Shown here: in pieces, positions 1 through 64,000 of the stretch | Numbering within the stretch: the stretch's first letter is position 1 | Layout: every line of letters starts with the position of its first letter | Assembly (NCBI GenBank): GCA_918234285.1 | Contig: CAKJXZ020000003.1 | Span: 70,933-134,932, forward strand | Reading direction: 5' to 3' | Source of the DNA: Pseudomonadota bacterium | GTDB taxonomy: Bacteria; Pseudomonadota; Alphaproteobacteria; RF32; CAG-239 | Length of the DNA stretch: 64,000 bases | Made by a program: the position numbers and the translations under genes | The notes under the pieces: generated by a model | Seen by the model: the letters and a program-made list of their open reading frames with translations, nothing else | The model's database searches: none | Told to the model about the DNA's origin: nothing

Positions 1-419
1 TTGACATAGATTTTTGAGGCATCATACGGCTGCCGCGGTTTAATCAACGTACCGTCCGGAAGCTTCAATCTGCCGTCGGAATAGAGCACACTCTTAAAAA
101 TCGGCTGACTTTCAAATCGTCGCAAAATTTCGGCACATCCGGCAAATTGTGTTTCTTCCATTTCCATAAATGCCGAAGCCTTACCGTTGGCATATTGCCG
201 CAAACCGTCTTCCTGCACGGCGGCATTAGGTGCCTTGCCTATAACAATGGCACGAGCCAATAATTCAAACTGATGATATTTAGAGGACTTACAAGCCAAA
301 CCCTGACCGGAAACAGCACCCAACGCATACATTTCCTCCTGATACGTTATCTGTTTGGCATTAACGGCAGATATGTTCAACAAACACAGCAAAGCCGCGC
401 CGAAAAATATTTTTTCCAT
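1..419 (-). CDS. hypothetical secreted protein (C-terminal part runs off the window start)
   Basis: ATG at 419..417 (complement). The frame stays open to position 1. The N-terminus MEKIFFGAALLCLLNISAVNAKQ looks like a Sec signal peptide. It is absent from the ORF track because it is truncated. Confidence 0.5.
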   Translation of the reverse strand, partial: MEKIFFGAALLCLLNISAVNAKQITYQEEMYALGAVSGQGLACKSSKYHQFELLARAIVIGKAPNAAVQEDGLRQYANGKASAFMEMEETQFAGCAEILRRFESQPIFKSVLYSDGRLKLPDGTLIKPRQPYDASKIYV

Positions 420-512
420 ACAATTCTCTCCGCAAATAAGTATACTTGGTCTTATTTATAGGGTATAATCTTAAAATATGTCTTAATTTTTTGCGATTTT
501 TCAAAAAATTGG

Positions 513-541
513 TTGACAAGTGCGGATAAATAGCTTATTTT
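513..541 (+). promoter_or_regulatory. candidate sigma70-type promoter of rpmJ
   Basis: TTGACA at 513..518, a 17-nt spacer, then TATTTT at 536..541, about 33 nt upstream of the rpmJ ATG. Confidence 0.4.
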
Positions 542-573
542 GCGCTCAAAACGTTTATATAAGGAATAAAAAA

Positions 574-699
574 ATGAAGTGCTATAGTTCTCTTAAATCT
601 AAGAAAGTACGCGATTTGAACTGCAAAATTGTACGCCGTAAAGGTCGTGTATATGTTATCAATAAAAAGAACCCGAAGCTCAAGGCTCGTCAGGGTTAA
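574..699 (+). CDS. rpmJ: 50S ribosomal protein bL36 (41-aa type)
   Basis: Translation [41 protein letters not shown] matches the L36 pattern. AAGGAA RBS at 561..566. Too short for the supplied ORF track. Confidence 0.9.
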
Positions 700-731
700 T
701 TGATTATATAACAATCTCCTTTGTTATAAAA

Positions 732-758
732 GCCTCTCCTCGCGGGGAGGTTTTTTTA
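732..758 (+). terminator. rho-independent terminator after rpmJ
   Basis: Hairpin CCTCTCC-TCGC-GGGGAGG followed by a T7 run. Confidence 0.7.
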
Positions 759-773
759 TAGCGAATCGGCAAA

Positions 774-819
774 TAAAAAAACATCCGGCTTTTTTGCGCG
801 AGGGCACCGGATGTTTTTT
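774..819. terminator. bidirectional hairpin terminator
   Basis: AAAAAAACATCCGG ... CCGGATGTTTTTT, with A-run/T-run arms on both sides. It lies between rpmJ and the convergent ORF 852..1115. Confidence 0.55.
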
Positions 820-851
820 AAAGTAAGTCAAAGAATTTTCATTGCCGTCGC

Positions 852-1115
852 TCAGGCAACAACTATCTCTTTCTGAATCGCGCGGACGGCAGGCATCAGC
901 TTGCGGTCGGCGAAAATAATCGAATCACAGGCGGCGATAAACTCTGCCTTGAAGGATTCACGTTTCTCGACCTCACGGGCGAGATACTGTTTTTTGAGTT
1001 CAACTTTATTGTTAGAAGACAATAAGTCTCTCACGGCCTGCTGTAAACCATAGGCCTTCAACTCCTTTCTGTACTTAGAGCAGAAAGAATGGTCTAAAAT
1101 TTGTTTTTCTTCCAT
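852..1115 (-). CDS. hypothetical small protein (87 aa)
   Basis: Track ORF 852..1250 trimmed to the internal ATG (MEEKQILDH...). The upstream 45 codons are low-complexity and overlap the AT-rich promoter region. No family recognised. Confidence 0.5.
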   Translation of the reverse strand: MEEKQILDHSFCSKYRKELKAYGLQQAVRDLLSSNNKVELKKQYLAREVEKRESFKAEFIAACDSIIFADRKLMPAVRAIQKEIVVA

Positions 1116-1290
1116 AAATAAATTTTTTGATATATATATTTGGTTTGATAAAAATAATCTGAATAATAAAATTGACAAAAGACAATATAACAGTATCCAT
1201 AACAAATTGCAAGCCCTTAATTTAAAAAAATTACAAATAGTGATTGACAATGCCGTTTTTTTATGTAATTTTCTGTTTTGAAAAGCCGAT

Positions 1291-1367
1291 GCGCTCTTAG
1301 CTCAGCAGGATAGAGCAACAGCCTTCTAAGCTGTGGGTCGGGCGTTCGAATCGCCCAGAGCGCGCCA
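1291..1367 (+). tRNA. tRNA-Arg (anticodon TCT), CCA encoded
   Basis: Acceptor GCGCTCT/AGAGCGC. Anticodon arm ACAGC-CTTCTAA-GCTGT. T arm GGGCG-TTCGAAT-CGCCC. Discriminator G followed by CCA. Confidence 0.93.
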
Positions 1368-1410
1368 TATACCCAAAAAGACCACCCTCGAGGTGGTCTT
1401 TTTGGGTATA
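1368..1410 (+). terminator. long hairpin immediately after tRNA-Arg
   Basis: TATACCCAAAAAGACCACC-CTCGA-GGTGGTCTTTTTGGGTATA, a near-perfect inverted repeat. Confidence 0.7.
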
Positions 1411-1416
1411 TGAAGT

Positions 1417-1664
1417 CGCTCTGGTGGGAAGAGAACGCCCTCGTTCGGGGCCGTGTCGGCCGCCCGCAGCGGGGGCGGACGGTGTAGGCCGTCGTGAGCG
1501 TAAGCGAAGGACAATCGCCCGGAGCACGCCGTTTAGGTATTTTTTTATAATCTCGCTCTGGTGAGAAGAGAACGCTCTCGTTCGGAGCCGTGTCGTCCGA
1601 CCGCAGCGGGGGCGGACGGTGTAGGCTGTCGTGAGCGTAAGCGAAGGACTATCGCCCAGAGCGC
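1417..1664 (+). repeat. two tandem 111-nt GC-rich tRNA-Arg-derived structured units (1417..1527 and 1554..1664, period 137)
   Basis: The units differ at about 9 positions. Each starts CGCTCTGG and ends ATCGCCC(A/G)GAGC(G/A)C, which matches the tRNA-Arg acceptor strand and 3' end. The interior is unrelated to the tRNA. Confidence 0.8.
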
Positions 1665-1669
1665 TCTGC

Positions 1670-1698
1670 TTTTTTACCACCCTTGAGGTGGTTTTTTC
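1670..1698 (+). terminator. hairpin terminator after repeat unit 2
   Basis: ACCACCCTTGAGGTGG plus a T-run. The core is nearly identical to the hairpin after tRNA-Arg (ACCACCCTCGAGGTGG). Confidence 0.65.
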
Positions 1699-1733
1699 TT
1701 TACAAACTTTTACAAATATCATACATTTCAACC

Positions 1734-2744
1734 ATGAAACTATACAAACAAGACATTATCCGCCTCTTAAGCGACGAACAAAATCAAGAAGATTTGTTCC
1801 GAAAGGCTGATGCGGTTCGCAAACAATACGTCGGCGACGAAGTACACTTGCGCGGACTTATCGAATTCTCCAACATTTGCCGCAACAACTGTATGTATTG
1901 CGGGATTCGCCGCGACAATTCGCAACTTGCCCGCTATCGCATGAGCGAAGACGAACTGATTGAAACCGCACGCAAGGCGGCCGATATGGGCTTTAAGACC
2001 ATCGTAATGCAATCGGGCGAAGATGTATGGTTTTCGCGCGACCGTATGTGTCGCATTGTCGAGGCCATCAAAAAATTTAATGTTGCCATCACGCTTTCGG
2101 TCGGCGAACGCGATTATGACGACTACAAAGCCTGGTTTGATGCCGGCGCCGACCGCTATTTGATGCGCATTGAAACCACCGACAAAGACTTATATCATCG
2201 GCTCGACCCGGGGATGAGCTGGCAACACCGCCACGATTGTCTGCTGGCTATAAAAGAAATCGGCTACGAACTCGGCTCGGGAATTATGGTCGGTTTGCCG
2301 GAGCAATCCGTGGAATCCATCGCCGAAGATTTGCTTTATCTTAAAAAAATCGGAGTTGATATGGCCGGTATCGGTCCGTTTATTCCGCACCCGCAAACTC
2401 CGCTCAAAGACGCCGCCGGCGGCACTCTCGATTTGGCTCGTCGCACTATGGCAATTATGCGCTTAATCATGCCGGATATCAACATTCCGGCCACCACCGC
2501 CATGGAGAGCCTGCACCCGATGGGGCGTATTTGGACTTTGCAAAGCGGCGCCAACGTGGTTATGCCGAATGTGACCGAAGGCGAATATCGCAAGCTTTAC
2601 GAACTGTATCCGGGCAAAATCTGTGTGGACGACACCCCGCTCCACTGCAAAACCTGTATCGGTGCCAAAATCATGAGTATCGGTCGTACCATCGGCCAAG
2701 GTTACGGCGGACATGCCGGAAAATTGCCGCACCCGACAAAATAA
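1734..2744 (+). CDS. hydE: radical SAM protein, [FeFe]-hydrogenase maturase HydE-like (BioB/HydE family)
   Basis: CRNNCMYCGIRRDN is a CxxxCxxC radical-SAM motif in the context LRGLIEFSNIC...YRM, with a BioB/HydE-like body. The start was moved to the ATG at 1734 (MKLYKQD). The ORF-track start lies inside the terminator. Confidence 0.6.
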   Translation: MKLYKQDIIRLLSDEQNQEDLFRKADAVRKQYVGDEVHLRGLIEFSNICRNNCMYCGIRRDNSQLARYRMSEDELIETARKAADMGFKTIVMQSGEDVWFSRDRMCRIVEAIKKFNVAITLSVGERDYDDYKAWFDAGADRYLMRIETTDKDLYHRLDPGMSWQHRHDCLLAIKEIGYELGSGIMVGLPEQSVESIAEDLLYLKKIGVDMAGIGPFIPHPQTPLKDAAGGTLDLARRTMAIMRLIMPDINIPATTAMESLHPMGRIWTLQSGANVVMPNVTEGEYRKLYELYPGKICVDDTPLHCKTCIGAKIMSIGRTIGQGYGGHAGKLPHPTK

Positions 2745-2753
2745 AAGCTCAGC

Positions 2754-3218
2754 TTAATTCACATCGCCCAAAACAACGGTTTCTTTAATCTTTTCAAGGT
2801 GTTGTAAATACGGAATTATTGCTTTCGGATAAAAATCGGAAGTCGCCAGTTTATCGAGCTCTATCCATTTTATTTTCTGCTCGTCGCTGTCCGGCTCGCT
2901 GCCGTTGCCGAGCGTTGAAAAATCGGCAACTTCGCATTCAAACATCAGCTCGGACAAATGAAAGCAATCCAAATCATACGGCTGGTCATGATTCTTGGCA
3001 ATATAGTCCCGCGCCAACACCAAACGCCGCGGCTTAACTTCCAGATTAAGTTCTTCTTTGCACTCGCGAATGATGGTTTCCTCCATGGTTTCGCCCCATT
3101 CCTGCCCTCCGCCCGGCAATTTGCAATAGCGCCCGCGCCCGTAATCGACACTCACCGTCAACAACTTATTGTCTTTTATGATGACGGCCTTGACCGAATG
3201 CTTAAAAAACTTTTCCAT
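2754..3218 (-). CDS. NUDIX hydrolase
   Basis: Nudix box GGGQEWGETMEETIIRECKEELNL (GX5EX7REUXEEXGU). Confidence 0.85.
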   Translation of the reverse strand: MEKFFKHSVKAVIIKDNKLLTVSVDYGRGRYCKLPGGGQEWGETMEETIIRECKEELNLEVKPRRLVLARDYIAKNHDQPYDLDCFHLSELMFECEVADFSTLGNGSEPDSDEQKIKWIELDKLATSDFYPKAIIPYLQHLEKIKETVVLGDVN

Positions 3219-3355
3219 AACTTATTCCCTCAAACGACAATATGTTGCAGTATATCAGCCATCCGCCGCTTGTAAACACAAAAGTGAGCCGCTTGCCTTC
3301 AAAAATATTTGATTTTGGCGGCAAATCATGGCATAATCAGGTCAAAGGAGCGATT

Positions 3356-4360
3356 ATGACGGATTTTGCAAACAATAAAATCAAACAACGCAAAGTGTAT
3401 AAATACATTTTGAGCAACCTGTTTTATTTGGCGATTGCTTCCGCCGCCGGCGATGCGCGAGCACAAACCGCTACCGCTTCCGACAGCATTCCGCAAAATA
3501 AAAACAAAACCGGTTTGAGTGCCGGAGTTGATAATATTTCGGCCTTAACCGTCGAAAAAGATGCCACCGTTTTTTATAACAATCTTCAGCCGTATGTCGA
3601 GGCTCATGCCGAAAATTTCCACGGATACTATGCCGATTTTGCCGCATTGGTGGAAATTACCTTGCATAATGACGATCCGGTCACTTCGGTACTCAGCAAA
3701 TTTACGGCCGAACTCGGCAAAAAATTAAATAACGGCGGCGAATTATTTGTAAAAGTCGGTCGTGAAGAAACTCAAGACGCCGATGTTTCCGAACATGCCA
3801 TCGACTATATGGCCGAAAACGATATTGAAGATTTCGGCAACAGTGTTGAGCGTTTGGTTTTCGGTTTCAAAGATAAAAACGGCAATTACCTCGAAGCCGG
3901 TACCGTCTGGGATACCGGCACCGGCAAATACATCATCTGCCCCGACAAAGATACCGCCGATTTTTGGGGACGCGGCCACTTGTCAATCTTGAACAAAAGT
4001 AATGTCGGCATCTCCGTAGAAGCTGCTACCCGTCTAGGCGCACACCATCGCCTCGGTATCGCCGCTGCCACCCTTGAAACAGCCGGCGGATTTGGTCTCA
4101 AAACTCTGTTTGAGCGCGACTTTACCAACAACGAAAATAAAGAGCTGGTGCGGATTTATAAAAACCTGAAAAACGGCACCGCTGTCATCGGTGAATTGGT
4201 GCATGCCGGCGAAGGTCGCGGAGTTGATTTGCGTTTGGGACTGGGTAAAAAAGGTATGCAGATTTATGCGCAATACAACACGGAAAATAAAGCCCCTAGT
4301 GCCGGACTTTCATATACTTTCGGCCTCAAAAAAGACCTTCGTGGCAAAAAGTTGCGTTAA
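3356..4360 (+). CDS. hypothetical exported protein
   Basis: ATG at 3356 preceded by AAAGGAG. An N-terminal hydrophobic segment ends AGDARAQ, which looks like a signal peptide. No family recognised. Confidence 0.6.
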   Translation: MTDFANNKIKQRKVYKYILSNLFYLAIASAAGDARAQTATASDSIPQNKNKTGLSAGVDNISALTVEKDATVFYNNLQPYVEAHAENFHGYYADFAALVEITLHNDDPVTSVLSKFTAELGKKLNNGGELFVKVGREETQDADVSEHAIDYMAENDIEDFGNSVERLVFGFKDKNGNYLEAGTVWDTGTGKYIICPDKDTADFWGRGHLSILNKSNVGISVEAATRLGAHHRLGIAAATLETAGGFGLKTLFERDFTNNENKELVRIYKNLKNGTAVIGELVHAGEGRGVDLRLGLGKKGMQIYAQYNTENKAPSAGLSYTFGLKKDLRGKKLR

Positions 4361-4432
4361 CCGCATCCCCGTTATTTTGTTTTAATCGCCGGTTACGGAC
4401 AAGCAATCGCCACAGATATTTTTATCAAGCAA

Positions 4433-4942
4433 CTAAATACACTTCGGGCAATCTTTTACCGACCCCGTGCATTTTTTGAACAACTTGTTGCAACAATCGG
4501 CGCTCCACACCGGATATTCCTCCAGCTGATACTTACCGCAATAACCCTTTGCTCTGATAACAACACAATCGTTTTCGGTTGCATCCTTGCAGCATTTTTT
4601 TACCGGCGAATACGGATATGCCGCATATTCGCCCTCTCCGCAATAATGAGCGACGCCGCCTCCGCTCCGGCAACTATTTTCCGTTTCGTCCGTGCAACAA
4701 TAATCAGTTGTAGTCGTCGTTGCCGAATGCGGATAGTCTTTCCAATCTCCCTTGCCGCAATCTTCGATTTTATCGCTGATAATAACGCAATCGCCTTTAT
4801 CGGCTTCTTTACAACATTTTTTCGTCACCGCAAAACCGACGGGACACGGCCGGCAATTCGGATCAATGCAAGCCTCCGCCCGTGACACGTACAAAAATCC
4901 CGCACCAATAAGCAACACTGCCGTCAACAATCTTTTTTTCAT
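4433..4942 (-). CDS. cysteine-rich modular secreted protein
   Basis: Signal peptide MKKRLLTAVLLIGAGFLYVSRAEA. The mature part holds 20 Cys, with three to four modules of the form CC-x7-C-x9/10-C-G-x-G/Y...YP. Start chosen at the second ATG, which is better spaced from GAAGG. Confidence 0.7.
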   Translation of the reverse strand: MKKRLLTAVLLIGAGFLYVSRAEACIDPNCRPCPVGFAVTKKCCKEADKGDCVIISDKIEDCGKGDWKDYPHSATTTTTDYCCTDETENSCRSGGGVAHYCGEGEYAAYPYSPVKKCCKDATENDCVVIRAKGYCGKYQLEEYPVWSADCCNKLFKKCTGSVKDCPKCI

Positions 4943-5251
4943 CACAACCATCCTTCGCTAAATCAAGAACTACCGTTCCAAATCATTTTTCGTCGCATTC
5001 TTTGTAACTTACGGTGTAGTATCGGATTTATTTCTCGGCATATTACTTCTCCCTTATTGCAACACGTAAACAATATACCGCAATCGGCAAAAACTGTCAA
5101 TACGCTAACTTTCGAGCAAATCTTTAAGCTCAGTCATCGCGCAAAAAATATGTTTAACTCCGTCAAAATCCCATATTATCAATTCTATTGTCATACCGAC
5201 TGCTTTTGTTTGATTTTATTGAAACGGGTGTAATATATTCAGGCGCTCCAT

Positions 5252-5749
5252 TTATATAACGGGGATAAACAGCTTTACGTTGCCGACAAAACCATCACAT
5301 TCTTCGGTATTGCCAAACCCCATCCGGCAACTCACGTATATCTTATCTTTGATTTTATGCAGCGGTTGCAACTCTAGGTGCCCGTAAAACAAATTATTAT
5401 TAATCTGCTTTTTGAATTTAATTTTTTCAAACTCCAAAATATACACCCGACGACGATGTTCATTAAATTCATCGGGCGTTATGTCGGCATAAAACGGAAA
5501 CATCTTTTTTTCTATACCGGCCAAAAGTGCGACATATATCATCTGATTAAAGCACATCAACGCTTCAACCGCATTAAAATGTCCGGAACCCGGAGACAGA
5601 TAGCACGATTCTTTTATGGAAAACTGCGCCGTTAAGTTTACAATGTCAGCCGTATTATAAACCTGTGCCTGTGTTATATAACGCGTGTTTTTCGCAATAT
5701 AGGTAACCAAGGCTTTATTGATTATTTCTTCCGCTACGTTTTTTTCCAT
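5252..5749 (-). CDS. hotdog-fold protein (FcoT-like thioesterase/dehydratase-like, tentative)
   Basis: The segment SGHFNAVEALMCFNQM resembles the hotdog active-site helix region. The assignment is from memory only. Confidence 0.45.
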   Translation of the reverse strand: MEKNVAEEIINKALVTYIAKNTRYITQAQVYNTADIVNLTAQFSIKESCYLSPGSGHFNAVEALMCFNQMIYVALLAGIEKKMFPFYADITPDEFNEHRRRVYILEFEKIKFKKQINNNLFYGHLELQPLHKIKDKIYVSCRMGFGNTEECDGFVGNVKLFIPVI

Positions 5750-5768
5750 CAGTCAAATCCCTTTAAAT

Positions 5769-5897
5769 TTATCTGAGCAACTCGACATCGCCGAATTTAT
5801 CATGAGGAGAAAACGCATCACGATTATTCTTCGCGTTTCCGTCTTCATCGAGCCCGACGACAAACCCGTCTTCTTCGCCCTGTTTGATAATTGCCAC
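5769..5897 (-). pseudogene. remnant copy of the 3' end of gene 7963..9141
   Basis: Encodes (V)AIIKQGEEDGFVVGLDEDGNAKNNRDAFSPHDKFGDVELLR*, compared with ...AIIRKGEEDGFVVGLDEDGNAKNNRDTFSPHDKFGDVELLM* at 7963..8090. Only a GTG is available as a start and no RBS is seen. Confidence 0.6.
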
Positions 5898-5914
5898 GAC
5901 ATTTTTATTTTCGC

Positions 5915-7804
5915 TTATTTGTTTTTAGGCCGGTGAAATTCCAAAATCAGCATTGTAATGTCATCAGATTGCGGGGCTTTTTTCACAAAGTTTTTAATAT
6001 TTTTATACTCATAAATCAAGGTATCATCCAACGACATTTCTTTTTGGTTTAACGTACTTTTCAGGCGCTCCTCGCCAAACATCCGAAAATCTTTATCTTG
6101 AGCTTCGGTCACACCGTCGGTATATAAAAACAGGCGATCCTTATCATGCAACACAAACGTTCTGCTTTTATATTTATAACCCGGTGCGGCACCTAATATC
6201 AAATTACTATTCATATCAATATATTCATAACCGCTCTTTGTTTTATGCAAAGGCGGACAGTGCCCGGCATTGATATATTGAACCTCACCGCTTTCCAAAT
6301 CCAAAACCCCGACAAAAGCCGTCACAAACATTCCGGATTGGTTATCACAAAGCGTATCGTTGGCTTTGTTTATGGCCTCTTCTATCGGATAGCCGGCTTG
6401 CAACATATTTTTAATGGCGGTTTTGGCCGACATCATATACAAGGCGGCAGTGATTCCTTTTCCCGATACATCCGCCACCACAAAAGCCTGATGTTTATCA
6501 TCAATCGAGAAGAAATCATAGAAGTCCCCGCCAACCTCTCGCGCCGGTGTCATAGAAGCCGCCAACTCAAAATGCTCACCGCGCGGAAAATCCGTAGGCA
6601 AAGTAGAGGTCTGAATACTCTTGGCAATAGCCAGTTCCGATTCAATTCTTTCTTTTTCTCTGGAGATTTGCGCCAACTTGGTCAGATGCGTCTTGATATC
6701 GGTTTTCATCTTATTAAATGCTTCCGCCAACTGCGCCAATTCGGAAGGTTTATCCAATTTAATGCTTTCATCCAAATCGCCCCGACTGATTTTCTGAGCA
6801 ATTTGCGTTAATTTTGAAATCGGCTCGTTGATATTGCGTCGTAAAACCCAAAACAGAATCCCGACAATCAAAAGTGTACTGACCAGCAAAACACTCAGCA
6901 AAACGCTCAAATGGTGCACTGCCGTATGAAACAACTCAAACAACGGAACATTAACAATCAAAAACAGACCGTTTTTCAGTTGCTTAATATAAGGAACATA
7001 TTTCACTCCCTTATATTTAAACACCTTTCCCTCTTTTAATGTCGCAGAATACCATTGCAACGTATCCAAAGATTTACCCATAATTGACGAGTTATCAATG
7101 TTCGGCTCGGTTGTTGCCATAATATAATCGCTGGCCTTGTCGGCAAACAACACAAAACTGTTAGCTGTCGGTCTGATTTCCGTAATAGATTTCAGAATCG
7201 TATCCAAATCCCAATCCACCGTTGCCATCCCGATTAAATTTTCTTTATCGTAGATGCCGGCACCGACAGTTGCCATCAAATTTCCGAGTTGGCTGCTTTT
7301 ATACGGTTTTGTCCAAGAAATCTGTTGTCCGTTCCGCAAATCTGCCAAAATTTTACTGTACCAATCTTGTTCAAAATATTTAAAAGTGCCTTTTTCACAC
7401 GAAGCCAGCAAATCAATCGTGCCGTCTGTTTCGCGAAAGGCATGAATGCACCCTTCTTTTTGATTTTCATATATTTTATAAGGCTTAAAATAAATACCGT
7501 TACCCATGGAATTCGGATAATTCCGCAAAATTTGTTTGGTTGAAAACTCGCCAATCTCGGCTTGTTTGCCGTTATGATAATAGATTTCGCCCATCAGCGC
7601 CAAATCCAGCGCATTTTTTTCCAACGCGGTAATCTCGGTATTAATCTGTCTTTCAAAGGTGGCAATGGAAGCGTTATTGGCCTCAATAATCAACTCTTTG
7701 TCGTTATAAAAAGCAATAACCGCGGCGCTGGTTACAATAATCCCCAAGGCGCACAACAAAGAAAAAGTTAAAACAATAATTTTTGAATTGATACTTTTCA
7801 GCAT
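5915..7804 (-). CDS. membrane sensor: extracytoplasmic Cache-like domain, HAMP, and PP2C/SpoIIE-type Ser/Thr phosphatase (RsbU-like)
   Basis: N-terminal TM, a roughly 270-aa periplasmic region, a second TM, a HAMP-like segment (NINEPISKLTQIAQKISRGDLD), then GGDFYDFF...VADVSGKGITAALYM...DGVTEA, which are typical SpoIIE/PPM motifs. Confidence 0.85.
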   Translation of the reverse strand: MLKSINSKIIVLTFSLLCALGIIVTSAAVIAFYNDKELIIEANNASIATFERQINTEITALEKNALDLALMGEIYYHNGKQAEIGEFSTKQILRNYPNSMGNGIYFKPYKIYENQKEGCIHAFRETDGTIDLLASCEKGTFKYFEQDWYSKILADLRNGQQISWTKPYKSSQLGNLMATVGAGIYDKENLIGMATVDWDLDTILKSITEIRPTANSFVLFADKASDYIMATTEPNIDNSSIMGKSLDTLQWYSATLKEGKVFKYKGVKYVPYIKQLKNGLFLIVNVPLFELFHTAVHHLSVLLSVLLVSTLLIVGILFWVLRRNINEPISKLTQIAQKISRGDLDESIKLDKPSELAQLAEAFNKMKTDIKTHLTKLAQISREKERIESELAIAKSIQTSTLPTDFPRGEHFELAASMTPAREVGGDFYDFFSIDDKHQAFVVADVSGKGITAALYMMSAKTAIKNMLQAGYPIEEAINKANDTLCDNQSGMFVTAFVGVLDLESGEVQYINAGHCPPLHKTKSGYEYIDMNSNLILGAAPGYKYKSRTFVLHDKDRLFLYTDGVTEAQDKDFRMFGEERLKSTLNQKEMSLDDTLIYEYKNIKNFVKKAPQSDDITMLILEFHRPKNK

Positions 7805-7962
7805 ATTTTTCTTCTTTTAAACGGTATTGATTAAATCTCTAAATCTTCGCAATGTTAACAACGATTACGCTAATTGTCAATAAAGTTTATCTTATGCAAA
7901 GCCGCCGTATTATTTGCCGAACGCTTTGTTGATTATTCCTTCGCCGCGTTTTTCCGTTAATT

Positions 7963-9141
7963 TTACATCAGCAACTCGACATCGCCGAATTTATCATGAG
8001 GGGAAAATGTGTCGCGATTATTTTTCGCGTTGCCGTCTTCATCAAGCCCGACGACAAACCCGTCTTCTTCGCCCTTCCGGATAATTGCCGCGCCGATAAT
8101 GTTGCCGTGCTTATCGTAGGCTAGGTTTTCCGAGCCGCACTTAAAGCCGAGCGTTCTGCCGTCATCCAAAACGATATGATTTCCGTCTTCCGTATATTCG
8201 CCCAACGTTTTGCCGCGGAAATTTTTAAGCGTGCCGCCGCTTATATAGGCAACATAATTTCGCACATCGCATACCATCTGCACCTTTTCGCCGACAAAAC
8301 CGATAACTTTATCCCGCAAACCCCTGACGCTTTTATCCTTATCGACATACCCGATAACCCCGTATTCTTTATGATATACCGTGTAACTGCTGACATTGCC
8401 GTTTTCGTCGGTTTTCCGGACCGTTTGCTCGATTATTTCTCCGTCTGCGGAATCATATTCTTTAAACTCTTTTCCATCATAAACAAAACTTCGCTCATAA
8501 ACTTTATCATAATCCGTATCAATATCCACACACGGACAGACGATTTCAACCCAGGCATCCTCCGGCTCCTGCTCTGACGAACTCACGATATCCGTCACAC
8601 CGGCCGCCAACTTATTGCCGATTTTTTCTATTGCGCCGAGGCACCCGAGAAAGACCGCCAAAGCCAAAAATGCCGTCCACAGATACATGTATGTCGGTTG
8701 CTTGCTCCCCTTCGGCAATTCGACTCCGTCATTTCGCCCCAAAAAGAAAATCATCGAGCCGCATAATATGTGCGTAACCAAAGTGTATGCGCCGTAGATT
8801 GTCGTTTTCAATATGAGAAACATACTGTCGGAAACCAACGCCGAAGCAATCATAATTATAATATACAATGGGATGAATAACCAAAATAGGCGCAAGAAAA
8901 AGGATTTACCGTGTCTGGTCAAAGCATAAATCAAAACATACATCGGGAAAAACAGCAAAATCGTCAAAAGAAAAGCAAAAAATCCGGCAAGCGAAATACC
9001 TTTTGCGCTTATTTCGGAAACCGACAGCGCCGCCGCCGGCAACATCAATATCAGCAAAATAACCGCCGTCAGCGGATATGTTTTACAACTTACCGCAATA
9101 TTTTTTAAGGCAAAACATTTGCCCTCATTTTGAGTGTTCAT
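7963..9141 (-). CDS. polytopic membrane protein with a repeat-rich soluble C-terminal domain
   Basis: Start set at the ATG at 9141 (GGGGAG RBS 5 nt upstream). About 6 hydrophobic helices are followed by Gly/Asp-rich beta-hairpin-like repeats (YD/MORN-like by eye). No confident family. Confidence 0.65.
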   Translation of the reverse strand: MNTQNEGKCFALKNIAVSCKTYPLTAVILLILMLPAAALSVSEISAKGISLAGFFAFLLTILLFFPMYVLIYALTRHGKSFFLRLFWLFIPLYIIIMIASALVSDSMFLILKTTIYGAYTLVTHILCGSMIFFLGRNDGVELPKGSKQPTYMYLWTAFLALAVFLGCLGAIEKIGNKLAAGVTDIVSSSEQEPEDAWVEIVCPCVDIDTDYDKVYERSFVYDGKEFKEYDSADGEIIEQTVRKTDENGNVSSYTVYHKEYGVIGYVDKDKSVRGLRDKVIGFVGEKVQMVCDVRNYVAYISGGTLKNFRGKTLGEYTEDGNHIVLDDGRTLGFKCGSENLAYDKHGNIIGAAIIRKGEEDGFVVGLDEDGNAKNNRDTFSPHDKFGDVELLM

Positions 9142-9362
9142 CACCGCTCCCCGTTCAATCCGGCAGCACCAACTCCGCGCCGCTTTGTAAGACATATTAA
9201 AAACAATAATTTAATAAAGCAAGCAGATTTTCGGATTGCCGCAACCGCAAAACAGCAAATTAATCGTAATAAAATCATTTGCGCCACGTTTAATATATGC
9301 TATAATATGAGTGTAAGGCCCAAGCAACGCCGCTCGGCAATAAAATCGGAAAGGAAAAAACA

Positions 9363-9494
9363 ATGTGGTATGTGGAATTAAACGGCAAAATCATCCCGGA
9401 ACCTTATCAATATTACAGCGATTGTCTTGATGAGTGCATCAGATTAAGTCACGAAATGTGCGCGGTTACGACCAGACCGGTATACATCGGCTGA
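9363..9494 (+). CDS. possible small ORF (43 aa)
   Basis: MWYVELNGKIIPEPYQYYSDCLDECIRLSHEMCAVTTRPVYIG, with AGGAAA upstream. No homolog recognised. Confidence 0.3.
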   Translation: MWYVELNGKIIPEPYQYYSDCLDECIRLSHEMCAVTTRPVYIG

Positions 9495-9529
9495 TAATGC
9501 GGTCGAAATATATCACCGTAAAAGCTGAG

Positions 9530-9991
9530 GACCGGATTGGCTACGCTGCCCTTGCGCTCATCGCCTTTAGCAATTGCGGTAATCTTGTGTGCCTTATCCG
9601 CCTCACTATCTTGCTAAAATTTACTTTATTCATTTTAAAACAGCAAATTTTAGCTTCGGTCACTCGGTTGCGATTTGTTCGTTGCGCGTTGCTTACGCCA
9701 GCTGTCTCACAAGCAACCTTCGCCTGTCGTTAAAAATATCTCCGCCGGAGATATTTTTTACCTCCAGCAGCTTTCCGCTGGTCCGAACCGGCACAACACC
9801 AATACACCAAACCCCGCCAATGTGGCGGGGGACTGGACTGGATTGCCTACGGCGCCCCTGCACTCATCGCCTGACGGCGACCGCGATACTTCCGTCTCGC
9901 TTTCGCTGGTGGTCGGACCAGCTTTCCGCTGGTCCGAACCGACACAACACCAATATACCAAACCCCGCCAATGTGGCGGGGTTTGGTGTAT
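9530..9991. repeat. GC-rich repeat field downstream of tRNA-Pro
   Basis: A 64-nt direct repeat at 9768..9831 and 9919..9982 (CAGCTTTCCGCTGGTCCGAACCG.CACAACACCAATA.ACCAAACCCCGCCAATGTGGCGGGG). A second module, GGATTG.CTACG..GCCC.TGC.CTCATCGCCT, occurs at about 9534 and 9839. Several pieces match the tRNA-Pro T-arm. Confidence 0.75.
9732..9759. terminator. bidirectional hairpin
   Basis: AAAAATATCTCC-GCC-GGAGATATTTTTT. Confidence 0.6.
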
Positions 9992-10068
9992 TGGTCGGAG
10001 TGACTGGATTCGGACCAGCGACTTCTACGTCCCGAACGTAGCGCTCTACCAGGCTGAGCTACACTCCG
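9992..10068 (-). tRNA. tRNA-Pro (anticodon CGG), CCA encoded
   Basis: The reverse complement reads CGGAGTG...CTACG-TTCGGGA-CGTAG...GCTGG-TCCGAAT-CCAGT-CACTCCG-A-CCA. Confidence 0.92.
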
Positions 10069-10181
10069 ATAACTCACTCTCTTTTAATACATTTTTTTCA
10101 TAATGCAACAAAAATTTTTCTTTTTTTGTAAAAAAAACAAAATCCTTCTATTTTTTATCGCAATATCAACATATTAATCGT

Positions 10182-10712
10182 TTAATAATTTATTCTGCCG
10201 AATAGTCGACTTTTCGCAGAACTTTCGCCGTCGTTATCGTTTGCCGCGGCTTCTTCTGTTTTTTGTGTTCCCTCATAACCTGCACGCAATTCCTGAAAAG
10301 CTGCTTTCTGCGTATCATCCAACACCGCCTCAAACGACATCAAAGTATTGATTTCCAAAGCTCTGGAACGACGACGCAATGCGGCAATCTCCTGCATAAT
10401 ATTTTTTTGCTCTTCCATGCTGTTTTGGCTGATTTTTTTAATTTCCTCCAGCTGTTGCTTACTTAAATTCAGATTCTGCACATAATAGCTGATATCCGGA
10501 TCACTGACTTCAACATCCACTACCTCGGCAACATTATCTTCTGCCGCTTTATCCTCTGTTTCGGCCAACAAAGAAATAGGCTTGGCCAACTGCTCCGTTT
10601 CGACAACTTTTTCATCTGCGGCGGCATTTCCGAAAACTTGCGCCGACGCTTCGGTCAACAGCCCTAATGACAAACCGGCAACACACAATAAAAACTTTGC
10701 ATACATATTCAT
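10182..10712 (-). CDS. periplasmic Spy/CpxP-like (LTXXQ-motif) protein, tentative
   Basis: Track ORF trimmed to MNMYAKFLLCVAGLSLGLLTEASAQ (signal peptide). It has two LTXXQ-like motifs (LSKQQLEEI, LDDTQKAAF). The upstream 151 codons overlap the divergent gene's region. Confidence 0.55.
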   Translation of the reverse strand: MNMYAKFLLCVAGLSLGLLTEASAQVFGNAAADEKVVETEQLAKPISLLAETEDKAAEDNVAEVVDVEVSDPDISYYVQNLNLSKQQLEEIKKISQNSMEEQKNIMQEIAALRRRSRALEINTLMSFEAVLDDTQKAAFQELRAGYEGTQKTEEAAANDNDGESSAKSRLFGRINY

Positions 10713-10865
10713 TCTCCGCAACGCTGTTAATCTTGTTTCAATAGTATCCGCTTTCGGCAATTTTGCAAGTTTTTTATGGTATAAATTAGCGTTCATACAC
10801 AACTTTAATCGGTTTTTATTGCATATTCGCCGCGGTCTGCTATATTCAAGCCGATAGGAGATAAA

Positions 10866-11648
10866 ATGAGAATATTGTATTGCGGAGATATAGTGGCACG
10901 TTCCGGCCGCGAGGTTGTTGCGGAAAATATGGCCAGACTCAAAACAGATTATAAAGCCGATGTAATTATGCTTAACGTTGAAAATGCCGCCCACGGTTTC
11001 GGAGTTACTCCCGGCATTTGCCGCGACTTTTTGGCGCGCGGTGCCGATGTTTTGGTTACCGGCAATCATTTTTTGAATCAGCGCGATATTATTCCGTTTT
11101 TGGATGAATGCAAAGTTATCGTGCGTCCGGCCAATATTCCGGCAGAAAATCCGGGGCGCGGACATATAGTATTTGAGCTTGCCGACGGCCGCCGAATTTT
11201 GGTTATTCAGCTACTCGGACGGTTATTTATGGAAGCGGTTGATTGTCCGGTGCAAGCTGTTGACAACATTCTGCGCAATTACACGCTCGGCCGCAATATT
11301 GACGCGATATTCGTCGATGTGCATGCCGAAGCCTCATCGGAAAAACTTTCGCTCGGCTATTACCTCGACGGCAAAGTTTCTTGCGTTGCCGGCACTCATA
11401 CTCACGTACCGACTGCCGATGCTCGCGTTTTGCCGCAAGGCACGGCCTATATTACCGATGTGGGAATGTGCGGAAACTATAACTCCATTCTCGGCTTTGA
11501 TATAGCGGCACCGATTAACCGGTTGCGCCGCCGTTATACCGATGACCGTTTGACACCGGCCGCGGGCAAAGGAACGATATACGCCGTTCTGGTTGAAACC
11601 GATGACACAACCGGATTAGCCAAATCAATCGAACAAATCAAAATATAA
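10866..11648 (+). CDS. ymdB: YmdB-like metallophosphoesterase (2',3'-cyclic-nucleotide phosphodiesterase family)
   Basis: MRILYCGDIVARSGREVV...NVENAAHGFG...TGNH..., the characteristic TIGR00282-type N-terminus and length. Confidence 0.85.
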   Translation: MRILYCGDIVARSGREVVAENMARLKTDYKADVIMLNVENAAHGFGVTPGICRDFLARGADVLVTGNHFLNQRDIIPFLDECKVIVRPANIPAENPGRGHIVFELADGRRILVIQLLGRLFMEAVDCPVQAVDNILRNYTLGRNIDAIFVDVHAEASSEKLSLGYYLDGKVSCVAGTHTHVPTADARVLPQGTAYITDVGMCGNYNSILGFDIAAPINRLRRRYTDDRLTPAAGKGTIYAVLVETDDTTGLAKSIEQIKI

Positions 11649-11694
11649 AGGAGCCCGTTTCAAAGGCTCCTTTATAAGTTTCTATAACTTCAAA

Positions 11695-12321
11695 TCAGAA
11701 AAACTTCATCACGAATACGCAATTGCTGCTCGGACAATTACAAGCCAATGATGCCGTTCCCGGGTCCATCGGCAAATCAACATCCGAACCGCCGGAACAG
11801 GCAACGGCATAAGCTATGTCGCTGTCATTGCCAGTATTGTTAGGAGAACCCGTACATCCGATGTACAGAGCTTGTTCAATAGTCTCAACTTTAGATTCCT
11901 GACCTACACCGAGACCGATAAGCGACGAATTACGTACGTTGCCCCATGCACTCGAACCGAGCGCAACACACGCATCATCCGTCAAGCCGGAAAATTCTAT
12001 TACATAAGCTTGCGAATCAGTGCTGTTGTTTTCAATCGGAGACGGTTTAACCGTAATGCCGCCATCATAAGGATTGGTATCGGTCACCGGAGCGCCCAAT
12101 TTCAATGCCGCCGCATTCGATAAACCGGCATAAGAATCTTTGCCGGCACCGTATGCCGAGATTTTGGAAGCAATAGCCCCTACCTGCTCCAACGATGCAT
12201 TAATTTTATATTGGCTCATCATTTTGCTGTAACCGGCCAAACCGCCGACAGATAGAACACCGATGATGGCCAACACACCAAGCATTTCAATCATTGAACG
12301 TCCGGTTTCATTGATTTTCAT
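11695..12321 (-). CDS. type IV pilin-like protein (prepilin-type N-terminal domain)
   Basis: MKINETG/RSMIEMLGVLAIIGVLSVGG has Gly at -1 and Glu at +5 followed by a hydrophobic helix. C-terminal Cys pairs are present. GGAG lies 7 nt upstream of the ATG at 12321. The gene starts 20 nt downstream of the ctrA stop. Confidence 0.75.
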   Translation of the reverse strand: MKINETGRSMIEMLGVLAIIGVLSVGGLAGYSKMMSQYKINASLEQVGAIASKISAYGAGKDSYAGLSNAAALKLGAPVTDTNPYDGGITVKPSPIENNSTDSQAYVIEFSGLTDDACVALGSSAWGNVRNSSLIGLGVGQESKVETIEQALYIGCTGSPNNTGNDSDIAYAVACSGGSDVDLPMDPGTASLACNCPSSNCVFVMKFF

Positions 12322-12340
12322 AACCTTACTCCGCGCCATT

Positions 12341-13027
12341 TTATTTTTTCTCATCCGGATCGCGCAAGACATAACCGCGCCCCCAAACGGTTTCAATATA
12401 ATTTTTGCCGCCGGAAGCTTTTTCGAGTTTTTTGCGCAGTTTACAAATAAACACGTCAATAATTTTGAGTTCCGGCTCGTCAATACCGCCATACAAATGG
12501 TTGAGGAATTGGTCCTTATTCAAAGTGGCGCCCTTGCGCAGGGAAAGCAGTTCCATAATGCCGTATTCTTTACCGGTAAGATGCAACGTTTTGCCCTTAA
12601 CGGTAACGGTTTGCGTATCCAAATCGATTTCAACGTCGCCGGTGCGGATAATGGAGTTGGAGTGGCCTTTGGAACGACGAACAACTGCCTGAATACGTGC
12701 CAAGAGTTCGGCCTTATCAAACGGTTTGGTTAAATAGTCATCGGCACCATAACCCAAGCCCTTAACTTTTTTATCCGGCTCGGATAATCCGGAAAGAATG
12801 AGAACCGGAGTATTAACTTTGGCATTACGCAGATTTTTCAAAACTTCATAACCGTTCATATCCGGCAGCATCAAATCCAAAATGATAATATCATAATCAT
12901 AAAGTTTAGCGATATCCAGCCCGTCTTCGCCCAAATCGGTAGAGTCAACCACCATACCTTCTTTTTTGAGCATCATTTCAATACTTTGCGATACCGCATA
13001 ATCATCTTCGACCAAAAGAACTCTCAT
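12341..13027 (-). CDS. ctrA: OmpR-family response regulator, CtrA-like cell-cycle regulator
   Basis: MRVLLVEDD...[13 protein letters not shown] (receiver domain) plus a winged-helix C-terminus ending [11 protein letters not shown]. Overall strongly CtrA-like. Confidence 0.85.
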
Positions 13028-13100
13028 ATTTTCCGCCTTTCCCAAAAAGTTAACCACGATAAGTCGAGTTTAATCAAATCAATGCAAATGAAAAGTATTT

Positions 13101-13116
13101 GTTAATAATTATTAAC
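13101..13116. promoter_or_regulatory. perfect 16-bp palindrome upstream of ctrA
   Basis: GTTAATAATTATTAAC, 74-89 nt upstream of the ctrA ATG. The TTAA half-sites are spaced N6, not the canonical CtrA N7. Confidence 0.35.
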
Positions 13117-13231
13117 AAGAATATCAAAAAAAATTTGACATCGGTAAATTTAGCGATTAAAACACCTCGGTGGGCGAAAAAACGCTTGATTTTTCATAAG
13201 ATATGCGCTAGAAATAACAACTGTTGACAGC

Positions 13232-13306
13232 GGTCCCATCGTCTAGTGGTTAGGACGCGGCCCTCTCAAGGCTGCAACACGAGTTCAAATCTCGTTGGGA
13301 TCACCA
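13232..13306 (+). tRNA. tRNA-Glu (anticodon CTC), CCA encoded
   Basis: GGTCCCATCGTCTAGTGGTTAGGAC...CGGCC-CTCTCAA-GGCTG...CGAG-TTCAAAT-CTCG...TGGGATC-A-CCA. Confidence 0.9.
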
Positions 13307-13310
13307 ATAA

Positions 13311-13341
13311 AAAAACTCTCTCTTGCGGGGAGTTTTTTTTA
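13311..13341 (+). terminator. terminator after tRNA-Glu
   Basis: ACTCTC-TCTTGC-GGGGAGT followed by a T8 run. Confidence 0.6.
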
Positions 13342-13587
13342 TTGACCCGAATTTCCGTGCGAGATTTGAACGAGGTACGCGGCCTCCTGAAAAGATACCT
13401 TAATGTATGTTTTCAGGAGGAGACGCAATGAAACTTAATTGAGCAAGAGAAGCGACAGCAACCGTGGCGAAATTTTGTTGGAATTGGGAGGAAAATCTAA
13501 ATTAACAATCGAGTGCCCGAAGCGAAGTTAACGATTGGCAAGCGACAGCGTCGACAGAGTTCACAAAGCAATACACCATTAAAAAAC

Positions 13588-13615
13588 TTGACAAAGCAAA
13601 CCGATATTTTATAAT
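13588..13615 (+). promoter_or_regulatory. near-consensus sigma70 promoter
   Basis: TTGACA at 13588..13593, a 16-nt spacer, then TATAAT at 13610..13615, 35 nt upstream of the ATG at 13650. Confidence 0.55.
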
Positions 13616-13649
13616 CGGCGCAAATTTGCATTATTTATTTGTTACAATT

Positions 13650-14042
13650 ATGACACAGTTTGAAGAATTATTACTCAAAACCGGCAATCCGGATTTGATT
13701 TGTGCTTTTATCCGTGAGCACAGGGAAAACTTAAGTAAAGACTTCGCTCAAAACTTTGAGTTTTACTGCGAACAAACGAAACGTAAACTGGCCGATGTAT
13801 GCTTTGATACGGATATTCAGGATATGAAAATCAAGGAATTTCTGGATATCTACGGCTGGGATATGTCACCATCCACCAAATCGCGCGTTTGCAACTGGTT
13901 ACCCTATGCCAATATTAAAACCGTGCGGGATTTGTTGCAGTACAGCTATATAGAGCTTGCCCGCATATATGGCCTGGGTTCAAGATCCGTAATACTGCTG
14001 GAAAAGGCTATTGAAAAAGCAGGTTATCAACTTAGGGATTAA
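13650..14042 (+). CDS. small protein with an RNA polymerase alpha-subunit C-terminal-domain-like (HhH) module
   Basis: The C-terminal STKSRVCNWLPYANIKTVRDLLQYSYIELARIYGLGSRSVILLEKAIEKAGYQL aligns by eye with the RpoA CTD (..VRSANCLKAEAIHYIGDLV....[27 protein letters not shown]). Confidence 0.55.
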   Translation: MTQFEELLLKTGNPDLICAFIREHRENLSKDFAQNFEFYCEQTKRKLADVCFDTDIQDMKIKEFLDIYGWDMSPSTKSRVCNWLPYANIKTVRDLLQYSYIELARIYGLGSRSVILLEKAIEKAGYQLRD

Positions 14043-14045
14043 CGC

Positions 14046-14079
14046 AAAAAAGGCTTGTCACTTTTGACAAGCCTTTTTT
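14046..14079. terminator. bidirectional terminator
   Basis: AAAAAAGGCTTGTCA-CTTT-TGACAAGCCTTTTTT. Confidence 0.8.
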
Positions 14080-14095
14080 GTGCGAGCAAAATCGC

Positions 14096-14698
14096 TTAGA
14101 AATCGTATCTCACACCGAGCATAATCTCGTGAGAACGCGGCTTGTATTCAAGCTTTTCATACGCAATATTCGGAATGCGATATTCTTTATCGAAATCACC
14201 GTAGGTAATATAACGATAACCTAAGTCAATACTGGCATGAGTACTAATTCTGTAACCGACACCGGCGCCGAGTTGCATGGCCAGACCGTCATCTTTAATA
14301 CTGCCGCCGCGGCCTTCAAATTCGGCACATCCCCAACCTAAGCCGACACCGACATAAGGCACAAACGGACTTTTTAAATCAAAGTCGTAATAAACATTGA
14401 ACAATGCGCCCTGAGTTTTGATTTTTACATCATCTTTTTTGGCATCGGTATTTTTGGTATATTCCAGTTCAAGCCGGAAATCGCCGTTCATAACCTTATA
14501 AATATGGCCGACAGCCAAAGAGCCGCCCCATACTTCATCATTAAAATCTTGCTTGCCTTCGGCAACTCCCGTCATTTTTATCTCGTTACGGGAAAAGCCG
14601 TATTTTGCTTTTGCCGCCACATAAGGATTAAATTGAAAAGCTGAGGCATTTGCAGCCGCCAAGCATACTATACCCGCCAGTAATAAGATTTTTTTCAT
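14096..14698 (-). CDS. outer-membrane beta-barrel protein (OmpA-like/opacity-type 8-strand family)
   Basis: Signal peptide MKKILLLAGIVCLAAANASA, alternating amphipathic strands, and a C-terminal ...GVRYDF ending in Phe. Confidence 0.8.
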   Translation of the reverse strand: MKKILLLAGIVCLAAANASAFQFNPYVAAKAKYGFSRNEIKMTGVAEGKQDFNDEVWGGSLAVGHIYKVMNGDFRLELEYTKNTDAKKDDVKIKTQGALFNVYYDFDLKSPFVPYVGVGLGWGCAEFEGRGGSIKDDGLAMQLGAGVGYRISTHASIDLGYRYITYGDFDKEYRIPNIAYEKLEYKPRSHEIMLGVRYDF

Positions 14699-14882
14699 AG
14701 CTGTCATCCTTTATTCGTTAAAACACGAAAGATAAATCTTTCAGCTACATTAGATATTTATTTCTTGTTGATGTCAAATCAAAAAATTTTACAAAATATA
14801 ACAAACTCCGCCCGCATTCACAGATGATTGACAACTGTCGTTTCGATTGCTATAAATGCATTCAACAGAGGTATATATAAAA

Positions 14883-15341
14883 ATGGCTGCTGCAATTAAA
14901 TTTTGTTTGCCGACAGGAGAATGGTGGTTTTTGAGTCCGTATGCCGCCTTTCCGATAAAAATGGAAGTTGACGGAAATTTTTATACTTTTCCGACAGTTG
15001 AACATTATTATCAGGCAATGAAATTTTATGCCGCCGACAAGCGCTTTGCAAAAATTATCGCCCTCAAAAACCCCGACGAGGCCAGATTACTCACCAAAAC
15101 ACCGAAATATCAAGTCAATCGCCGGCTCGATTTTGCAGAAAATAAATTTGCGATTATGGAAGCGGGACTGCGTGCCAAATTTACGCAAAACCCCGATGCC
15201 GCCGAAATGTTGAAAAATACCGGTACCGCCGTCCTGATGAAGTCTTGCCCCGTATGTTATAAATGCGGTTTCGGTATCGGTTGCGGCCATAATCGCATGG
15301 GAAAAATTTTAATGCAAATCCGCCAAGAAATTTCCGAATAA
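14883..15341 (+). CDS. NADAR (YbiA/DUF1768) family protein
   Basis: FLSPY...FPTVEHYYQAMKF...KF.QNP.....L..TG fits the NADAR pattern. Confidence 0.8.
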   Translation: MAAAIKFCLPTGEWWFLSPYAAFPIKMEVDGNFYTFPTVEHYYQAMKFYAADKRFAKIIALKNPDEARLLTKTPKYQVNRRLDFAENKFAIMEAGLRAKFTQNPDAAEMLKNTGTAVLMKSCPVCYKCGFGIGCGHNRMGKILMQIRQEISE

Positions 15342-15377
15342 AAAAGCAACTCGCCGAACACCATGCGAGTTGCTTTT
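15342..15377. terminator. hairpin terminator
   Basis: GCAACTCG-12 nt loop-CGAGTTGC, flanked by an A-run and a T-run. Confidence 0.65.
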
Positions 15378-15390
15378 CCACATCAAAAAA

Positions 15391-15834
15391 TTACTTTTTC
15401 GAGGATGATTTTCTGGCCGTAGGTTTCTTAGCCGCCACGGCATTTTTAGCCTCTGTTTTTTTAGCCGCCACAGCATTTCTTGCTTCTATTTTTTTGGTTG
15501 CCGCAGCACTTCTGGTTGCAGTCTTTCTAGCCATTGCCGCCTCTTTTTTAGCCGCGACTTTTGCTGCTTTTTTCTCCGCCACTGCCGCTCTTTTAGCTGC
15601 TTGTTTCTCTGCTTCCGTCGCTTTTTTAGCCGCTTCCTCCTTTGCTGCCGCCGCTTTCTTAGCCGCTTCCGCCTCTGCAACTTTTTCTGCCGCTGCTGTT
15701 CTTTGAGCTACAGTTCTATTTATTTCTGCCGATAAAGAATTATCTTCCATTTTATTCGAATTAATAGTAATTTGCGCATTTGCCAAACCGATAGTCATAA
15801 ACACTGCGCCAAAAATGATTATCAAGCCCTTCAT
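15391..15834 (-). CDS. Ala/Lys/Glu-rich low-complexity exported protein
   Basis: Signal or anchor segment MKGLIIIFGAVFMTIGLANAQ, followed by about 110 aa of AAKK/AEKK-type repeats. Confidence 0.6.
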   Translation of the reverse strand: MKGLIIIFGAVFMTIGLANAQITINSNKMEDNSLSAEINRTVAQRTAAAEKVAEAEAAKKAAAAKEEAAKKATEAEKQAAKRAAVAEKKAAKVAAKKEAAMARKTATRSAAATKKIEARNAVAAKKTEAKNAVAAKKPTARKSSSKK

Positions 15835-16022
15835 CTGTGCCTCCGTTACAAATTTTCAATAATGATGTTTTATCACAATAAATTTTAATTGTCTAATTAA
15901 AAGTTTCGGCAATAATCAACATTTTTCGAATAATCCGTGTGCAGGTTGATAATTTATTTGTTTTTATTGAATCGCCGGCAAATCGGAGTATGATATGCAA
16001 AACAACAGTGAAAGGGAAACAA

Positions 16023-16853
16023 ATGTCTCGAACGGTTTTATTGATGGTGGCATTAATGCTGCTGTTTATGTATGTCGGCAATCTCCTCGGCGGAGAAGAA
16101 GGTATGAAATCAGCGTTTTTGGCGGCTTGTGCCATGAACTTTGTCAGCTATTTTTTCAGCGACAAACTGGTCTTAAAACAATATAGCGCTAAAGAAGCCA
16201 CGGCACAGACAGCTCCGGAACTGTATCAGATTGTGCAGCGGCTTTCCGCCAAAGCCGGTTTACCGATGCCGAAAGTATACGTTATTCCGGAACAGGTGCC
16301 GAATGCTTTTGCTACCGGCCGTAGCCCGAGCCATGCCGCAGTTGCCGCCACTCAAGGCTTACTTAATTTAATGACGCCGGAAGAAATCGAGGGAGTTTTG
16401 GCCCACGAAATGAGCCATGTCAAACATCGTGATATTCTTATCGGCACCATTGCCGCAACTTTTGCCGGCGCCGTCGCCATGCTGGCCAATATGACCCGAT
16501 CAAGCTCAGGCAAGCAAAGTTCTTCCGGCAGTCGTCCCGGGATTTTGGCGGCGATATTGATGCCGATTGCCGCCACCATTATACGTATGACTATTTCACG
16601 CACCAGAGAATATAAAGCTGATGAAGGCGCCGCTTATCTGACCGGTCATCCCGAATGGCTGATGAGCGCACTTTCCAAACTCGAAGGATATTCACAAAAT
16701 TATCAAATGCAGAATGCTACTTCGCAAACCGCACACATGTTCATTGTCAATCCGTTTAACGGCCTGAGCAGCATATCACGGTTGTTTGCTACTCACCCGA
16801 GCACTAAAGACAGGCTGACCGCATTGGATAATATCCGCAAAAAAATGCACTAA
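16023..16853 (+). CDS. htpX: M48-family zinc protease HtpX
   Basis: HEMSHVKHRD zinc motif, TM helices, and HtpX-like overall organisation. Start at the ATG at 16023 (MSRTVLLMV). Confidence 0.9.
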   Translation: MSRTVLLMVALMLLFMYVGNLLGGEEGMKSAFLAACAMNFVSYFFSDKLVLKQYSAKEATAQTAPELYQIVQRLSAKAGLPMPKVYVIPEQVPNAFATGRSPSHAAVAATQGLLNLMTPEEIEGVLAHEMSHVKHRDILIGTIAATFAGAVAMLANMTRSSSGKQSSSGSRPGILAAILMPIAATIIRMTISRTREYKADEGAAYLTGHPEWLMSALSKLEGYSQNYQMQNATSQTAHMFIVNPFNGLSSISRLFATHPSTKDRLTALDNIRKKMH

Positions 16854-16871
16854 TCGAGTTTATATAAAACG

Positions 16872-16905
16872 AAAACCCCGGCATCTGTTCAATGCAGGGG
16901 TTTTT
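16872..16905. terminator. bidirectional terminator
   Basis: AAAACCCCGGCAT-loop-ATGCAGGGGTTTTT, between convergent genes. Confidence 0.65.
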
Positions 16906-16907
16906 GC

Positions 16908-17264
16908 TTATTTGCGCCGTTTTATACCGTTGATTGCATATACAACAGCACAGGCCATCGGCACTAAATAAAACCAATAGGTACCGATTTGCGTAATTCC
17001 GCCGCGAACTTGGGCCGAGAGGGTCAAGATCATCAAACCGATAATAATGAACAGAGTGGCAAACCAATACATCGAGGCATTATTCAGTTTTCGACGCTCT
17101 TCTTGGCGATAGGTTTTTTCGGCGGCAGAAAGCCTCATCTCACCATCATTCTGACGCCACCACGGATTCTTCTTTTTCCAGCTCAAATCGTAATAGAGCA
17201 TTACTAACGTGGCAACGATTGCCGTCAAAATAAACGGCATGCAAATAATTCTGATTTCCTCCAT
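16908..17264 (-). CDS. hypothetical small membrane protein
   Basis: Three hydrophobic helices. The start is uncertain (ATG at 17264 or 17240). Confidence 0.45.
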   Translation of the reverse strand: MEEIRIICMPFILTAIVATLVMLYYDLSWKKKNPWWRQNDGEMRLSAAEKTYRQEERRKLNNASMYWFATLFIIIGLMILTLSAQVRGGITQIGTYWFYLVPMACAVVYAINGIKRRK

Positions 17265-17347
17265 AATGATTGATTTATTTACATAATTATTCAGATTGTA
17301 AAACCAATGTAACATATTCAATGATTATTGCAAGGAATATTTTGTGA

Positions 17348-17622
17348 TTGCCGCGGTGTACCCCCGCAACAAGAAAAAAGTCGATTAAAGAGCTTAATAC
17401 GAAGAACGCCGTCTTGCGCGGTGTTCTGCAAAAGGAAAAAACTCGAATAGCGTGTATAAATACGCAGAAAGTCCTTTGACGCGGTGTACTTCACAACAAA
17501 AAAGTCCAGTTTCACAAAAAAACTCTTCTAATGAGGTTAATAGAAGTATACCGACTGCCGCGGTGTACAAAGTAGTACATAAGGCAATCGGTATACGATT
17601 AGTAACTCACTAGAAGAGTTTT
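17348..17622. repeat. family-A palindromic intergenic repeat: one full copy (17516..17622) plus three degenerate partial copies
   Basis: The full copy runs AAAAAACTC..AATGAGGTTAATAGAAG..CCGCGGTGTACAAAGTAGTACATAAGG..GATTAGTAACTCA..GAGTTTT. The core GCGGTGT(A/T)C recurs at about 17352, 17418, 17481 and 17561. Confidence 0.8.
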
Positions 17623-17627
17623 CCTAA

Positions 17628-18311
17628 TTAAAGATTTGCGGCATCAACCTTAACGCCCACACCCATAGTCGAACTGATTGAAATTTTCTTCAAATAAGTT
17701 CCTTTCAGGCTGGACGGTTTAGCCTTTAAAATCGTTTCAATGAACAATTTGGCATTGTCATAGATTTGATCACTGCTGAAGGAAGCCTTAGCCACACCGG
17801 CGTGAACAATACCGTTCTTTTCAACACGATATTGAACTTCACCGGCCTTGGCATTTTTAACAGCGGTAGCAACATCGGTAGTAACCGTACCGAGTTTCGG
17901 GTTCGGCATCAAGCCCTTCGGACCCAACACGCGAGCAACACGACCGGCCATACCCATCATATCCGGAGTTGCAATACATCTGTCAAAGTCAACCTTGCCG
18001 GCCAAGATTGAATCCACCAGGTTCTCGGCACCGATAATATCAGCACCGGCAGCCTTAGCTTCATCAGCCTTTTCGCCTTGTGCAAACACAGCCACGCGAA
18101 CGGTTTTGCCATTGCCGTGCGGCAACTGGCAAACACCGCGAATCATTTGATCGGCGTGTTTCGGATCAACACCTAAGTTAATTGCCAAATCGATGGTCTC
18201 ATCGAATTTTGCAGTTGCATTTTCTTTTACGATATTGATAGCGTCTTTCAAGCTGTAAGCCTGGTTCTTATCAATATTTTTATATGCATTTACTAATCTC
18301 TTTCCGCTCAT
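17628..18311 (-). CDS. rplA: 50S ribosomal protein uL1
   Basis: Typical L1 sequence (...[11 protein letters not shown]...LPHGNGK...). Confidence 0.95.
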
Positions 18312-18315
18312 CGAC

Positions 18316-18753
18316 TTACTCCGTTACTTCAATACCCATGGAAACAGCCTGACCTTTAACCATATTCATGGCGGATTCAACTGTTGAGCAGTTCAAATCC
18401 GGCATTTTGGTGGTGGCAATTTCTTTAACTTGCGCTAAAGTGATTTTGCCGGCAGACTTTTTGCCCGGTTCTTTAGATGCAGATTGAACACCGGCGGCTT
18501 TCTTAATCAAATAAGAAACCGGCGGCAACTTGGTGATGAACGTAAAGCTCTTATCATCGTAAGCGGTAATGATTACCGGCACCGGAACACCCGGCTCGAT
18601 TTTTTGCGTTTGTGCATTAAATGCTTTACAAAATTCCATAATGTTTAAGCCTTTTTGGCCCAAAGCAGGACCTACCGGCGGAGACGGATTCGCCTTACCC
18701 GCAGGTATTTGCAGCTTAATCAGACCTAAAATTTTCTTTTTAGATTTAGCCAT
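18316..18753 (-). CDS. rplK: 50S ribosomal protein uL11
   Basis: [46 protein letters not shown] is canonical L11. Confidence 0.95.
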
Positions 18754-19048
18754 TTTATACCTCTCTTAGGTTTGTGGTAAAGACAATGGCTTGTCCCCCA
18801 CAATATTATTAACACAAAACACCTCAAAAGACGATTCTCTCTCAAGATGCCTGCTCTGTATAACACATAAAGCGAAAATTGCAAGCATTTTTTTACTCAT
18901 CGGCGCAAAAAAAAACGCCCGACCGAGCAAAATTTAAGTTGTCTCGTTTTATTGTTAACTTTTATCGACGAAAACAAATTTTTTACTTGATTTTAGACAA
19001 AACAGATGTTATATTGAATTTAACAGATGATTTTTTAGGAGAATTAAT

Positions 19049-19783
19049 ATGAAAAATATGGAGATAATTCACACCAATCCGGAAAACGGAAATCCGGTTG
19101 TTGATGTGCATGAATATCGCGATGTTTTGGCGCACGAGCAAACCCTGAACCATAAAGAAGTTTTTGAATATTTTGCTTCCGTTACCGCCAATCCGCATAA
19201 AGTTGATGAAATGCTGGATAATCTGTTTCATCAGCCGGCAATGGAACAGGCCTATCGCCTCAGCCGCATTGATCCTGACTATGTAGAAGACTTTATTGCC
19301 GGAGTTAAGAAATTCCCGGAAATCGATAAAAGAAATCTGATTAATGAATTTTATGCCTCTTATGCCAGAGCAGCCAGCGCCGAAGAAGGATTTGTCGACG
19401 GTTTATCTTCAATCTCCGGCAATGAATGGCAGAGTTTAAGCGAAAACCTGGCAAAGCGTCCGAACCTTAAGCACCTTTCTCTCAGAATGATGGAGCCGGC
19501 AGAAAATATCCTTCCGCCGGATGTTAAACCGATAGAAAAAGAAGGCTTCGGCAAAAAGATTATGCGTTGGTTTGAAAAGAAAAAAGTCGACACCAAAGGC
19601 ATGAAAAATATTGCGGCAGGCATCGCAGCTGCGGTTGTATTAACTCCGGCCGCAATGAAGTTGATGAAATTAACCGCCAAAGAAGATTTTGCTAAAATCG
19701 CCAAGAACGAACAAAAATCCGCTCAACAGAATAATCAGGATATGAGCAAGGTTTATGATATGAACAAAAATGTTCGCTCTTAA
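19049..19783 (+). CDS. hypothetical protein with a C-terminal hydrophobic anchor
   Basis: AGGAG RBS 7 nt upstream. A soluble 190-aa part is followed by NIAAGIAAAVVLTPAAMKLM. No family recognised. Confidence 0.6.
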   Translation: MKNMEIIHTNPENGNPVVDVHEYRDVLAHEQTLNHKEVFEYFASVTANPHKVDEMLDNLFHQPAMEQAYRLSRIDPDYVEDFIAGVKKFPEIDKRNLINEFYASYARAASAEEGFVDGLSSISGNEWQSLSENLAKRPNLKHLSLRMMEPAENILPPDVKPIEKEGFGKKIMRWFEKKKVDTKGMKNIAAGIAAAVVLTPAAMKLMKLTAKEDFAKIAKNEQKSAQQNNQDMSKVYDMNKNVRS

Positions 19784-19802
19784 TTAACAATACTTATAAT
19801 TC

Positions 19803-19833
19803 AAGCCCCTTGTAACAACAAGGGGCTTTTTTT
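19803..19833. terminator. bidirectional terminator
   Basis: AAGCCCCTT-GTAACAAC-AAGGGGCTTTTTTT. Confidence 0.8.
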
Positions 19834-19849
19834 ATGCTTTGCGGCACAC

Positions 19850-20623
19850 TTATTTAATATAAGGCAAAGCGTTAACCAAATCTTCTTCGGTATTAATATC
19901 GGCCGGAGCTTCCTGCACCAGTTTGATATTATCCACCAACATGGCGCGCACTTCCATCCCGTTTTCGAGCGCCCGCAGCTGTTCCAAAGCTTCACGTTTT
20001 TCGAGCACCCCGGTCGGCAACGACACCATTTTCTGCAGCGATGCCGCTTTGAAAACATAAATACCGATGTGATAATACAAATCCTGATTCGGGCATTTTT
20101 CCGGATTACGCGTATATGGTGCGGTTGCACGCGTAAAATACAAACAACGTGCCTCTTTTTCGCCTTCTTTTAACCCCATAATGATTTTTACCACATTCGG
20201 ATTATTTTTATCTTCCTCAGTTTTAATCAGCATACCGCAAGTGGCAATATCGCAACCGGTACGCTCCACCATTTCGACAAGCGGCAACGTAACTTTCGGA
20301 TCGACATTGATGTTATCGCCCTGAAAATCCACCACTATATCATATTTTGTACCGTCCGGATCCAAAATTTTGAGCGCGGCGGCAATTCTGTCAGTACCGC
20401 TCGGCAGATTCGGGTCGGTTAAAATCGCGGTTGCGCCAAACTTTTTGCACTCATCGACAATCGCCTGGTCTCCGGCGGCGATGGCAACATCGGTATCAAG
20501 CGCATTTTTAACATTTTCATACACACGTTGCACCATGGTCTTACCGTTAATCACCCGCAACGGCTTATTCGGAAGTCTGGTGGCGGCCAATCTGACCGGC
20601 ATTAAAGTAATTACTCTGCTCAT
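19850..20623 (-). CDS. kdsB: 3-deoxy-manno-octulosonate cytidylyltransferase (CMP-KDO synthetase)
   Basis: PVRLAATRLPNKPL...SGTDRIAAA...QGD, a KdsB pattern of typical length. Confidence 0.88.
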   Translation of the reverse strand: MSRVITLMPVRLAATRLPNKPLRVINGKTMVQRVYENVKNALDTDVAIAAGDQAIVDECKKFGATAILTDPNLPSGTDRIAAALKILDPDGTKYDIVVDFQGDNINVDPKVTLPLVEMVERTGCDIATCGMLIKTEEDKNNPNVVKIIMGLKEGEKEARCLYFTRATAPYTRNPEKCPNQDLYYHIGIYVFKAASLQKMVSLPTGVLEKREALEQLRALENGMEVRAMLVDNIKLVQEAPADINTEEDLVNALPYIK

Positions 20624-20637
20624 TTTTTCGTCCTTTG

Positions 20638-21069
20638 TTAAAGTTGACCGTATTTAATATCTTTGGCTTGCGCCGTAAATTCTGCCTTTATTTTGGCGAT
20701 AATCTCCGCTTTTTGAGCCGGATCATATTTGCCGGTAGTGCGGTTCCACACCGTATCCGGCCACTCCGGATCGCCCTTTTGGCGACACACGATATGCACA
20801 TGCAGTTGCGGCGTCATATTACCAATCATTGCCACATTATCCTGGTCACAAGGAAAAAGCTTAAACATTACGCTCTCCGCCAAGGCAATTTCCCGCATCA
20901 GCTGAAACCTTTCATCCATGCTCAGATTCGTCATGTTTTTGGTATTTTCTTTTTTCGGCACCAAAAAAATCCACGGATAATGCTTATTATCCTCAAACAG
21001 AACGCGACACAATTTCAAATCCGTAATATAGTCTTTGGCCGCAAGTCCCGCCACAAGTTGAAAAGCCAT
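20638..21069 (-). CDS. HIT-family protein
   Basis: Histidine triad QLHVHIV near the C-terminal third. Confidence 0.85.
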   Translation of the reverse strand: MAFQLVAGLAAKDYITDLKLCRVLFEDNKHYPWIFLVPKKENTKNMTNLSMDERFQLMREIALAESVMFKLFPCDQDNVAMIGNMTPQLHVHIVCRQKGDPEWPDTVWNRTTGKYDPAQKAEIIAKIKAEFTAQAKDIKYGQL

Positions 21070-22050
21070 TTACAGTCCTCCCACACTTTTGATTTGTATA
21101 ATCTGTTGTACATCAATATTTTGCTCGGTGCAAAGACTTTTCACGGTTTTTCCGTTGGAAATTTCTTCCGCCGTCACTCCGGTTTCGACACACAAAATCG
21201 GGGCAATTCCCGCATTGACGGCGCCCTTAATATCGGTACGCACCGTATCCCCTATCATACAGGTTCGTTTTTTATTGACGGCAATTCCGTTTTCTTTCAG
21301 CAAAGCAAACGTATAATCATAAATATTGGCGTGCGGCTTGCCGTATTCCACTACCTCGGCGCCGCGTTCTCTGAACATTTCGGCAATGGTACCGTTGCGC
21401 ACCACAAACACCGCCTCTTTTTCCGGCACCAACGGATGCCCTTCTTTGGCAGTAAAATCCGGATTGGCATTTAAGACAGGCAAACCCAAACTGACCGCTT
21501 TCTCCACACGTGCGACAAACGGCTCGGCCGTGGTGGTATCCCATACTCTGCGCCCGTCGCTCTCGTTATTTTTTACCGGCCAATACATATCTTTATATTG
21601 CGGATACGCTGCCACATCTTCCTCATATAAAAACGGCACACCGCAATATATAAAGTCGGCTTCTTCCATTGTGGCAACTTCTTGATACGGCGTATCGGCA
21701 AAAGCTTTACCGTGCGGTTTACCGATTACATAATATTTGCGCGGATGCAAACATTTTGCAAAAACAATATCGGTTCTTATCAAATGCTGCCGCAACACAT
21801 CGCCCGACGACAGCATATAATTATAATCCCGCCCTTGTATCATTCCGCGCTTGCCGTAACTGCCGATTAAATCTTCTGCCATTTGCGTCGAATTTGAAAT
21901 CACAACCACCGTTTTGCCCTGCGCAACCAACGCTCGCATCGTTTCCAAACTGCCGGCATAAAACTTGTTTCCTTCCCAAAAAACACCGTAGGCATCAAAC
22001 AAGAACAAATCAAAACCGGCGGATATTTCGGCCAAATTATTATAAATCAT
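21070..22050 (-). CDS. HAD-superfamily hydrolase, subfamily IIA-like
   Basis: FLFDAYGVFW (DxxG-type motif I) ... MIGDTVRTDI (motif IV). Start at the ATG at 22050, overlapping the tilS stop. Confidence 0.78.
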   Translation of the reverse strand: MIYNNLAEISAGFDLFLFDAYGVFWEGNKFYAGSLETMRALVAQGKTVVVISNSTQMAEDLIGSYGKRGMIQGRDYNYMLSSGDVLRQHLIRTDIVFAKCLHPRKYYVIGKPHGKAFADTPYQEVATMEEADFIYCGVPFLYEEDVAAYPQYKDMYWPVKNNESDGRRVWDTTTAEPFVARVEKAVSLGLPVLNANPDFTAKEGHPLVPEKEAVFVVRNGTIAEMFRERGAEVVEYGKPHANIYDYTFALLKENGIAVNKKRTCMIGDTVRTDIKGAVNAGIAPILCVETGVTAEEISNGKTVKSLCTEQNIDVQQIIQIKSVGGL

Positions 22051-23110
22051 CTTTTGCTCCCGCCTTGTACAAAATCGCCACCCGTGCCTTATGCGGAATT
22101 TTCCGATTTTGAAATTGCCGATTCGCCGCAACAAAATCCTTCCATGCGGCACGGCTCGATTTACGCTTTGCCGTCAACTCCGGCACAACCCAAATTTTAT
22201 CGTATGCCTTAAAAATTTCTTTCCCGCCGAGAGTAAGCCCTGCAAACGGCAGTTTCTGTATGTGCTTGAGGGCATTAAGCAATCTTTCGGCGCGCGGAAT
22301 ATATTCACGCCGACACAAGCGTGCCAAAATCCTGAACTTGATTTCGTCGTGCCAGTTTAAAAAATCCGTATATTTAAAGCAATACACAGCATCGTCGATT
22401 GATTGCACCTGACCGGCAAAAACTTCATCGGCTTGCTTTTCGATATAATCTTCCGCACTTTGTAACCTCTTTGCCGTTTGCGCCAAACATTCGGCCGAAA
22501 TCTGTGTTGCTGCTTCCAATTGCGGCAAAAAAGCCCGGATCGAATTACGCAGATAACGCTTATCAAAATTGGATTCGTCCTGCACCCATTCAACCCCTTT
22601 TTGCCGCAGATAGGCCCGCATTACTTCCGGCTTAACCTGCAAAAGCGGCCGCAAAATCGACACTCCGTTGCGGTTGCTGATTTCGCGCATACAACACAGA
22701 CCTTCGAGCCCGCTGCCGCGTTGCAAACGCATTAAAAACGTTTCGGCCTGGTCTTGCAAATGATGCGCCGTCAGCAAAAACTCAACCTTGTTTTGCCGAC
22801 ACCATTCGGTCAGCAACTTATAGCGAGCAGTCCGCGCCGCCTCTTCTATTCCCGTAGTCGGTTTGGTTCCTTGCCAATACAAAATATGATGTTCGATTCC
22901 GTATTGTTGCATAATTTTTGCCACATATCGCGCCTCCTCTTCCGAACTCGGGCGCAACCCGTGACTGACTGTCAGCGCAATTATTTCATAACCGAAAACC
23001 GCTAATTGCTCTTTAGCCATTAAAACAAGCGCCAGAGAATCGGCGCCGCCCGATACGGCTACGGCGATTCTCTGGGCCTTAATTTTATATTTTGCGAAAA
23101 ATTCCTGCAA
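22040..23110 (-). CDS. tilS: tRNA(Ile)-lysidine synthetase
   Basis: PP-loop motif AVAVSGGADSLAL and TilS-like architecture. Confidence 0.9.
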   Translation of the reverse strand: MQEFFAKYKIKAQRIAVAVSGGADSLALVLMAKEQLAVFGYEIIALTVSHGLRPSSEEEARYVAKIMQQYGIEHHILYWQGTKPTTGIEEAARTARYKLLTEWCRQNKVEFLLTAHHLQDQAETFLMRLQRGSGLEGLCCMREISNRNGVSILRPLLQVKPEVMRAYLRQKGVEWVQDESNFDKRYLRNSIRAFLPQLEAATQISAECLAQTAKRLQSAEDYIEKQADEVFAGQVQSIDDAVYCFKYTDFLNWHDEIKFRILARLCRREYIPRAERLLNALKHIQKLPFAGLTLGGKEIFKAYDKIWVVPELTAKRKSSRAAWKDFVAANRQFQNRKIPHKARVAILYKAGAKDDL

Positions 23111-24067
23111 TTATTTATATCCGTGCAGAACCTCTTTACAGTTGAGTTTAATTTTCTCAACATTTACCTTGCTCTTCAGCTCGGCATTTGCCTTCGGATA
23201 TTCTTCATCAAAGTTCATCAAAACCAGACAAGCACGATGACTATCGTCCAGCAATACAAAAGTCGTACCTAAACGGTACAGACTGTCTGCACCTTTGTTA
23301 CCGTTCTTATAGTTATCGTAACCGTCTTTGAAGGCAACCTTAGCCTTGCTGTAATTACCGCGCTTCAAATAAACTTCGCCGAGCCAATACTGCGCATTGC
23401 TGGCCAAAGCATGGTTTGGAAAACGCTCCAAAATATCTTCATAAGCAATTTCTGCCTCGTCATACAAACCGGCATTATATGCTTTCATGGCATTATTATA
23501 AATGGTTTGCGCATCGTCGGCAGGCGCTTTCGGTGCCGGTGCCGGAGCAGGTTTCGGCGCGGCTGCTTTTGGAGCCGGTGCCGGAGCAGGTTTCGGTGCG
23601 GCTGCTTTCGGAGCCGGTTTTTCCAACGGAGCTAAATCCTTACCTTTGATTTTGTCGCCGGCAACGGACTCGGCCGCATCTTTAGCCACCGGTGCGTTAT
23701 AAACCGTCGGGAACCTCGGAACCGGTGCGCTTAAACTATCCGGAATCGGGCGACCTTCCAAAATTTTCAGGCGAATTTCCATATCGCGATTATATTTTTC
23801 GATTTTATCGTTATTCTCTTTGAGTTTATGATCCAACTCGTCCAAACGTCCGTTCAGTTTGCGAATCGCTTCATCATATTCACCGATTTTTCCCTGAACA
23901 TCACCGTTTGCCGAAGCCTTTCTTTCGTTCTCGCGATATAATTGACGTTGTAAAATCGTCACGTCTTCGCGTAAATTGGCAACTTCACGAGCCAAGTCAG
24001 CAGCGGAAGCAACATCAGCCAACATTACCCCGCACAAAGAAATCATACATAATTTAATAAGTTTCAT
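23111..24067 (-). CDS. cpoB: Tol-Pal system protein CpoB/YbgF
   Basis: Signal peptide, an N-terminal coiled coil, a Pro/Ala-rich linker with a tandem AAPKPAPAPAPK repeat, and C-terminal TPR repeats (YWLGEVYLKRGNY...). Confidence 0.85.
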   Translation of the reverse strand: MKLIKLCMISLCGVMLADVASAADLAREVANLREDVTILQRQLYRENERKASANGDVQGKIGEYDEAIRKLNGRLDELDHKLKENNDKIEKYNRDMEIRLKILEGRPIPDSLSAPVPRFPTVYNAPVAKDAAESVAGDKIKGKDLAPLEKPAPKAAAPKPAPAPAPKAAAPKPAPAPAPKAPADDAQTIYNNAMKAYNAGLYDEAEIAYEDILERFPNHALASNAQYWLGEVYLKRGNYSKAKVAFKDGYDNYKNGNKGADSLYRLGTTFVLLDDSHRACLVLMNFDEEYPKANAELKSKVNVEKIKLNCKEVLHGYK

Positions 24068-24169
24068 TTTCTACCTCGTTATTTGTTTTGCTATATGTTT
24101 TATAACGATTTTTTTCCGATATGACAAGTGTTTGCATAAATATACACAGTTTCATACTTCCGACAAAAG

Positions 24170-24586
24170 TCATTTAACAACCGTATAAAACAAAATAAGA
24201 CCTAGCAATCTGCATATTAAAACGCAGACCAACAAGAAAAATAACGGAGCAATCAACGCCCCAAAAAACACATTACCTTTAAACCGAGAATCACCGTCAT
24301 CCGAATCGCCATCAGAACTGTTATCAGGAGTCTGACGCCCCTTTCCATATCTCCGCTTACTGTCTTCATAAACACGAATTGCGTTGTCGCCGGAAAAATG
24401 ATAACTGCACTTGATGCAAACAGCGGCATCCGGCGGTAAATTCGCCTTGCATTTATCGCATACTTTATAAAATCGTTCGCCATTGTCATAAATTTTGCGA
24501 CCGCATCTGGAGCATACTCGATACAGCAACAACCAGTATGTTGCAACTTCGCGCTGACAATGGAAACAATAGTATCTTTTTTTCAT
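24170..24586 (-). CDS. double zinc-ribbon protein with a C-terminal TM anchor
   Basis: CFHC..17..CSRC and CDKC..11..CIKC pairs, followed by the hydrophobic tail VFFGALIAPLFFLLVCVLICRLLGLILF. Confidence 0.6.
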   Translation of the reverse strand: MKKRYYCFHCQREVATYWLLLYRVCSRCGRKIYDNGERFYKVCDKCKANLPPDAAVCIKCSYHFSGDNAIRVYEDSKRRYGKGRQTPDNSSDGDSDDGDSRFKGNVFFGALIAPLFFLLVCVLICRLLGLILFYTVVK

Positions 24587-24620
24587 GTGTTCCCTTTGGG
24601 TTGATTATTACAGACCGTAG

Positions 24621-24660
24621 AAAAAAACAAAAAAGACGCAACCGAATTAGTTGCGCCTTT
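24621..24660 (-). terminator. terminator after pal
   Basis: On the minus strand, GGCGCAAC-TAATTCG-GTTGCGTC followed by a T-run. Confidence 0.6.
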
Positions 24661-24685
24661 TAATGGATCTACCTTAAGTGTCGTA

Positions 24686-25150
24686 TTATTCAGCAGAGCT
24701 GACAACTGTAACGGCACGACGGTTTTGAGCCCAAGCTGCTTCGTTGCTGCCGAATACAGCCGGTCTTTCTTTACCGTAAGAAATCGTAGAGATTCTGTTT
24801 TCAGCAACACCTTGAGATACCAAGTAAGCTTTTACAGCGTTAGCACGGCGTTCACCCAATGCCAAGTTGTATTCGCGAGTACCTCTTTCATCGCAGTAAC
24901 CTTGAACGATTACATTTACATCGTCATGGCTCTTCAACCAAGCTGCCTGAGTATCCAAAGCTGCGCGAGCTTCAGCTGACAAAGCAGAGCTGTCTGTGTC
25001 AAAGAATACGGTATCCGTTGTGTTTTCAGCGAAAGAACGAGCGAGTCTGGATTCGCAGTCAGCACCGCTGAACAGACCACCGTCCGCACCAAATACAGAA
25101 CAACCCGATAAAGCTACAAGAGCTACGAACAAACTTAAAAGTTTTTTCAT
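24686..25150 (-). CDS. pal: peptidoglycan-associated lipoprotein Pal
   Basis: Lipobox LVALSGC and an OmpA-like domain (...GYCDERGTREYNLALGERRANAV...). Confidence 0.92.
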   Translation of the reverse strand: MKKLLSLFVALVALSGCSVFGADGGLFSGADCESRLARSFAENTTDTVFFDTDSSALSAEARAALDTQAAWLKSHDDVNVIVQGYCDERGTREYNLALGERRANAVKAYLVSQGVAENRISTISYGKERPAVFGSNEAAWAQNRRAVTVVSSAE

Positions 25151-25335
25151 TTTATTTTCTCCATATGGTTTTTTTAATATTTAATCGTATTGCTACGACC
25201 GTTTATTTAATTGTATAACAACTAATACATTGTTAACTTAGGTAATATTTGTAAATTTTTCAATAAGAAAAATAAAAAAATAGCAATAAAGTTAAAAACT
25301 GTGCATTATTTTTATATATTTTGGTTCTAAAAGGT

Positions 25336-27096
25336 CTATTTTTTCACCTTGTAAGCCGCGTCAACAATGCTTTTTTGCTTTTCGATATCAAAATCGGCTT
25401 TAATGTTGAGTTGCGGAGCAACTGCGGTGATAATACTGCGCGTAATCGGCACCGCATTCCAACCGGCCGTGGTATAACCAAATGTTTCTTTACTGGCTTT
25501 CGGGTCATCAATCACCACCAGCAGTGCATATTTCGGATCAGACTGCGGAAATGCCGAAATAAACGACGAAATACTCTTACTATGATTATAATGCCCGTTT
25601 TCCAGCTTATCGGCGGTTCCGGTCTTACCCATTACCTGATACCCTTCAACGTTGGCACGTTTACCGGTACCTCTGGTTACCACTGCCCGCAAGAGAGTGC
25701 GCATATTGTCGGAAGTTTGCTTAGAAACAATCCGTTTTCCCTTATGCTTATTATTATTTAAAAGCGTCGGCTGATGATACATTCCGCCGTTAACAATAGC
25801 AGAAAATGCCGTAATGATATGCAACGGAGTCGAAGAAATACCGTAGCCGTAGCTGATTGTTACCATCGAGGTTTCGCCCCAGTTTTTCTCGCTCAAGAAC
25901 CATGGTTTGGCCAATTCCGGTAACTCAAATTCGGTCAGAGCCTTATCCATATTGATACTTTGTAAGAACTTGCGCTGAAATTTTTTGCCGACCCGCATAA
26001 TTTCCAGAGTCGAACCGATGTTCGACGACTCCACCAAAATATCTTCCGGCGTCAGATAACCGTGCGAACCGTGCGGATCCGTAACCTTCAGGCGATGGAC
26101 CTTAATCGGATGCGATGTATCGAATCGGTCGGTTATTTTAACCTTACCGCTTTCCAAGCTGAGTGCCGTATTAAATACCTTAAACACCGAGCCGGCCTCA
26201 TAAATACCCTTGGTGGCAAAATTAAACATTTCGCGCTCGCCGAATTTGCTGTTTTCATTCGGGTCATAGTCCGGTACCGAAGTCATTGCCACAATTTGCC
26301 CGGTTTTAACATCCATCAGAATCGCGGCGCCGCCGGCGGCATTAAACTTTTGCACTCCGGCAATCAGTTCATCGCGAATCTGATTTTGAATCCCCAAATC
26401 AAGCGACAAATACAATGGTTTAGTCGAGGTTGTCAAACGCTCGTTCATTGATTTTTCGATACCGGCGATACCGTTGTTATCAACATCGGTACTGCCCAAA
26501 ACATGCGCAAACAGATTCTTGTGCGGATAAACCCGCTTTTCGCAATTTTCAAATTCCAATCCCGGAATACCGAGATTATTGACTTGCGATTGCTGCGCCG
26601 GCGAAAGGTTACGTTTCAAATAGATAAACGCCCCCTTGCGATTGAGGCGCTTTAAGAAATATTCATACGAATCGTCCGGAAAGATTTCGCTCAAGGTTGC
26701 GGCCACATCTTCCGGATGACGAATTTTTTTGGTATTGGCATACAAATTCTTGGTCGGCAGAGAGGTAGCGATGACTTCGCCGTTGCGGTCCATAATATCG
26801 GCACGTTTGACCGTGTTGTTGAAATGAATGATATCATCGTCGGACATCTCAACCAGAGCCGTGTCGATATTGATGCCGTTGCCTAAACACACATAGGTTA
26901 CGCGCGCGCACAAAATCAAATAAACCGCGGCAAAACAACAAAGCGCAAACAATGTACGCTGACGGCAAGTCAGCACGTTATCATTTTCGGTAGTATAGCT
27001 TTTAGAGGTAATCGCACGTCGCGAAATCTTTATCTCCTGTCCCGGGAGATAAATTTTTTCTTCCTTACGTTTAGAAAAACTGACGTTAAACCCCAT
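25336..27096 (-). CDS. ftsI: peptidoglycan D,D-transpeptidase FtsI (PBP3-type class B PBP)
   Basis: SVFK (SxxK), SSN and KTGTA motifs, an N-terminal TM, and a position after ftsL. Confidence 0.9.
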   Translation of the reverse strand: MGFNVSFSKRKEEKIYLPGQEIKISRRAITSKSYTTENDNVLTCRQRTLFALCCFAAVYLILCARVTYVCLGNGINIDTALVEMSDDDIIHFNNTVKRADIMDRNGEVIATSLPTKNLYANTKKIRHPEDVAATLSEIFPDDSYEYFLKRLNRKGAFIYLKRNLSPAQQSQVNNLGIPGLEFENCEKRVYPHKNLFAHVLGSTDVDNNGIAGIEKSMNERLTTSTKPLYLSLDLGIQNQIRDELIAGVQKFNAAGGAAILMDVKTGQIVAMTSVPDYDPNENSKFGEREMFNFATKGIYEAGSVFKVFNTALSLESGKVKITDRFDTSHPIKVHRLKVTDPHGSHGYLTPEDILVESSNIGSTLEIMRVGKKFQRKFLQSINMDKALTEFELPELAKPWFLSEKNWGETSMVTISYGYGISSTPLHIITAFSAIVNGGMYHQPTLLNNNKHKGKRIVSKQTSDNMRTLLRAVVTRGTGKRANVEGYQVMGKTGTADKLENGHYNHSKSISSFISAFPQSDPKYALLVVIDDPKASKETFGYTTAGWNAVPITRSIITAVAPQLNIKADFDIEKQKSIVDAAYKVKK

Positions 27097-27097
27097 T

Positions 27098-27469
27098 TTA
27101 TTTCTTCTTAACTTCTGCTTTTACCAAGGTTGTTACACTTTTTTTATTCACGTGTACCGAATTGGAGTCGGTGTTATCTTCATAGTTAAAGTGTAACGCA
27201 GAATAGTTAATAATTTGTTCAGGTTTTGCATTTTCTAAAGATAATTGTTCTTGAGCTAATTTGCGCAGACGTTCCGGAGTGTTGTGGTGGCTCCATTCGG
27301 CTTTCAAAACGTGGATTTCATCAATATCACGCTGAATATTGCTGTTAATGTTGGCAAGCTGACGCTCAAGCCCTTGCACCTTGTTTTTCAACACGGAAGA
27401 ACCGAACGCTACCACCAACGTTACCGTAAACCATAAAACAACCATTGCCGTTTTGATGCTTCCACCCAT
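27098..27469 (-). CDS. ftsL: cell division protein FtsL-like
   Basis: A single TM followed by a coiled-coil protein, located between rsmH and ftsI. Confidence 0.65.
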   Translation of the reverse strand: MGGSIKTAMVVLWFTVTLVVAFGSSVLKNKVQGLERQLANINSNIQRDIDEIHVLKAEWSHHNTPERLRKLAQEQLSLENAKPEQIINYSALHFNYEDNTDSNSVHVNKKSVTTLVKAEVKKK

Positions 27470-27475
27470 AGCCGC

Positions 27476-28390
27476 TTATCTCCTTATCGCAAATCTCAGT
27501 TTTGCCGAGCGTGCCCGCGGATTATTAAAACACTCCGCCGCCGTCGGCATAATTGCTTTTGAAACTTCTTTAAACACACTGTCATCTTGCGCCAATTCCG
27601 GCGCATACTTGGAAATACGGACTTTTTTGCCGCCGTTTTCCTTCATATAATTCTTAACGATTCGATCTTCGAGCGAATGGAAATCCACTACCACTAGACG
27701 ACCGCCGGAAATCAACCGATTCGTTGCCCCTTGCAAACCACGCTCCAACTCCCCCAATTCATCATTGACCGCTATACGCAGAGCCTGAAAAGTCCGAGTC
27801 GCCGGATCAATTTCACCGGCATGTTTATGAATAACCGTATAAACAATTTCCGCCAATTCGGTTGTGGTTTCGATTTTCTTGTGTCGACGATATTCGACGA
27901 TTCGCGCCGCAATTTGTCGCGATTTTCTCTCTTCACCGTACTGATACAAAATATCAGCCAGTTCCCTTTCTCCATAATAATTAACAATATCTTTTGCACT
28001 CTCGCCTTCGCAAGACATCCGCATATCCAGTTCGGCTTCCTTGGCAAACGAGAATCCGCGTTCGGCATTATCGAGTTGCATTGAGGAAACACCGATATCA
28101 AAAACCGCTCCACCGATTCGTTCCGGCACCAGCTCGGCAAAATCTCCGAATTTTCCGGCCCGAAATTCAAAACGCGAATCGTAAAGATTCCTAAATTCAT
28201 TGGCTCGCACCATCACATTCGGATCACGGTCAAGCGCAATAACTTTGCACGGTGCCGCTTCCAAAATCGCCTGGGTGTAGCCGCCGTTACCAAATGTAGC
28301 ATCAACATATATTTCGCCGGCCTTAGGCTGCAAATAAGTCAGCACTTCTTTTAGCATAACCGGAATATGTTTCTGCCGCAGTGTTACCAT
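27476..28390 (-). CDS. rsmH: 16S rRNA (cytosine1402-N4)-methyltransferase
   Basis: HIPVMLKEVL...YVDATFGNGGYT. Start at the ATG at 28390, which overlaps the mraZ stop by 1 nt. Confidence 0.92.
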   Translation of the reverse strand: MVTLRQKHIPVMLKEVLTYLQPKAGEIYVDATFGNGGYTQAILEAAPCKVIALDRDPNVMVRANEFRNLYDSRFEFRAGKFGDFAELVPERIGGAVFDIGVSSMQLDNAERGFSFAKEAELDMRMSCEGESAKDIVNYYGERELADILYQYGEERKSRQIAARIVEYRRHKKIETTTELAEIVYTVIHKHAGEIDPATRTFQALRIAVNDELGELERGLQGATNRLISGGRLVVVDFHSLEDRIVKNYMKENGGKKVRISKYAPELAQDDSVFKEVSKAIMPTAAECFNNPRARSAKLRFAIRR

Positions 28391-28857
28391 TATTCTTGCT
28401 CCTTCGGCGCTTTCAGCGTCGGTCTGTTTTTCATCACTTCGGCCCGAATCCGTGCTTCTTCTTTTTCCCAATTTTGCGGATTCCAAATCTGGAACTTGCG
28501 CCCTTTTCCCACAAACACCGCCGCATCGGTAATCTGTGCGTGTTTTAAGAGTTTTTCGGTCAGCATAATCCGTCCGGTGCTGTCAAACGCAAAACGTTTG
28601 GCATCGCCGAAAATCAAATTGGTCAGATTATCTTGAGTTTCCGAAAAGAAGTCGGTGGCATTTTCGATTTCGGTCGCCAGTTTATCAAGCGAATCCTCCA
28701 AACACCCCTCAATACAAGGCGCCGACAAACTGCGATAGCATACTATTTCGGTTGATAGTTCTTTGGCAATGGCGCGGTAGTCAGCCGGAAGCGAAACGCG
28801 CCCTTTGGCGTCCACCTTGTTGAAAATCGTGTCCATAAACAGAAAGATTTTCCGCAT
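28390..28857 (-). CDS. mraZ: transcriptional regulator MraZ
   Basis: ...NKVDAKGRVSLPADYR... and a second ...DSTGRIMLTEKL... SpoVT/AbrB-like repeat. An alternative start exists at 28836. Confidence 0.9.
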   Translation of the reverse strand: MRKIFLFMDTIFNKVDAKGRVSLPADYRAIAKELSTEIVCYRSLSAPCIEGCLEDSLDKLATEIENATDFFSETQDNLTNLIFGDAKRFAFDSTGRIMLTEKLLKHAQITDAAVFVGKGRKFQIWNPQNWEKEEARIRAEVMKNRPTLKAPKEQE

Positions 28858-28891
28858 TTTTTGCCTTTCCTTACCGTTGCCTCACATTTAA

Positions 28892-28927
28892 ATGGTATAA
28901 CATGGTATTTTATGGGATTCAATGGTA
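28892..28927. promoter_or_regulatory. four direct hexamer repeats at exact 10-nt phasing (candidate MraZ operator)
   Basis: ATGGTA at 28892, ATGGTA at 28902, ATGGGA at 28912 and ATGGTA at 28922, located 35-70 nt upstream of mraZ. Confidence 0.55.
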
Positions 28928-29113
28928 ATTTTTAGCATTTTATTAACTGTTCGTTTTTTGTTCTTGTAGGTTGCAATATATATTGAAAAATATTCTGTAC
29001 TTTCAACATATTATAAAAGTGTAAAAAAATTTTAAAAAATTAACACCGCTTGTCCGTAACACTGTGGAAAATCACAAATTACCAAGTATACGCATATTTT
29101 TCAACGAATCGTC

Positions 29114-29142
29114 TTGACAGAATCGACGATTTTTGTTACTCT
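29114..29142 (+). promoter_or_regulatory. candidate promoter of the 29179 operon, bracketed by GANTC sites
   Basis: TTGACA at 29114..29119, a 17-nt spacer, then TACTCT at 29137..29142. GAATC sites at 29106..29110 and 29120..29124. Confidence 0.4.
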
Positions 29143-29178
29143 GTTTGGAAATTATCATTATTTACAAATTTTTAGAGT

Positions 29179-29460
29179 ATGAAAAAAATTACAGTAAAAG
29201 ACATGAGACAAGCCATTGTCTATGTCAACAACGGAAACTATGTCGGCAATCTCAATGACATTACCGACGATGATTTGTTGGCCTGTGACTTCGGCCGCGA
29301 CCTCAATATGGGTAACATCCGCGTTGCCAACGTTGTGATTGAGCTCGAGCGCCGTCACGGTTGGTTGGATATCCCTCAGGAAATGTTCAAGCAGATGCCT
29401 GACAACACGGTCGGTGGCATGTTAGACACTATCAACAAGTGCATCCATGAAAAGGCTTGA
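29179..29460 (+). CDS. ACP-fold-like small protein lacking the phosphopantetheine Ser
   Basis: DFGRDLNMGNIRVANVVIELERRHG..IPQEMF....TVGGMLDTI resembles ACP helix II/III (DLGxDSLD..EL...LEEEF...IP), but no Ser is present. Confidence 0.5.
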   Translation: MKKITVKDMRQAIVYVNNGNYVGNLNDITDDDLLACDFGRDLNMGNIRVANVVIELERRHGWLDIPQEMFKQMPDNTVGGMLDTINKCIHEKA

Positions 29461-29722
29461 ACTCGAGGACGTCCGCACCGCCCTGTACGAAATGAACGTG
29501 CCGGAAGTGCATAACTTTGCGGGAGATGCTCTGCGCAGTGCCGATTTCTGGTTTGATTTGGGTATGGATGAACGCGAAATCGCCTACCTGATTTCAAACC
29601 TGGAGATTGAGAAGAAGGTCAAGATTCCTGTGTATGTTTGGGACAGCCTCAGAGAAAAGAACACGGTGAATGTTCTGATTCACGGGGCCAACGGTCACCT
29701 GATAGATTTGGAAGAAAATTAA
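29447..29722 (+). CDS. ACP-fold-like small protein, Ser replaced by Glu (paralog of the preceding gene)
   Basis: FDLGMDEREIAYLISNLEIEKKVKIP is in exact register with ACP [20 protein letters not shown]. Overlaps the upstream gene by 14 nt. Confidence 0.5.
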   Translation: MKRLELEDVRTALYEMNVPEVHNFAGDALRSADFWFDLGMDEREIAYLISNLEIEKKVKIPVYVWDSLREKNTVNVLIHGANGHLIDLEEN

Positions 29723-29759
29723 AAAACCCGGCAAGACTAACCTCTTGCCGCGTTTTTTA
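29722..29759 (+). terminator. rho-independent terminator
   Basis: CGGCAAG-ACTAACCT-CTTGCCG followed by a T6 run. Confidence 0.75.
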
Positions 29760-29773
29760 TTTTTCGCTCTATT

Positions 29774-29957
29774 AAAGAAAAGTGTTGTTTTTTTAATAAG
29801 GCATAACATATTGATTTTCCGTCATTCTGAACAGACACTTTAGTGTCGTGTGAAGAATCCATTTCGTCCCAAGGACGAAACAACACCTGCGGTGTTGATG
29901 GATACTTCGGCTTTGCCTCAGTATGACATAAAAACAACACTTTTCTTAAATTAAGCC
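29774..29957. repeat. family-B structured element with terminal inverted repeats (copy 1)
   Basis: AAAGAAAAGTGTTGTT ... AACAACACTTTTCTT termini. Framework helices GTCATTCTGA/TCAGTATGAC and GAAGAATCCA/TGGATACTTC. Three internal hairpins. The trailing TTAAGCC is shared with copy 2. Confidence 0.75.
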
Positions 29958-29981
29958 TTATTTTTAAAGAACACACACACC

Positions 29982-30084
29982 AAAATCCGTAGAATGAGGT
30001 AAATACGAAGGGGGATTTTGACGACGTGTACACAAATAGTACACGAGGAACCCCCCCAAGTAGTTACCCATTATACGGATTTTT
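29982..30084. repeat. family-A palindromic repeat (full copy)
   Basis: AAAATCCGTAGAATGAGGTAAATACGAAGGGGGATTTTGACGACGTGTACACAAATAGTACACGAGGAACCCCCCCAAGTAGTTACCCATTATACGGATTTT. It ends at the PPIase stop codon. Confidence 0.8.
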
Positions 30085-30689
30085 TAGATGTCGGAGATAA
30101 CGGATATGGCAATAATCTCATCCGGCTCATCAACCATTCCATTCGGTTCGCCGCCTTTTTTAAGCATATCGACATATTCCATACCGGAAGTTACCTCGCC
30201 CCAAACGGTGTATTGACCATCAAGCCACGGACAGTCGGCATAGCAGATGAAGAACTGGCTGTCGGCCGAATCCGGCATCATGGCGCGCGCCATCGAGACA
30301 GTGCCGCGTTTGTGCGGAGTGCGATTAAATTCAGCCTTTAGTTTTTTACCGCTACCGCCGGTACCGTCGCCGCGCGGACATCCGGCCTGTGCCATAAACC
30401 CGTCAATTACCCGATGGAATTTCAGTCCGTTATAAAAGCCCTGTCGCACCAGTTCCTTAATCCGCGCCACATGGTTAGGCGCCACATCCGGCAACATTTC
30501 AATCACAACATCGCCGTATTTGGTTTGCAACAACAAAGCATTATCGGCATCCTTAACTTTATACGAATGTTTGATTTTCTTGGCTCTGGTTTCGCTCATC
30601 GCCAATCTTTTAGTTTCCTTGTTTTCCAAATTTTTAGTAGAAGGTTTGGAAAGATTTTTTGTTTTGTTTTTTTCCAATAAATCAGTCAT
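30084..30689 (-). CDS. ppiB: cyclophilin-type peptidyl-prolyl cis-trans isomerase with a basic N-terminal extension
   Basis: FHRVIDGFMAQAGCPRGDGTGGSG...FFICYADCPWLDGQYTVWGEV. Confidence 0.92.
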   Translation of the reverse strand: MTDLLEKNKTKNLSKPSTKNLENKETKRLAMSETRAKKIKHSYKVKDADNALLLQTKYGDVVIEMLPDVAPNHVARIKELVRQGFYNGLKFHRVIDGFMAQAGCPRGDGTGGSGKKLKAEFNRTPHKRGTVSMARAMMPDSADSQFFICYADCPWLDGQYTVWGEVTSGMEYVDMLKKGGEPNGMVDEPDEIIAISVISDI

Positions 30690-30730
30690 GTCAGCTTCCT
30701 TTCGTTTGTCTTTAAGTTTTATTTAGGAAG

Positions 30731-31687
30731 TTATTTTGCATTATTCAAGACGTAATCAACTCTTTCTTGCGCCGACAACCCCAGCGGGTAGTGTTTATCG
30801 ACATTTTTGATGACTTCCTTAAGCCCGCGGCAGTTGGCAATCTGAATAGCCAACCCCGGCCGCGCATTAAGTTCCAGCATCATCGGACCGCGGAATTTAT
30901 CCAAAACAATATCTGCGCCCAGATAGCCCAATCCGGTCATTTCATACGCCAACGCACCGATCATCAGATGTTCGCGCCACATCGGCACTTGCAACGTCAT
31001 TAAATCGGCACCGGTATCCGGATGTATGGCAATCGGCATATTGTGCGAAACCGCATTGTTGGCGTGACCGGTACGCATATCCAAACCCACGCCGACGGCT
31101 CCTTGGTGCAAATTGGCTCTGCCGTCGGATTCTTTGGTGGCAAGTCGCATCATAGACATCACCGGATATCCTTTATAAACGATTACGCGCACATCCGGAA
31201 TTCCCTGATAACTGAAATTTTGAAATGCATCGCTGAAGTGCACCAACTCCTCAATCAGCGCCGTGTCATACTGTCCGCCCAAACTGTACAATCCGCTCAA
31301 AATATTGGAAACGTGCTGATACACTTCCTTAAAACCGAGAGTTTTGCCGCTGGCAGTCGTAAATTCATTGCCGGTAAAATGCTTAATTACCAACACACCC
31401 TTGCCCTGGCTGCCGTGCGCCGGTTTAATCACAAATTCTTCATGGCCGGCCACGATTTTCAGCAAATCCTTAACTTCGTACTGGTGCTCAATTACGCCTA
31501 TTTTGTGCGGAGTATTGATGTTGATATTGTCGGCCAGCGTTTTGGTCTGTACTTTATCATCAACCAGCGGATAGAGCGAGCGTTTGTTGTTGCGTCCGAT
31601 AATAAAGAAGTTACGTGCATTCATCCCCAAAACCCCGCGCTCGCGGAATTTTTTCGGATTGGAAAAGATTTTGAAGTAATTCCACAT
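30731..31687 (-). CDS. alpha-L-glutamate ligase-related (RimK-like) ATP-grasp protein
   Basis: GMNARN...YPLVDDK..TK......P...VIKPAHGSQGKGVLVI...LGADIVLD fits the RimK-related ligase family that co-occurs with 7TM/transglutaminase-like proteins. Confidence 0.82.
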   Translation of the reverse strand: MWNYFKIFSNPKKFRERGVLGMNARNFFIIGRNNKRSLYPLVDDKVQTKTLADNININTPHKIGVIEHQYEVKDLLKIVAGHEEFVIKPAHGSQGKGVLVIKHFTGNEFTTASGKTLGFKEVYQHVSNILSGLYSLGGQYDTALIEELVHFSDAFQNFSYQGIPDVRVIVYKGYPVMSMMRLATKESDGRANLHQGAVGVGLDMRTGHANNAVSHNMPIAIHPDTGADLMTLQVPMWREHLMIGALAYEMTGLGYLGADIVLDKFRGPMMLELNARPGLAIQIANCRGLKEVIKNVDKHYPLGLSAQERVDYVLNNAK

Positions 31688-31691
31688 TTTA

Positions 31692-33227
31692 TTATCCCTT
31701 TATCAGCGGTGCAAAGCGTTTCAGTTCAACCAAGCGATAACCGGTATAAGTGCCGAGCTGCATTACCAAAATCAAAATCACGATGTTCCATTCGTTAAAC
31801 GCAAACATAATGTGGCGAATATACGAACTGCTGATAACAAAATAGGTCAGTATCGCCACCACGCAGGTATTGACGATTTGTTTGGTGGCATTGCGCGCCC
31901 CCTCTTCTTCCCAAGTAATCGACGCACGCTCAATAATCCAGGCCGTGATGATTATCGGGAAAAACACCGCCGAAGCCGCAATTCGGAAATTGTATTGATA
32001 GCCCAAAATCGTCAGCATTTGCATAATCAAAATCACAAAAATCACCACCGCCGAAATTCGCGGTACCAACAGCAGGTTAAGCCGCGTCAGCAAGGTACGG
32101 ATTAACAAGCCCAAAGCGATAATCAGCGAAAAGCAAATCAACCCCGACCAAAATCCCGTACGCACCAATGACATCGCCACCAACATCGGCGTAAATGTAC
32201 CCATAGTCGGAATGCCCACCACATTACGCAACAGCACCACCAACAAAATGCCGAGTGGGAAAATCATCAGCCATTTCAAAGTATTTTGTTCCAAATTAGG
32301 CAAATTATAAATCGTATAATCAAACATTTTACTGTTTTCGTATTTGGCACGTTTTCCCGCCATTTTGAACGATGAAACCGCCGCTTGAATTACCGAGAAT
32401 TTTATTTCCGATTTACGCCCACCGACCACATCAAACAGCGATACACCGCCGCGTTGGAACACCACAAAATTTTTCGGCAGACCGGATACGCCGGTTTCGA
32501 TATTATACATCATCCATTTGCTGTTTTCATAAACCTCGAGCATTAAATCGGCCGGTGCTTCTCGCCGTTTTTCCGAAATCTTTACTCCGCGCACAATCCG
32601 TGCCGCAACATTTTTGAACGAAAGCAACTCAATGATTTTCTCGGCCATAATGCGTTGCGATTTTTTTACCGGCAAAAAAGCATCAACTTCCGGCTCCAAA
32701 ATTTCATCATTGAGCAGTTGAATGATTTTCGAGGCATCGGAACCTTCTTTTTTGCTGTCGGCAAGCGCCCAAATTTCTTCCACCATAGCCTGTTGCTGCT
32801 CGCTTGCAAACACCGGCTTTTTCACTTTCGGCTGATTATAATCGCGAATTTTACCGATAACATCTTCATTATCATACAGCATAATGCGATAATAGATATC
32901 CTGCTTATTTTTTTTCGGGCCGGATTTCATAATCATCCGATGATTTTTTTCGTCTTTTTCCACGGTATAGCCTTTGGCAACAACATCTTCGCTCAAAATC
33001 TTATATTCTGCGCCCAGACGCGGCGTAGACAGAGACACCTCAATCGGCTCACCGGTCGGTATAAAAGAGATATGCGCGTCAACCGTCCAAATTTCCGTAC
33101 CTTCACGTGGCTTAAAACTGAATCCCCAATGGGCAATTTTATAATAAGTGGCAAAACCGGCAAATGCTACTGCCAAAACCAAACATATTGCCAAAACACC
33201 CCGTACCGAAAAAATTTTTTTCTTCAT
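31692..33227 (-). CDS. membrane protein: N-terminal inactive-transglutaminase-like domain fused to a 7-TM module
   Basis: A signal or anchor segment, a roughly 300-aa soluble part, then 7 hydrophobic helices (LRNVVGIPTMGTFTPMLVA...). The start at 33227 avoids overlap with the upstream gene. Confidence 0.72.
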   Translation of the reverse strand: MKKKIFSVRGVLAICLVLAVAFAGFATYYKIAHWGFSFKPREGTEIWTVDAHISFIPTGEPIEVSLSTPRLGAEYKILSEDVVAKGYTVEKDEKNHRMIMKSGPKKNKQDIYYRIMLYDNEDVIGKIRDYNQPKVKKPVFASEQQQAMVEEIWALADSKKEGSDASKIIQLLNDEILEPEVDAFLPVKKSQRIMAEKIIELLSFKNVAARIVRGVKISEKRREAPADLMLEVYENSKWMMYNIETGVSGLPKNFVVFQRGGVSLFDVVGGRKSEIKFSVIQAAVSSFKMAGKRAKYENSKMFDYTIYNLPNLEQNTLKWLMIFPLGILLVVLLRNVVGIPTMGTFTPMLVAMSLVRTGFWSGLICFSLIIALGLLIRTLLTRLNLLLVPRISAVVIFVILIMQMLTILGYQYNFRIAASAVFFPIIITAWIIERASITWEEEGARNATKQIVNTCVVAILTYFVISSSYIRHIMFAFNEWNIVILILVMQLGTYTGYRLVELKRFAPLIKG

Positions 33228-33249
33228 TTTCAAAGTCCTTGTAACAAAA

Positions 33250-33753
33250 TTATCCCAACATATTTCTGACCGACACGTCAACTACGGCTCGGTCCTCCAA
33301 AATATTGCGTCCCAACAGCATCTGATACTGAAATTTACTGCGGTCAGCCAATGTAAATTCGGCTTTAAATTTTTCACCGCCCAGTTTCACATCCATTTCC
33401 ACCACCGGTCGCACTTCATCTTTCAGCGCACGCGTAATCGTCGTACTTCTGATAATCGCTTTTTTAAAAGTATGTTTTTCTTGCGTTTCACGATTGATTA
33501 CCACAAAAGAAACCTGTTTTTCTTTCTCGGAAAATTTAATATCAGCCGCATCCAAAGAACAAACTTTTGCCCCTGTGTCAACGCGCGCCAAAAATGCTGA
33601 TTTCAGCGGCGGTAAATAAATATATTCCAACTCGCCAAGCACCATTTTCTCAGTATTGTCGCGCATTTTTTTACCGGCCTCGGCGGATGTCGTTTTTTTG
33701 AAAAGACTTTTTAAAGTTGACAGTATATTGAATGATACTCGCGTTTCGGCCAT
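33250..33753 (-). CDS. retropepsin-like aspartic protease (DUF785 / 'ATP-dependent zinc protease' / RimB-like), cytoplasmic form
   Basis: LGELEYIYLPPL...ARVDTGAKVCSLDA...LLGRNIL..RAVVDVS shows the D-T-G-A signature. No signal peptide. Confidence 0.8.
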   Translation of the reverse strand: MAETRVSFNILSTLKSLFKKTTSAEAGKKMRDNTEKMVLGELEYIYLPPLKSAFLARVDTGAKVCSLDAADIKFSEKEKQVSFVVINRETQEKHTFKKAIIRSTTITRALKDEVRPVVEMDVKLGGEKFKAEFTLADRSKFQYQMLLGRNILEDRAVVDVSVRNMLG

Positions 33754-33763
33754 GGCTTTTCTT

Positions 33764-34300
33764 TTATTTCAGAGTATTTGAAACAGAAACGTCGACAATG
33801 GCACGTCCGCTCAAAATATTGCGTCCGATCAATCCCTGATATTCAAAATCGTGCCGTTCGTTAAGCGTAAACTCGGCCGAAAACGTTTCCTTTCCCATTC
33901 TGACATCCATATTTACCGTAACGCGATGTTCTTCTTCGCCGGTACGTTTAATTTTAACCCGACGCGACAGCGGTTTTTCAAAATCGGCCTTTTCTTTGGT
34001 TTCGCGGTTCACGAGAGTAAACGAAACCCATCTTTGCCCGTCACGTTCAAAGCGTTTTATATTATCCGCATCAATCGATGAGGTAGTGGCACCGGTATCA
34101 ACACGCGCCATAAACGGTGACTTCATCGGCAAAAAATAAATACGTTCAACCGCGCCTATTACATTATTCGGCAGAACTTTCACCACCTTCTCCGGTTGCG
34201 CCGTAGTCGGCACAATCCCCGGAACCACCGCTTCTTCTTTTTTCGCGGCGCATGCCGTCAGCAACATCAAACAACATAAACCACTTAAAATTATTCGCAT
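33764..34300 (-). CDS. retropepsin-like aspartic protease (DUF785/RimB-like), predicted lipoprotein form
   Basis: MRIILSGLCCLMLLTAC lipobox, then IGAVERIYFLPM...ARVDTGATTSSIDA...LIGRNILSGRAIVDVS. It is a paralog of 33250..33753. Confidence 0.8.
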   Translation of the reverse strand: MRIILSGLCCLMLLTACAAKKEEAVVPGIVPTTAQPEKVVKVLPNNVIGAVERIYFLPMKSPFMARVDTGATTSSIDADNIKRFERDGQRWVSFTLVNRETKEKADFEKPLSRRVKIKRTGEEEHRVTVNMDVRMGKETFSAEFTLNERHDFEYQGLIGRNILSGRAIVDVSVSNTLK

Positions 34301-34435
34301 TTTTACCTCGATATTCTTTGATTTTTTATGATAATCATCCTTTTTTCGCCCAATGTAAAACAAAAAAATCAAAAAATACCGACTTATACACATAAGTCGG
34401 TTGATAAGATAAAGGGTTTTTCAGAATGCGCAAAT

Positions 34436-34622
34436 AAAGAAAAGTGTTGTTAAAACAACTGAACGTCATTCTAAGGCATAGCCGAAGAATCCAATCGTTT
34501 TGCAAGAAACGATGTGATGTGTCGCATCACTGGATACTTTCACTTCACTGACGTCCTGTATCAGTATGATGATAAAACAATGTGTTATACAACACAAAAA
34601 ACAACACTTTTTTACTTAAGCC
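34436..34622. repeat. family-B structured element (copy 2)
   Basis: Same termini (AAAGAAAAGTGTTGTT ... AACAACACTTTTTT..TTAAGCC) and framework helices as 29774..29957, but with different internal hairpins. It ends 2 nt from the porin stop codon. Confidence 0.75.
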
Positions 34623-34624
34623 TT

Positions 34625-35767
34625 TCAGAAAAACAAACTTAACCTGAGTGATGTAACCGTAGCGTAATCCGATTTGGTATTAAGCGTAGGATGAATATAA
34701 AATTGAATATCCGGTGTTATCGTCGCCCATTTTGATATACCCCATGCCCAATAAGCTTCCAAAACGTGCTCACCACTTTCTTCAAGCGGAGCTCCCACCG
34801 CCGTCGCGTCAATGTCATTATATGCATACGCCGCACCTATTTGATCAAGTGCATTACGATTAAGCGGATTATTATAAACCATTCCTCCCACATACGAATT
34901 TTTAATGGTGGCGACATTACCGCTCACTCCGTTTATGCGCCCGAACAACGCCCATTTTTCGCCGATGTTTTGTTGCATATTCAAAGACCAACCGGTGGTA
35001 GACTGCGGTTGCTCACGCACATATGGCTGATTATAAATCATTATAGAATATTGCCCGTCACCCCAACCGTTGATATGCGGATTATAGCCGATTTGCCCGA
35101 AGGTAGTATAATGTCCGTCGTGCAGACGATTAAAGCGCACACTTACCGCCGAAACATTGCTGGCATCCTGGGCACCGGCAACAAACAACCAATTTCCGTA
35201 CGTTGCCTGCATATAAGCACCGACACCGGCGTCGGTATAAGTGGCACTGCCGTTTTGCGCCAGCGAATAATTAATGAAATTAACTTGCGGATTATTGTCA
35301 TAATCGGTACCGTCAAAAGCGTACAAAGTATATTGTCCCAACCCCAAAGTCAGCCAATTATATTGCCGCGGCAACTGATATGTATAATACAGCGTTGAAA
35401 ATTCCTGCTCCTCGTCATCGGCATCGTTAATCGGAGTTGCCACACCGATACGATTTTCGATATCATTGGCATCATGGCGACCGTAGAATACGCTGGTATA
35501 AGATGCATTCAAAATACCGGTACCGTAATTATTATCAAAAGTAGTCCAAGCAATACTCGGAGCCAAATACGATTGCACCGCATTATAATGCCCGCTCGGA
35601 GCACCGCGTTGCGGCATAAGCGAATAATTGAGATTATATTGCAAGCCGTATTCTTTTTGCAGATAATTTTTGAAGGCGGTATAATCGGCACTCAAACCCC
35701 CGGCCTCGGCAACCGACATTACTCCGAGAGCTCCGCACAACGTCCCGATAAACAAACTTTTTGACAT
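34625..35767 (-). CDS. OprB-family carbohydrate-selective porin-like outer-membrane protein
   Basis: Signal peptide MSKSLFIGTLCGALGVMSVAEA. The segment ...EAYWAWGISKWATITPDIQFYIHP... fits the OprB pattern. The C-terminus ends in FF. Confidence 0.75.
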   Translation of the reverse strand: MSKSLFIGTLCGALGVMSVAEAGGLSADYTAFKNYLQKEYGLQYNLNYSLMPQRGAPSGHYNAVQSYLAPSIAWTTFDNNYGTGILNASYTSVFYGRHDANDIENRIGVATPINDADDEEQEFSTLYYTYQLPRQYNWLTLGLGQYTLYAFDGTDYDNNPQVNFINYSLAQNGSATYTDAGVGAYMQATYGNWLFVAGAQDASNVSAVSVRFNRLHDGHYTTFGQIGYNPHINGWGDGQYSIMIYNQPYVREQPQSTTGWSLNMQQNIGEKWALFGRINGVSGNVATIKNSYVGGMVYNNPLNRNALDQIGAAYAYNDIDATAVGAPLEESGEHVLEAYWAWGISKWATITPDIQFYIHPTLNTKSDYATVTSLRLSLFF

Positions 35768-35819
35768 TTTATATCTCCTTAATGCTATAAACACTCGGGA
35801 GATATATGCCTTATTTTGA

Positions 35820-35845
35820 TAAAAAAAAGAGGCCGCAGCCTCTTA
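35820..35845 (-). terminator. terminator after gcrA
   Basis: On the minus strand, AAGAGGC-TGC-GGCCTCTT followed by a T8 run. Confidence 0.65.
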
Positions 35846-35855
35846 ATTTGAAATT

Positions 35856-36278
35856 TTATTTTCGCAACGCCTTGACATAGGCCTGCATGGAATGTTCATC
35901 GCAATAAGTTTGTCCGCTCCGCACTTTTTTACCGCAAAAGCAGAAATCATCATCACGCGGATCGCCAATCGGCCATCTGCAAGTATGACTATCCAAATCT
36001 ACCAACTTTATATTGGTCAGTTCTTCGTTTTTGCGCGGTTCAACAACTTCTTCCACCGATTTTTCTTCTATTTTTTCGATTAAATCAGGTTGCAGAGGCA
36101 ATTCATCGGCTGCGTCTTTGCTCTTAATCGGTGAAGGTCTGGCCGTCAAGCACAAACGATGTACCTTGCCGACAATGGCATTTTTGGTAACACCCAATTT
36201 CTTGGCAATTTCATTTGCCGTCAAACCCTGCGCCCACAACTGACGCAATTTTTCCACGCTTTCGTCTGTCCATCCCAT
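35856..36278 (-). CDS. gcrA: cell-cycle transcriptional regulator GcrA
   Basis: MGWTDESVEKLRQLWAQGLTANEIAKKLGVTKNAIVGKVHRL and the C-terminal CRWPIGDP...FCFCG....YCDEH are canonical for GcrA. Confidence 0.9.
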   Translation of the reverse strand: MGWTDESVEKLRQLWAQGLTANEIAKKLGVTKNAIVGKVHRLCLTARPSPIKSKDAADELPLQPDLIEKIEEKSVEEVVEPRKNEELTNIKLVDLDSHTCRWPIGDPRDDDFCFCGKKVRSGQTYCDEHSMQAYVKALRK

Positions 36279-36403
36279 AATAAAAACTCCCCAAAATATT
36301 TAACGTTGTTATAGCTGATTATTTTGCCGCTGTCCAGACTAAATTTTATTCTTTATTAATTTTTTTTAAATATAATTGCATCGACTGTTTTGAGGAGTGC
36401 AAA

Positions 36404-37648
36404 ATGAAAATATTTTACTTTATTCTGGCGTTGCTCATTTGCGCACCGGCGTACGCGCAATACAAAGAATACAATCATTTGTACGAATATAATTTGGATG
36501 AAGAAATTCCGCCGCTGTATCGTTTGGAACGGGAATATAAAAAATCTCATTCCAAATACCGTTGGAATTACGACTTCCGCTGGAATATGTCCAGTCTTTT
36601 CAATTCGGAATTCAAACAAAATATTACCTCTTTCGGCACCAACGAAAAACGCCTATCCAATGCCGATGAAGATGCCATTTTGCGCCAACTCAAAAAAATA
36701 CCGAAACCGTTTTATCAATATATCGGACCACTTATTCATACCATGCGCGGTCTTTCCGGCAAGGTACTCGATTTACCGGGGATTAAGGAAACAAAGCATC
36801 AGTTTCCGACACACATCGCTTCGCGTTTCAAAGACGTTCCGTATATTGAGCTGACCTCGCCGCATTTATATATGTATCTCAATCCGGTTTTGTGGGGAGA
36901 AGACATGGCTTCGATTGAAACGCCGCAAATAGCCAAACAACCGCGCAAAAAACGTCCGCGCGTACGCATTAATCCTGAATTTATGCAAAAAATCAAGGCC
37001 AAAGTGCAGGCCGTTAATTATACTCGCAGAGGCCGCGCCAAAACTGCCGAGCTTGATTTAAGGCATTTCAATCCCGATCGTAACACCCCTCTGTCTAAGG
37101 CCGATGTGCGCGCTTTTGCTCGCACTCTTGACGGATTGGATAACTTCCGCAAAGAAGGTCAACACGAAAGAACTTTAATTATGGTCGAAAGTCTAATGAA
37201 TTATTGGGATGTCAAAAACGGAATCCCGGAAGAAAGTTTGTTGTTCCGACAAATAGTGAATCCTTGCCAGAATTTTGTGCGTAAAATTCAATGGAGCGGC
37301 CTGCAAAGCGAATTCCAAACCGTTATCGGTCAACAAGGGTTTGGCCTGAAAGATTGGGCTTATACCTGTGATAAGGTTGTTAAAGCATGGCGCGTACACA
37401 ACGCCCCGTCTGGTATGATTTGGGCAGCAAAACAACAAAAAAAGGGTGCGGTTTATCCGCTGTTTGAGCCGTTTTTGGTCACACAGCAGGAAAAAACACA
37501 AATGCATTATATTTTAGATTCTTTGGCACGAATGTATACCACCAGAGCAGAAGATATAGATGCCGTAAAGCCTTATAACACCAACCTGAAATACCAGTTT
37601 ATAAAAATGGGTCGACAACTCGCCGGCACCCCGATTATCCGCCAATAG
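36404..37648 (+). CDS. hypothetical secreted protein
   Basis: GAGGAG RBS and signal peptide MKIFYFILALLICAPAYAQ. No family recognised. Confidence 0.65.
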   Translation: MKIFYFILALLICAPAYAQYKEYNHLYEYNLDEEIPPLYRLEREYKKSHSKYRWNYDFRWNMSSLFNSEFKQNITSFGTNEKRLSNADEDAILRQLKKIPKPFYQYIGPLIHTMRGLSGKVLDLPGIKETKHQFPTHIASRFKDVPYIELTSPHLYMYLNPVLWGEDMASIETPQIAKQPRKKRPRVRINPEFMQKIKAKVQAVNYTRRGRAKTAELDLRHFNPDRNTPLSKADVRAFARTLDGLDNFRKEGQHERTLIMVESLMNYWDVKNGIPEESLLFRQIVNPCQNFVRKIQWSGLQSEFQTVIGQQGFGLKDWAYTCDKVVKAWRVHNAPSGMIWAAKQQKKGAVYPLFEPFLVTQQEKTQMHYILDSLARMYTTRAEDIDAVKPYNTNLKYQFIKMGRQLAGTPIIRQ

Positions 37649-37667
37649 AAAAAGCATAAAATAATAG

Positions 37668-37899
37668 CAGCTAAAAATCCGGAGAATGCGGTACGTGGCA
37701 CGATACACAATCAATATTGCAGCTAAAAATCCGGAGAATGAGCCAGATACGAAGAAGGATTTTTTCGCCGTGTACAATAAATTATACGGCAAATAAAAAC
37801 TCGAAGAATTAGGTTAATACGAAGGGGATTTTTTTCGACGTGTACACAAACAGTACACGAGAAAAAAATCCCCAAGTAGTAACCAATTATACGAGTTTT
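37668..37899. repeat. family-A repeat array: two partial copies plus one full copy (37794..37899)
   Basis: GCAGCTAAAAATCCGGAGAATG occurs twice. The full copy runs AAAAACTCGAAGAATTAGGTTAATACGAAGGGGATTTTTTTCGACGTGTACACAAACAGTACACGAGAAAAAAATCCCCAAGTAGTAACCAATTATACGAGTTTTT and abuts the fabG stop. Confidence 0.8.
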
Positions 37900-38636
37900 T
37901 AAATCATGGCCATACCGCCGTTAACATGAATAGTCTGTCCCGTAATGTATTGTGCTTCATCGGATGCGAGGAAGGCTACGACGTTGGCGATGTCTTGAGC
38001 TTCGCCGAGTTTACCTTCCGGAATTTTCGCCAGCAGAGCAGCTTTAACATCATCGGTCAGAACATCGGTCATCGGAGTACGGATGAAACCAGGAGCGATG
38101 GAGTTAACGGTAACACCGCGTGAGCCAACTTCTTGCGCCAGACATTTATTCATGGCAATCATACCGGCCTTTGAGGCAGAATAGTTGGCCTGACCGGCAT
38201 TACCCATCACACCCACGACAGAAGCCATACCGATGATGCGGCCATAACGACGCTTCATCATACCGCGAACCACGGCACGCGCCAGTTTGAACCCGGCAGA
38301 AAGGTTAACATCCATAACGAGTTGCCATTCTTCGTCGCTCATACGAATAAAGAGGTTATCGCGAGTTAAACCGGCATTGTTGACCAGAATATCGATTTTG
38401 CCGAATTTCTCTTCCACATCGTTCACCAAAGTTTTAATTGCTTCGGTATCGCCCAAATTGGCAACAAAATATTCGACATGATCACCGAGTTCGGCCTTCA
38501 GAGCCTTTAAACCTTCTTCGTTTCTGTCGGTCAAGGCCAAATAAGCTCCCTGTTCATATAAAGTATGTGCGATTTTGCGACCGATACCGCCGGCGGCACC
38601 GGTAATCAAAGCAACTTTTTCATCTAATCTAAACAT
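37899..38636 (-). CDS. fabG: 3-oxoacyl-[ACP] reductase
   Basis: TGAAGGIG Rossmann motif, the YSASKAG catalytic motif, and a FabG-like sequence throughout. Confidence 0.93.
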   Translation of the reverse strand: MFRLDEKVALITGAAGGIGRKIAHTLYEQGAYLALTDRNEEGLKALKAELGDHVEYFVANLGDTEAIKTLVNDVEEKFGKIDILVNNAGLTRDNLFIRMSDEEWQLVMDVNLSAGFKLARAVVRGMMKRRYGRIIGMASVVGVMGNAGQANYSASKAGMIAMNKCLAQEVGSRGVTVNSIAPGFIRTPMTDVLTDDVKAALLAKIPEGKLGEAQDIANVVAFLASDEAQYITGQTIHVNGGMAMI

Positions 38637-38662
38637 ATTATTTTCCTTTCATGTTTAAGGTG

Positions 38663-39607
38663 TTATAAATTGTTTGCCAATTCCTCTATTTCGGCGATGG
38701 AACCTACCGAAACCGCATTCATTTCCTTATTACTGCGTTTGGCAATTCCGGAGAGGACTTTTCCTGCTCCCAGTTCTATTAAATCAGTAACGCCGTTTTC
38801 TTTAAAAAACAGCATGGTTTCCCGCCATCTGACGGTGCCGGTAACCTGTTCTATCAAGTGTTTGATAATTTCTTTATGATCGGTAATCGGCTCGGCCAAC
38901 ACATTTGCCACCAACGGAATCTGGGCATTTTGCGCCGCTACTTCCATAAAAGCACGCGCCATAACATCGGCGGCCGGTGCCATAAACGGGCTGTGGAACG
39001 GCGCACTCACCGCCAGTTTCACACATTTGCGCGCACCAAATTCCGCCGCAATTTCCACTGCGCGATCAATCGCGGCCATTGAGCCGGATAAAACTACCTG
39101 TCCGTCAGAATTATCATTGGCGGCCACACAAACATCCTTGCCGTTTGAACAAGCCTCGACCAAAGCGCCCACATCTTGGAACGAAAGTCCCAAAACCGCA
39201 GCCATACCGCCCACACCGAACGGCACTGCGCTTTGCATAGCTTCGCCGCGCAGACGCAACAATTTAGCCGTATCGCTCAAACTAAACACACCGGCGGCAC
39301 AAGCGGCAGAATATTCTCCGAGCGAATGTCCGGCAACATAAGCGGCCTTATCTTTTAAGACAATACCGAAATCTTTTTCCAAAACCCGCACCACCGCAAG
39401 CGAAAACGCCATCAGTGCCGGTTGCGTGTTGGCCGTCATGGTCAACTCGGCATCCGGACCTTCGGTCATAATCTTAAACAAATCTTGCGAAAGCGCATCA
39501 TTAACTTCATTAAACACATCACGAGCCGAAGCAAAATTTTCGGCCAATTCTTTTCCCATTCCCACAAATTGGGAGCCTTGTCCCGGAAATACAAAAGCGT
39601 ACTTCAT
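38663..39607 (-). CDS. fabD: malonyl-CoA:ACP transacylase
   Basis: FVFPGQGSQ..GMG and GHSLGEYSA motifs. Confidence 0.93.
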   Translation of the reverse strand: MKYAFVFPGQGSQFVGMGKELAENFASARDVFNEVNDALSQDLFKIMTEGPDAELTMTANTQPALMAFSLAVVRVLEKDFGIVLKDKAAYVAGHSLGEYSAACAAGVFSLSDTAKLLRLRGEAMQSAVPFGVGGMAAVLGLSFQDVGALVEACSNGKDVCVAANDNSDGQVVLSGSMAAIDRAVEIAAEFGARKCVKLAVSAPFHSPFMAPAADVMARAFMEVAAQNAQIPLVANVLAEPITDHKEIIKHLIEQVTGTVRWRETMLFFKENGVTDLIELGAGKVLSGIAKRSNKEMNAVSVGSIAEIEELANNL

Positions 39608-39693
39608 TAAATTCCTTTCAATAAATATCTAGTGAATGTATATAACCGGTATTTTAAATGTCAAGCAAAACGCCTTTGATTTTAACAAAATAC

Positions 39694-39721
39694 AAAAAAA
39701 CCGGTGCAATATTTACACCGG
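39694..39721 (-). terminator. terminator after the ftsK-orphan operon
   Basis: On the minus strand, CCGGTG-TAAATATTG-CACCGG followed by a T7 run. Confidence 0.7.
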
Positions 39722-39745
39722 TAATCTGGTATTGCCATAATCAGC

Positions 39746-40924
39746 TTAATCGCGTGTGCGAGATTTATCTTGCGGAACCTTATTATCCTTGCCGGTCCAT
39801 TGAGCGATAGCATCGTCAATCGCTTCTTTCCACTGTGATCTCGGATTGTTTTTAACCATTTCGGCTTTTTTGACGGCATAATCCAATAACTTGGCATTGT
39901 TCGGATTTTTTTCCAAAAGCTTAGAGAAAACTTCTTTGACGGTGTAACCGTTATTCCAATCTGCGGCCATATCGGCGCTGAAAGGATCGCGCAAAATTTG
40001 CATGGCGATTTCTTCATTATTCGGATTAGCCTCCAATATGGCGGAATATACGTCAACCTTAGCGCTGTTCCAAGCCCCGTAAGTCATTTGAATCAGGCGA
40101 TCACAAACATCTTTTTTCTTCAAATCACAAGTGAGAGCCAACAGCTTACTACGGTAAGTATTGGTTGTGCTTTCATCTTCGAAGCTGGTATTTTCCGCAT
40201 CCCTGCGAATTTTATCGAGAACTTCCGGCATATCTTGATTGGCTCGGGCAATACTGGTAAGAATGCCATGATGTCCTATCCACCATCTGACTTTGTTGGC
40301 TTGAGCAAACGCCATATCTATAACCTGTTGGTTGCCCGGATTGGCCTCGGTAATGACACTGGTCCACGTTGTGCGCACCGAATCCGATATATAATCAAAA
40401 TTATGCATAATTTGGCAGGCACGGCTGGCAACCGCTTTATCATTTTTGCAATGCTTGATAATATCAAGTATGGCATCGTGGCCATCGGTAATATCTAAGT
40501 ATTGCCAAGCTTTGGATTCTTTCTTATTCATTCCGTCCATGTTCGGAAATTCGCGACTATTGGCAGTCATGGCCACCATCATATCCATCATTGCATCCTT
40601 ATCATCGGGATTGTGAATCAATAAAACAGCCGCACGCAAACCGCGGTCACCTAAGCTGTTGGCGGCATTTACGCAAATATCGATGATACCCTTATCTTCC
40701 GGACAGGCTTTGGCAATCCCCGGTATAACATTTAACATGATACAACCGTCACCTTCTTGATTTGAGCGTGCGATACCGGCCCGCAACAAATCACGCGCGT
40801 AGATACGTTTCTTTTCCTGCGGTGCTTCCTTTATGATATTCATCACAACTTTTTCGGCATTAACGTAGATATCCGGACTTCTTCTGCTTAATGCTTCTTC
40901 AAATTTATCTGCGGCTGCTCCCAT
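39746..40924 (-). CDS. hypothetical cytoplasmic helical-repeat protein (392 aa)
   Basis: Recurrent (E)ANPxNxx(V/I)xxxx helices (ANPGNQQVIDMAF, ANPNNEEIAMQIL, KNPNNAKLLDYAV). No signal peptide and no family recognised. Confidence 0.65.
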   Translation of the reverse strand: MGAAADKFEEALSRRSPDIYVNAEKVVMNIIKEAPQEKKRIYARDLLRAGIARSNQEGDGCIMLNVIPGIAKACPEDKGIIDICVNAANSLGDRGLRAAVLLIHNPDDKDAMMDMMVAMTANSREFPNMDGMNKKESKAWQYLDITDGHDAILDIIKHCKNDKAVASRACQIMHNFDYISDSVRTTWTSVITEANPGNQQVIDMAFAQANKVRWWIGHHGILTSIARANQDMPEVLDKIRRDAENTSFEDESTTNTYRSKLLALTCDLKKKDVCDRLIQMTYGAWNSAKVDVYSAILEANPNNEEIAMQILRDPFSADMAADWNNGYTVKEVFSKLLEKNPNNAKLLDYAVKKAEMVKNNPRSQWKEAIDDAIAQWTGKDNKVPQDKSRTRD

Positions 40925-40965
40925 TTTTGTTCTCCGATATAATTATGCGATTGAGTTCCTACGAA

Positions 40966-41601
40966 TTATTCTTTACCGGCGTCGGTCTTCTTTTTCAAAT
41001 TTTTTACCACAAAATCAAGTGTGGTCGGTTTGCGGCCGACCCTGCTCTTGCGATATTCGCCGATTTCCTTTTGTGTGGTTTTTTCAGCTTTTTTTCTGGC
41101 GCGAAGCTCGTCTATCTTATGTTGCTTCCATGCCTTATCTATGTCTTCTTCCTTATCTTCACGCAAAGACTGTTCAGCGGTCCTTTCATCATAGTGATAT
41201 TGCGCATTTTTTTCTAAATATTCTCTTGTTTGGTCAATAAATCTTTTTAATTGAGGGTATTTTTCTTCCAAACCGAAAAGACCGAATTCGCTTTCTACTG
41301 TATTTTGTAATTTGGTGTCTGAGCCATATAAATTACAAAACTTTTCACCTTCGGTACAAAGAACTTGGACTGTTTCAAAAGATTGTTCAATAATGCTGTA
41401 GTTGTTCGCATTATTACCCACAATTTGTTCAATCCAAAATATTTCATGAAATTTTTGGTTTCCGCTGGTAACTGCGGCCTTATCGCGTAGGACTTCCAAG
41501 GTACGCAGAATTTTTTCGGTGTCTTTACTTTCCGACAGTTTTTCCAATTCTTTATTTAATATTCCGTCTTCGTCTATAATGAATTTATTGCGTACGGTCA
41601 T
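40966..41601 (-). CDS. hypothetical protein (211 aa) with a highly charged C-terminus
   Basis: A clean ORF co-oriented between ftsK and 39746..40924. No family recognised. Confidence 0.6.
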   Translation of the reverse strand: MTVRNKFIIDEDGILNKELEKLSESKDTEKILRTLEVLRDKAAVTSGNQKFHEIFWIEQIVGNNANNYSIIEQSFETVQVLCTEGEKFCNLYGSDTKLQNTVESEFGLFGLEEKYPQLKRFIDQTREYLEKNAQYHYDERTAEQSLREDKEEDIDKAWKQHKIDELRARKKAEKTTQKEIGEYRKSRVGRKPTTLDFVVKNLKKKTDAGKE

Positions 41602-41752
41602 TTTGTACTCCTTGTTATAGTCGCTTATTGCCTTATTCTATGTCATCCGGTGTTTTTTGTCAAGTTATTTTTACACGGAAATACTCGGGCAAAACGGAAA
41701 CTCTCGGTGTTTTGCGAGTCCGCCAATAGCAGATATAAAACAAAGCCGTAAA

Positions 41753-44509
41753 TTAATCCACACCCAGAACTTCACGACGACCGACGTGGTCTTGTTTTGA
41801 GACAATGCCTTCCTGTTCCATCCGTTCAATCAGATTGGCGGCACGGTTGTAGCCGATACGCAACTTGCGCTGGACATAGCTGGTGGAGGCCTTTTTATCG
41901 GTGCGCACAATTTCAACTGCCTGGCGATATAATTCTTCTTCATCGCTTCCGCCGCCGAATTCGCCCTTATCAAACACCGGACCAGAATCTTTGGTTTCCA
42001 GCTCGCCGGCGGTAACTTCAGCCACATATTTCGGCTCGCCCTGCGATTTGATAAATTCAACCACACGCTCAACTTCTTCATCGGCCACAAAACAACCGTG
42101 AACGCGCACCGGCCGTGTGCCGGACGACATAAACAGCATATCGCCCATACCGAGCAATTGTTCGGCACCTTTTTCACCCAAAATGGTACCGCTGTCGATT
42201 TTGGTGGTAACGTGGAAACTGATGCGGCTCGGGAAGTTAGATTTAATCACGCCGGTAATAACATCAACCGACGGACGTTGCGTCGACATAATTAAGTGAA
42301 TACCGGCCGCACGTGCCATTTGCGCCAAACGTTGAATGGCGGCTTCCACCTCTTTGCCGGCCACCAGCATCAAATCGGCCATTTCATCAACCACAATCAC
42401 AATATACGGCATCGGCGAAGTATCGATAACCTGTTCTTCATAAATCGGCTGACCGGTTTCTTTATCAAAGCCGGTCTGAATGGTTTTTTTCAAGCCCTTA
42501 CCGGTTTTTTGCATTTCTTCGATTTTCTTGTTATAACCGGCAATGTTGCGAACATTCAAGAGTGCCATCTGACGATAGCGATTTTCCATTTCCTGTACTG
42601 CCCATTTGAGGCCGACGACCGCTTTTGCCGGGTCGGTGATCACCGGAGTAAGCAGATGCGGAATACCGTTATACATCGAAAATTCCAGCTGTTTCGGGTC
42701 AATCATGATAAAGCGGCACTGCTCCGGAGTCATCCGGTATAACAGCGACAGAATCATGGTGTTGACCCCGACCGACTTACCGGAACCGGTGGTACCGGCA
42801 ACCAACAAGTGCGGCATTTTGGAAAGGTCGGCATAAACGTGCTGACCGCCGATATCTTTACCCAGAGCTACGTTTAAGATGTTTTTGCTGGTTACGAATT
42901 CGTTATCCTCAAACAGCTCACGTATCCACACGGTTTGCCGTTTTTCGTTAGGCAATTCGATACCGATGGTGCTATGGCCGGCAACAACCGCCATACGCAC
43001 CGAAGATACGGCCATTGAGCGGGCAATATCATCGGAAAGACCGATGACTCGGGCAGTGCGAGTACCGGCTTTCGGCTCAAGCTCATACAGCGTTACTACC
43101 GGACCCGGGCGCACAGCCACGATTTGGCCGTGAATGTTAAAGTCGTTTAATACCTGCTCAAGCTTAGCAGCACGCTCTTTGAGTGCGTTTTCGTCAACCA
43201 CTACCGCACCGGTCTCTTTAGGAACCGAAAGCAGATTAATATCCGGCAGAGTATATTCATGCGGTTGAGATTGCGAACGTGAAGCGGTTTCTACCTGAGG
43301 TACGACCACCTGCGCTGAGGCCGTTGCCGTACGTTGTTCCTGTGGCTGCTGTTTGGTTGGTGTCGGCGCGGTTGTCGGAATATTCAAAAGTTCTTCCTGT
43401 ATAGCGGCCGGTTGGCGACTTGCGGCCTTAGGGGCTGTTTGTTTGGCACCCTCGGTGTGATAAATATCTTCCGGCGATATCTTGGTTGCCGGTTTTTTCT
43501 GCATAACTTGCGGCTCGTTAATAAAATCAAACGTCGGATTAACCGAAGATGTTTTAGAATTTTCGACCGGTGTTACCGAAACCGCAGAAACAGATGCTGT
43601 CGGCGGAGTCGGTTGTTGCAACGTTGCTTGCGGCATAACGATTTTCGGACCGCTTTGAGCTATGTTTTGCGCCGGTTTTTCCGCCAAAGAAGCCAACGCC
43701 GTAGAAGTGTTCAACGCTTGACTGTTCATGGTCGGTTCAATGCGTTCAAACCCCGGTTCGCGCCGTTGATTGATCGTAGCCAATTTATTTTGCATTTTGG
43801 CACGCACATAATTCGGATTAACCTCTTTGAATTCGTTAAAACTGCGAATATGCGCAACTTTCTTAAATATTTTGACGATTGCACGAACAATTTTACCAAA
43901 GAAAGCTGCGATTTTGGAAAGCAGACGCAACCAATATTTAAAGGTAATCCCGGCCGCAAAATTAAATGCCATCAGGCTGATAAACAGCAGCAAAACCAGC
44001 AGAATTATCTTATTGTAAGGCGGCTTTAACAGCGTCAGATAATTCGCATAATTATTGAGAGAAGTACTCAAATGGCGCGACCATTCTCCGGTTAAACTGT
44101 ACGGTAGATTGAAGCGTCCTAAATAATTGCGACAGGTCAAATCAATAAAACCGGCAAAGCTGATAACCCCGACAAACCACGCAAACAGGCGCATTTTCCA
44201 TTCAATAATTTCGCGATGAAAGATTAAACTCAAACCCCAAAGAATCGGCACAATAAGAAACACTATCAGTGCCAAACCGAATGTGCTTAATACAAAATCG
44301 GCGCTGTACGCTCCGAATAATCCCAGAAAATTCTGCACCGGGCGATCATCTGACACGACCTTATTGAGCGACGGATCATCGGCACTATAATCAAAAATTG
44401 CCGCCCAAATTGCCAACGGCAAAATAATCAGAACCGCCCCCACCAGATTGCAAAATATCTTTTTGAACCATGATTCAGATTTTTTATTTTCGTGTATACC
44501 CGATTTCAT
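41753..44509 (-). CDS. ftsK: DNA translocase FtsK
   Basis: N-terminal TM helices, a Pro/Gln-rich linker, Walker [10 protein letters not shown], and a gamma winged-helix domain ...[24 protein letters not shown]. Confidence 0.93.
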
Positions 44510-44787
44510 TTTTTCCTCAAATTAAAGATCTCCTTAATCGCTCGGATTATAGCCGAAAATCCTCAATAAAATGTTAAAAATGCGTAACAGATTATTTTAT
44601 TTTTACGGTTATCGCATTTTTCAAAATGTGTGCCGAGGCAAAAGAGGAATATAACGCCGCGCAGAAGAAAACGGCGGAACGACGGGAAATGCGCCGTAAA
44701 CAAAGAAAGACAAGAAAAATTAACTACACAAGGCTGTAGCCACTTTTTATAAACGCCCGAATCATCCTCGGGCGTTTATTTTTGTTC

Positions 44788-44840
44788 TTCTCCGGTTTAT
44801 ATGGCTCCGCCCAGCATCGACAGTTATAATCCTCCCCGGG
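44788..44840 (-). repeat. conserved toxin block, copy 3 (truncated)
   Basis: Encodes GNPGEDYNCRCWAEPYKPE on the minus strand, then diverges and stops after about 25 codons. Confidence 0.8.
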
Positions 44841-44904
44841 ATTTCCTACGGCTCTTTATGGTATTTTAACTAAACTTTACTATATTAACTTTAGAGGTGG
44901 CAAA

Positions 44905-45720
44905 ATGAAAAAATTTGTTTTGATTTTGGGGTTGTTATTAGTACTTAATTTGCAAACAAAGTTGGCTAAGGGTAACAATCAAATTAATTATGATCATTCA
45001 ACTGATAATAAAAATATAATAAATATAGTGGAAAAATTTAAAACCCTAATAGCCACCAACAATCCGCATATTATCTCCAAATACGTAAAATATCCGTTTA
45101 ATATTGGCGATAATTGTCCGGATATACAAAATAAAGAAGAGTTTGTTCAAAATTTCGATATAATATTTGATTCATTGTTAACAACACAAATTATGGCTTC
45201 TGATATCAATCTATGGAATTTTAACGAAAAACAAAATGTAATTTTTTATGATAGTCCCTATGTTCAATTATCGACAGATGGTTATTTGATGGATATTGAA
45301 TATACTGCAAAACGCACACAAAATAATAAAAAATGTGTATTGGAAGAAAAAAGCAAAATCTATCCTTCTTTAAAGAAATATCAGAAAAATTTATATACAT
45401 TGAAAACTTACGACCATATATATAGAATTGATTTGACTAATAAAGGTTTGAGTGCAACGACATATCGACTGGCAATTTGGAAAAAAGAGCAAAAAATGTC
45501 CGAAAAACCGCTAATAATCATCAATAACGGAAAGTTAAAACTATATGGAAGCGCGAACAATGAGAAATACATCTTTGAAGATAAAGAAATATCTTATATA
45601 GTCGAAATCAACACCGCTCGCGCTTTAGAAACAATTCCTATTGAAATAACCGTTATAAACAATTTTTCAGCAAAAAAATATCCTGCAGTAAATATAACTA
45701 ATAGTCCCAATCTTTATTAG
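44905..45720 (+). CDS. signal-peptide protein, candidate immunity protein for orphan CT 45698..46420
   Basis: MKKFVLILGLLLVLNLQTKLAKG signal peptide and AGAGGTG RBS. Its 5' region is homologous to that of 46554..46979. It overlaps the convergent CT gene by 23 nt. AT-rich. Confidence 0.65.
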   Translation: MKKFVLILGLLLVLNLQTKLAKGNNQINYDHSTDNKNIINIVEKFKTLIATNNPHIISKYVKYPFNIGDNCPDIQNKEEFVQNFDIIFDSLLTTQIMASDINLWNFNEKQNVIFYDSPYVQLSTDGYLMDIEYTAKRTQNNKKCVLEEKSKIYPSLKKYQKNLYTLKTYDHIYRIDLTNKGLSATTYRLAIWKKEQKMSEKPLIIINNGKLKLYGSANNEKYIFEDKEISYIVEINTARALETIPIEITVINNFSAKKYPAVNITNSPNLY

Positions 45721-46504
45721 ATCTAAGCCTTGCCGCAATACTATCATTTCTGCTTTTTCCTACATCTGGCCTAAAACTTTCTTCTATCATTTTATCTAAA
45801 TTTTTTGCATTTACCCATTTTCTGAAACGTACGAATTGCAAGCAATTTCCCGTATTATATTGGAAATCAATAAAAACATCTTGGATAATCGGCGGATATT
45901 TATAAAATTCTGGAATATTATCTTTAATAAATTCGATATCTTTTTCGAGATGCTTTATGACTTTATCCGATATTGTTTCCGAGGATAAATGTATTGAAGA
46001 ATATTTTTTATAAAAAATCGGCAATTTCCCTTTAGGCAAAGATTGTATCTTCTCGTAATTTTTATGTATTTCTGCGAATTGGGCTGGTTTATTATTATCA
46101 TCAAGCCAAGGCATATCACAAAAAACCTCATAATCATCAACGTTTAGACCGGCACCTACGGTTATATATCCCTTAGTATCTTTATATGGATAATCAACAA
46201 TACCTTCTTCTTTTATAATTTGAGGAACATTACGTAATATTATTGTATCCACATTAAGATCATTATTGCTTGATGGCTTTCTTTCATACCCTGCGTCGGT
46301 TGCCACATTTGCTTTATCATTAGCGGCGTATTGAGGTAGACCATTAAGCTTGAAATCAACCAGCTTAAGTGTTTTTTGCAGCTCTTTAAACATATCAAGT
46401 CCGCTGACATCTATAATCATCGGCTTATCGGCATATCTTTCCGGTTTATACGGCTCCGCCCAGCATCGACAGTTGTAATCCTCCCCCGGATGCCCGCCGG
46501 TTAT
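45698..46504 (-). CDS. orphan polymorphic-toxin C-terminal cassette: MuF NCRC remnant, conserved linker and a GH24 (T4-type) lysozyme-like domain
   Basis: The first ATG is at 46420, but the frame is open from 46504 (just after a TAA) and encodes TGGHPGEDYNCRCWAEPYKPERYADKP. EEGIVDYPYKDTKGYITVGAG carries the E-x8-D-x5-T lysozyme triad. Confidence 0.7.
   Translation of the reverse strand: MTGGHPGEDYNCRCWAEPYKPERYADKPMIIDVSGLDMFKELQKTLKLVDFKLNGLPQYAANDKANVATDAGYERKPSSNNDLNVDTIILRNVPQIIKEEGIVDYPYKDTKGYITVGAGLNVDDYEVFCDMPWLDDNNKPAQFAEIHKNYEKIQSLPKGKLPIFYKKYSSIHLSSETISDKVIKHLEKDIEFIKDNIPEFYKYPPIIQDVFIDFQYNTGNCLQFVRFRKWVNAKNLDKMIEESFRPDVGKSRNDSIAARLRSNKDWDY
46292..46492 (-). repeat. conserved toxin block, copy 2 (201 nt)
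   Basis: Near-identical to 47652..47852. Encodes HPGEDYNCRCWAEPYKPERY...VDVSGLDMFKELQ...VDFKLNGLPQYAANDKAN.A.DA. Confidence 0.85.
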
Positions 46505-46553
46505 TTATTGTATTTTAACGAAACTATGCTATATTAACCCCAGAGGTATAAAA

Positions 46554-46979
46554 ATGAAAAAGTTTATTTTGATTTTAGGATTTTTATTAACATTGAGTAA
46601 CCGTTCATACTCTCAAAGCTCATCTGAGAAACAGCAAGAGTTTGTTAATCCTATTTTTAACAAAACATTGTATGGTTACAGCAAGCAAACTTGGAACACC
46701 CAACTCTCTCCAAGCAGTATTATAGCATCTCCTGATAATCTTTCAGATCCGAATGCTTATATAGAGCAATATCCTTGTGAACTGTTGGAAAATAAACACG
46801 ACCATGTAAAATTCAACTGCACTATTTGTTATGGATATTTATCTAAATTAGAAGCTAAAGATTGTTACCATGATATTATCATATACCAAATAACTACTGA
46901 TGGTAAAATAAAAGAAACAACCTTTAATCCTAAACGCCCAGAATTTCAAAGTATTGAATATTTAATCACAAAACCATAA
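46554..46979 (+). CDS. signal-peptide protein, candidate immunity protein for CT 46980..47891
   Basis: MKKFILILGFLLTLSNRSYSQ signal peptide. Its stop codon directly abuts the stop of the convergent toxin gene. The mature part is unrelated to 44905..45720. Confidence 0.65.
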   Translation: MKKFILILGFLLTLSNRSYSQSSSEKQQEFVNPIFNKTLYGYSKQTWNTQLSPSSIIASPDNLSDPNAYIEQYPCELLENKHDHVKFNCTICYGYLSKLEAKDCYHDIIIYQITTDGKIKETTFNPKRPEFQSIEYLITKP

Positions 46980-47891
46980 TCACCACCGTTTTATAGATAA
47001 TATTTTATCTTTCATCTCATCATTTCTATCTTTCGAGATGCCTTTTCTATGAACTTGCTTTGCCAATTCGGGAACATTTTTCTCATTGAAATATTGTTTA
47101 AAATATGTCCAAGTATTATCCGTAATTCCCGGATTATATTGAATATCAAAAGCAACATCTTGTGCTGCTTCCGGCGCATAATCTATGTCAGGCAGATAGT
47201 GTTTAAGGTTGCTGTAGTCCCGTTGTAAATGCGAATACATCAAATAATCAGCTTCATCTTCAGTTATGTTGAGGACAGCATCTTGCTCATATCTCTTTGC
47301 AGTAATTTTTTGAAAAGGATTCAAATAAGGTTTTTTGCTTTTTTCGGCTTCTGCTTTTGCTTGTGCAATAATCTTTGCTCTCACTTTTTCCATTCGTTCA
47401 AATTCCGCACGCATTTCATCTTCGGTTGCCGGCCTACCATTATATAGCCAATGCACTTTTCTAAAACTTTCCCAGTCATTAATTAAAGCTCCATTACCTG
47501 TTGTTATATAACCTGAACTATCCAAATAAGCATATTCCTTTGTATTTTCTCTTGCAATAATTTGTTTTCCAATTCGTTTTAACAACTTTTCCTCTTCAGG
47601 TGAGCGGAATTCTACTTTGCGATGTGCGTATGCAGAATTTGAAGTATACGTTGCATCGCTTGCCATATTTGCTTTGTCGTTTGCGGCATATTGCGGCAAG
47701 CCATTAAGCTTGAAATCAACCGGTTTCATTTCTGATTGCAACTCCTTAAACATATCAAGTCCGCTGACGTCTACAATTACCGGCTTATTCTTATATCTTT
47801 CCGGTTTATATGGTTCCGCCCAGCATCGGCAGTTATAATCTTCACCCGGATGCCTCTTGCTTTGTAAATTCTTGCTGCACTTCGTTTGCAA
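46980..47891 (-). CDS. MuF C-terminal motif, conserved linker and GH24 lysozyme-like toxin domain (3' part of a disrupted MuF-toxin gene)
   Basis: TTG start directly after a TGA. HPGEDYNCRCWAEPY, then RENTKEYAYLDSSGYITTGNG (E-x8-D-x5-T), with a T4-lysozyme-like C-terminal lobe (DVAFDIQYNPG...SKDRNDEM). Confidence 0.7.
   Translation of the reverse strand: MQTKCSKNLQSKRHPGEDYNCRCWAEPYKPERYKNKPVIVDVSGLDMFKELQSEMKPVDFKLNGLPQYAANDKANMASDATYTSNSAYAHRKVEFRSPEEEKLLKRIGKQIIARENTKEYAYLDSSGYITTGNGALINDWESFRKVHWLYNGRPATEDEMRAEFERMEKVRAKIIAQAKAEAEKSKKPYLNPFQKITAKRYEQDAVLNITEDEADYLMYSHLQRDYSNLKHYLPDIDYAPEAAQDVAFDIQYNPGITDNTWTYFKQYFNEKNVPELAKQVHRKGISKDRNDEMKDKILSIKRW
47652..47852 (-). repeat. conserved toxin block, copy 1
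   Basis: See copy 2. It lies inside ORF 46980..47891. Confidence 0.85.
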
Positions 47892-47940
47892 TCATTAACT
47901 GCGCTTCGGTCACTCGTTTTGTAAATTCGCCACGCGTCGT

Positions 47941-48333
47941 TTACACTAGCTTGCTTATTAACAAAACTTCGCCGCTTGCGGTAAAAACAACCGGAGCAAT
48001 GGTTGTTTTTATCCTCGCGCCATCCGGTGGCACATGCCAATTAAAAATTTCACCTTCACGCTCGGCGTGTTTGCCGCGAACTCGGTCGTCGCGCTTTGTC
48101 CGCCAGATATAATAATCTTGCGGATTTTTATCCATATCGTCCGCCAAAATTGCCTTTAATCGCGGGTTGGGTGAGTTTTCGTTGGCCACGTCAATTTGAC
48201 TGTACGGGTCATTACTCCGATACCGCGGGTCAACATAATACCACTCGCTTTGTCCTTGCTTTTTATATCCTCGTTTTACACTCTTAAACCCGTGCAACCG
48301 CTGATACAGATTATTTTTTTCGCTATTCTGCAT
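47941..48333 (-). CDS. MuF-domain (phage head-morphogenesis-like) N-terminal fragment
   Basis: YYIWRTKRDDRVRGKHAEREGEIFNWHVPPDG matches the core of the Phage_Mu_F pattern (W..D.R.R..H...G..F). It ends at a TAA that looks premature. Confidence 0.7.
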   Translation of the reverse strand: MQNSEKNNLYQRLHGFKSVKRGYKKQGQSEWYYVDPRYRSNDPYSQIDVANENSPNPRLKAILADDMDKNPQDYYIWRTKRDDRVRGKHAEREGEIFNWHVPPDGARIKTTIAPVVFTASGEVLLISKLV

Positions 48334-48652
48334 ATTTTCACTCCTTAAACTCTATCATTAAATTCTTATATAATAATTTATTTATTATCATATTTTGATA
48401 CCTGAACAAACCGCATAAGTCCGAAAGCAAATGAGGTCTATCATGGAAAACTATAAATCGCTAATGATTTTAACAATATACTGATAACACGTCGTATCAC
48501 CATTGTCAAGTTTAAAATAAGAAAAATATAAAATTAAGCCGTTTATACAATGAAAAATCTTATTTTGAGCGCAAAAAAATATACCGGCAATGATTTCGCA
48601 GAACGTGATATATACGAAGAAAATCCCTTCGCGCGATGTAAAAATCATCTAC

Positions 48653-48895
48653 AAAAAACTCATAGAATTAGGCTAATAGAAAAAGGTTTTTTCCACAAGA
48701 ACGTCCCTTTAAAAAACTCAGAGAATGGAGTTAATACGCCGAAAGCCTTTGTCCTTCGCTTCGCTCACGACGCTTTCAGCCCTGCGCCCAAAAAACTCAT
48801 AGAATTAGGCTAATAGAAAAAGGTTTTTTCCCGCGGTGTACAAAGTGGTACATAAGGGAAAAAACCTTTGATAGTAGCCAATTATATGAGTTTTT
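48653..48895. repeat. family-A repeat array: two 5'-half copies plus one full copy (48790..48895)
   Basis: AAAAAACTCATAGAATTAGGCTAATAGAAAAAGGTTTTTTCC occurs twice. The full copy ends GAGTTTTT, 1 nt from the rpsD stop. Confidence 0.8.
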
Positions 48896-48896
48896 A

Positions 48897-49511
48897 TTAT
48901 CTGGAGTAGTATTCGATAACCAAATTCGGCTCCATAACAGCCGCATAAGGCACATCTTCAAACTTCGGAATGAAGGTGTAAGTTGCCTTCATCTTTTTGG
49001 CATCAACTTCCAAATATGTCGGCCAATCACGAGTTTGCGATTCGAGAGCATTGATAACCATATTCATACTCTTGGACTTTTCGCGAACTTCGATAACATC
49101 GCCGGCCTTGACCATATAAGACGGAATGTTTACTTTTTTGCCGTTAACGGTAACGTGGCCGTGGTTTACAAATTGACGAGCCGCAAATACGGTCGGTACG
49201 AATTTTGCTTTATAAACCAGGTTATCCAAACGGGATTCGAGCAAACCGATTAAGTTTTCGGCGGCATCGCCAGAACGACGAATAGCCTCAGCATAATATT
49301 TACCGAATTGCTTTTCGGAAATGTTGCCGTAGTAAACTTTCATCTTTTGTTTGGCAATCAATTGTTGACCGTAGTCGGTAACTTTTGCTTTTCTTTGACC
49401 ATGTTGTCCCGGACGATATGATCTTTTGTTAAACGGGCTGTTATTATCACCCCAGAGATTGTCGCCGTAGCTACGGCTCAATTTTTTCTTTGCAGAAACG
49501 ATACTTTTCAT
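48897..49511 (-). CDS. rpsD: 30S ribosomal protein uS4
   Basis: Canonical S4 (..RPGQHG.....SDYG.QL..KQK......E.QF...Y...). Confidence 0.95.
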
Positions 49512-49719
49512 TAAATTTATCCTTTTTTTGTTTGTTTACATTATTGTCCCGATAGTTGCAAACCCCTGTCTGCAACGAGATTACCGGCCATTACCGACAA
49601 TCTGCCTTCTCGGAAGTGAGGGTAACGTACATCATTTTTACACATTTTTCAAGCAAAAAATACAAATAGCGTTGGATTTTTCGGTTAAAGATAATACAGT
49701 AAAGCCAAGTGAGGAAAAA

Positions 49720-51447
49720 ATGTCATACCAATTAATGTTTCAAAAAGCGGTTGAGCTGCAGCAAAACGGTGCCTTAAACGAAGCCGAACAAATTTACCGG
49801 CAAATTCTCGAAACCGCACCCAATAATGCCGATGTACTGAATCTGCTCGGCTTGATTGCGCAAACCCGCGGTATTCACGGCGAGGCGGTAAATTATTTTT
49901 ACAAAGCAATAGAAAATGCTCCGCAACATTGGCCGATTTTCTTCAATTTAGCCGTTTCGCTCGGTGCCTTGAGCAAGTTTGTGGAAGCGGCAGAGGCCTA
50001 TCAAAAGGTGCTTTCGCTTAAGCCCGATTGTAAAGAAGCGCATTTCGGGCTGGGCAATCTTTATTGGGCGCAGAATAATCTCGATGCCGCCAAAGAACAA
50101 TTTTCAGCCGCCCTTAACTTTGATGCCGATTACCTCGAAGCCGCCACCAATCTGGCAGAAGTCAGCGACGATACCGCCACGCTCGAAAAACTAGCCGCCG
50201 ACAATCCGCAAGCCCTCTATTATCTCGGTCGCCGCGCTTTTAATGCACATAATTTTGCTGATGCCGCCAAATATTTACGGCAAGCCGACGCATTGGCACA
50301 AGACGATGAAATAAAGTCTATGCTCGGCGAAGCCGAATTGGTGCTGGAAAACAAAGACACGGCGCAAAAGCTGTTTTATCAGGCGCTCAATCTTAATCCT
50401 TACAACCTGACCGCGCTGATAAATTTAGCCGATATGGAAGCAGATTCGCACAACTTCGGCGAGGCGGAAAAATTTTATAAACGCGGAATTGAAATCGCGC
50501 CGGATAACCTGCGTTTACACGCCAATTATGCCGAAATGCTGTGTCGTAACCGCCGCACGGTTGAGGGCTTGGAAGAATACCGACAGGCGGTGATTTTGGC
50601 TCCGCAAACGCCGGAACTTAGTTATAATTTAGCCTTGATTTTGAAAAGTCTGGAAGAATACGAACAAGCACTTGATTTAATGTTTCATGCTTTTTATCTG
50701 GCACCGGAACATACCGATTGGAGCCTCAATATCGCCGAAACATTGGTGCTGTTTAACGAGCAGGCGCCGGAAAAAGCGCGCAAAATCTGCGAAAACTGGT
50801 ATCAAAAAATGCCGGAAAACATAATTGTGCAGCACCTGTGGTCTTCTCTCAATCATCAAACCGCCGCCAACGAAAAAGAATATAATGCCTTGCTGTTTGA
50901 TAATTTTGCCGCCACTTATGAGCAGACACTCAAAAACATTCAATATTCGGTGATTGATAAAATCGCCGAACTGTATGCCCCGCTTAAAGGCAAAATTCTC
51001 GACTTGGGTTGCGGCACCGGTTTGGCGGCGCAAAAGCTTAAAGCCGAGCAAAATGAATTTGTCGGCGTAGATATATCGGCCAAAATGCTCGATTTGGCGC
51101 GGCAGAAAAATATTTATTCCGAGCTGAAACAGGCTGATATTACAGAATATTTGCACGATTCGCATCCGGATTTTGACTGCATAATTGCCGCCGACGTATT
51201 TTGCTATTTCGGCGATTTGCGTCCGCTTATTGCTTCCGCCGCCCCTACTCGCTTGATTTTTTCGGTAGAAACCGACAACACGGCGGAAAAATATACGATT
51301 CAGGCCAACGGGCGCTATAAACATAATCCGCAATATATCGAGTTATTGTTACATAATTCCGGCTACACCGATGTTACCTCAACCGAATTGGTTTTGCGCC
51401 GCGAAAACGGCAAAGATGTAATCGGCTGTATCTTCTGTGCCGCATAA
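49720..51447 (+). CDS. TPR-repeat protein fused to a class I SAM-dependent methyltransferase
   Basis: Multiple TPR units (AEQIYRQILETAPNNADVLNLLG...) and a C-terminal ILDLGCGTGLAAQKL motif I. Start at the ATG at 49720 with a GAGGAA RBS. Confidence 0.8.
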   Translation: MSYQLMFQKAVELQQNGALNEAEQIYRQILETAPNNADVLNLLGLIAQTRGIHGEAVNYFYKAIENAPQHWPIFFNLAVSLGALSKFVEAAEAYQKVLSLKPDCKEAHFGLGNLYWAQNNLDAAKEQFSAALNFDADYLEAATNLAEVSDDTATLEKLAADNPQALYYLGRRAFNAHNFADAAKYLRQADALAQDDEIKSMLGEAELVLENKDTAQKLFYQALNLNPYNLTALINLADMEADSHNFGEAEKFYKRGIEIAPDNLRLHANYAEMLCRNRRTVEGLEEYRQAVILAPQTPELSYNLALILKSLEEYEQALDLMFHAFYLAPEHTDWSLNIAETLVLFNEQAPEKARKICENWYQKMPENIIVQHLWSSLNHQTAANEKEYNALLFDNFAATYEQTLKNIQYSVIDKIAELYAPLKGKILDLGCGTGLAAQKLKAEQNEFVGVDISAKMLDLARQKNIYSELKQADITEYLHDSHPDFDCIIAADVFCYFGDLRPLIASAAPTRLIFSVETDNTAEKYTIQANGRYKHNPQYIELLLHNSGYTDVTSTELVLRRENGKDVIGCIFCAA

Positions 51448-51460
51448 TTTTTCAGCGCAC

Positions 51461-51494
51461 AAAAAAAGACGCTTCCGCGGAAGCGCCTTTTTAT
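51461..51494. terminator. bidirectional terminator
   Basis: AAAAAAAGACGCTTCCGCGGAAGCGCCTTTTT. Confidence 0.8.
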
Positions 51495-51514
51495 TTGAGC
51501 ATCAAAGCCGAATA

Positions 51515-54130
51515 TTAACCCATATCCTTGCCCATTCTGCTCTTAATCATAGCATTCAAAGCCTGCTCGCCGTTACCGGAAACAGAAGAAGCTTTTTCCG
51601 CACCGGCCTCAACCGCAGAGCCCGGAACAACTTTCTTCGGAGCTGTCGGTACAGCGTAATCGGTGGATTGCTTATCCTTTTCCATCCAACCTGCATTACT
51701 TCCCGTCTTGTACGGCTGTTCCTTGGTGGTGATAACCGCACCGTCATCAGCATGACCATCAACCGGTGTCGGAGCAGGAACAGGAGCCGGTTCCGGTTCA
51801 GGAACAGGGGCCGGTTCCGGTTCAGGTTTCGGCTCAACAACCTTCTTAACCACTGCCTTAAAGTGCTCCCAGTAGCTTACGTGAGCGCAATTAACGTCAC
51901 CGGCCTTATGCATCAAATCGGAAGTACCGACATAGCGGTTGTTGTTAAGGTGCTCCAAACTCTTATCCAAGTCATCACCGCTGGCCGTAATGCGATTCAA
52001 CGTATTACCGAGATCTTCGGCAGAAACATTCACTTTTTCTTCGCAGAAGATAATGTGATTCAAAGCCTTAATTTCGGTTGCATTGGTCCAATAATCCGGT
52101 TCACCGTTAACCATCGTGGATTGAATCAATCCGCCGGAAACGTATTCACCTTTTTCACGCCAAGCGATGAGGTGCAGATACTTATACATAATCTCACCAA
52201 CTGGTTTATCCGGCAAAGCACCGTTATCGATAGCTTTCTGAATATTGTCTGCCATCTTTTGAGTAACTTCTTCCATATTATCCGGATTTACATCCCAACC
52301 GTAGATTTTAGCATATTCGGCAGCCTGACCTTGAACATGGTTTTCAATCCATTTTTCCTGACCGGAAGAAATACCCTCTCTCCAATCGGCATGGGTAACT
52401 TCAACCGGAGCAGCATCGGCATTACCACCATTACCGCCGTTATCGGCAACCGGAGCTTCATTTTGATTATCGTTCAACGGAGCGAAGTGGTCCGGATTAT
52501 GGTCAACACCCATATTATAGTCGGCATTATAAGCATCAGCTGCACTGTTGGCCATGCAGAATTCCGACAAACCGGTACCCAAAATGCTGAGGTAGAAGTA
52601 AGTACGAGCCTTCTTGTAACCCTTCAAGCTCTCCGCTGTCTGGTCTTCCTGATATTGCTGCTCAGCTTCTTTCATTTGTGCATGAGCATTGACGTTGCCG
52701 CCGATCATACGCGTACCGGAGGAAATCGCTCTGGTACCCATATAAGCACCGGCACCGGCCAAACCTAACACAGCACCGCCGCCGACAATTACCGGAGTGG
52801 CCAAACCGACAATCGCCGCACTGGCCAAACCGTACTTTCTGTTGGTACGTCTTTGACGATCGAATCTCTCTTTTTCTTTTGGATTCGCCATAATGGATTT
52901 ATAAGCGTTACGAATACCGTTCCAACCTTTCCAGTTAGCGATTTCCTGTTCGTTACCGCTGGCTTGGGCAGCCTTATAGTTGGCATGTTTCTTTTCCCAA
53001 ATCGTCCACTTAGACGGAGCAAACGATTGGTAAACACCATAAGCCGCAGCAGCAGCCAAGCCCGCCGGAATGGAATACAGAGCCGCACCCACCATACCGG
53101 CCGCAGCCAAAGTATTGGTAATACCGCGTCTGTGCGAGAAGTAACCGAACAAATCTCTACCGAATTCAACCGGAGTCATACCGCAATGCTTTTCAACAAA
53201 TCTGTTGAATTTTTCCAACTTGCGCGACAGCCAGGAACCGGACTTTTCTTTGCCGGCTTCATTTAATCTATCGACCTTATCCTGCATCTTCTCTTTGGTA
53301 GATTCGATGCTGGAATAGAACTGATTGGCTTGAATCTTAACTTTTTTACCGTCAATAAAATCTTTTACGGCTTTATCGTCATCGCCGAGCATCTGCAACA
53401 TGTCGCCGCGGAAATTGGTAATAACATCATCTTTCAAAGCATCTTTCTGCTCATCATCACTCTTAGCGGCAAAAGCGGCATCGTCCATGTGAGCCATCGA
53501 AACTTCGTTCAAAGCGGCACGCATCTTAGTCAGCCAGATTTCATTTTCATCTTCAACAGCCGCACCTTCTTCGTCAACAATGCTTACCTGATTACTGACT
53601 TTATTGATTTCGCTAATGCAAACGTTACGGAAATCATCACCGTCAAGAATACTGTCGATTTTTTCGGCATTGGCAACAATTGCATCATCGCTCATGCTCG
53701 GAGTCTGTTTTTGAACGGTTTCCTGCTTTTCCTGAATATGTTTCATTTTATCGGTTTCGGCAATCATGGCTTCGATAGCATCGCCTTTTTCCGGATCTTC
53801 TTTGATTTCCGGCAATTCGCGCATCATTTTCAATGCTTCTTTGCGCAAATCCTTACTTTTGGACGCACTCAAGAACTCGGCAATCTTTTCCAATTCAGCC
53901 GTGTCATTTTCTGCGCGTGCCACATCTGCACGATACAATGCGTTCAGTTCCTTAAGTAACGGACGATTGTTATCAAAATCCTTAATGGTTGCCAATACGC
54001 CGTTATCCGGATCATGCTCTTTTAAATATCTGATAGCCTGGTCCAAATCTTTGCCGTAGGCATACGACTGAATAATTTTTTCTGCGTTTCTGATCTTGTC
54101 TTCAACCGCAGCATTTCTTTGATTTGCCAT
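51515..54130 (-). CDS. large orphan protein (871 aa) with two central Gly/Ala-rich hydrophobic hairpins and a Pro-rich repeat
   Basis: An acidic helical N-terminal half. Hydrophobic segments NTLAAAGMVGAALYSIPAGLAAAAAYGVY and YGLASAAIVGLATPVIVGGGAVLGLAGAGAYMG. A PEPEPAPVPEPEPAPVPAP repeat near the C-terminus. No family recognised. Confidence 0.7.
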   Translation of the reverse strand: MANQRNAAVEDKIRNAEKIIQSYAYGKDLDQAIRYLKEHDPDNGVLATIKDFDNNRPLLKELNALYRADVARAENDTAELEKIAEFLSASKSKDLRKEALKMMRELPEIKEDPEKGDAIEAMIAETDKMKHIQEKQETVQKQTPSMSDDAIVANAEKIDSILDGDDFRNVCISEINKVSNQVSIVDEEGAAVEDENEIWLTKMRAALNEVSMAHMDDAAFAAKSDDEQKDALKDDVITNFRGDMLQMLGDDDKAVKDFIDGKKVKIQANQFYSSIESTKEKMQDKVDRLNEAGKEKSGSWLSRKLEKFNRFVEKHCGMTPVEFGRDLFGYFSHRRGITNTLAAAGMVGAALYSIPAGLAAAAAYGVYQSFAPSKWTIWEKKHANYKAAQASGNEQEIANWKGWNGIRNAYKSIMANPKEKERFDRQRRTNRKYGLASAAIVGLATPVIVGGGAVLGLAGAGAYMGTRAISSGTRMIGGNVNAHAQMKEAEQQYQEDQTAESLKGYKKARTYFYLSILGTGLSEFCMANSAADAYNADYNMGVDHNPDHFAPLNDNQNEAPVADNGGNGGNADAAPVEVTHADWREGISSGQEKWIENHVQGQAAEYAKIYGWDVNPDNMEEVTQKMADNIQKAIDNGALPDKPVGEIMYKYLHLIAWREKGEYVSGGLIQSTMVNGEPDYWTNATEIKALNHIIFCEEKVNVSAEDLGNTLNRITASGDDLDKSLEHLNNNRYVGTSDLMHKAGDVNCAHVSYWEHFKAVVKKVVEPKPEPEPAPVPEPEPAPVPAPTPVDGHADDGAVITTKEQPYKTGSNAGWMEKDKQSTDYAVPTAPKKVVPGSAVEAGAEKASSVSGNGEQALNAMIKSRMGKDMG

Positions 54131-54385
54131 TTGAAAACTCCTTTAAGTGCATATTTCGTCATTATTTCTGCACCGACTATACACCCATTTTTACTATTTT
54201 GCAACACTTTTTTGTCGAAAAATGCATTTTTTTTATATTTTTTTTCTAAATATCCCGAATCAGCCTTATTTTAGGCGCTTTGACAAATTGAAGAAAATTA
54301 CATTTTTGGTTAAAAATAAAAAAATCTTGCTTTATCGTCGCGAACATAATATAACAGCGACATTATAATATATAGGGAAAAAGTT

Positions 54386-55468
54386 ATGAAAGTTGATTTG
54401 TTTGATTTCGATTTGGATAAAGAGCTGATTGCCAAAGAGCCGGCGAATCCGCGTGATTCATCGCGATTGCTGGATTTATCGGAAGAAAACACCATTACCG
54501 ACCGCCATTTTTACGACTTGCCGCAAATCCTCAAGTCGGGCGATGTTATGGTGTTTAACGATACCAAAGTTATCCCGGCGCGGCTCTACGGCAAGCGGGG
54601 CGAAGCCCTGGTCGAGGTTACGCTGTATCACCCGGACGACGGCATTCGCTGGTGGTCGTTTATCAAAAATTCCAAACGCCTGCATGTCGGCGATACCATT
54701 CATTTTTACAATGCCGACATTACCGCCGAAGAATCCTACTTTTCCGCCGATATTTTGCAAAAAGACACCGAGGACGGCGTGTTTATCAAATTCAATTGCG
54801 AGCCGGATAAATTGGGCGTCATGCTCGAAAAATACGGTTCTATGCCGCTACCGCCTTACATCAAACGCGACAAGCCTTTGGCCGGATTATGGAATCCGTA
54901 TAACGACAAAGAAAACTATCAAACGGTTTATGCCAAATATGAGGGTGCGGTTGCCGCTCCCACCGCCGGCTTACATTTTACCGACCGCCTCTTAAAAGAA
55001 ATCGACAATATGGGAGTCAAACGTGTGTTTTTAACGCTGCACGTCGGAGCCGGTACCTTTTTGCCGGTCAAAACCGAAGACACCAAAGACCATAAAATGC
55101 ACGCCGAATACGGTGTTATCTCTCCGGAGACCGCCGACCTCATCAATCAAGCCAAGAAGGAAGGACGCCGTATTATCGCCGTCGGCACCACTTCGGTTCG
55201 CCTTTTGGAGAGTGCCGCCGATGACCGGGGCATTCTGCATCCTTTTTGCGGTGAAACCGATATTTTCATCACACCCGGCTATAAATTTAAGATGCTGGAT
55301 ATGATTATCACCAACTTTCATCTGCCGAAGTCAACTTTATTTATGCTGATTTGTGCCATTGCCGGCACCGAACGGATGAAGGCGGCCTATGCTCACGCCA
55401 TTGCCGAGCGCTATCGTTTTTATTCGTACGGCGACAGCTCTATTTTAAAATGTATAAATAAAATTTAA
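54386..55468 (+). CDS. queA: S-adenosylmethionine:tRNA ribosyltransferase-isomerase
   Basis: MKVDLFDFDLDKELIAKEPANPRDSSRLL...VAAPTAGLHFT...HVGAGTF are canonical QueA segments. Confidence 0.93.
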   Translation: MKVDLFDFDLDKELIAKEPANPRDSSRLLDLSEENTITDRHFYDLPQILKSGDVMVFNDTKVIPARLYGKRGEALVEVTLYHPDDGIRWWSFIKNSKRLHVGDTIHFYNADITAEESYFSADILQKDTEDGVFIKFNCEPDKLGVMLEKYGSMPLPPYIKRDKPLAGLWNPYNDKENYQTVYAKYEGAVAAPTAGLHFTDRLLKEIDNMGVKRVFLTLHVGAGTFLPVKTEDTKDHKMHAEYGVISPETADLINQAKKEGRRIIAVGTTSVRLLESAADDRGILHPFCGETDIFITPGYKFKMLDMIITNFHLPKSTLFMLICAIAGTERMKAAYAHAIAERYRFYSYGDSSILKCINKI

Positions 55469-55508
55469 ACGCTTTTGTTTTATCCTTTTGCTCTAAAGGA
55501 GAAAAACA

Positions 55509-56681
55509 GTGTTTATCAAACCGCCGGAGAATATAAAATACATTTTTTCAACCATCAAAAGTTCGTTTTTGCCGGCTGTTATTCTGTTTATCGGACTGAT
55601 TGCGTTTTATGCGCAAAATCCTTACGAAGACAATGTCGCCACCGTATTGCATTATTTATTTTTTCTGGTGGCGTCCGTAAACATCGCTTTACTGTGCATT
55701 TCTAACCAATCCAAGCCTCTGTTCAGTCTGTTACTCGGTGTCGTCAGTTATATAATCATTAATCAGCTGAAAATGTCGTATGGAGAAAATTATATTTCGT
55801 CTACGGAATTTTATTGCCTTTGCTTTATTTTGCCGATTAATTTTGTTTTCTTATATTTTCTGCCGCAATCAAAATTACAGGAAAAACGTAACACCTATTT
55901 ATTGCTCGGTTTATTGGCGCTGACTGCCCTGTTGTCGCACCTTCACTCCGTGTTTGCGTTTATTCCGCACATAGATATCACCCTGGAGGCGATTCCGTTG
56001 TGGGCTTGCGTATTTTGGATTGTTTTGTTGGCACCGTTGGCAATCAACATCAGTTTCAAAAACACCATTGTCAACACCGGTCTGTTTTATGCGGTTGCCA
56101 GTCTGTTTATGGGAATTGTTTATTCCAATTCGCCGTCGGGTTTAACCACGTTCTTTTTGGGATTTGCTCTGATTCTGCTGTGCGTGACCGTCTTAAATCT
56201 TTATCGCAGCTTTAATTACGATGAATTGGAAAACGTCGGCAGCAAAATCGCCTATATGAATCATGCCAATTCCAAATTCCCGTTTAAATATACTATTGCC
56301 TTGTTCAGTATTGACAACCGCGATAAACTGCTCAGCGCCATCGGAGAAGCCCAATGCAAGGTACTCGATCAAATGGTGGTTAACCGCATCTTGGAAATGC
56401 CGTATAATTTCAGTATTTATCGCTATAACGAGGCTGAATTGATTTTAGTTTTCAAAAACGAAGATGCCCGCCATGTCAAGGAATTCGCCGACAACATCCG
56501 TCGCAACATTGCCGCCGCAGAATTTGTTTTTGCCTCACGCAAGAGTGTCAAAATCACTATTTCTGTGTGTGTTTCGGAAAAAACCCGTAAGGATTTGGAT
56601 GCCGCCGAAGTTACCGAGCGTACCCATAATGCGCTACAAAAAAACTATCGTTTCAATTGCAATATCATTACCGTAGCTTAG
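55509..56681 (+). CDS. polytopic membrane protein with a degenerate GGDEF-like C-terminal domain
   Basis: About 7 TM helices followed by ...ALFSIDN...IYRYNEAELILVF..., where RYNEAE occupies the position of RxGGDEF. Confidence 0.6.
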   Translation: MFIKPPENIKYIFSTIKSSFLPAVILFIGLIAFYAQNPYEDNVATVLHYLFFLVASVNIALLCISNQSKPLFSLLLGVVSYIIINQLKMSYGENYISSTEFYCLCFILPINFVFLYFLPQSKLQEKRNTYLLLGLLALTALLSHLHSVFAFIPHIDITLEAIPLWACVFWIVLLAPLAINISFKNTIVNTGLFYAVASLFMGIVYSNSPSGLTTFFLGFALILLCVTVLNLYRSFNYDELENVGSKIAYMNHANSKFPFKYTIALFSIDNRDKLLSAIGEAQCKVLDQMVVNRILEMPYNFSIYRYNEAELILVFKNEDARHVKEFADNIRRNIAAAEFVFASRKSVKITISVCVSEKTRKDLDAAEVTERTHNALQKNYRFNCNIITVA

Positions 56682-57481
56682 CTTTTTGCGCCCGTTCGCA
56701 GCAAACAGCGACCGCACAGCCATACACCCAGCAACGTAATCGGCACGGAAAGCCATTGTCCCATGGTCATTCCGAGCCACAAAAATCCGAGTTGCGCATC
56801 AGGTTCGCGAAATTGTTCAACCGCCAGACGGCACAGCGCATATCCCAATAAAAATGCGCCGGAAATAAAGCCGGTATTCTCGCGACACCATTTATTGCGC
56901 CACATTAAATTAAGCACAATAAACAAACATATTCCTTCCAAACAGGCCTCATAAATTTGCGACGGGTGTCGCGGCAGATATCCGCCGCGCGGAAAACGCA
57001 CCGCCCACGCCACATCGGTCACGCGCCCCCATAATTCGTCGTTGATAAAATTGGCCAATCTGCCGAAAAAAATCCCCATCGGCACCACCGGTGCCACCAA
57101 ATCGGTCAGTTTCAAAAACGGATATTTAATCATTTTCGTAAAAACAAATAAAGCGACAATAACTCCGATTATGCCGCCGTGAAACGACATTCCGCCATGC
57201 CATATTGCCAGCATTTCCAGCGGATTTTGCCAATACTGCGCCCCGCCGTAAAACAAAATATAGCCGATTCTCCCGCCGAGAATAATCCCGAGCGTTACGG
57301 CAAACGCCGCATCTTCGCAATTCTGTTTTGTCAGCCCGAGGTTATATTTTTTTATTCTGACGGCAGCCAACCACCATCCCAGCAAAATGCCAACCAAATA
57401 CGCCATGGAATACCATCTGACCGCTATCGGCCCGATGGAAAAAATTATCGGTGATATTTCCGGATACGCCAAACCGACCAT
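56678..57481 (-). CDS. lgt: prolipoprotein diacylglyceryl transferase
   Basis: ...IRWYSMAYLVGIL...GRIGY...HGG...RHPSQIYEA... is an Lgt pattern. Confidence 0.92.
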   Translation of the reverse strand: MVGLAYPEISPIIFSIGPIAVRWYSMAYLVGILLGWWLAAVRIKKYNLGLTKQNCEDAAFAVTLGIILGGRIGYILFYGGAQYWQNPLEMLAIWHGGMSFHGGIIGVIVALFVFTKMIKYPFLKLTDLVAPVVPMGIFFGRLANFINDELWGRVTDVAWAVRFPRGGYLPRHPSQIYEACLEGICLFIVLNLMWRNKWCRENTGFISGAFLLGYALCRLAVEQFREPDAQLGFLWLGMTMGQWLSVPITLLGVWLCGRCLLRTGAKS

Positions 57482-57718
57482 TTGTCCCCCTTTATAACGA
57501 ATTGCTTAAAAGTATATTAAGAAAAAACAGATAATCCACACATAAAAAATTATTATAAACACCTTTATTTTTAACCCACTGAAAAATCAAGTTTATTTTT
57601 GCTTATTATGCAAAAAAAATTTTTTTATGTGTAAAAAGTGGAAAAGTTAACGTTAAAATTTGAGTTTTATCTGCAAAGTATGTCATCTTGTAATTAAATT
57701 GATCACGGGAAAAGGTAA

Positions 57719-58195
57719 ATGCTGGCAGAAAACTTATACAACTTCAACCCTATCGATGATATCGAATACCTGTTTGTAGAGCGACAACACTCCACCGAAC
57801 GTCGCAACAATCACGAGGTTGTGGTGGAAATCAGCGGCAAATGGGATAATATGCTGTTTTTCTTCGCCTGGGAAGAAGAAATGCATTGCCTGCACATCTC
57901 CTGTATGATTAACATTGAGCCGGAAAACATTTATCTGCCTAGCATTTTCGAGCTTTTAGCTTTACTCAACGAAGATCTCTGGGTCGGTTATTTTTCTTAT
58001 TGGGAAGAAGTACGAATGCCTGTTTTCAAGCACTCGGTCATAATTGACGAGAAAGATACCAATATCATCGTTAAACTGCAGCAGATTCTCAATATTGCCA
58101 TTACCGAATGCGAGCGCGCCTATCCGGTGTTTCATGCCGTGTTTAAGCAAAACATCAGCCCGCGCAAAGCACTTATGCCGACTGTTCTGATGTAA
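57719..58195 (+). CDS. YbjN-domain (putative sensory-transduction-regulator/T3S-chaperone-like) protein
   Basis: Size and pattern (..VEISGKWDNMLFFFAWEEEMHCLHISC...) recall alphaproteobacterial YbjN-family proteins. Tentative. Confidence 0.5.
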   Translation: MLAENLYNFNPIDDIEYLFVERQHSTERRNNHEVVVEISGKWDNMLFFFAWEEEMHCLHISCMINIEPENIYLPSIFELLALLNEDLWVGYFSYWEEVRMPVFKHSVIIDEKDTNIIVKLQQILNIAITECERAYPVFHAVFKQNISPRKALMPTVLM

Positions 58196-58934
58196 TTTCA
58201 CGCCATTTTATCAGGCATTTTGCCAGTTCATCTCCGCTTTTTTCGTCGCGGATGACATGCATACTCTCCGATTCGTTTTGCTTAGTTTCCACTTTAACCT
58301 TTTCACCGAAAAGCGCTTCTTTCTTAAAGTTCAATTCAATTTCAATCGGCAAGTGCGAAATACGGTATTTGCTGTCCAAACTCTCGCTGGCCCATACCGG
58401 ATACACTGCATTGTTAACGTGATTATTAACGTCGATATCGTCGAAACGCACCGCAAATTCTGTTACCAAATCCGGATTCTCTACTTCCGGCAACTTATGA
58501 AAATCATCTTCCATAACCCGCTCGTCCAAACATTTGTAGTCCGGAAAATATTTACTCAAAGCCACCGGTCGACGCCGCTCATAATCCACCAACACCCACT
58601 GGCTGGAAGCACAGGCAATCACTCCACCGTTTGTGTCTTTAATATTAAAGTTACGAATTGCGCCCCAAAGTTTGGCCTCTGCCGGCCACGTTTCAATCAC
58701 AAAATGTTCGTCAATCCGCGGCAACCTCTTAATCTTTATCAGATAATTGGAACCCACCCAAGTCAAATTGTGTTCGTGACATTGCGCAAACCCCAGACCC
58801 AACACATCGGCATTTTCACAGGCAATATCCTGTAAAATGTTCATCAAGGTCAAAATGCGCAAAAAGCCGTGGCAATCCGCCTCATAACTTTTGACGATAT
58901 ATTCTTTGATATACTTGGTAATCTGTTGCGACAT
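58173..58934 (-). CDS. acyl-ACP thioesterase
   Basis: A double-hotdog FatA/B-like pattern: ...YEADCHGFLRI..LMNILQD.A...W.......RP and a second half ..VRFDDIDVNNHVNNAVY. Confidence 0.78.
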   Translation of the reverse strand: MSQQITKYIKEYIVKSYEADCHGFLRILTLMNILQDIACENADVLGLGFAQCHEHNLTWVGSNYLIKIKRLPRIDEHFVIETWPAEAKLWGAIRNFNIKDTNGGVIACASSQWVLVDYERRRPVALSKYFPDYKCLDERVMEDDFHKLPEVENPDLVTEFAVRFDDIDVNNHVNNAVYPVWASESLDSKYRISHLPIEIELNFKKEALFGEKVKVETKQNESESMHVIRDEKSGDELAKCLIKWREITSEQSA

Positions 58935-58939
58935 TGCTA

Positions 58940-59548
58940 TTAAAACAACTCTTTACCGGAAGACAAACCGGCCACTTTATAAGACTCAAAACGTTTGCTC
59001 AAACGATTCGCATAAAGCGCACCTTCGGTCGAATTACCCGAGTGATAACTCTTTGCGGCCTGCTTCCAATCGTTGCCGTTACGCGAATAAAGCGTGCGCA
59101 AGAACTTAGCACTGTAACGTACGTTTTGCTGCGGATCCATCGCATCTTCAAGCGAAGAAAACGCCTTACCGTGGAACTTCATATTGATTTGCATACAACC
59201 GACATCGATGCTCGTAACCCCGCTCGCAATAAACTTTTTAGCGGCAGCAATAGCTTCCTCTTTTGTTTTGAAATAGTAACCGCGACCCTTGGCATTCACG
59301 GTCCACGGCCATGCCACATAAGCATTATGAAATTCGTTCCATACACCGCTTTCAACCGCGGCTATGGTTTGGAGTAAATCAAAATTAACTCCGTAGTCGG
59401 CACTTGCTTCCTTGGCAGCCGCCAAACAAAGAGAGCTGTCCGAAACATGCTCTTTAGCCGATAATATTTCAGTATCTTCATTAGCATAAATTGCCCCGCT
59501 GATTAAAACGCAGACACTGAACAATAAAATTGCAAACTTGTTTAACAC
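58940..59548 (-). CDS. lytic transglycosylase (SLT domain), secreted
   Basis: Signal peptide, ...IAAVESG.. (catalytic Glu-Ser), ...VGCMQIN... Confidence 0.8.
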   Translation of the reverse strand: MLNKFAILLFSVCVLISGAIYANEDTEILSAKEHVSDSSLCLAAAKEASADYGVNFDLLQTIAAVESGVWNEFHNAYVAWPWTVNAKGRGYYFKTKEEAIAAAKKFIASGVTSIDVGCMQINMKFHGKAFSSLEDAMDPQQNVRYSAKFLRTLYSRNGNDWKQAAKSYHSGNSTEGALYANRLSKRFESYKVAGLSSGKELF

Positions 59549-59877
59549 GATGACGTGTCATCCCATAAATCTGCCTGCCGCCAAACACGCCTCCCGACTT
59601 TTAAGAATTTCAGCCTGTTCTTACAACCTAATGCCGACAGCCTCAGCAGTATTAAACCTATTAACCGTTCATTAAAAAAGATTAACAAACCGTTAAACAA
59701 GAGTCATATAACACGGCTTTTTTTAAAAATCCAGTAAAAAACGCTTTTTATCCGTATTTTTATAGTTAAAATTCAAACAACCAATTGTTTTATAATGGTT
59801 TTTTCAATAAATAAAAATGCCGTTTTTTATATTTTTAAGTCCGAAATTCCTCATTTGCATATTGTAAAAATTCTATC

Positions 59878-59905
59878 TTGATATTTTTAAAAGAATCTCT
59901 ATATT
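59878..59905 (+). promoter_or_regulatory. candidate ssrA promoter
   Basis: TTGATA at 59878..59883, a 16-nt spacer, then TATATT at 59900..59905. Confidence 0.45.
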
Positions 59906-59911
59906 ATGAAT

Positions 59912-60218
59912 CGTCAGGCAACTGACTGTGACACCAGAGGCCTTATGAAATAGGTACGTCGGACCCGAGGGCAGTACTCGGCACCTCCACCATTTTACGG
60001 GGGTGAAACAGGATTGACGGTGTATAGTAAAGATATGTGTTGTGTCCGGTGAGATACCACCGTTATCGGTTCAAACTAAATAAACGCAAATGATAATTTT
60101 GCACCTGTTGCCGTTGCTGCGTAATGCGGTAAATGCAACGAATTTCAATTCTTTGAGCTTTGGTTAGCTTAAAGTGGGGAGTGAGCCGCCCAGCAACAGA
60201 ACGGCTCGTTTGATTTTA
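59912..60218 (+). ncRNA. ssrA: circularly permuted (two-piece) tmRNA
   Basis: The acceptor piece ends ...CACCTCC-A-CCA at 59992. After a 6-nt spacer the coding piece starts GGGGGTGAAACAGGATTGACGG at 59999, and G3 pairs with U (the alanine identity element). The tag ORF GCA AAT GAT AAT TTT GCA CCT GTT GCC GTT GCT GCG TAA (60086..60124) encodes ANDNFAPVAVAA. A terminator hairpin lies at 60183..60207. Confidence 0.85.
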
Positions 60219-60231
60219 TTAAGAGGAAAAA

Positions 60232-60696
60232 ATGGTAGACTTTATTACGGAATTCAATTACGACGAATTGGTAGAAAAATCTTTGCGCAACGTAATTTAT
60301 TATGCGCTGAAGGTTGTGGAGGAACAGGGTTTACCGGGCGAAAACCATTTTTATATAACTTTTCACACGGATTTTCGCGGAGTCGTTCTTTCCAAAAATC
60401 TTAAGATTCAGTATCCGGATACCATGACCATTGTGCTGCAAAACCAATTTGATAATTTGGTGGTGCGGCACAACAGCTTTTCGGTTGATTTGAGCTTTGG
60501 CGGCATTCCGCAAACCATTACCATTCCGTATGATGCCATTACTTATTTTGCCGATCCGTATGCCAAATTCGGCCTAAGTTTCGAACACGATGATATCGAT
60601 GCCTTAAGCGCCTCAGAGGCCGACAGCGACGAAAACCCTCGCAAAGCCGGCAATGCCGAAGTAATTTCCATCGACAACTGGCGTAAAAAATCATGA
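60232..60696 (+). CDS. sspB: ClpXP adaptor SspB (alphaproteobacterial type)
   Basis: ...GLPGENHFYITFHTDFRGVVLSKNLKIQYPDTMTIVLQNQFDNLVV....FSVDLSFGG......IPYDAITYFADPYAKFGLSF matches the SspB-alpha pattern. Confidence 0.8.
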   Translation: MVDFITEFNYDELVEKSLRNVIYYALKVVEEQGLPGENHFYITFHTDFRGVVLSKNLKIQYPDTMTIVLQNQFDNLVVRHNSFSVDLSFGGIPQTITIPYDAITYFADPYAKFGLSFEHDDIDALSASEADSDENPRKAGNAEVISIDNWRKKS

Positions 60697-60914
60697 TTAA
60701 AATTTCGGTATTAATCGCCGGCAGACATGCCACCAGCATCAGCTTGGAAGAAGAATTTTACGAAGAATTCTTAAGCATCGCGGCCGAAATGAAAATGAGT
60801 CGCAACCAACTGATTACACTTATTGATCGTACGCGCAAAGCCGAAAATCTTTCCAGCGCCGTACGTTTGTTTGTTTTGCAATATTATAAAGAAAAATCAG
60901 CTGCGCCAAAATGA
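60693..60914 (+). CDS. ribbon-helix-helix (RHH_4-type) protein
   Basis: ...RHATSISLEEEFYEEFLSIAAEMKMSRNQLITLIDRTRKAENLSSAVRLFVLQYY is typical of the alphaproteobacterial RHH_4 family. Confidence 0.7.
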   Translation: MIKISVLIAGRHATSISLEEEFYEEFLSIAAEMKMSRNQLITLIDRTRKAENLSSAVRLFVLQYYKEKSAAPK

Positions 60915-62333
60915 TTTGGTACCGATTACCAAAAAAGTGATGATTTCCAAGCGTCCGAGCAACATGGCAAAACATAGCAGCGATTTTACCGTCTGCGAGA
61001 AGAAGGCATAATTTCCTTCCGGCCCGATAATATCGATTGCGCCTACTCCCACATTGGTAATGCAGGCGGTTACCGCCGCTAAAGAAGTTCGCAAATCCAA
61101 CCCGCAAGCACTGACAATAACCGTCAGCCCCAACAGCGAAATCATAAAGGCAAAAACATACACAAAAACCGACATGGTTGCCCGCTCCGGCATATTTATA
61201 TCCCCTATTTTCATCAACGTTACCCGATTCGGCTCCACCGCCGAAATAGTATATTTTTTCAAAAACGCATAAATCACCTGCCAACGGAAAATCTTAATTG
61301 AACCGGTAGTTGAGCCGGTACATCCTCCGGAAAGCGACAACAGCAAAATCACCGCGGGAACCCATGGCCCCCATGCCGTATAATCGCAAGAAGACAGACC
61401 GGTTGTCGTCGTAATGGCTATCACGGTGAAAAAGCCGTAACGCAGCGCGTACCATAGCGAATAATCAGACATCAGATACATATATCCGCTCAAAATAACC
61501 CCGAGGAAAAACACCGTTTTCAAAAATACTCTGACCTGCCGATTACGATCCGGGGACGTACGGCGATACAGCAAAATATAGAAGGTCATCGGCAACGCTC
61601 CGACCAACATAAACAGCATTATTACCAACTCTATCGGAAAACTGTCAAACGATGCAACCGAATGATTCATTGAAGAAAATCCGCCGGTGCCGATGGCCGA
61701 CATGGCATGGTTGATTGCATTAAACACGTCCATTCCGCACAAATACAACGCACCGACTGCCAACACAGTCAAAAACAAATACACCGACACGATTCGCTTG
61801 GCGATATAGCTGAATTTAGGCATAAATTTGTCGTTTGAATCCGAGTTTTCGTGCTGAAATATCTGCATGCCGCCGATGCCCAAAAACGGTAACAGAGCAA
61901 CAGCGAAAATCACGATTCCCAAGCCGCCTATATAATTTAAAAGTGAGCGCCACAACAATACCGAATGCGGCAGACTCTCCACATCACTCATAATAGAAGC
62001 GCCGGTTCCCGTAATTCCCGAAGTTGCCTCAAAAACGGCATCGATTACGCTGTCGACACTGTGATGAAACCAAAACGGAATTGCCGAAAACAAACAAACG
62101 GAAACCCAACAAACCGCCGTTATCAGATAACCCTGTTTTAAGGTAATTCGCTCAATCTTGGCATAATTGGCCAAAAACAGCGAAAATCCGAAAAACACCG
62201 AAATCAGAGCAGAACTCAAGAATGGCGACCAATCGCCGGCACTTTCGGTCAAATCCATTCCGGCCGGAATAAGCATAATCAGGCCCAAAACCCCCAGAAC
62301 ATAACCGCTTATCATTAAAACCGGCTGCCACAT
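60897..62333 (-). CDS. trkH: Trk-type potassium uptake protein TrkH
   Basis: A multi-TM protein with repeated pore-loop motifs (TGTGAS, IGTGGFS, TTTGLS, TGSTTGSIK). Confidence 0.9.
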   Translation of the reverse strand: MWQPVLMISGYVLGVLGLIMLIPAGMDLTESAGDWSPFLSSALISVFFGFSLFLANYAKIERITLKQGYLITAVCWVSVCLFSAIPFWFHHSVDSVIDAVFEATSGITGTGASIMSDVESLPHSVLLWRSLLNYIGGLGIVIFAVALLPFLGIGGMQIFQHENSDSNDKFMPKFSYIAKRIVSVYLFLTVLAVGALYLCGMDVFNAINHAMSAIGTGGFSSMNHSVASFDSFPIELVIMLFMLVGALPMTFYILLYRRTSPDRNRQVRVFLKTVFFLGVILSGYMYLMSDYSLWYALRYGFFTVIAITTTTGLSSCDYTAWGPWVPAVILLLSLSGGCTGSTTGSIKIFRWQVIYAFLKKYTISAVEPNRVTLMKIGDINMPERATMSVFVYVFAFMISLLGLTVIVSACGLDLRTSLAAVTACITNVGVGAIDIIGPEGNYAFFSQTVKSLLCFAMLLGRLEIITFLVIGTKSFWRS

Positions 62334-62347
62334 TTTATTTCTCCGCC

Positions 62348-63337
62348 TTATTTAAGCGCAATATTTCGAGCCAAATTGCGCTCTGTCAAAACTTTATTGA
62401 TAAAAGCTTTTTCCGTAAAGCATAATGCGGTAGCTGCTTGCGTTTGTGGGGCATAAGCCACAATTTCGCATCTTACCGCATTTTTCGAGACCAAGTCCTC
62501 CAAATATGCCTGTGCCGCCGCATAATCATATTCCTTCGGGTCGGTATAAATCCCATATAAAAACACAAACGTATCATCAACATACAAACTGTTCGGACCC
62601 ACGATTTCTGCCGCGCCGTATAAAACCTCCGGCTCAGGCAAATAAACCAATCCCCGGTTTTCCGCAACTTCATAGTAGTCGGTCAGCTTACCGGTATAAA
62701 AATCTTCTCCGGTCGGTTTTTTGATTTTTTTAATTTTCTTAGGTTTTTCAATCAGCGGTTCTTCCTTTTTATCTTCGGCCAGAACTTCGGTTGTCGTAAT
62801 CAAAACTTCTTCTTTATCCGCAGTTTCATCAACACTTTCTTCTACAACATGAGCCTTTTCAAAGCGCGGTTTAACCGGATTCTTTTGTGTTTCGGTGCGA
62901 ACAACCGCTCCGGCAAAACCGGCAGTAGGTTTATATTTCGCCTTCTTAAATTTCGGCACATTCCAAGCCACAAAATGTTTTCTCTCCGGCTCTTCCGTGG
63001 CGCTCGAACCGGTCTTACCTTTTTGCGCCGCTATTGCTTCCGACACCGTATTCTTTATTTGCTCAATGCGTTCTGACATATCAGAGAAAGCCTTATCTTT
63101 AGCCTCGCTGATTTTTTTATCGGCAGAAGCGGAATGATACAAGCCGGAAATATGACTTAAGCCTATGCCGTAATATGAATGCACAACCAAAAACAGTAAC
63201 CCTACCGCCAACAAAATCAGCAAAATCTGCCAAAAGCGGCGAATCGGAAACGTAATCAGCATAACCAAACGATGTATCCACGCCCAAATACCGCTTAAAC
63301 GCAATTCGCCCCAATTTCCGATTCCTTTGAAATTCAT
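62348..63337 (-). CDS. membrane-anchored hypothetical protein with a weakly thermonuclease(SNase)-like C-terminal domain
   Basis: An N-terminal TM, a charged Lys/Glu linker, and a C-terminal ...GPNSLYVDDTFVFLYGIYTD....A..YL..LV....V.C... reminiscent of the SNase fold but lacking obvious catalytic residues. Its start overlaps the metG stop (ATGA). Confidence 0.55.
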   Translation of the reverse strand: MNFKGIGNWGELRLSGIWAWIHRLVMLITFPIRRFWQILLILLAVGLLFLVVHSYYGIGLSHISGLYHSASADKKISEAKDKAFSDMSERIEQIKNTVSEAIAAQKGKTGSSATEEPERKHFVAWNVPKFKKAKYKPTAGFAGAVVRTETQKNPVKPRFEKAHVVEESVDETADKEEVLITTTEVLAEDKKEEPLIEKPKKIKKIKKPTGEDFYTGKLTDYYEVAENRGLVYLPEPEVLYGAAEIVGPNSLYVDDTFVFLYGIYTDPKEYDYAAAQAYLEDLVSKNAVRCEIVAYAPQTQAATALCFTEKAFINKVLTERNLARNIALK

Positions 63338-64000
63338 TTATTTCCTCCGTATTTTTCCTGCAGTTCTGCCGCTTTTTCCGGCGTAATACGCTCAAACAGT
63401 GCCTCACCGGCCTCAAACGGTGTTCCCGGCTTCAGTGCCGTAATCTGCTCGGCAACGTTAAAGTTTTTAAGCGTCGGCATATCTTCCGGTTTCAGCCCGA
63501 ATTTTGCCAACATTTTTTCTGCGGTTTGCGGCAGCAACGGTGCGCTCAAAATTGCATAAATCCGCACCAAATTGAGGCACAGACGCAAAATCGTCGCCGC
63601 CCGCGTTTCATCTTCCTTAATTACCTGCCACGGCTCGGTTTTGGTAATATAGTTATTACCCTCAACCCAAATCGCCCGCAGTTCGGCCACCGCTTTTCTG
63701 AATTCCATCGCATCCATATATTTGAAATAGTCGTTAACTCGTGCTTGAACCGCCGCAATCATTTCCTTATCCTCTGTCAGCAGTTCTCCGCCTTGCGGTA
63801 CAACGCTGCCGAGTTTGGAAGCCGTCATTTTCATCACGCGTTGAGCAAAGTTACCCAGCACCCCGTTCAAATCCTTATTGATGGTGCCGACAAAGCTGTC
63901 AAACGTAAACGAAGAATCCGACGCTTCCGGCGCATTAGCCATTAACCAATAGCGCCAATAATCGGCCGGAAATTCCGCCACGGCATCTTCGGCAAACACT
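63334..64000 (-). CDS. metG: methionyl-tRNA synthetase (C-terminal anticodon-binding part; the 5' end lies outside the window)
   Basis: ...YWRYWLMANAPEASDSSFTFDSF....N.DL...LGNF..R... is typical of the MetRS anticodon-binding domain. Confidence 0.9.
   Translation of the reverse strand, partial: VFAEDAVAEFPADYWRYWLMANAPEASDSSFTFDSFVGTINKDLNGVLGNFAQRVMKMTASKLGSVVPQGGELLTEDKEMIAAVQARVNDYFKYMDAMEFRKAVAELRAIWVEGNNYITKTEPWQVIKEDETRAATILRLCLNLVRIYAILSAPLLPQTAEKMLAKFGLKPEDMPTLKNFNVAEQITALKPGTPFEAGEALFERITPEKAAELQEKYGGNK

Follow-up and report, generated by a model that had tools for sequence, protein, structure and literature searches.

An rloABC operon with an additional signal-less RloA paralog in an uncultured gut alphaproteobacterium

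The four-gene cluster described here is an rloA-rloB-rloC operon. Its host is an uncultured rumen/gut alphaproteobacterium, and one narrow lineage has gained a second, signal-less protease gene between rloA and rloB. All positions refer to the window, the whole 64-kb stretch of DNA that was analysed. RloABC is an osmotic-stress-tolerance system of Pseudomonas aeruginosa that was named and characterised genetically and structurally by Lormand et al. (mBio 2025, PMC12239564). The initial annotation had taken the module to be functionally unsolved and known from comparative genomics alone. That view is superseded by the Pseudomonas work, apart from its reserve about the natural product, which still holds. 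The explanation we consider likely is that the operon makes a poly-glutamate product limited by RloA, and that the extra copy is a cytoplasmic, RimB-like enzyme. Beyond the identity of the operon, which is established, this explanation draws on the Pseudomonas work and on knowledge of the protein families.

Gene layout and flanking elements

The genes are co-oriented and close-packed at the coordinates first given for them (Table 1). The intergenic spacers are 10, 22 and 4 nt in the order rloA, extra protease, rloB and rloC. The family assignments of all four products were confirmed by HMM searches.

Table 1. Features of the rlo locus and its flanks
Feature	Position	Strand	Product	Description and support
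rloA	33764..34300	-	178 aa	Lipoprotein-type secreted retropepsin-like aspartic peptidase; PF05618, 105.7 bits
Extra rloA paralog	33250..33753	-	167 aa	Signal-less; PF05618, 96.5 bits
rloB	31692..33227	-	511 aa	Inner-membrane protein; PF14400, 86.8 bits; PF14402, 271.5 bits
rloC	30731..31687	-	318 aa	Cytoplasmic ATP-grasp protein, alpha-L-glutamate-ligase-like; TIGR02291, 413.7 bits (cutoff 314.2)
Terminator-like hairpin	34378..34401	-		Stem of 10 bp with a T-run after it; closes the porin gene upstream, setting it apart from the rlo genes
Promoter-like site	34331..34359	-		TTTACA-17 nt-GATTAT, about 30 nt upstream of the rloA start
Cyclophilin-type PPIase gene	30084..30689	-		PF00160 match; 41 nt downstream of rloC

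The three families, their order and their orientation are shared with P. aeruginosa rloABC (PA14_41690/41710/41730, equivalent to PA1768-PA1767-PA1766; PMC12239564), where the spacing is tight as well. Several differences set the two systems apart. The present host is an alphaproteobacterium, whereas Gammaproteobacteria are stressed in PMC12239564. The window has a fourth gene, the signal-less RloA paralog, inside the operon; in contrast, the extra P. aeruginosa paralogs RloA2 and RloA3 are secreted and encoded elsewhere in the genome. The window proteins also score below the narrow NCBIfam cutoffs. NCBIfam holds models for RloA, RloA2, RloA3, RloB and RimB, and RloA3, RloA, RloA2 and RloB are the best NCBIfam matches here; none of these four cutoffs is reached, the models being of 'equivalog' or 'exception' type with cutoffs far above the scores obtained.

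A gap of 324 nt separates the porin stop (34625) from the rloA start (34300), and the hairpin is located within it. In X30, a related bovine-gut contig, the segment equivalent to 34414-34624, directly upstream of the hairpin, is deleted, showing that this segment is dispensable and holds no conserved small gene. The promoter-like site matches 9 of 12 consensus positions, which is a consensus match and not evidence of function. Most of the 80 related loci have the PPIase gene downstream of rloC, but none of the seven distant rlo loci does. The gene is a neighbour by synteny; it may share the rlo transcript, and it probably does not belong to the rlo system. Neither rimK nor rimB occurs within the 64-kb window. 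A co-conserved short precursor ORF, which the initial annotation had proposed to look for, was not found nearby, nor was an encoded acidic stretch. PADLOC, with its anti-phage defence models, gave no match for the four proteins. RNA evidence consists of two short metatranscriptome contigs, both with possible DNA carry-over: one of 254 nt on rloC (31403-31656) and one of 251 nt on the signal-less paralog (33414-33664). No reads spanned a gene junction.

Conservation of the operon

All 80 related loci have rloB and rloC side by side, and each of the 78 whose contig reaches upstream of rloB has a PF05618 gene there. Co-conservation in relatives thus held, and the gene set is far above chance expectation. 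Among the distant loci, six of seven show the order rloA-rloB-rloC: those of Microbulbifer, Lentisphaerota and a deltaproteobacterial MAG, along with three further genomes. A single signal-bearing protease per operon is seen in the 78 related species with sequence upstream of rloB and in six of the seven distant taxa sampled. The window rloA is orthologous to this single rloA in all 78 related loci, and a lipobox is present in each of the 77 of these genes whose 5′ end is on the contig. RloB and RloC have dN/dS values of about 0.02 (0.021 and 0.018), and rloA has 0.025. The operon is a fixed, strongly constrained trait in a large clade of uncultured rumen/gut Alphaproteobacteria, with its protease lipid-anchored.

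The signal-less paralog was found only in the window, in loci L001, L002 and L088/L089, and in X30. It is absent from 78 of the 80 related species, including one whose RloB is 95% identical, and from all seven distant loci.

RloA, RloB and RloC

The product of rloA begins with MRIILSGLCCLMLLTAC and carries the lipobox LLTA-C17; a GAGG ribosome-binding site is located 7 nt upstream of the gene. The proposal of a lipoprotein DUF785 protease is therefore borne out. The catalytic residue is D68 within RVDTGA (RVDTGAT). Its best NCBIfam match is RloA3 at 107.7 bits, below the cutoff of 210. Sequence matches in the PDB are 9g58 and 9g59 (Pseudomonas RloA and RloA2) and 2pma. The last is Lpg0085 of Legionella pneumophila, a DUF785 protein with the same fold (Foldseek E 2.4e-9, target-normalised TM-score 0.80) and 27% identity; it is a structural-genomics entry without assigned function. 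Retroviral proteases (HIV-1 PR) and Ddi1 share with the window proteases the homodimeric single-lobe aspartic protease fold with D-T-G-A, but identity is only about 12%. In the bacterial enzymes the flaps are longer than theirs, the beta-sheet platform is non-interdigitated, and the channel is basic where theirs is hydrophobic (PMC12239564).

RloB has a transmembrane anchor at its N-terminus and a 7-TM domain at its C-terminus; between them, at about residues 24-320, is a periplasmic domain of the inactive transglutaminase-like type. The families named in the initial annotation hold for this protein; the anchor comes on top of the seven helices noted there and brings the total to eight. The NCBIfam RloB model (NF052267) aligns end to end, residues 12-510 on model positions 8-507, with 267.5 bits against a cutoff of 900. 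No cysteine occurs in residues 24-320, and the only cysteines of the protein, at 15, 365 and 455, are all within transmembrane segments. An active transglutaminase or cysteine protease was considered and rejected, since the core domain has no catalytic cysteine; the periplasmic domain is thus non-catalytic. In structure searches with the AF2 model (pLDDT 82), this domain matches the transglutaminase-like structure 3isr (E 1e-8), and the 7TM part has no match among solved structures, transporters included. The loop E433-R-x-S-I-x-W439-E440-E441-x-G443, which we infer to be cytoplasmic, is invariant or nearly so down to homologues of 30% identity.

RloC has no transmembrane segment and matches PF14397 with 279 bits. 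Its glycine-rich loop, R-x-N-L-H and E-x-N motifs align with those of the RimK structures 7qys and 4iwx, though overall similarity is very weak (E about 1e-4).

The signal-less RloA paralog

The extra protease is 54% identical to the adjoining RloA. Its catalytic residue is D59 in RVDTGA, so that the VDTGA(K/T) signature assigned to both proteases is present in both, as RVDTGA(T/K). Hydropathy reveals no hydrophobic, transmembrane or signal segment. The stop-to-stop frame opens only 5 codons upstream of M1, leaving no space for a hidden signal peptide. The second protease is thus signal-less, as first described, and hence predicted to be cytoplasmic. Residues 1-33 form a lineage-specific N-terminus that is probably disordered. 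The core (residues 34-163) is modelled by AF2 with pLDDT above 90, and the top Foldseek match is 9g58 RloA (E 4.5e-10).

With NCBIfam models the paralog scores 79.8 bits for RloA3 and 54.7 bits for RimB (NF052261, cutoff 200), which points to derivation from the RloA branch. It resembles RimB in having no signal peptide; it differs from RimB in scoring below 200 bits with NF052261 and in having no linkage to rimK.

For the whole paralog dN/dS is 0.145 and for its core 0.12, whereas the neighbouring genes have 0.02-0.03; the values for the paralog indicate purifying selection. Its dN is about 10 times that of the neighbours, and omega is 5-7 times higher. All five independent copies are intact at 167 codons with no stop or frameshift, and they diverge by up to 17% in protein sequence. 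Across the family alignment, DTGA, R57, R102, R115 and R138 are invariant or nearly so. The ribosome-binding site of the gene is weak.

Predicted substrate-binding residues were mapped onto both proteases through 9g58, with an assumed offset of +20. The equivalents of D48, R92, R114 and R137 are kept in both, and that of K46 is Arg in both. By this mapping the catalytic Asp and four predicted Glu-binding positions are retained in the signal-less paralog. At K95 and K97 the two proteases part: the lipoprotein keeps the equivalents, and the paralog has Thr at both. Both cores are basic (pI 9.2-9.3). The window thus resembles P. aeruginosa in keeping the predicted poly-Glu-binding Arg residues and a basic substrate channel. 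It differs in that its RloA is a lipoprotein, in that the flaps of both proteases are about 10 residues shorter than those of the Pseudomonas enzymes, and in that the disulfide pair reported as conserved in periplasmic orthologues is absent from both; the mature lipoprotein has no Cys after C17, and the position of 9g58 C102 is Arg. The specificity of the window proteases could differ owing to the missing disulfide and the shorter flaps.

Proposed mechanism and alternatives

Secreted RloA proteases of P. aeruginosa cut poly-glutamate of 8 or more consecutive Glu in vitro (PMC12239564). Deletion of all three rloA genes is lethal in salt-free (hypo-osmotic) medium and is rescued by deletion of rloB or rloC, and loss of rloB or rloC alone has a far milder effect than loss of the three proteases (PMC12239564). 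The rescue argues that the protease removes or limits the product of RloB and RloC rather than matures it. The Pseudomonas system affects cell shape, beta-lactam tolerance, biofilm formation and osmotic survival, with cell shape and beta-lactam sensitivity foremost among its phenotypes (PMC12239564). A Shewanella mutant of the rloB homologue shows hyper-vesiculation.

On this basis, RloC, a ligase related to the poly-alpha-glutamate-forming RimK, would build an acidic chain, free or carrier-bound; the chain is probably poly-glutamate, to judge only from the in vitro specificity of RloA. The product would depend on RloB, which could be an exporter, scaffold or carrier, for its action at the inner membrane or beyond it. 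The transglutaminase-like domain of RloB, being free of cysteine, would serve for binding of the product in the periplasm and not for catalysis. The periplasm-anchored RloA dimer would cut the chain and hold its level under a threshold harmful to the envelope.

The signal-less copy would be an active enzyme of the cytoplasm, encountering substrate of the same kind ahead of its export. In Pseudomonas, RimB trims poly-Glu and raises the ATPase activity of RimK about fourfold (PMC11957791, PMC7343187). In both arrangements an ATP-grasp glutamate ligase is accompanied by a retropepsin-like endopeptidase of the cytoplasm, and the signal-less copy beside RloC repeats this compartment logic. They differ in that the copy comes from the RloA branch and that its ligase partner would be RloC and not RimK, with no known S6 link and RimA absent. 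By analogy with RimB, we infer that the copy is a trimmer or regulator of the RloC product; it would trim this product, possibly stimulating or resetting RloC, and so give the lineage a second, inner control point. Its raised nonsynonymous rate and lost Lys contacts fit relaxed constraint as well as a new role.

The initial annotation had read the module as one that makes, exports and matures a useful poly-amino-acid or peptide, the proteases being maturation steps on either side of the membrane. The compartment split is real, both proteases keep their catalytic and main substrate-binding residues, and an ATP-grasp enzyme adjoining a membrane protein fits synthesis followed by export. This reading is nevertheless unlikely: the mild rloB and rloC mutants and the rescue in P. 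aeruginosa (PMC12239564) indicate removal of a harmful product, nothing resembling a precursor is encoded nearby, and the cytoplasmic copy is missing from nearly all relatives and every distant locus. Two-sided processing, which the duplication was taken to imply, may thus occur in this lineage but is not intrinsic to the pathway. That the copy is instead a decaying or functionless duplicate heading for loss would agree with its very narrow distribution, its fast evolution, the loss of the export signal and of two Lys contacts, and its weak ribosome-binding site. We regard such decay as very unlikely, given intact reading frames in five copies despite their divergence, an omega far under 1, the conserved DTGA and Arg residues, a confidently predicted fold and a transcript-derived contig on the gene.

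RloB may not be an exporter at all: no solved transporter resembles its 7TM domain, so that it could equally well be a sensor or scaffold. The periplasmic pseudo-enzyme domain would then sense a signal in the envelope, such as a peptidoglycan peptide, and control RloC in the cytoplasm, with the proteases acting on different, compartment-specific targets. The cysteine-free, hence non-catalytic, transglutaminase-like fold, the conserved E-R-x-S-I-x-W-E-E-x-G loop as a potential docking site, and the focus of the Pseudomonas phenotypes on cell shape and beta-lactam sensitivity all suit such a role. We hold this full account to be possible but rather doubtful, because it leaves the epistasis of periplasmic proteases to a cytoplasmic ligase unexplained unless something crosses the membrane. 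An ordinary RimK/RimB pair for S6 poly-glutamylation, placed beside a membrane protein by chance, is scarcely credible. RimK homology (PF08443 37.6 bits; 7qys E 8e-5) and RimB homology (54.7-59.6 bits) are both detectable but weak. Conversely, RloC scores 25.6 against a cutoff of 331 with NF007764 and 40.6 against 143.4 with TIGR00768 (rimK_fam) while exceeding that of TIGR02291, both proteases score higher with RloA models than with the RimB model, and the link to RloB is invariant in the 80 related and seven distant loci. The initial view that the ATP-grasp enzyme is not an ordinary S6-modifying RimK was therefore correct.

Under the preferred explanation, of a RloA-limited product and a RimB-like inner copy, a version of the rlo system with a cytoplasmic-side protease exists in nature; the remainder of the finding is an annotation update and not a new system. 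If the signal-less enzyme acts on the RloC product, then that product, presumably poly-Glu, is accessible to protease before it reaches RloB. RloC with and without this protease offers a handle parallel to the assay that revealed the RimK/RimB chemistry.

RimK extends the Glu-Glu end of S6, and TTLL ATP-grasp enzymes branch from an internal Glu. RloB itself could likewise be the acceptor of RloC, glutamylated on the E433-G443 loop, with the signal-less protease as the cytoplasmic eraser of that mark. This is a very long shot; if it were so, the four-gene version would be a complete circuit of writer, carrier and two-sided eraser.

Gene layout and family assignment

The four minus-strand open reading frames lie exactly at the coordinates that the initial annotation had assigned to them; its observation is confirmed, and its interpretation is supported in part. 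The families that it had named, PF05618 for both proteases, PF14400/PF14402 for the membrane protein and TIGR02291 for the ATP-grasp protein, all match. The ATP-grasp protein passes the TIGR02291 cutoff and falls below those of the RimK models NF007764 (25.6 against 331) and TIGR00768 (40.6 against 143.4). For the two proteases and the membrane protein, the top NCBIfam models are RloA3, RloA, RloA2, RimB and RloB, all scoring under their narrow cutoffs; the RloB model nevertheless aligns end to end with the membrane protein. None of the four proteins matched a PADLOC model, and a defence-system reading was dropped. The association of an ATP-grasp, a 7TM-transglutaminase and a protease is reportedly owed to the comparative genomics of Iyer et al. 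in 2009.

Features of the rlo gene cluster, its flanks and other parts of the window
Feature	Position	Strand	Remarks	Family match
Lipoprotein protease (rloA)	33764-34300	-	starts MRIILSGLCCLMLLTAC; GAGG 7 nt upstream	PF05618, 105.7 bits
Signal-less protease	33250-33753	-	ATG 10 nt past rloA stop	PF05618, 96.5 bits
Membrane protein (rloB)	31692-33227	-	22 nt past signal-less gene	PF14400, 86.8 bits; PF14402, 271.5 bits
ATP-grasp (rloC)	30731-31687	-	4 nt past rloB	PF14397, 279 bits; TIGR02291, 413.7 bits (cutoff 314.2)
10-bp hairpin with T-run	34401-34378	-	ends porin gene upstream of rloA	
Weak promoter-like site	34359-34331	-	precedes rloA	
Cyclophilin gene			41 nt downstream of rloC	
OprB-family porin	34625-35794	-	best NCBIfam model is chlamydial arginine/agmatine porin AaxA	273 bits, below cutoff 600
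GcrA	35856-36278			
Two-piece tmRNA, permuted	59900-60215	+	tag peptide ANDNFAPVAVAA	
ORF, 414 aa	36404-37648	+	apparent signal peptide	no Pfam match
Tandem ORF, 93 aa	29179-29460	+	overlaps the next	no Pfam match
Tandem ORF, 91 aa	29447-29722	+		no Pfam match
ftsK	41753-44509			
Low-GC ORF	44905-45720	+		no Pfam match
Low-GC ORF	45698-46420	-		no Pfam match
Low-GC ORF	46980-47891	-		no Pfam match
rpsD	48897-49511			

A search for a precursor or substrate found no run of at least five D/E in any ORF of at least 30 aa in the window. The gap between the porin gene and rloA is only about 60–110 nt in most relatives, which is too short for a small conserved ORF. Mapping of four metatranscriptome runs gave two short contigs, both intragenic, and none spanning a junction. 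One of 254 nt, identical to the window, lies inside rloC; the other, of 251 nt, comes from an rRNA-depleted metatranscriptome and falls within the signal-less gene with 4 mismatches. DNA carry-over is possible for both.

Relation to the Pseudomonas rloABC system

The Rlo names of the NCBIfam models were traced to Lormand et al. (mBio 2025, PMC12239564). In P. aeruginosa, the secreted proteases RloA, RloA2 and RloA3 form retropepsin-like dimers, with structures solved for RloA (9g58) and RloA2 (9g59); RloB is an inactive transglutaminase plus 7TM, and RloC is an ATP-grasp protein (PMC12239564). RloA cuts glutamate stretches of at least eight residues in vitro. Loss of all three proteases is lethal in salt-free medium and impairs shape, biofilm formation and beta-lactam tolerance; the triple mutant is rescued by deletion of rloB or rloC, and the natural substrate of the proteases was not found in that work (PMC12239564). 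The operon in strain PAO1 is PA1768-PA1767-PA1766. Membrane vesicles are over-produced in a Shewanella rloB homologue mutant. RimB, a cytoplasmic relative, trims poly-Glu and raises the ATPase activity of RimK about fourfold (PMC11957791, PMC7343187). The cluster in the window is a member of the system described in 2025; the host clade is new for it, and the protease is a lipoprotein here. The earlier description of the module as functionally unsolved no longer holds for its genetics and in vitro protease specificity, known since 2025, and still holds for what RloB and RloC do chemically.

Host and conservation

GcrA and a permuted two-piece tmRNA in the window fit with an alphaproteobacterial host, and the nearest genome records come from rumen MAGs that bear the label Alphaproteobacteria. 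Between RUG13901 and the window, RloB is 98% identical in protein, with a DNA identity of only about 92–94%. The RloB family comprises 1058 clusters at 50% identity (E ≤1e-10). A scan with one genome per species found an RloB relative encoded in 303 species, and the layout was studied in the best 80, all of them gut or rumen Alphaproteobacteria with 56–98% identity. Among these 80, rloB is followed by rloC in every locus, and a PF05618 gene lies upstream of rloB in 78 of the 78 loci that reach that far. Most of the 80 loci have the porin, GcrA and cyclophilin flanks in common; the whole neighbourhood is therefore syntenic. Most of the gut and rumen clade keeps the OprB-family porin upstream of rloA. 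All 77 single-copy rloA genes of the clade with the 5′ end on the contig encode a lipobox. Purifying selection is strong, with dN/dS of 0.025 for rloA, 0.021 for rloB and 0.018 for rloC between the window and L002, a locus from another genome.

Seven distant RloB homologues were viewed in their genomic context. A single protease followed by rloB and rloC occurs in six (Microbulbifer, Lentisphaerota, a deltaproteobacterial MAG, Oceanicoccus and two others), and all six adjacent proteases carry a signal peptide or lipobox; the seventh, from Woeseiaceae, has rloB and rloC with the adjacent protease absent. The rloA adjoining rloB in one distant genome (locus L086, 3449-3994) has DSGA rather than DTGA in the active site.

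RloB and RloC

RloB has a TM anchor at residues 5–23, immediately preceded by MKKK, then a 297-residue loop without cysteine, seven more hydrophobic helices and a positively charged C-terminus. This layout is also seen in the AlphaFold model (pLDDT 82). The loop domain matches 3isr, a transglutaminase-like putative cysteine protease (E 1e-8), and the 7TM part gave nothing significant in a fold search among solved structures. Residues 433–443, E-R-x-S-I-x-W-E-E-x-G, stay invariant or nearly so from this clade out to homologues of other phyla with 30% identity; a cytoplasmic turn is where the count of helices and the positive-inside rule would place the motif. RloC retains the RimK glycine-rich loop and the R-x-N-L-H and E-x-N motifs, and otherwise bears only a marginal likeness to solved structures (E about 1e-4).

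The signal-less protease

The second protease had been described as cytoplasmic, and an export signal is indeed absent: the protein lacks hydrophobic segments, and only five codons of open frame precede the ATG, which excludes a hidden signal peptide. The gene is intact at 167 codons in all five copies examined; across its whole length dN/dS is 0.145, with 0.12 for the core and 0.22–0.42 for the N-terminal 35 codons; and, unlike the internal ATG picked by the gene caller, its first ATG is conserved. On these grounds the gene is judged not to be in decay. Its dN, 0.10, exceeds that of the neighbouring genes (0.01) about tenfold. AlphaFold models residues 34–163 as a confident core (pLDDT above 90) with a disordered N-terminus, and Foldseek ranks RloA 9g58, Legionella 2pma and RloA2 9g59 at the top, followed by HIV-1 protease. 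An amphipathic anchor at residues 4–18 (helical hydrophobic moment about 0.5) was considered and dropped; AF2 gives no helix there (pLDDT about 36).

The residues named for Pseudomonas RloA were mapped through the 9g58 chain, with an assumed +20 offset that recovers nine of nine named identities. Catalytic D48 is kept as D68 in the lipoprotein copy and D59 in the signal-less copy. R92, R114 and R137 are kept in both, K46 is Arg in both, and K95 and K97 are Lys in the lipoprotein copy and Thr in the signal-less copy. Both cores are basic (pI 9.2–9.3). In contrast to Pseudomonas RloA, both window proteases are missing the periplasmic disulfide pair, and their flaps are about ten residues shorter than in the Pseudomonas enzymes.

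Among the 80 species the signal-less gene is common only to L001 and L002; in L003, whose RloB is 95% identical, rloA is directly followed by rloB. A 5.8-billion-protein database holds only three close clusters, its own and two at 82% identity, one of which was inspected and has the same four-gene layout; after these come lipoprotein RloA proteins of the ordinary kind, 62% identical. A bovine-gut metagenome contig bears the entire arrangement. The signal-less copy is 54% identical to the adjacent rloA product and 60–63% to RloA of a sister lineage (loci L025, L021 and L022), and a neighbour-joining tree gives it a long basal branch in the RloA clade of the gut Alphaproteobacteria. The paralog may stem from an old duplication, transfer from a relative or fast divergence. 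Searches with its first 40 codons (tblastn and blastn-short, all 89 loci) found no match beyond orthologues, and similarity to rloA sets in again near codon 44. The gene is 98.8% identical in DNA to L001 5475-5978 (dS 0.027), whereas the genes flanking it are 88–95% identical (dS 0.18–0.72; 0.30–0.37 in a second account of the flanks). So low a dS points to a recent gene-sized recombination patch between lineages.

Some gammaproteobacterial family members among the 245–290 aa matches have a signal peptide. The database match P0159 (Shewanella khirikhana, 290 aa) is a fused pseudo-dimer, with two retropepsin domains on a single polypeptide, so duplication recurs in the retropepsin-like family.

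Proposed mechanism

The analysis shows what the four parts are, that they are linked, which compartments their sequences predict and that all four genes are under selection. In Pseudomonas, the protease cuts poly-Glu and counteracts something that requires RloB and RloC (PMC12239564). We propose that RloC would make an acidic chain in the cytoplasm, that RloB would carry, export or present it, and that lipid-anchored RloA would trim it in the periplasm. Since the signal-less copy is RloA-derived, cytoplasmic and intact in its active site, its simplest role would be the same chemistry before export, recreating with RloC the relationship of RimB and RimK, likewise a cytoplasmic pairing of protease and ligase.

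RloB might instead act as a sensor, which is possible though doubtful, and it is unlikely that the proteases serve biosynthetic maturation. That the signal-less copy is a decaying duplicate is more improbable still, given its five intact copies and low overall dN/dS. A plain RimK/RimB system is scarcely credible, the ATP-grasp protein failing both RimK cutoffs. The four-gene variant with its cytoplasmic paralog is rare, real and under selection. It occurs only in a few rumen lineages that are close relatives, and so the general picture of the rlo system is unchanged; what it chiefly offers is a naturally occurring means to study the RloC product experimentally.

Other features of the window

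GC content between 44000 and 48000 is 0.34–0.36, against 0.42–0.49 in most of the remaining window. This stretch, whose three ORFs sit between ftsK and rpsD, may be a foreign island. The two small tandem ORFs, flanked by the mraZ end of the dcw cluster on one side and the cyclophilin gene on the other, are paralogs of each other (25% identity, E 6e-7). The 414-aa ORF adjoins gcrA in divergent orientation.

Follow-up and report, generated by a model that had tools for sequence, protein, structure and literature searches.

A chromosomal island of an uncultured gut or rumen alphaproteobacterium, sited between ftsK and rpsD, is probably an array of a polymorphic toxin-immunity family whose toxins carry a truncated phage head domain (mini-MuF) and for which delivery in trans by capsids is proposed. 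The island lies in a 64,000-nt stretch of DNA, referred to here as the window. It contains a mini-MuF N-domain, a variable C-terminal domain (CT1), a start-less orphan (CT2), a truncated third copy of the recombination block and two convergent genes with signal peptides, i.e. an array of one lead gene, one orphan and one stub. An initial annotation of the sequence described an AT-rich island between ftsK and rpsD. This is confirmed by a GC content of 0.27–0.38 against 0.42–0.53 in the flanks, and by Pfam identification of FtsK and ribosomal protein S4 as neighbours. The features are as follows.

48334..48565, minus strand: upstream non-coding region of the lead gene, conserved at locus L001 as well
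48019..48333, minus strand: 5′ part of the lead toxin gene, mini-MuF N-domain (M1 to WHVPPDG); the open reading frame runs into the insertion, with a stop at 47941
47853..48018, minus strand: 166-nt insertion splitting the lead toxin gene, missing at the same position in L001 and L002
46980..47852, minus strand: 3′ part of the lead toxin gene, with the last residues of the MuF core (HPGEDYNCRCWAEPY), then the linker as far as ...DKANMASDA, then CT1, which is T4-lysozyme-like
46554..46979, plus strand: imm1, 141 aa, Sec signal peptide, family IMM0, candidate immunity gene for CT1, convergent
45698..46494, minus strand: orphan cassette, recombination block (46286–46494) followed by the divergent lysozyme-like CT2; start-less and preceded by a stop
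44905..45720, plus strand: imm2, 271 aa, Sec signal peptide, family IMM2, candidate immunity gene for CT2, convergent
44724..44846, minus strand: truncated third block copy, GNPGEDYNCRCWAEPYKPE, then unrelated sequence up to a stop
44749..44779, no strand assigned: terminator-like hairpin of 12 bp, rich in G+C, at the island edge nearest ftsK

The initial annotation placed the MuF core and the lysozyme-like part in two separate open reading frames. The first, 47941–48333 (minus strand), does carry the MuF core (PF04233, E = 1.9e-4), but at 22.6 bits it falls under the Pfam gathering score, a weakness due to the split in the gene. Among intact homologues the scores are 34–49 bits (cut-off 29.6 bits), with the match confined to positions 58–110, approximately, of the 112 in the model. 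The second, 46980–47891 (minus strand), carries HPGEDYNCRCWAEPY, a conserved linker and a lysozyme-like domain. Both contents are thus borne out, but the two reading frames are one gene, broken by the 166 nt at 47853–48018. Deletion of the insertion gives a continuous open reading frame of 1185 nt, and intact homologues are single MuF plus CT proteins of 391–399 aa, to whose N-domains that of the window is 58–79% identical. The insertion displays a perfect 10-bp hairpin (48001–48010/47983–47992). Stop codons interrupt it in the frame of each gene half, and only the third frame is open. The element is also found in mini-MuF genes of other loci (L017, L026, L028, L036, L039, L041, L107, L109 and L110). 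With the lead toxin gene split, the locus probably makes both immunity proteins and no deliverable toxin.

The mini-MuF N-domain is leaderless, is about 120 aa in length, and represents only the C-terminal half of MuF (SPP1 gp7/Mu F), ending in HPGEDYNCRCWAEPY. There are 80–160 residues before NCRC in mini-MuF compared with 250–420 in canonical viral MuF. Canonical phage MuF proteins have 150–300 residues ahead of the core that are absent here, and therefore capsid targeting may not be retained.

CT1 displays a predicted T4-lysozyme-like fold and is a predicted muramidase. Its profile aligns to T4 lysozyme with E11, D20 and T26 matched (E = 8.5e-4), and the AlphaFold model of P0001, a 91% identical homologue, gives a Foldseek match to T4 lysozyme with probability 1.0 and a TM of 0.66. 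E208, D217 and T223 are invariant among 68 homologues. Thus the two marks of a T4-type (GH24-like) lysozyme, the catalytic E-x8-D-x5-T and the two-lobed fold, are found together, in agreement with the first reading of this domain. The linker between N-domain and CT is partly disordered in the model. CT2 shows the same catalytic spacing and shares 99% identity with the C-terminal part of P0042, a MuF-fused protein. Other members carry pesticin-like, GH24, GH108 or VgrG3-C-like domains, or an SLT-like motif (read by eye); thus all identified payloads are peptidoglycan glycosidases or glycosidase-like. With at least five CT types on one N-domain, a variable C-terminal domain joined to a conserved N-terminal domain is confirmed.

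The recombination block is repeated at 46286–46494 and 47646–47854 (repeat D1; 209 nt, 82% identity). In the orphan, a stop is found five codons upstream of HPGEDY and a start codon is absent. The third copy (44791–44940 versus 46440–46589; 150 nt, 84% identity) continues for 29 open codons past the motif to a stop at 44724–44726, and its antisense strand is the sole sequence available upstream of imm2. Both the recurring start-less block and the truncated third copy had been noted in the initial annotation and are upheld. Stub-like remnants past the last immunity gene are also present in L001, L025, L045 and L046, and start-less orphan arrays recur in L002, L005, L045, L050 and L111. These are orphans of the CDI/Rhs type, i.e. 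CT/immunity cassettes that have neither start nor N-terminal region and share a homology block with the lead gene. At the other end of the lead gene, window positions 48565–48026 and L001 positions 9776–10317 form a single alignment (70% over 560 nt) that covers upstream region and continues into 5′ coding sequence; the upstream regions are similar although the chromosomal context of L001 differs.

The two convergent genes both begin MKKF[IV]LILG[FL]LL and their mature parts are unrelated, as first described. The imm1 sequence is 89% identical to the gene that follows a CT1-type toxin in L001 and has no Pfam match. Its predicted fold is an 8-stranded beta structure (pLDDT 75), for which the best PDB match is a bacterial lipocalin-like protein (E = 0.013, with all lipocalin-like matches at E ≥ 0.013); no known lysozyme inhibitor (Ivy, MliC/PliC, PliG, Spackle or Pim) is among the PDB matches. 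The imm2 gene overlaps the CT2 stop region by 23 nt. Its product and that of the gene after P0042 in L111 are identical at 271 of 272 aligned positions (stop included), one residue being different. Covariation with the CTs, together with the signal peptides, points to the exported partners as candidate immunity proteins.

This covariation was followed over about 45 related loci. A downstream protein that has a signal-peptide-like start and belongs to a multi-locus CT-immunity pairing is found for 36 of the 49 gut-clade toxin or orphan cassettes. CT0/1 is paired with IMM0 at 17 loci, the CT2 type with IMM2 at six, CT3 with IMM1 at six, CT4 with IMM3 at two and CT6 with IMM4 at two. CT clusters map onto clusters of the downstream protein, and the covariation is strong. 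Comparison with related loci also points to cassette swapping: the syntenic ftsK locus of a related genome (L046) carries a cassette different from that of the window. In L111, CT2 plus imm2 is present with 95.9% DNA identity over 1725 nt, but there as an in-frame fusion to a MuF N-domain. The window differs from L001 by a dS of about 1.9 for the N-domain and 0.12 for the CT, with the jump at the N-domain/CT junction. The dN/dS ratio is 0.09–0.18 in the CT (0.18 for CT1 of the window versus L001) and about 0.10 in the N-domain. The polymorphic toxin-immunity array with swapping at the block, muramidase payloads and exported immunity from convergent genes, proposed in the initial annotation, is therefore supported in its core. 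It calls for two amendments: the split in the lead toxin gene, and the tie to phages seen in the relatives described below.

The chromosomal loci occupy at least six housekeeping contexts that are unrelated to one another and lack phage genes over 10 kb. L001, L002, L004, L005 and L111, like the window locus, are in such housekeeping surroundings, and phage genes are absent near most loci. Portal, terminase and capsid proteins of a related phage give no tblastn match within the 64,000-nt window, in line with the first reading, which recognised no such gene, and no phage or GTA head genes were found there. A linked dedicated secretion partner (CdiB, T6SS VgrG/PAAR) is absent within 10 kb in the window, L001, L004, L005 and L111. 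L002, and that locus only, has a two-partner-secretion pair (ShlB and a 4205-aa protein) approximately 5 kb upstream. In L004, VirB10/VirB11 genes are situated 5 kb away with housekeeping genes between.

The mini-MuF family is nevertheless not independent of phages. In the phage L086, which encodes portal, TerL and a major head protein, the head module includes a mini-MuF-CT gene and a convergent IMM0-like gene. L027, L030, L037, L043 and L048 adjoin phage genes homologous to those of L086. In these six relatives the two-gene module lies inside the phage head-morphogenesis region. Its position varies between phages, as for an accessory gene, and in the phages it is an accessory module and not the phage's essential MuF. 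The six relatives narrow delivery to packaging in trans; they also keep alive a reading in terms of phage entry and exclusion, taken up below.

Known MuF polymorphic toxins are those of temperate phages (Jamet et al., 2017, PMC5576092; Zhang et al., 2012, PMC3482391; Apk2 and Bxa, PMC11699363), MuF being regarded as a capsid-targeting domain (PMC3482391, PMC5576092, PMC11699363). The MuF toxin papers found tie the family to temperate phages and to action in the cytoplasm (PMC5576092, PMC11699363), and the toxins described are nucleases, ARTs, alarmone synthetases and similar. Mini-MuF proteins share with these an N-terminal PF04233 core ending in NCRC, a variable C-terminal effector and a small adjacent, putatively cognate gene, and a minority are found in phage head-morphogenesis modules. 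However, mini-MuF matches the MuF model in its C-terminal half only, most loci are chromosomal (that of the window lies between ftsK and rpsD and not in a prophage head module), the arrays contain orphan cassettes, the payloads are predicted to act on peptidoglycan in the periplasm, and the immunity candidates are exported and encoded mostly by convergent genes. Mini-MuF is thus a variant of the prophage-associated MuF toxin family, with a combination of truncated MuF, chromosomal orphan arrays, predicted periplasm-acting payloads and putative exported immunity that is undescribed for the MuF family.

The arrays also resemble CDI (CdiA-CT/CdiI), Rhs and MafB loci, which likewise have one lead gene with a conserved N-terminal part, start-less CT/immunity cassettes, a short homology block and a cassette content that varies between strains at one locus. 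The mini-MuF loci differ in that CdiB, T6SS, Rhs core or MafA partners are not found nearby, the homology block corresponds to the last part of a phage head-protein domain, and the candidate immunity genes are convergent with upstream regions of their own. T6SS and T4SS effectors (Tse/Tsi, VgrG3/TsiV3, X-Tfe/X-Tfi) similarly combine a leaderless cell-wall enzyme with a Sec-exported or lipoprotein immunity protein, and one mini-MuF CT type is VgrG3-C-like (PF21277). However, T6SS or X-T4SS genes are not linked to mini-MuF loci, and the targeting domain is of phage-head origin.

In the proposed mechanism, a full-length toxin would consist of the leaderless mini-MuF N-domain, the linker and a variable C-terminal peptidoglycan glycosidase, each CT being followed by its cognate exported protein (Sec or lipoprotein), usually tail to tail. 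The mini-MuF domain would direct the protein to capsids of a related phage, or of a phage-like particle, whose genes lie elsewhere in the genome, and ejection would free the enzyme into the periplasm of the recipient. There the exported partner would inhibit it, so that a cell is safe from toxin arriving externally. An incoming unit of block, CT and immunity gene may take the place of its resident counterpart through homologous recombination within the HPGEDYNCRC/linker block, and the displaced cassette would move downstream to become a start-less orphan. Capsid packaging in trans is a plausible, though hypothetical, route of delivery. A broader form of this mechanism is put forward tentatively: chromosomal libraries of mini-MuF enzymes would be loaded in trans into capsids of a resident phage or phage-like particle, with the particle serving as a secretion system that carries periplasm-acting effectors to neighbours and exported immunity deciding survival or infectability. 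A few lysozyme molecules per virion may not achieve cell killing, which counts against the toxin-immunity reading. Exported immunity is sensible only if the enzyme comes from outside the cell, and the delivery question is therefore directly testable.

The phage entry and exclusion reading appears unlikely. Here the head-packaged MuF-lysozyme would be no weapon between bacteria but would open the wall at infection, and the exported partner would be a Spackle-like superinfection blocker; the chromosomal arrays would be captured anti-phage inhibitors with linked lysozyme genes, and their diversity would stem from a phage-host arms race. The module is indeed found in phage head modules, the identified payloads are all predicted to act on peptidoglycan, and in the window the toxin is broken with both inhibitor genes intact. 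An established precedent is phage T4, whose virion carries the T4-type lysozyme gp5; Spackle, a small exported inhibitor encoded by the phage itself, neutralises this enzyme in the periplasm (PMC7677548). However, gp5 is a tail-spike component with no MuF fusion, and neither sequence nor fold similarity to Spackle was found for imm1. Polymorphism and chromosomal arrays are not known for Spackle. Most chromosomal loci keep an intact full-length MuF-CT under purifying selection (dN/dS about 0.1 in both domains) and the upstream region is conserved; a pure defence island would need neither. Also, an entry enzyme is expected to be fixed, whereas the phage module is accessory and shifts in position.

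A decayed prophage virion-lysin remnant of no present function is improbable, although the lead gene is interrupted, the array includes a start-less copy and a stub, and the island is AT-rich. Outside the insertion, neither half of the lead gene contains a stop, and the dN/dS given above for CT1 does not suggest decay. The two-gene unit is intact at many unrelated chromosomal sites without other phage genes, and the immunity genes are intact and 89–99% identical to those of other loci. Housekeeping autolysin-inhibitor pairs for remodelling of the cell's own wall are suggested by peptidoglycan glycosidase genes adjoining periplasmic-protein genes, but are most improbable, since the enzymes have no signal peptide whereas their partners do, and cassette polymorphism, orphans and variable copy number and chromosomal position are unexpected of housekeeping genes.

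As a probable toxin-immunity family, mini-MuF thus shows three departures: a targeting module of about 120 aa, chromosomally dispersed swappable cassettes, and pairing with putative exported immunity proteins. In the Alphaproteobacteria of rumen and gut it would represent a further form of antagonism, or of exclusion of phages, that has gone unrecognised. Related mini-MuF modules are also found in cultured Rhodobacterales (L049, L057, L058 and L064), and experiments are therefore feasible.

The stretch between ftsK and rpsD is, on sequence grounds, best supported as a polymorphic toxin-immunity array. All of the ORFs and repeats named in the initial annotation are found in the window, and the island with its borders reads as follows.

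Features of the island and its borders
41753-44509, ftsK, one island border (Pfam FtsK domains)
44791-44940, 150-nt repeat of 46440-46589 (84% identity), containing the third truncated block copy (the stub)
44905-45720, (+), convergent-gene ORF imm2, candidate immunity gene of CT2
46286-46494, block repeat, 209 nt, 82% identity, running into the second lysozyme-like domain (CT2)
46554-46979, (+), convergent-gene ORF imm1, candidate immunity gene of CT1
46980-47891, (-), ORF with HPGEDYNCRC and lysozyme-like domain (CT1)
47941-48333, (-), MuF core ORF
48897-49511, rpsD, other island border (Pfam S4)

The G+C content is 27-38% across 44.7-48.4 kb versus 42-53% in the flanks. The host is an alphaproteobacterium, with an alpha-type permuted tmRNA at 59874-60211. 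Within ~7 kb of the island are fabG, fabD, a TPR-methyltransferase gene and queA, together with three ORFs that have no Pfam match (51515-54130, 871 aa; 39746-40924, 392 aa; 40966-41601, 211 aa). Between the island and rpsD a 43-nt sequence occurs twice as a perfect direct repeat (48652-48694 and 48789-48831, 137 nt apart), and between these copies is a third of 26 nt that is 81% identical.

The lead gene belongs to a family termed here mini-MuF: a ~120-aa part-MuF N-domain, a linker and a variable C-terminal domain (CT). Its assignment to MuF is borne out by the Phage_Mu_F HMM, where intact homologues lie above the Pfam gathering score; the homologue matches cover only positions ~58-110 of the 112-position model. 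P0001, a homologue 91% identical to the window protein, was modelled with AlphaFold from an alignment of 68 homologues (mean pLDDT 84). The model displays a confident N-domain (residues 1-130), a low-confidence segment (residues 147-181, pLDDT <50) and a confident C-terminal domain. CT1 had been called lysozyme-like, and the top PDB matches of the P0001 model are indeed T4 lysozyme (Foldseek probability 1.0, TM 0.66). T4-lysozyme entries took the whole list, and this search of the full toxin model is uninformative on the N-domain fold. The family profile matches E11, D20 and T26 of T4 lysozyme, and the aligned residues are invariant in the family alignment. CT2, at the end of the start-less orphan cassette, shows the same E-x8-D-x5-T spacing as CT1. 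Other domains found on the same N-domain are Phage_lysozyme, Pesticin, GH108 with PG_binding_3, and VgrG3-like_C; one further payload is SLT-like in a by-eye reading of the sequence. Each recognisable payload in the gut/rumen clade appears to be a peptidoglycan glycosidase. Four homologues outside the window (P0026, P0041, P0117, P0119) have a Pro-rich linker between block and CT that is ~150 aa longer and carries an internal duplication, with YTTEQGNMTTDVPVQF present twice.

About 110 related loci were fetched; 49 toxin or orphan cassettes make up the gut-clade set. In most of the 49 the ORF next downstream begins with a signal-peptide-like sequence, judged by a heuristic under which a few calls are doubtful, e.g. 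the 73-aa ORF after L045 and the 108-aa ORF after L013. These ORFs are mostly convergent, and some of the proteins display a lipobox-like motif (ITAC, LTAC, IGC) at their start. CTs and mature downstream proteins, clustered separately, form a near one-to-one map.

Pairing of CT clusters with downstream-protein (IMM) families
CT0/CT1, IMM0, 17 loci
CT2 type, including the window CT2, IMM2, 6 loci
CT3, IMM1, 6 loci
CT4, IMM3, 2 loci
CT6, IMM4, 2 loci

No signal peptide is found in the toxins. If a leaderless cell-wall enzyme enters the periplasm from outside, an exported inhibitor of it would be expected; we infer such an arrival here. The upstream regions and first dozen codons of imm1 and imm2 (MKKF[IV]LILG[FL]LL) are homologous while the mature parts are not, as had been noticed before. 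Scanning the island for promoter and terminator consensus sequences gave 14 promoter-like sites, with 19 expected from shuffles, and is uninformative; promoters of the immunity genes are presumptive. Pfam assigns no family to imm1 or imm2. For imm1 the model shows an 8-stranded beta protein (pLDDT 75) with only weak lipocalin-like matches in Foldseek, and thus its fold is neutral on an inhibitor role.

Several observations support cassette exchange. The orphans of L002, L045, L046, L050 and the window share a start point, a stop codon a few codons before GGHPGEDYNCRC. L046, a rumen MAG locus syntenic with the window (ftsK 89.7% identical over 3.2 kb), has a different cassette. In this one cassette the CT tail extends 304 aa beyond the NCRC motif that ends the MuF core, the partner has 151 aa, and a stub like that of the window follows. 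L111, in a different chromosomal context, contains the window CT2 and imm2 with 95.9% identity over 1725 nt, joined in frame to a MuF N-domain and with a further orphan next. Synonymous divergence between L001 and the window is 0.12 in CT1 versus ~1.9 in the N-domain, thus the two parts have different histories. The dN/dS of chromosomal copies is 0.09-0.18 in the CT and ~0.10 in the N-domain, which argues that selection maintains both. In a Caulobacteraceae MAG (L079, 10100-13800) three full-length mini-MuF genes lie in tandem; every one has an N-domain, unlike in an orphan arrangement.

The literature takes MuF to be a domain for capsid targeting and assigns every MuF toxin to a prophage (PMC3482391, PMC5576092, PMC11699363). 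On this basis the most economical hypothesis for delivery is that the toxins would be packaged in trans into related-phage particles. In L086, a viral contig with portal, large terminase, major head protein and tail-collar fibre genes, a mini-MuF-pesticin-like gene and, convergent to it, an IMM0-like gene lie between the terminase and head genes. Homologues of the L086 phage genes adjoin five MAG loci (L027, L030, L037, L043, L048). The two-gene module is placed variably in otherwise collinear head modules, on either side of TerL or behind the major head protein, and behaves like an accessory gene (moron). The main rival explanation is a phage-entry lysozyme with a Spackle-like exclusion factor (PMC7677548), under which the chromosomal arrays would be collections of anti-phage inhibitors; purifying selection on intact chromosomal toxin genes makes it less probable. 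No phage genes are found within 8-10 kb of the L001, L002, L004, L005, L111 and window loci, which occupy six unrelated housekeeping neighbourhoods. Support is poor for two other readings, a prophage remnant in decay and an autolysin with a housekeeping role.

The locus resembles MuF toxins in its MuF core and variable C-terminal domain, and the adjacent gene is a candidate cognate immunity gene, but the prophage context of MuF toxins is absent at the window locus. An orphan array is shared with CDI/Rhs loci, whereas their secretion partners are absent here. A literature search gave no description of MuF fused to cell-wall (peptidoglycan) hydrolases, of exported immunity for MuF toxins, or of MuF orphan arrays. 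VirB10-like (TrbI domain, 1418 aa) and VirB11-like genes are found in L004 (1-4768), 5 kb from the mini-MuF locus, and a two-partner secretion pair, ShlB and a 4205-aa protein, in L002 (1-5319). Each occurs in a single locus only, with housekeeping genes between; a link to either system was rejected and their proximity is probably coincidence.

Most viral matches are canonical MuF proteins with 250-420 residues before the NCRC motif and <16 after, and in the chromosomal proteins the motif is preceded by 80-160 residues and followed by 130-330. When the full library of 1.84 billion representatives was searched with the N-domain, only ~25 clusters matched at E < 1e-10, thus the N-domain in its full form is a narrow family. 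Relatives that share only the core and have other C-terminal domains are found in Rhodobacterales, Micavibrio, Rickettsiales and Caulobacteraceae genomes. The core (80-95 aa before NCRC) is present in four cultured Rhodobacterales, Aliiroseovarius zhejiangensis, Cognatishimia sp. SS12, Roseinatronobacter thiooxidans and Lutimaribacter pacificus (L049, L058, L057, L064), and in three of them is fused to an unrelated, unannotated ~210-aa domain. Only 34 residues follow the NCRC motif in the Lutimaribacter copy, L064, which may be truncated. In L049 and L057 the next ORF is co-directional and has a signal-peptide-like start. The two loci examined, L049 (9911-11295) and L058 (9911-11283), have housekeeping neighbours (aspartokinase with a PtsP-like gene; purF- with radA-like genes).

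The initial annotation treated 47941-48333 and 46980-47891 as two ORFs; both are present, but they are parts of one gene split by a 166-nt insertion. The 303-aa ORF has 127 relatives in a protein search, and the nearest full-length ones (P0001, P0002, P0003, P0008) each consist of one chain of 391-399 aa, in which WHVPPEGG continues directly into HPGEDYNCRCWAEPY. A DNA alignment with two intact loci shows extra DNA in the window exactly at this junction, and taking out 47853-48018 restores an uninterrupted 1185-nt reading frame. From its sequence, the window genome would be unable to make a full-length toxin from the lead gene. The halves are otherwise undamaged and CT1 has a dN/dS of 0.18 against the L001 allele, thus the insertion looks recent.

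An intron, ribozyme or translational bypass was rejected. The insertion has stops in the frames of both gene halves, the third frame is open and its use takes two frameshifts, and internal deletions distinguish copies (L028, L036). Rfam gave nothing (best E=0.9), and folding is no better than that of shuffles (z=-1.2). A high-copy MITE is not supported either, as the 64-kb window has one full and one diverged partial copy. The ~160-nt element is conserved, with a hairpin and T-run followed by an invariant core, GAGTGACCGAAGCGCAGTTAATGATTGC. It is found in mini-MuF genes of the window, L017, L026, L028, L036, L039, L041 (two copies), L107, L109 and L110; the two insertion sites follow PPxG and DDKV. 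The forms in L036, L107 and L110 look like the outcome of deletion from one copy to the other in an L041-type pair. Exact-core matches across the whole metagenome collection number only four, and in this unbiased scan 3/4 element matches are inside mini-MuF genes. It could be a small mobile element with target specificity or else an allele spread by recombination through conserved flanks.

Diverged intergenic copies are found in the window (13440-13570, just downstream of tRNA-Glu), L014 (3409-3502) and L108 (1560-1730). The hairpin stem of the L108 copy differs in sequence with pairing kept, which suggests a functional terminator-like structure or small RNA.
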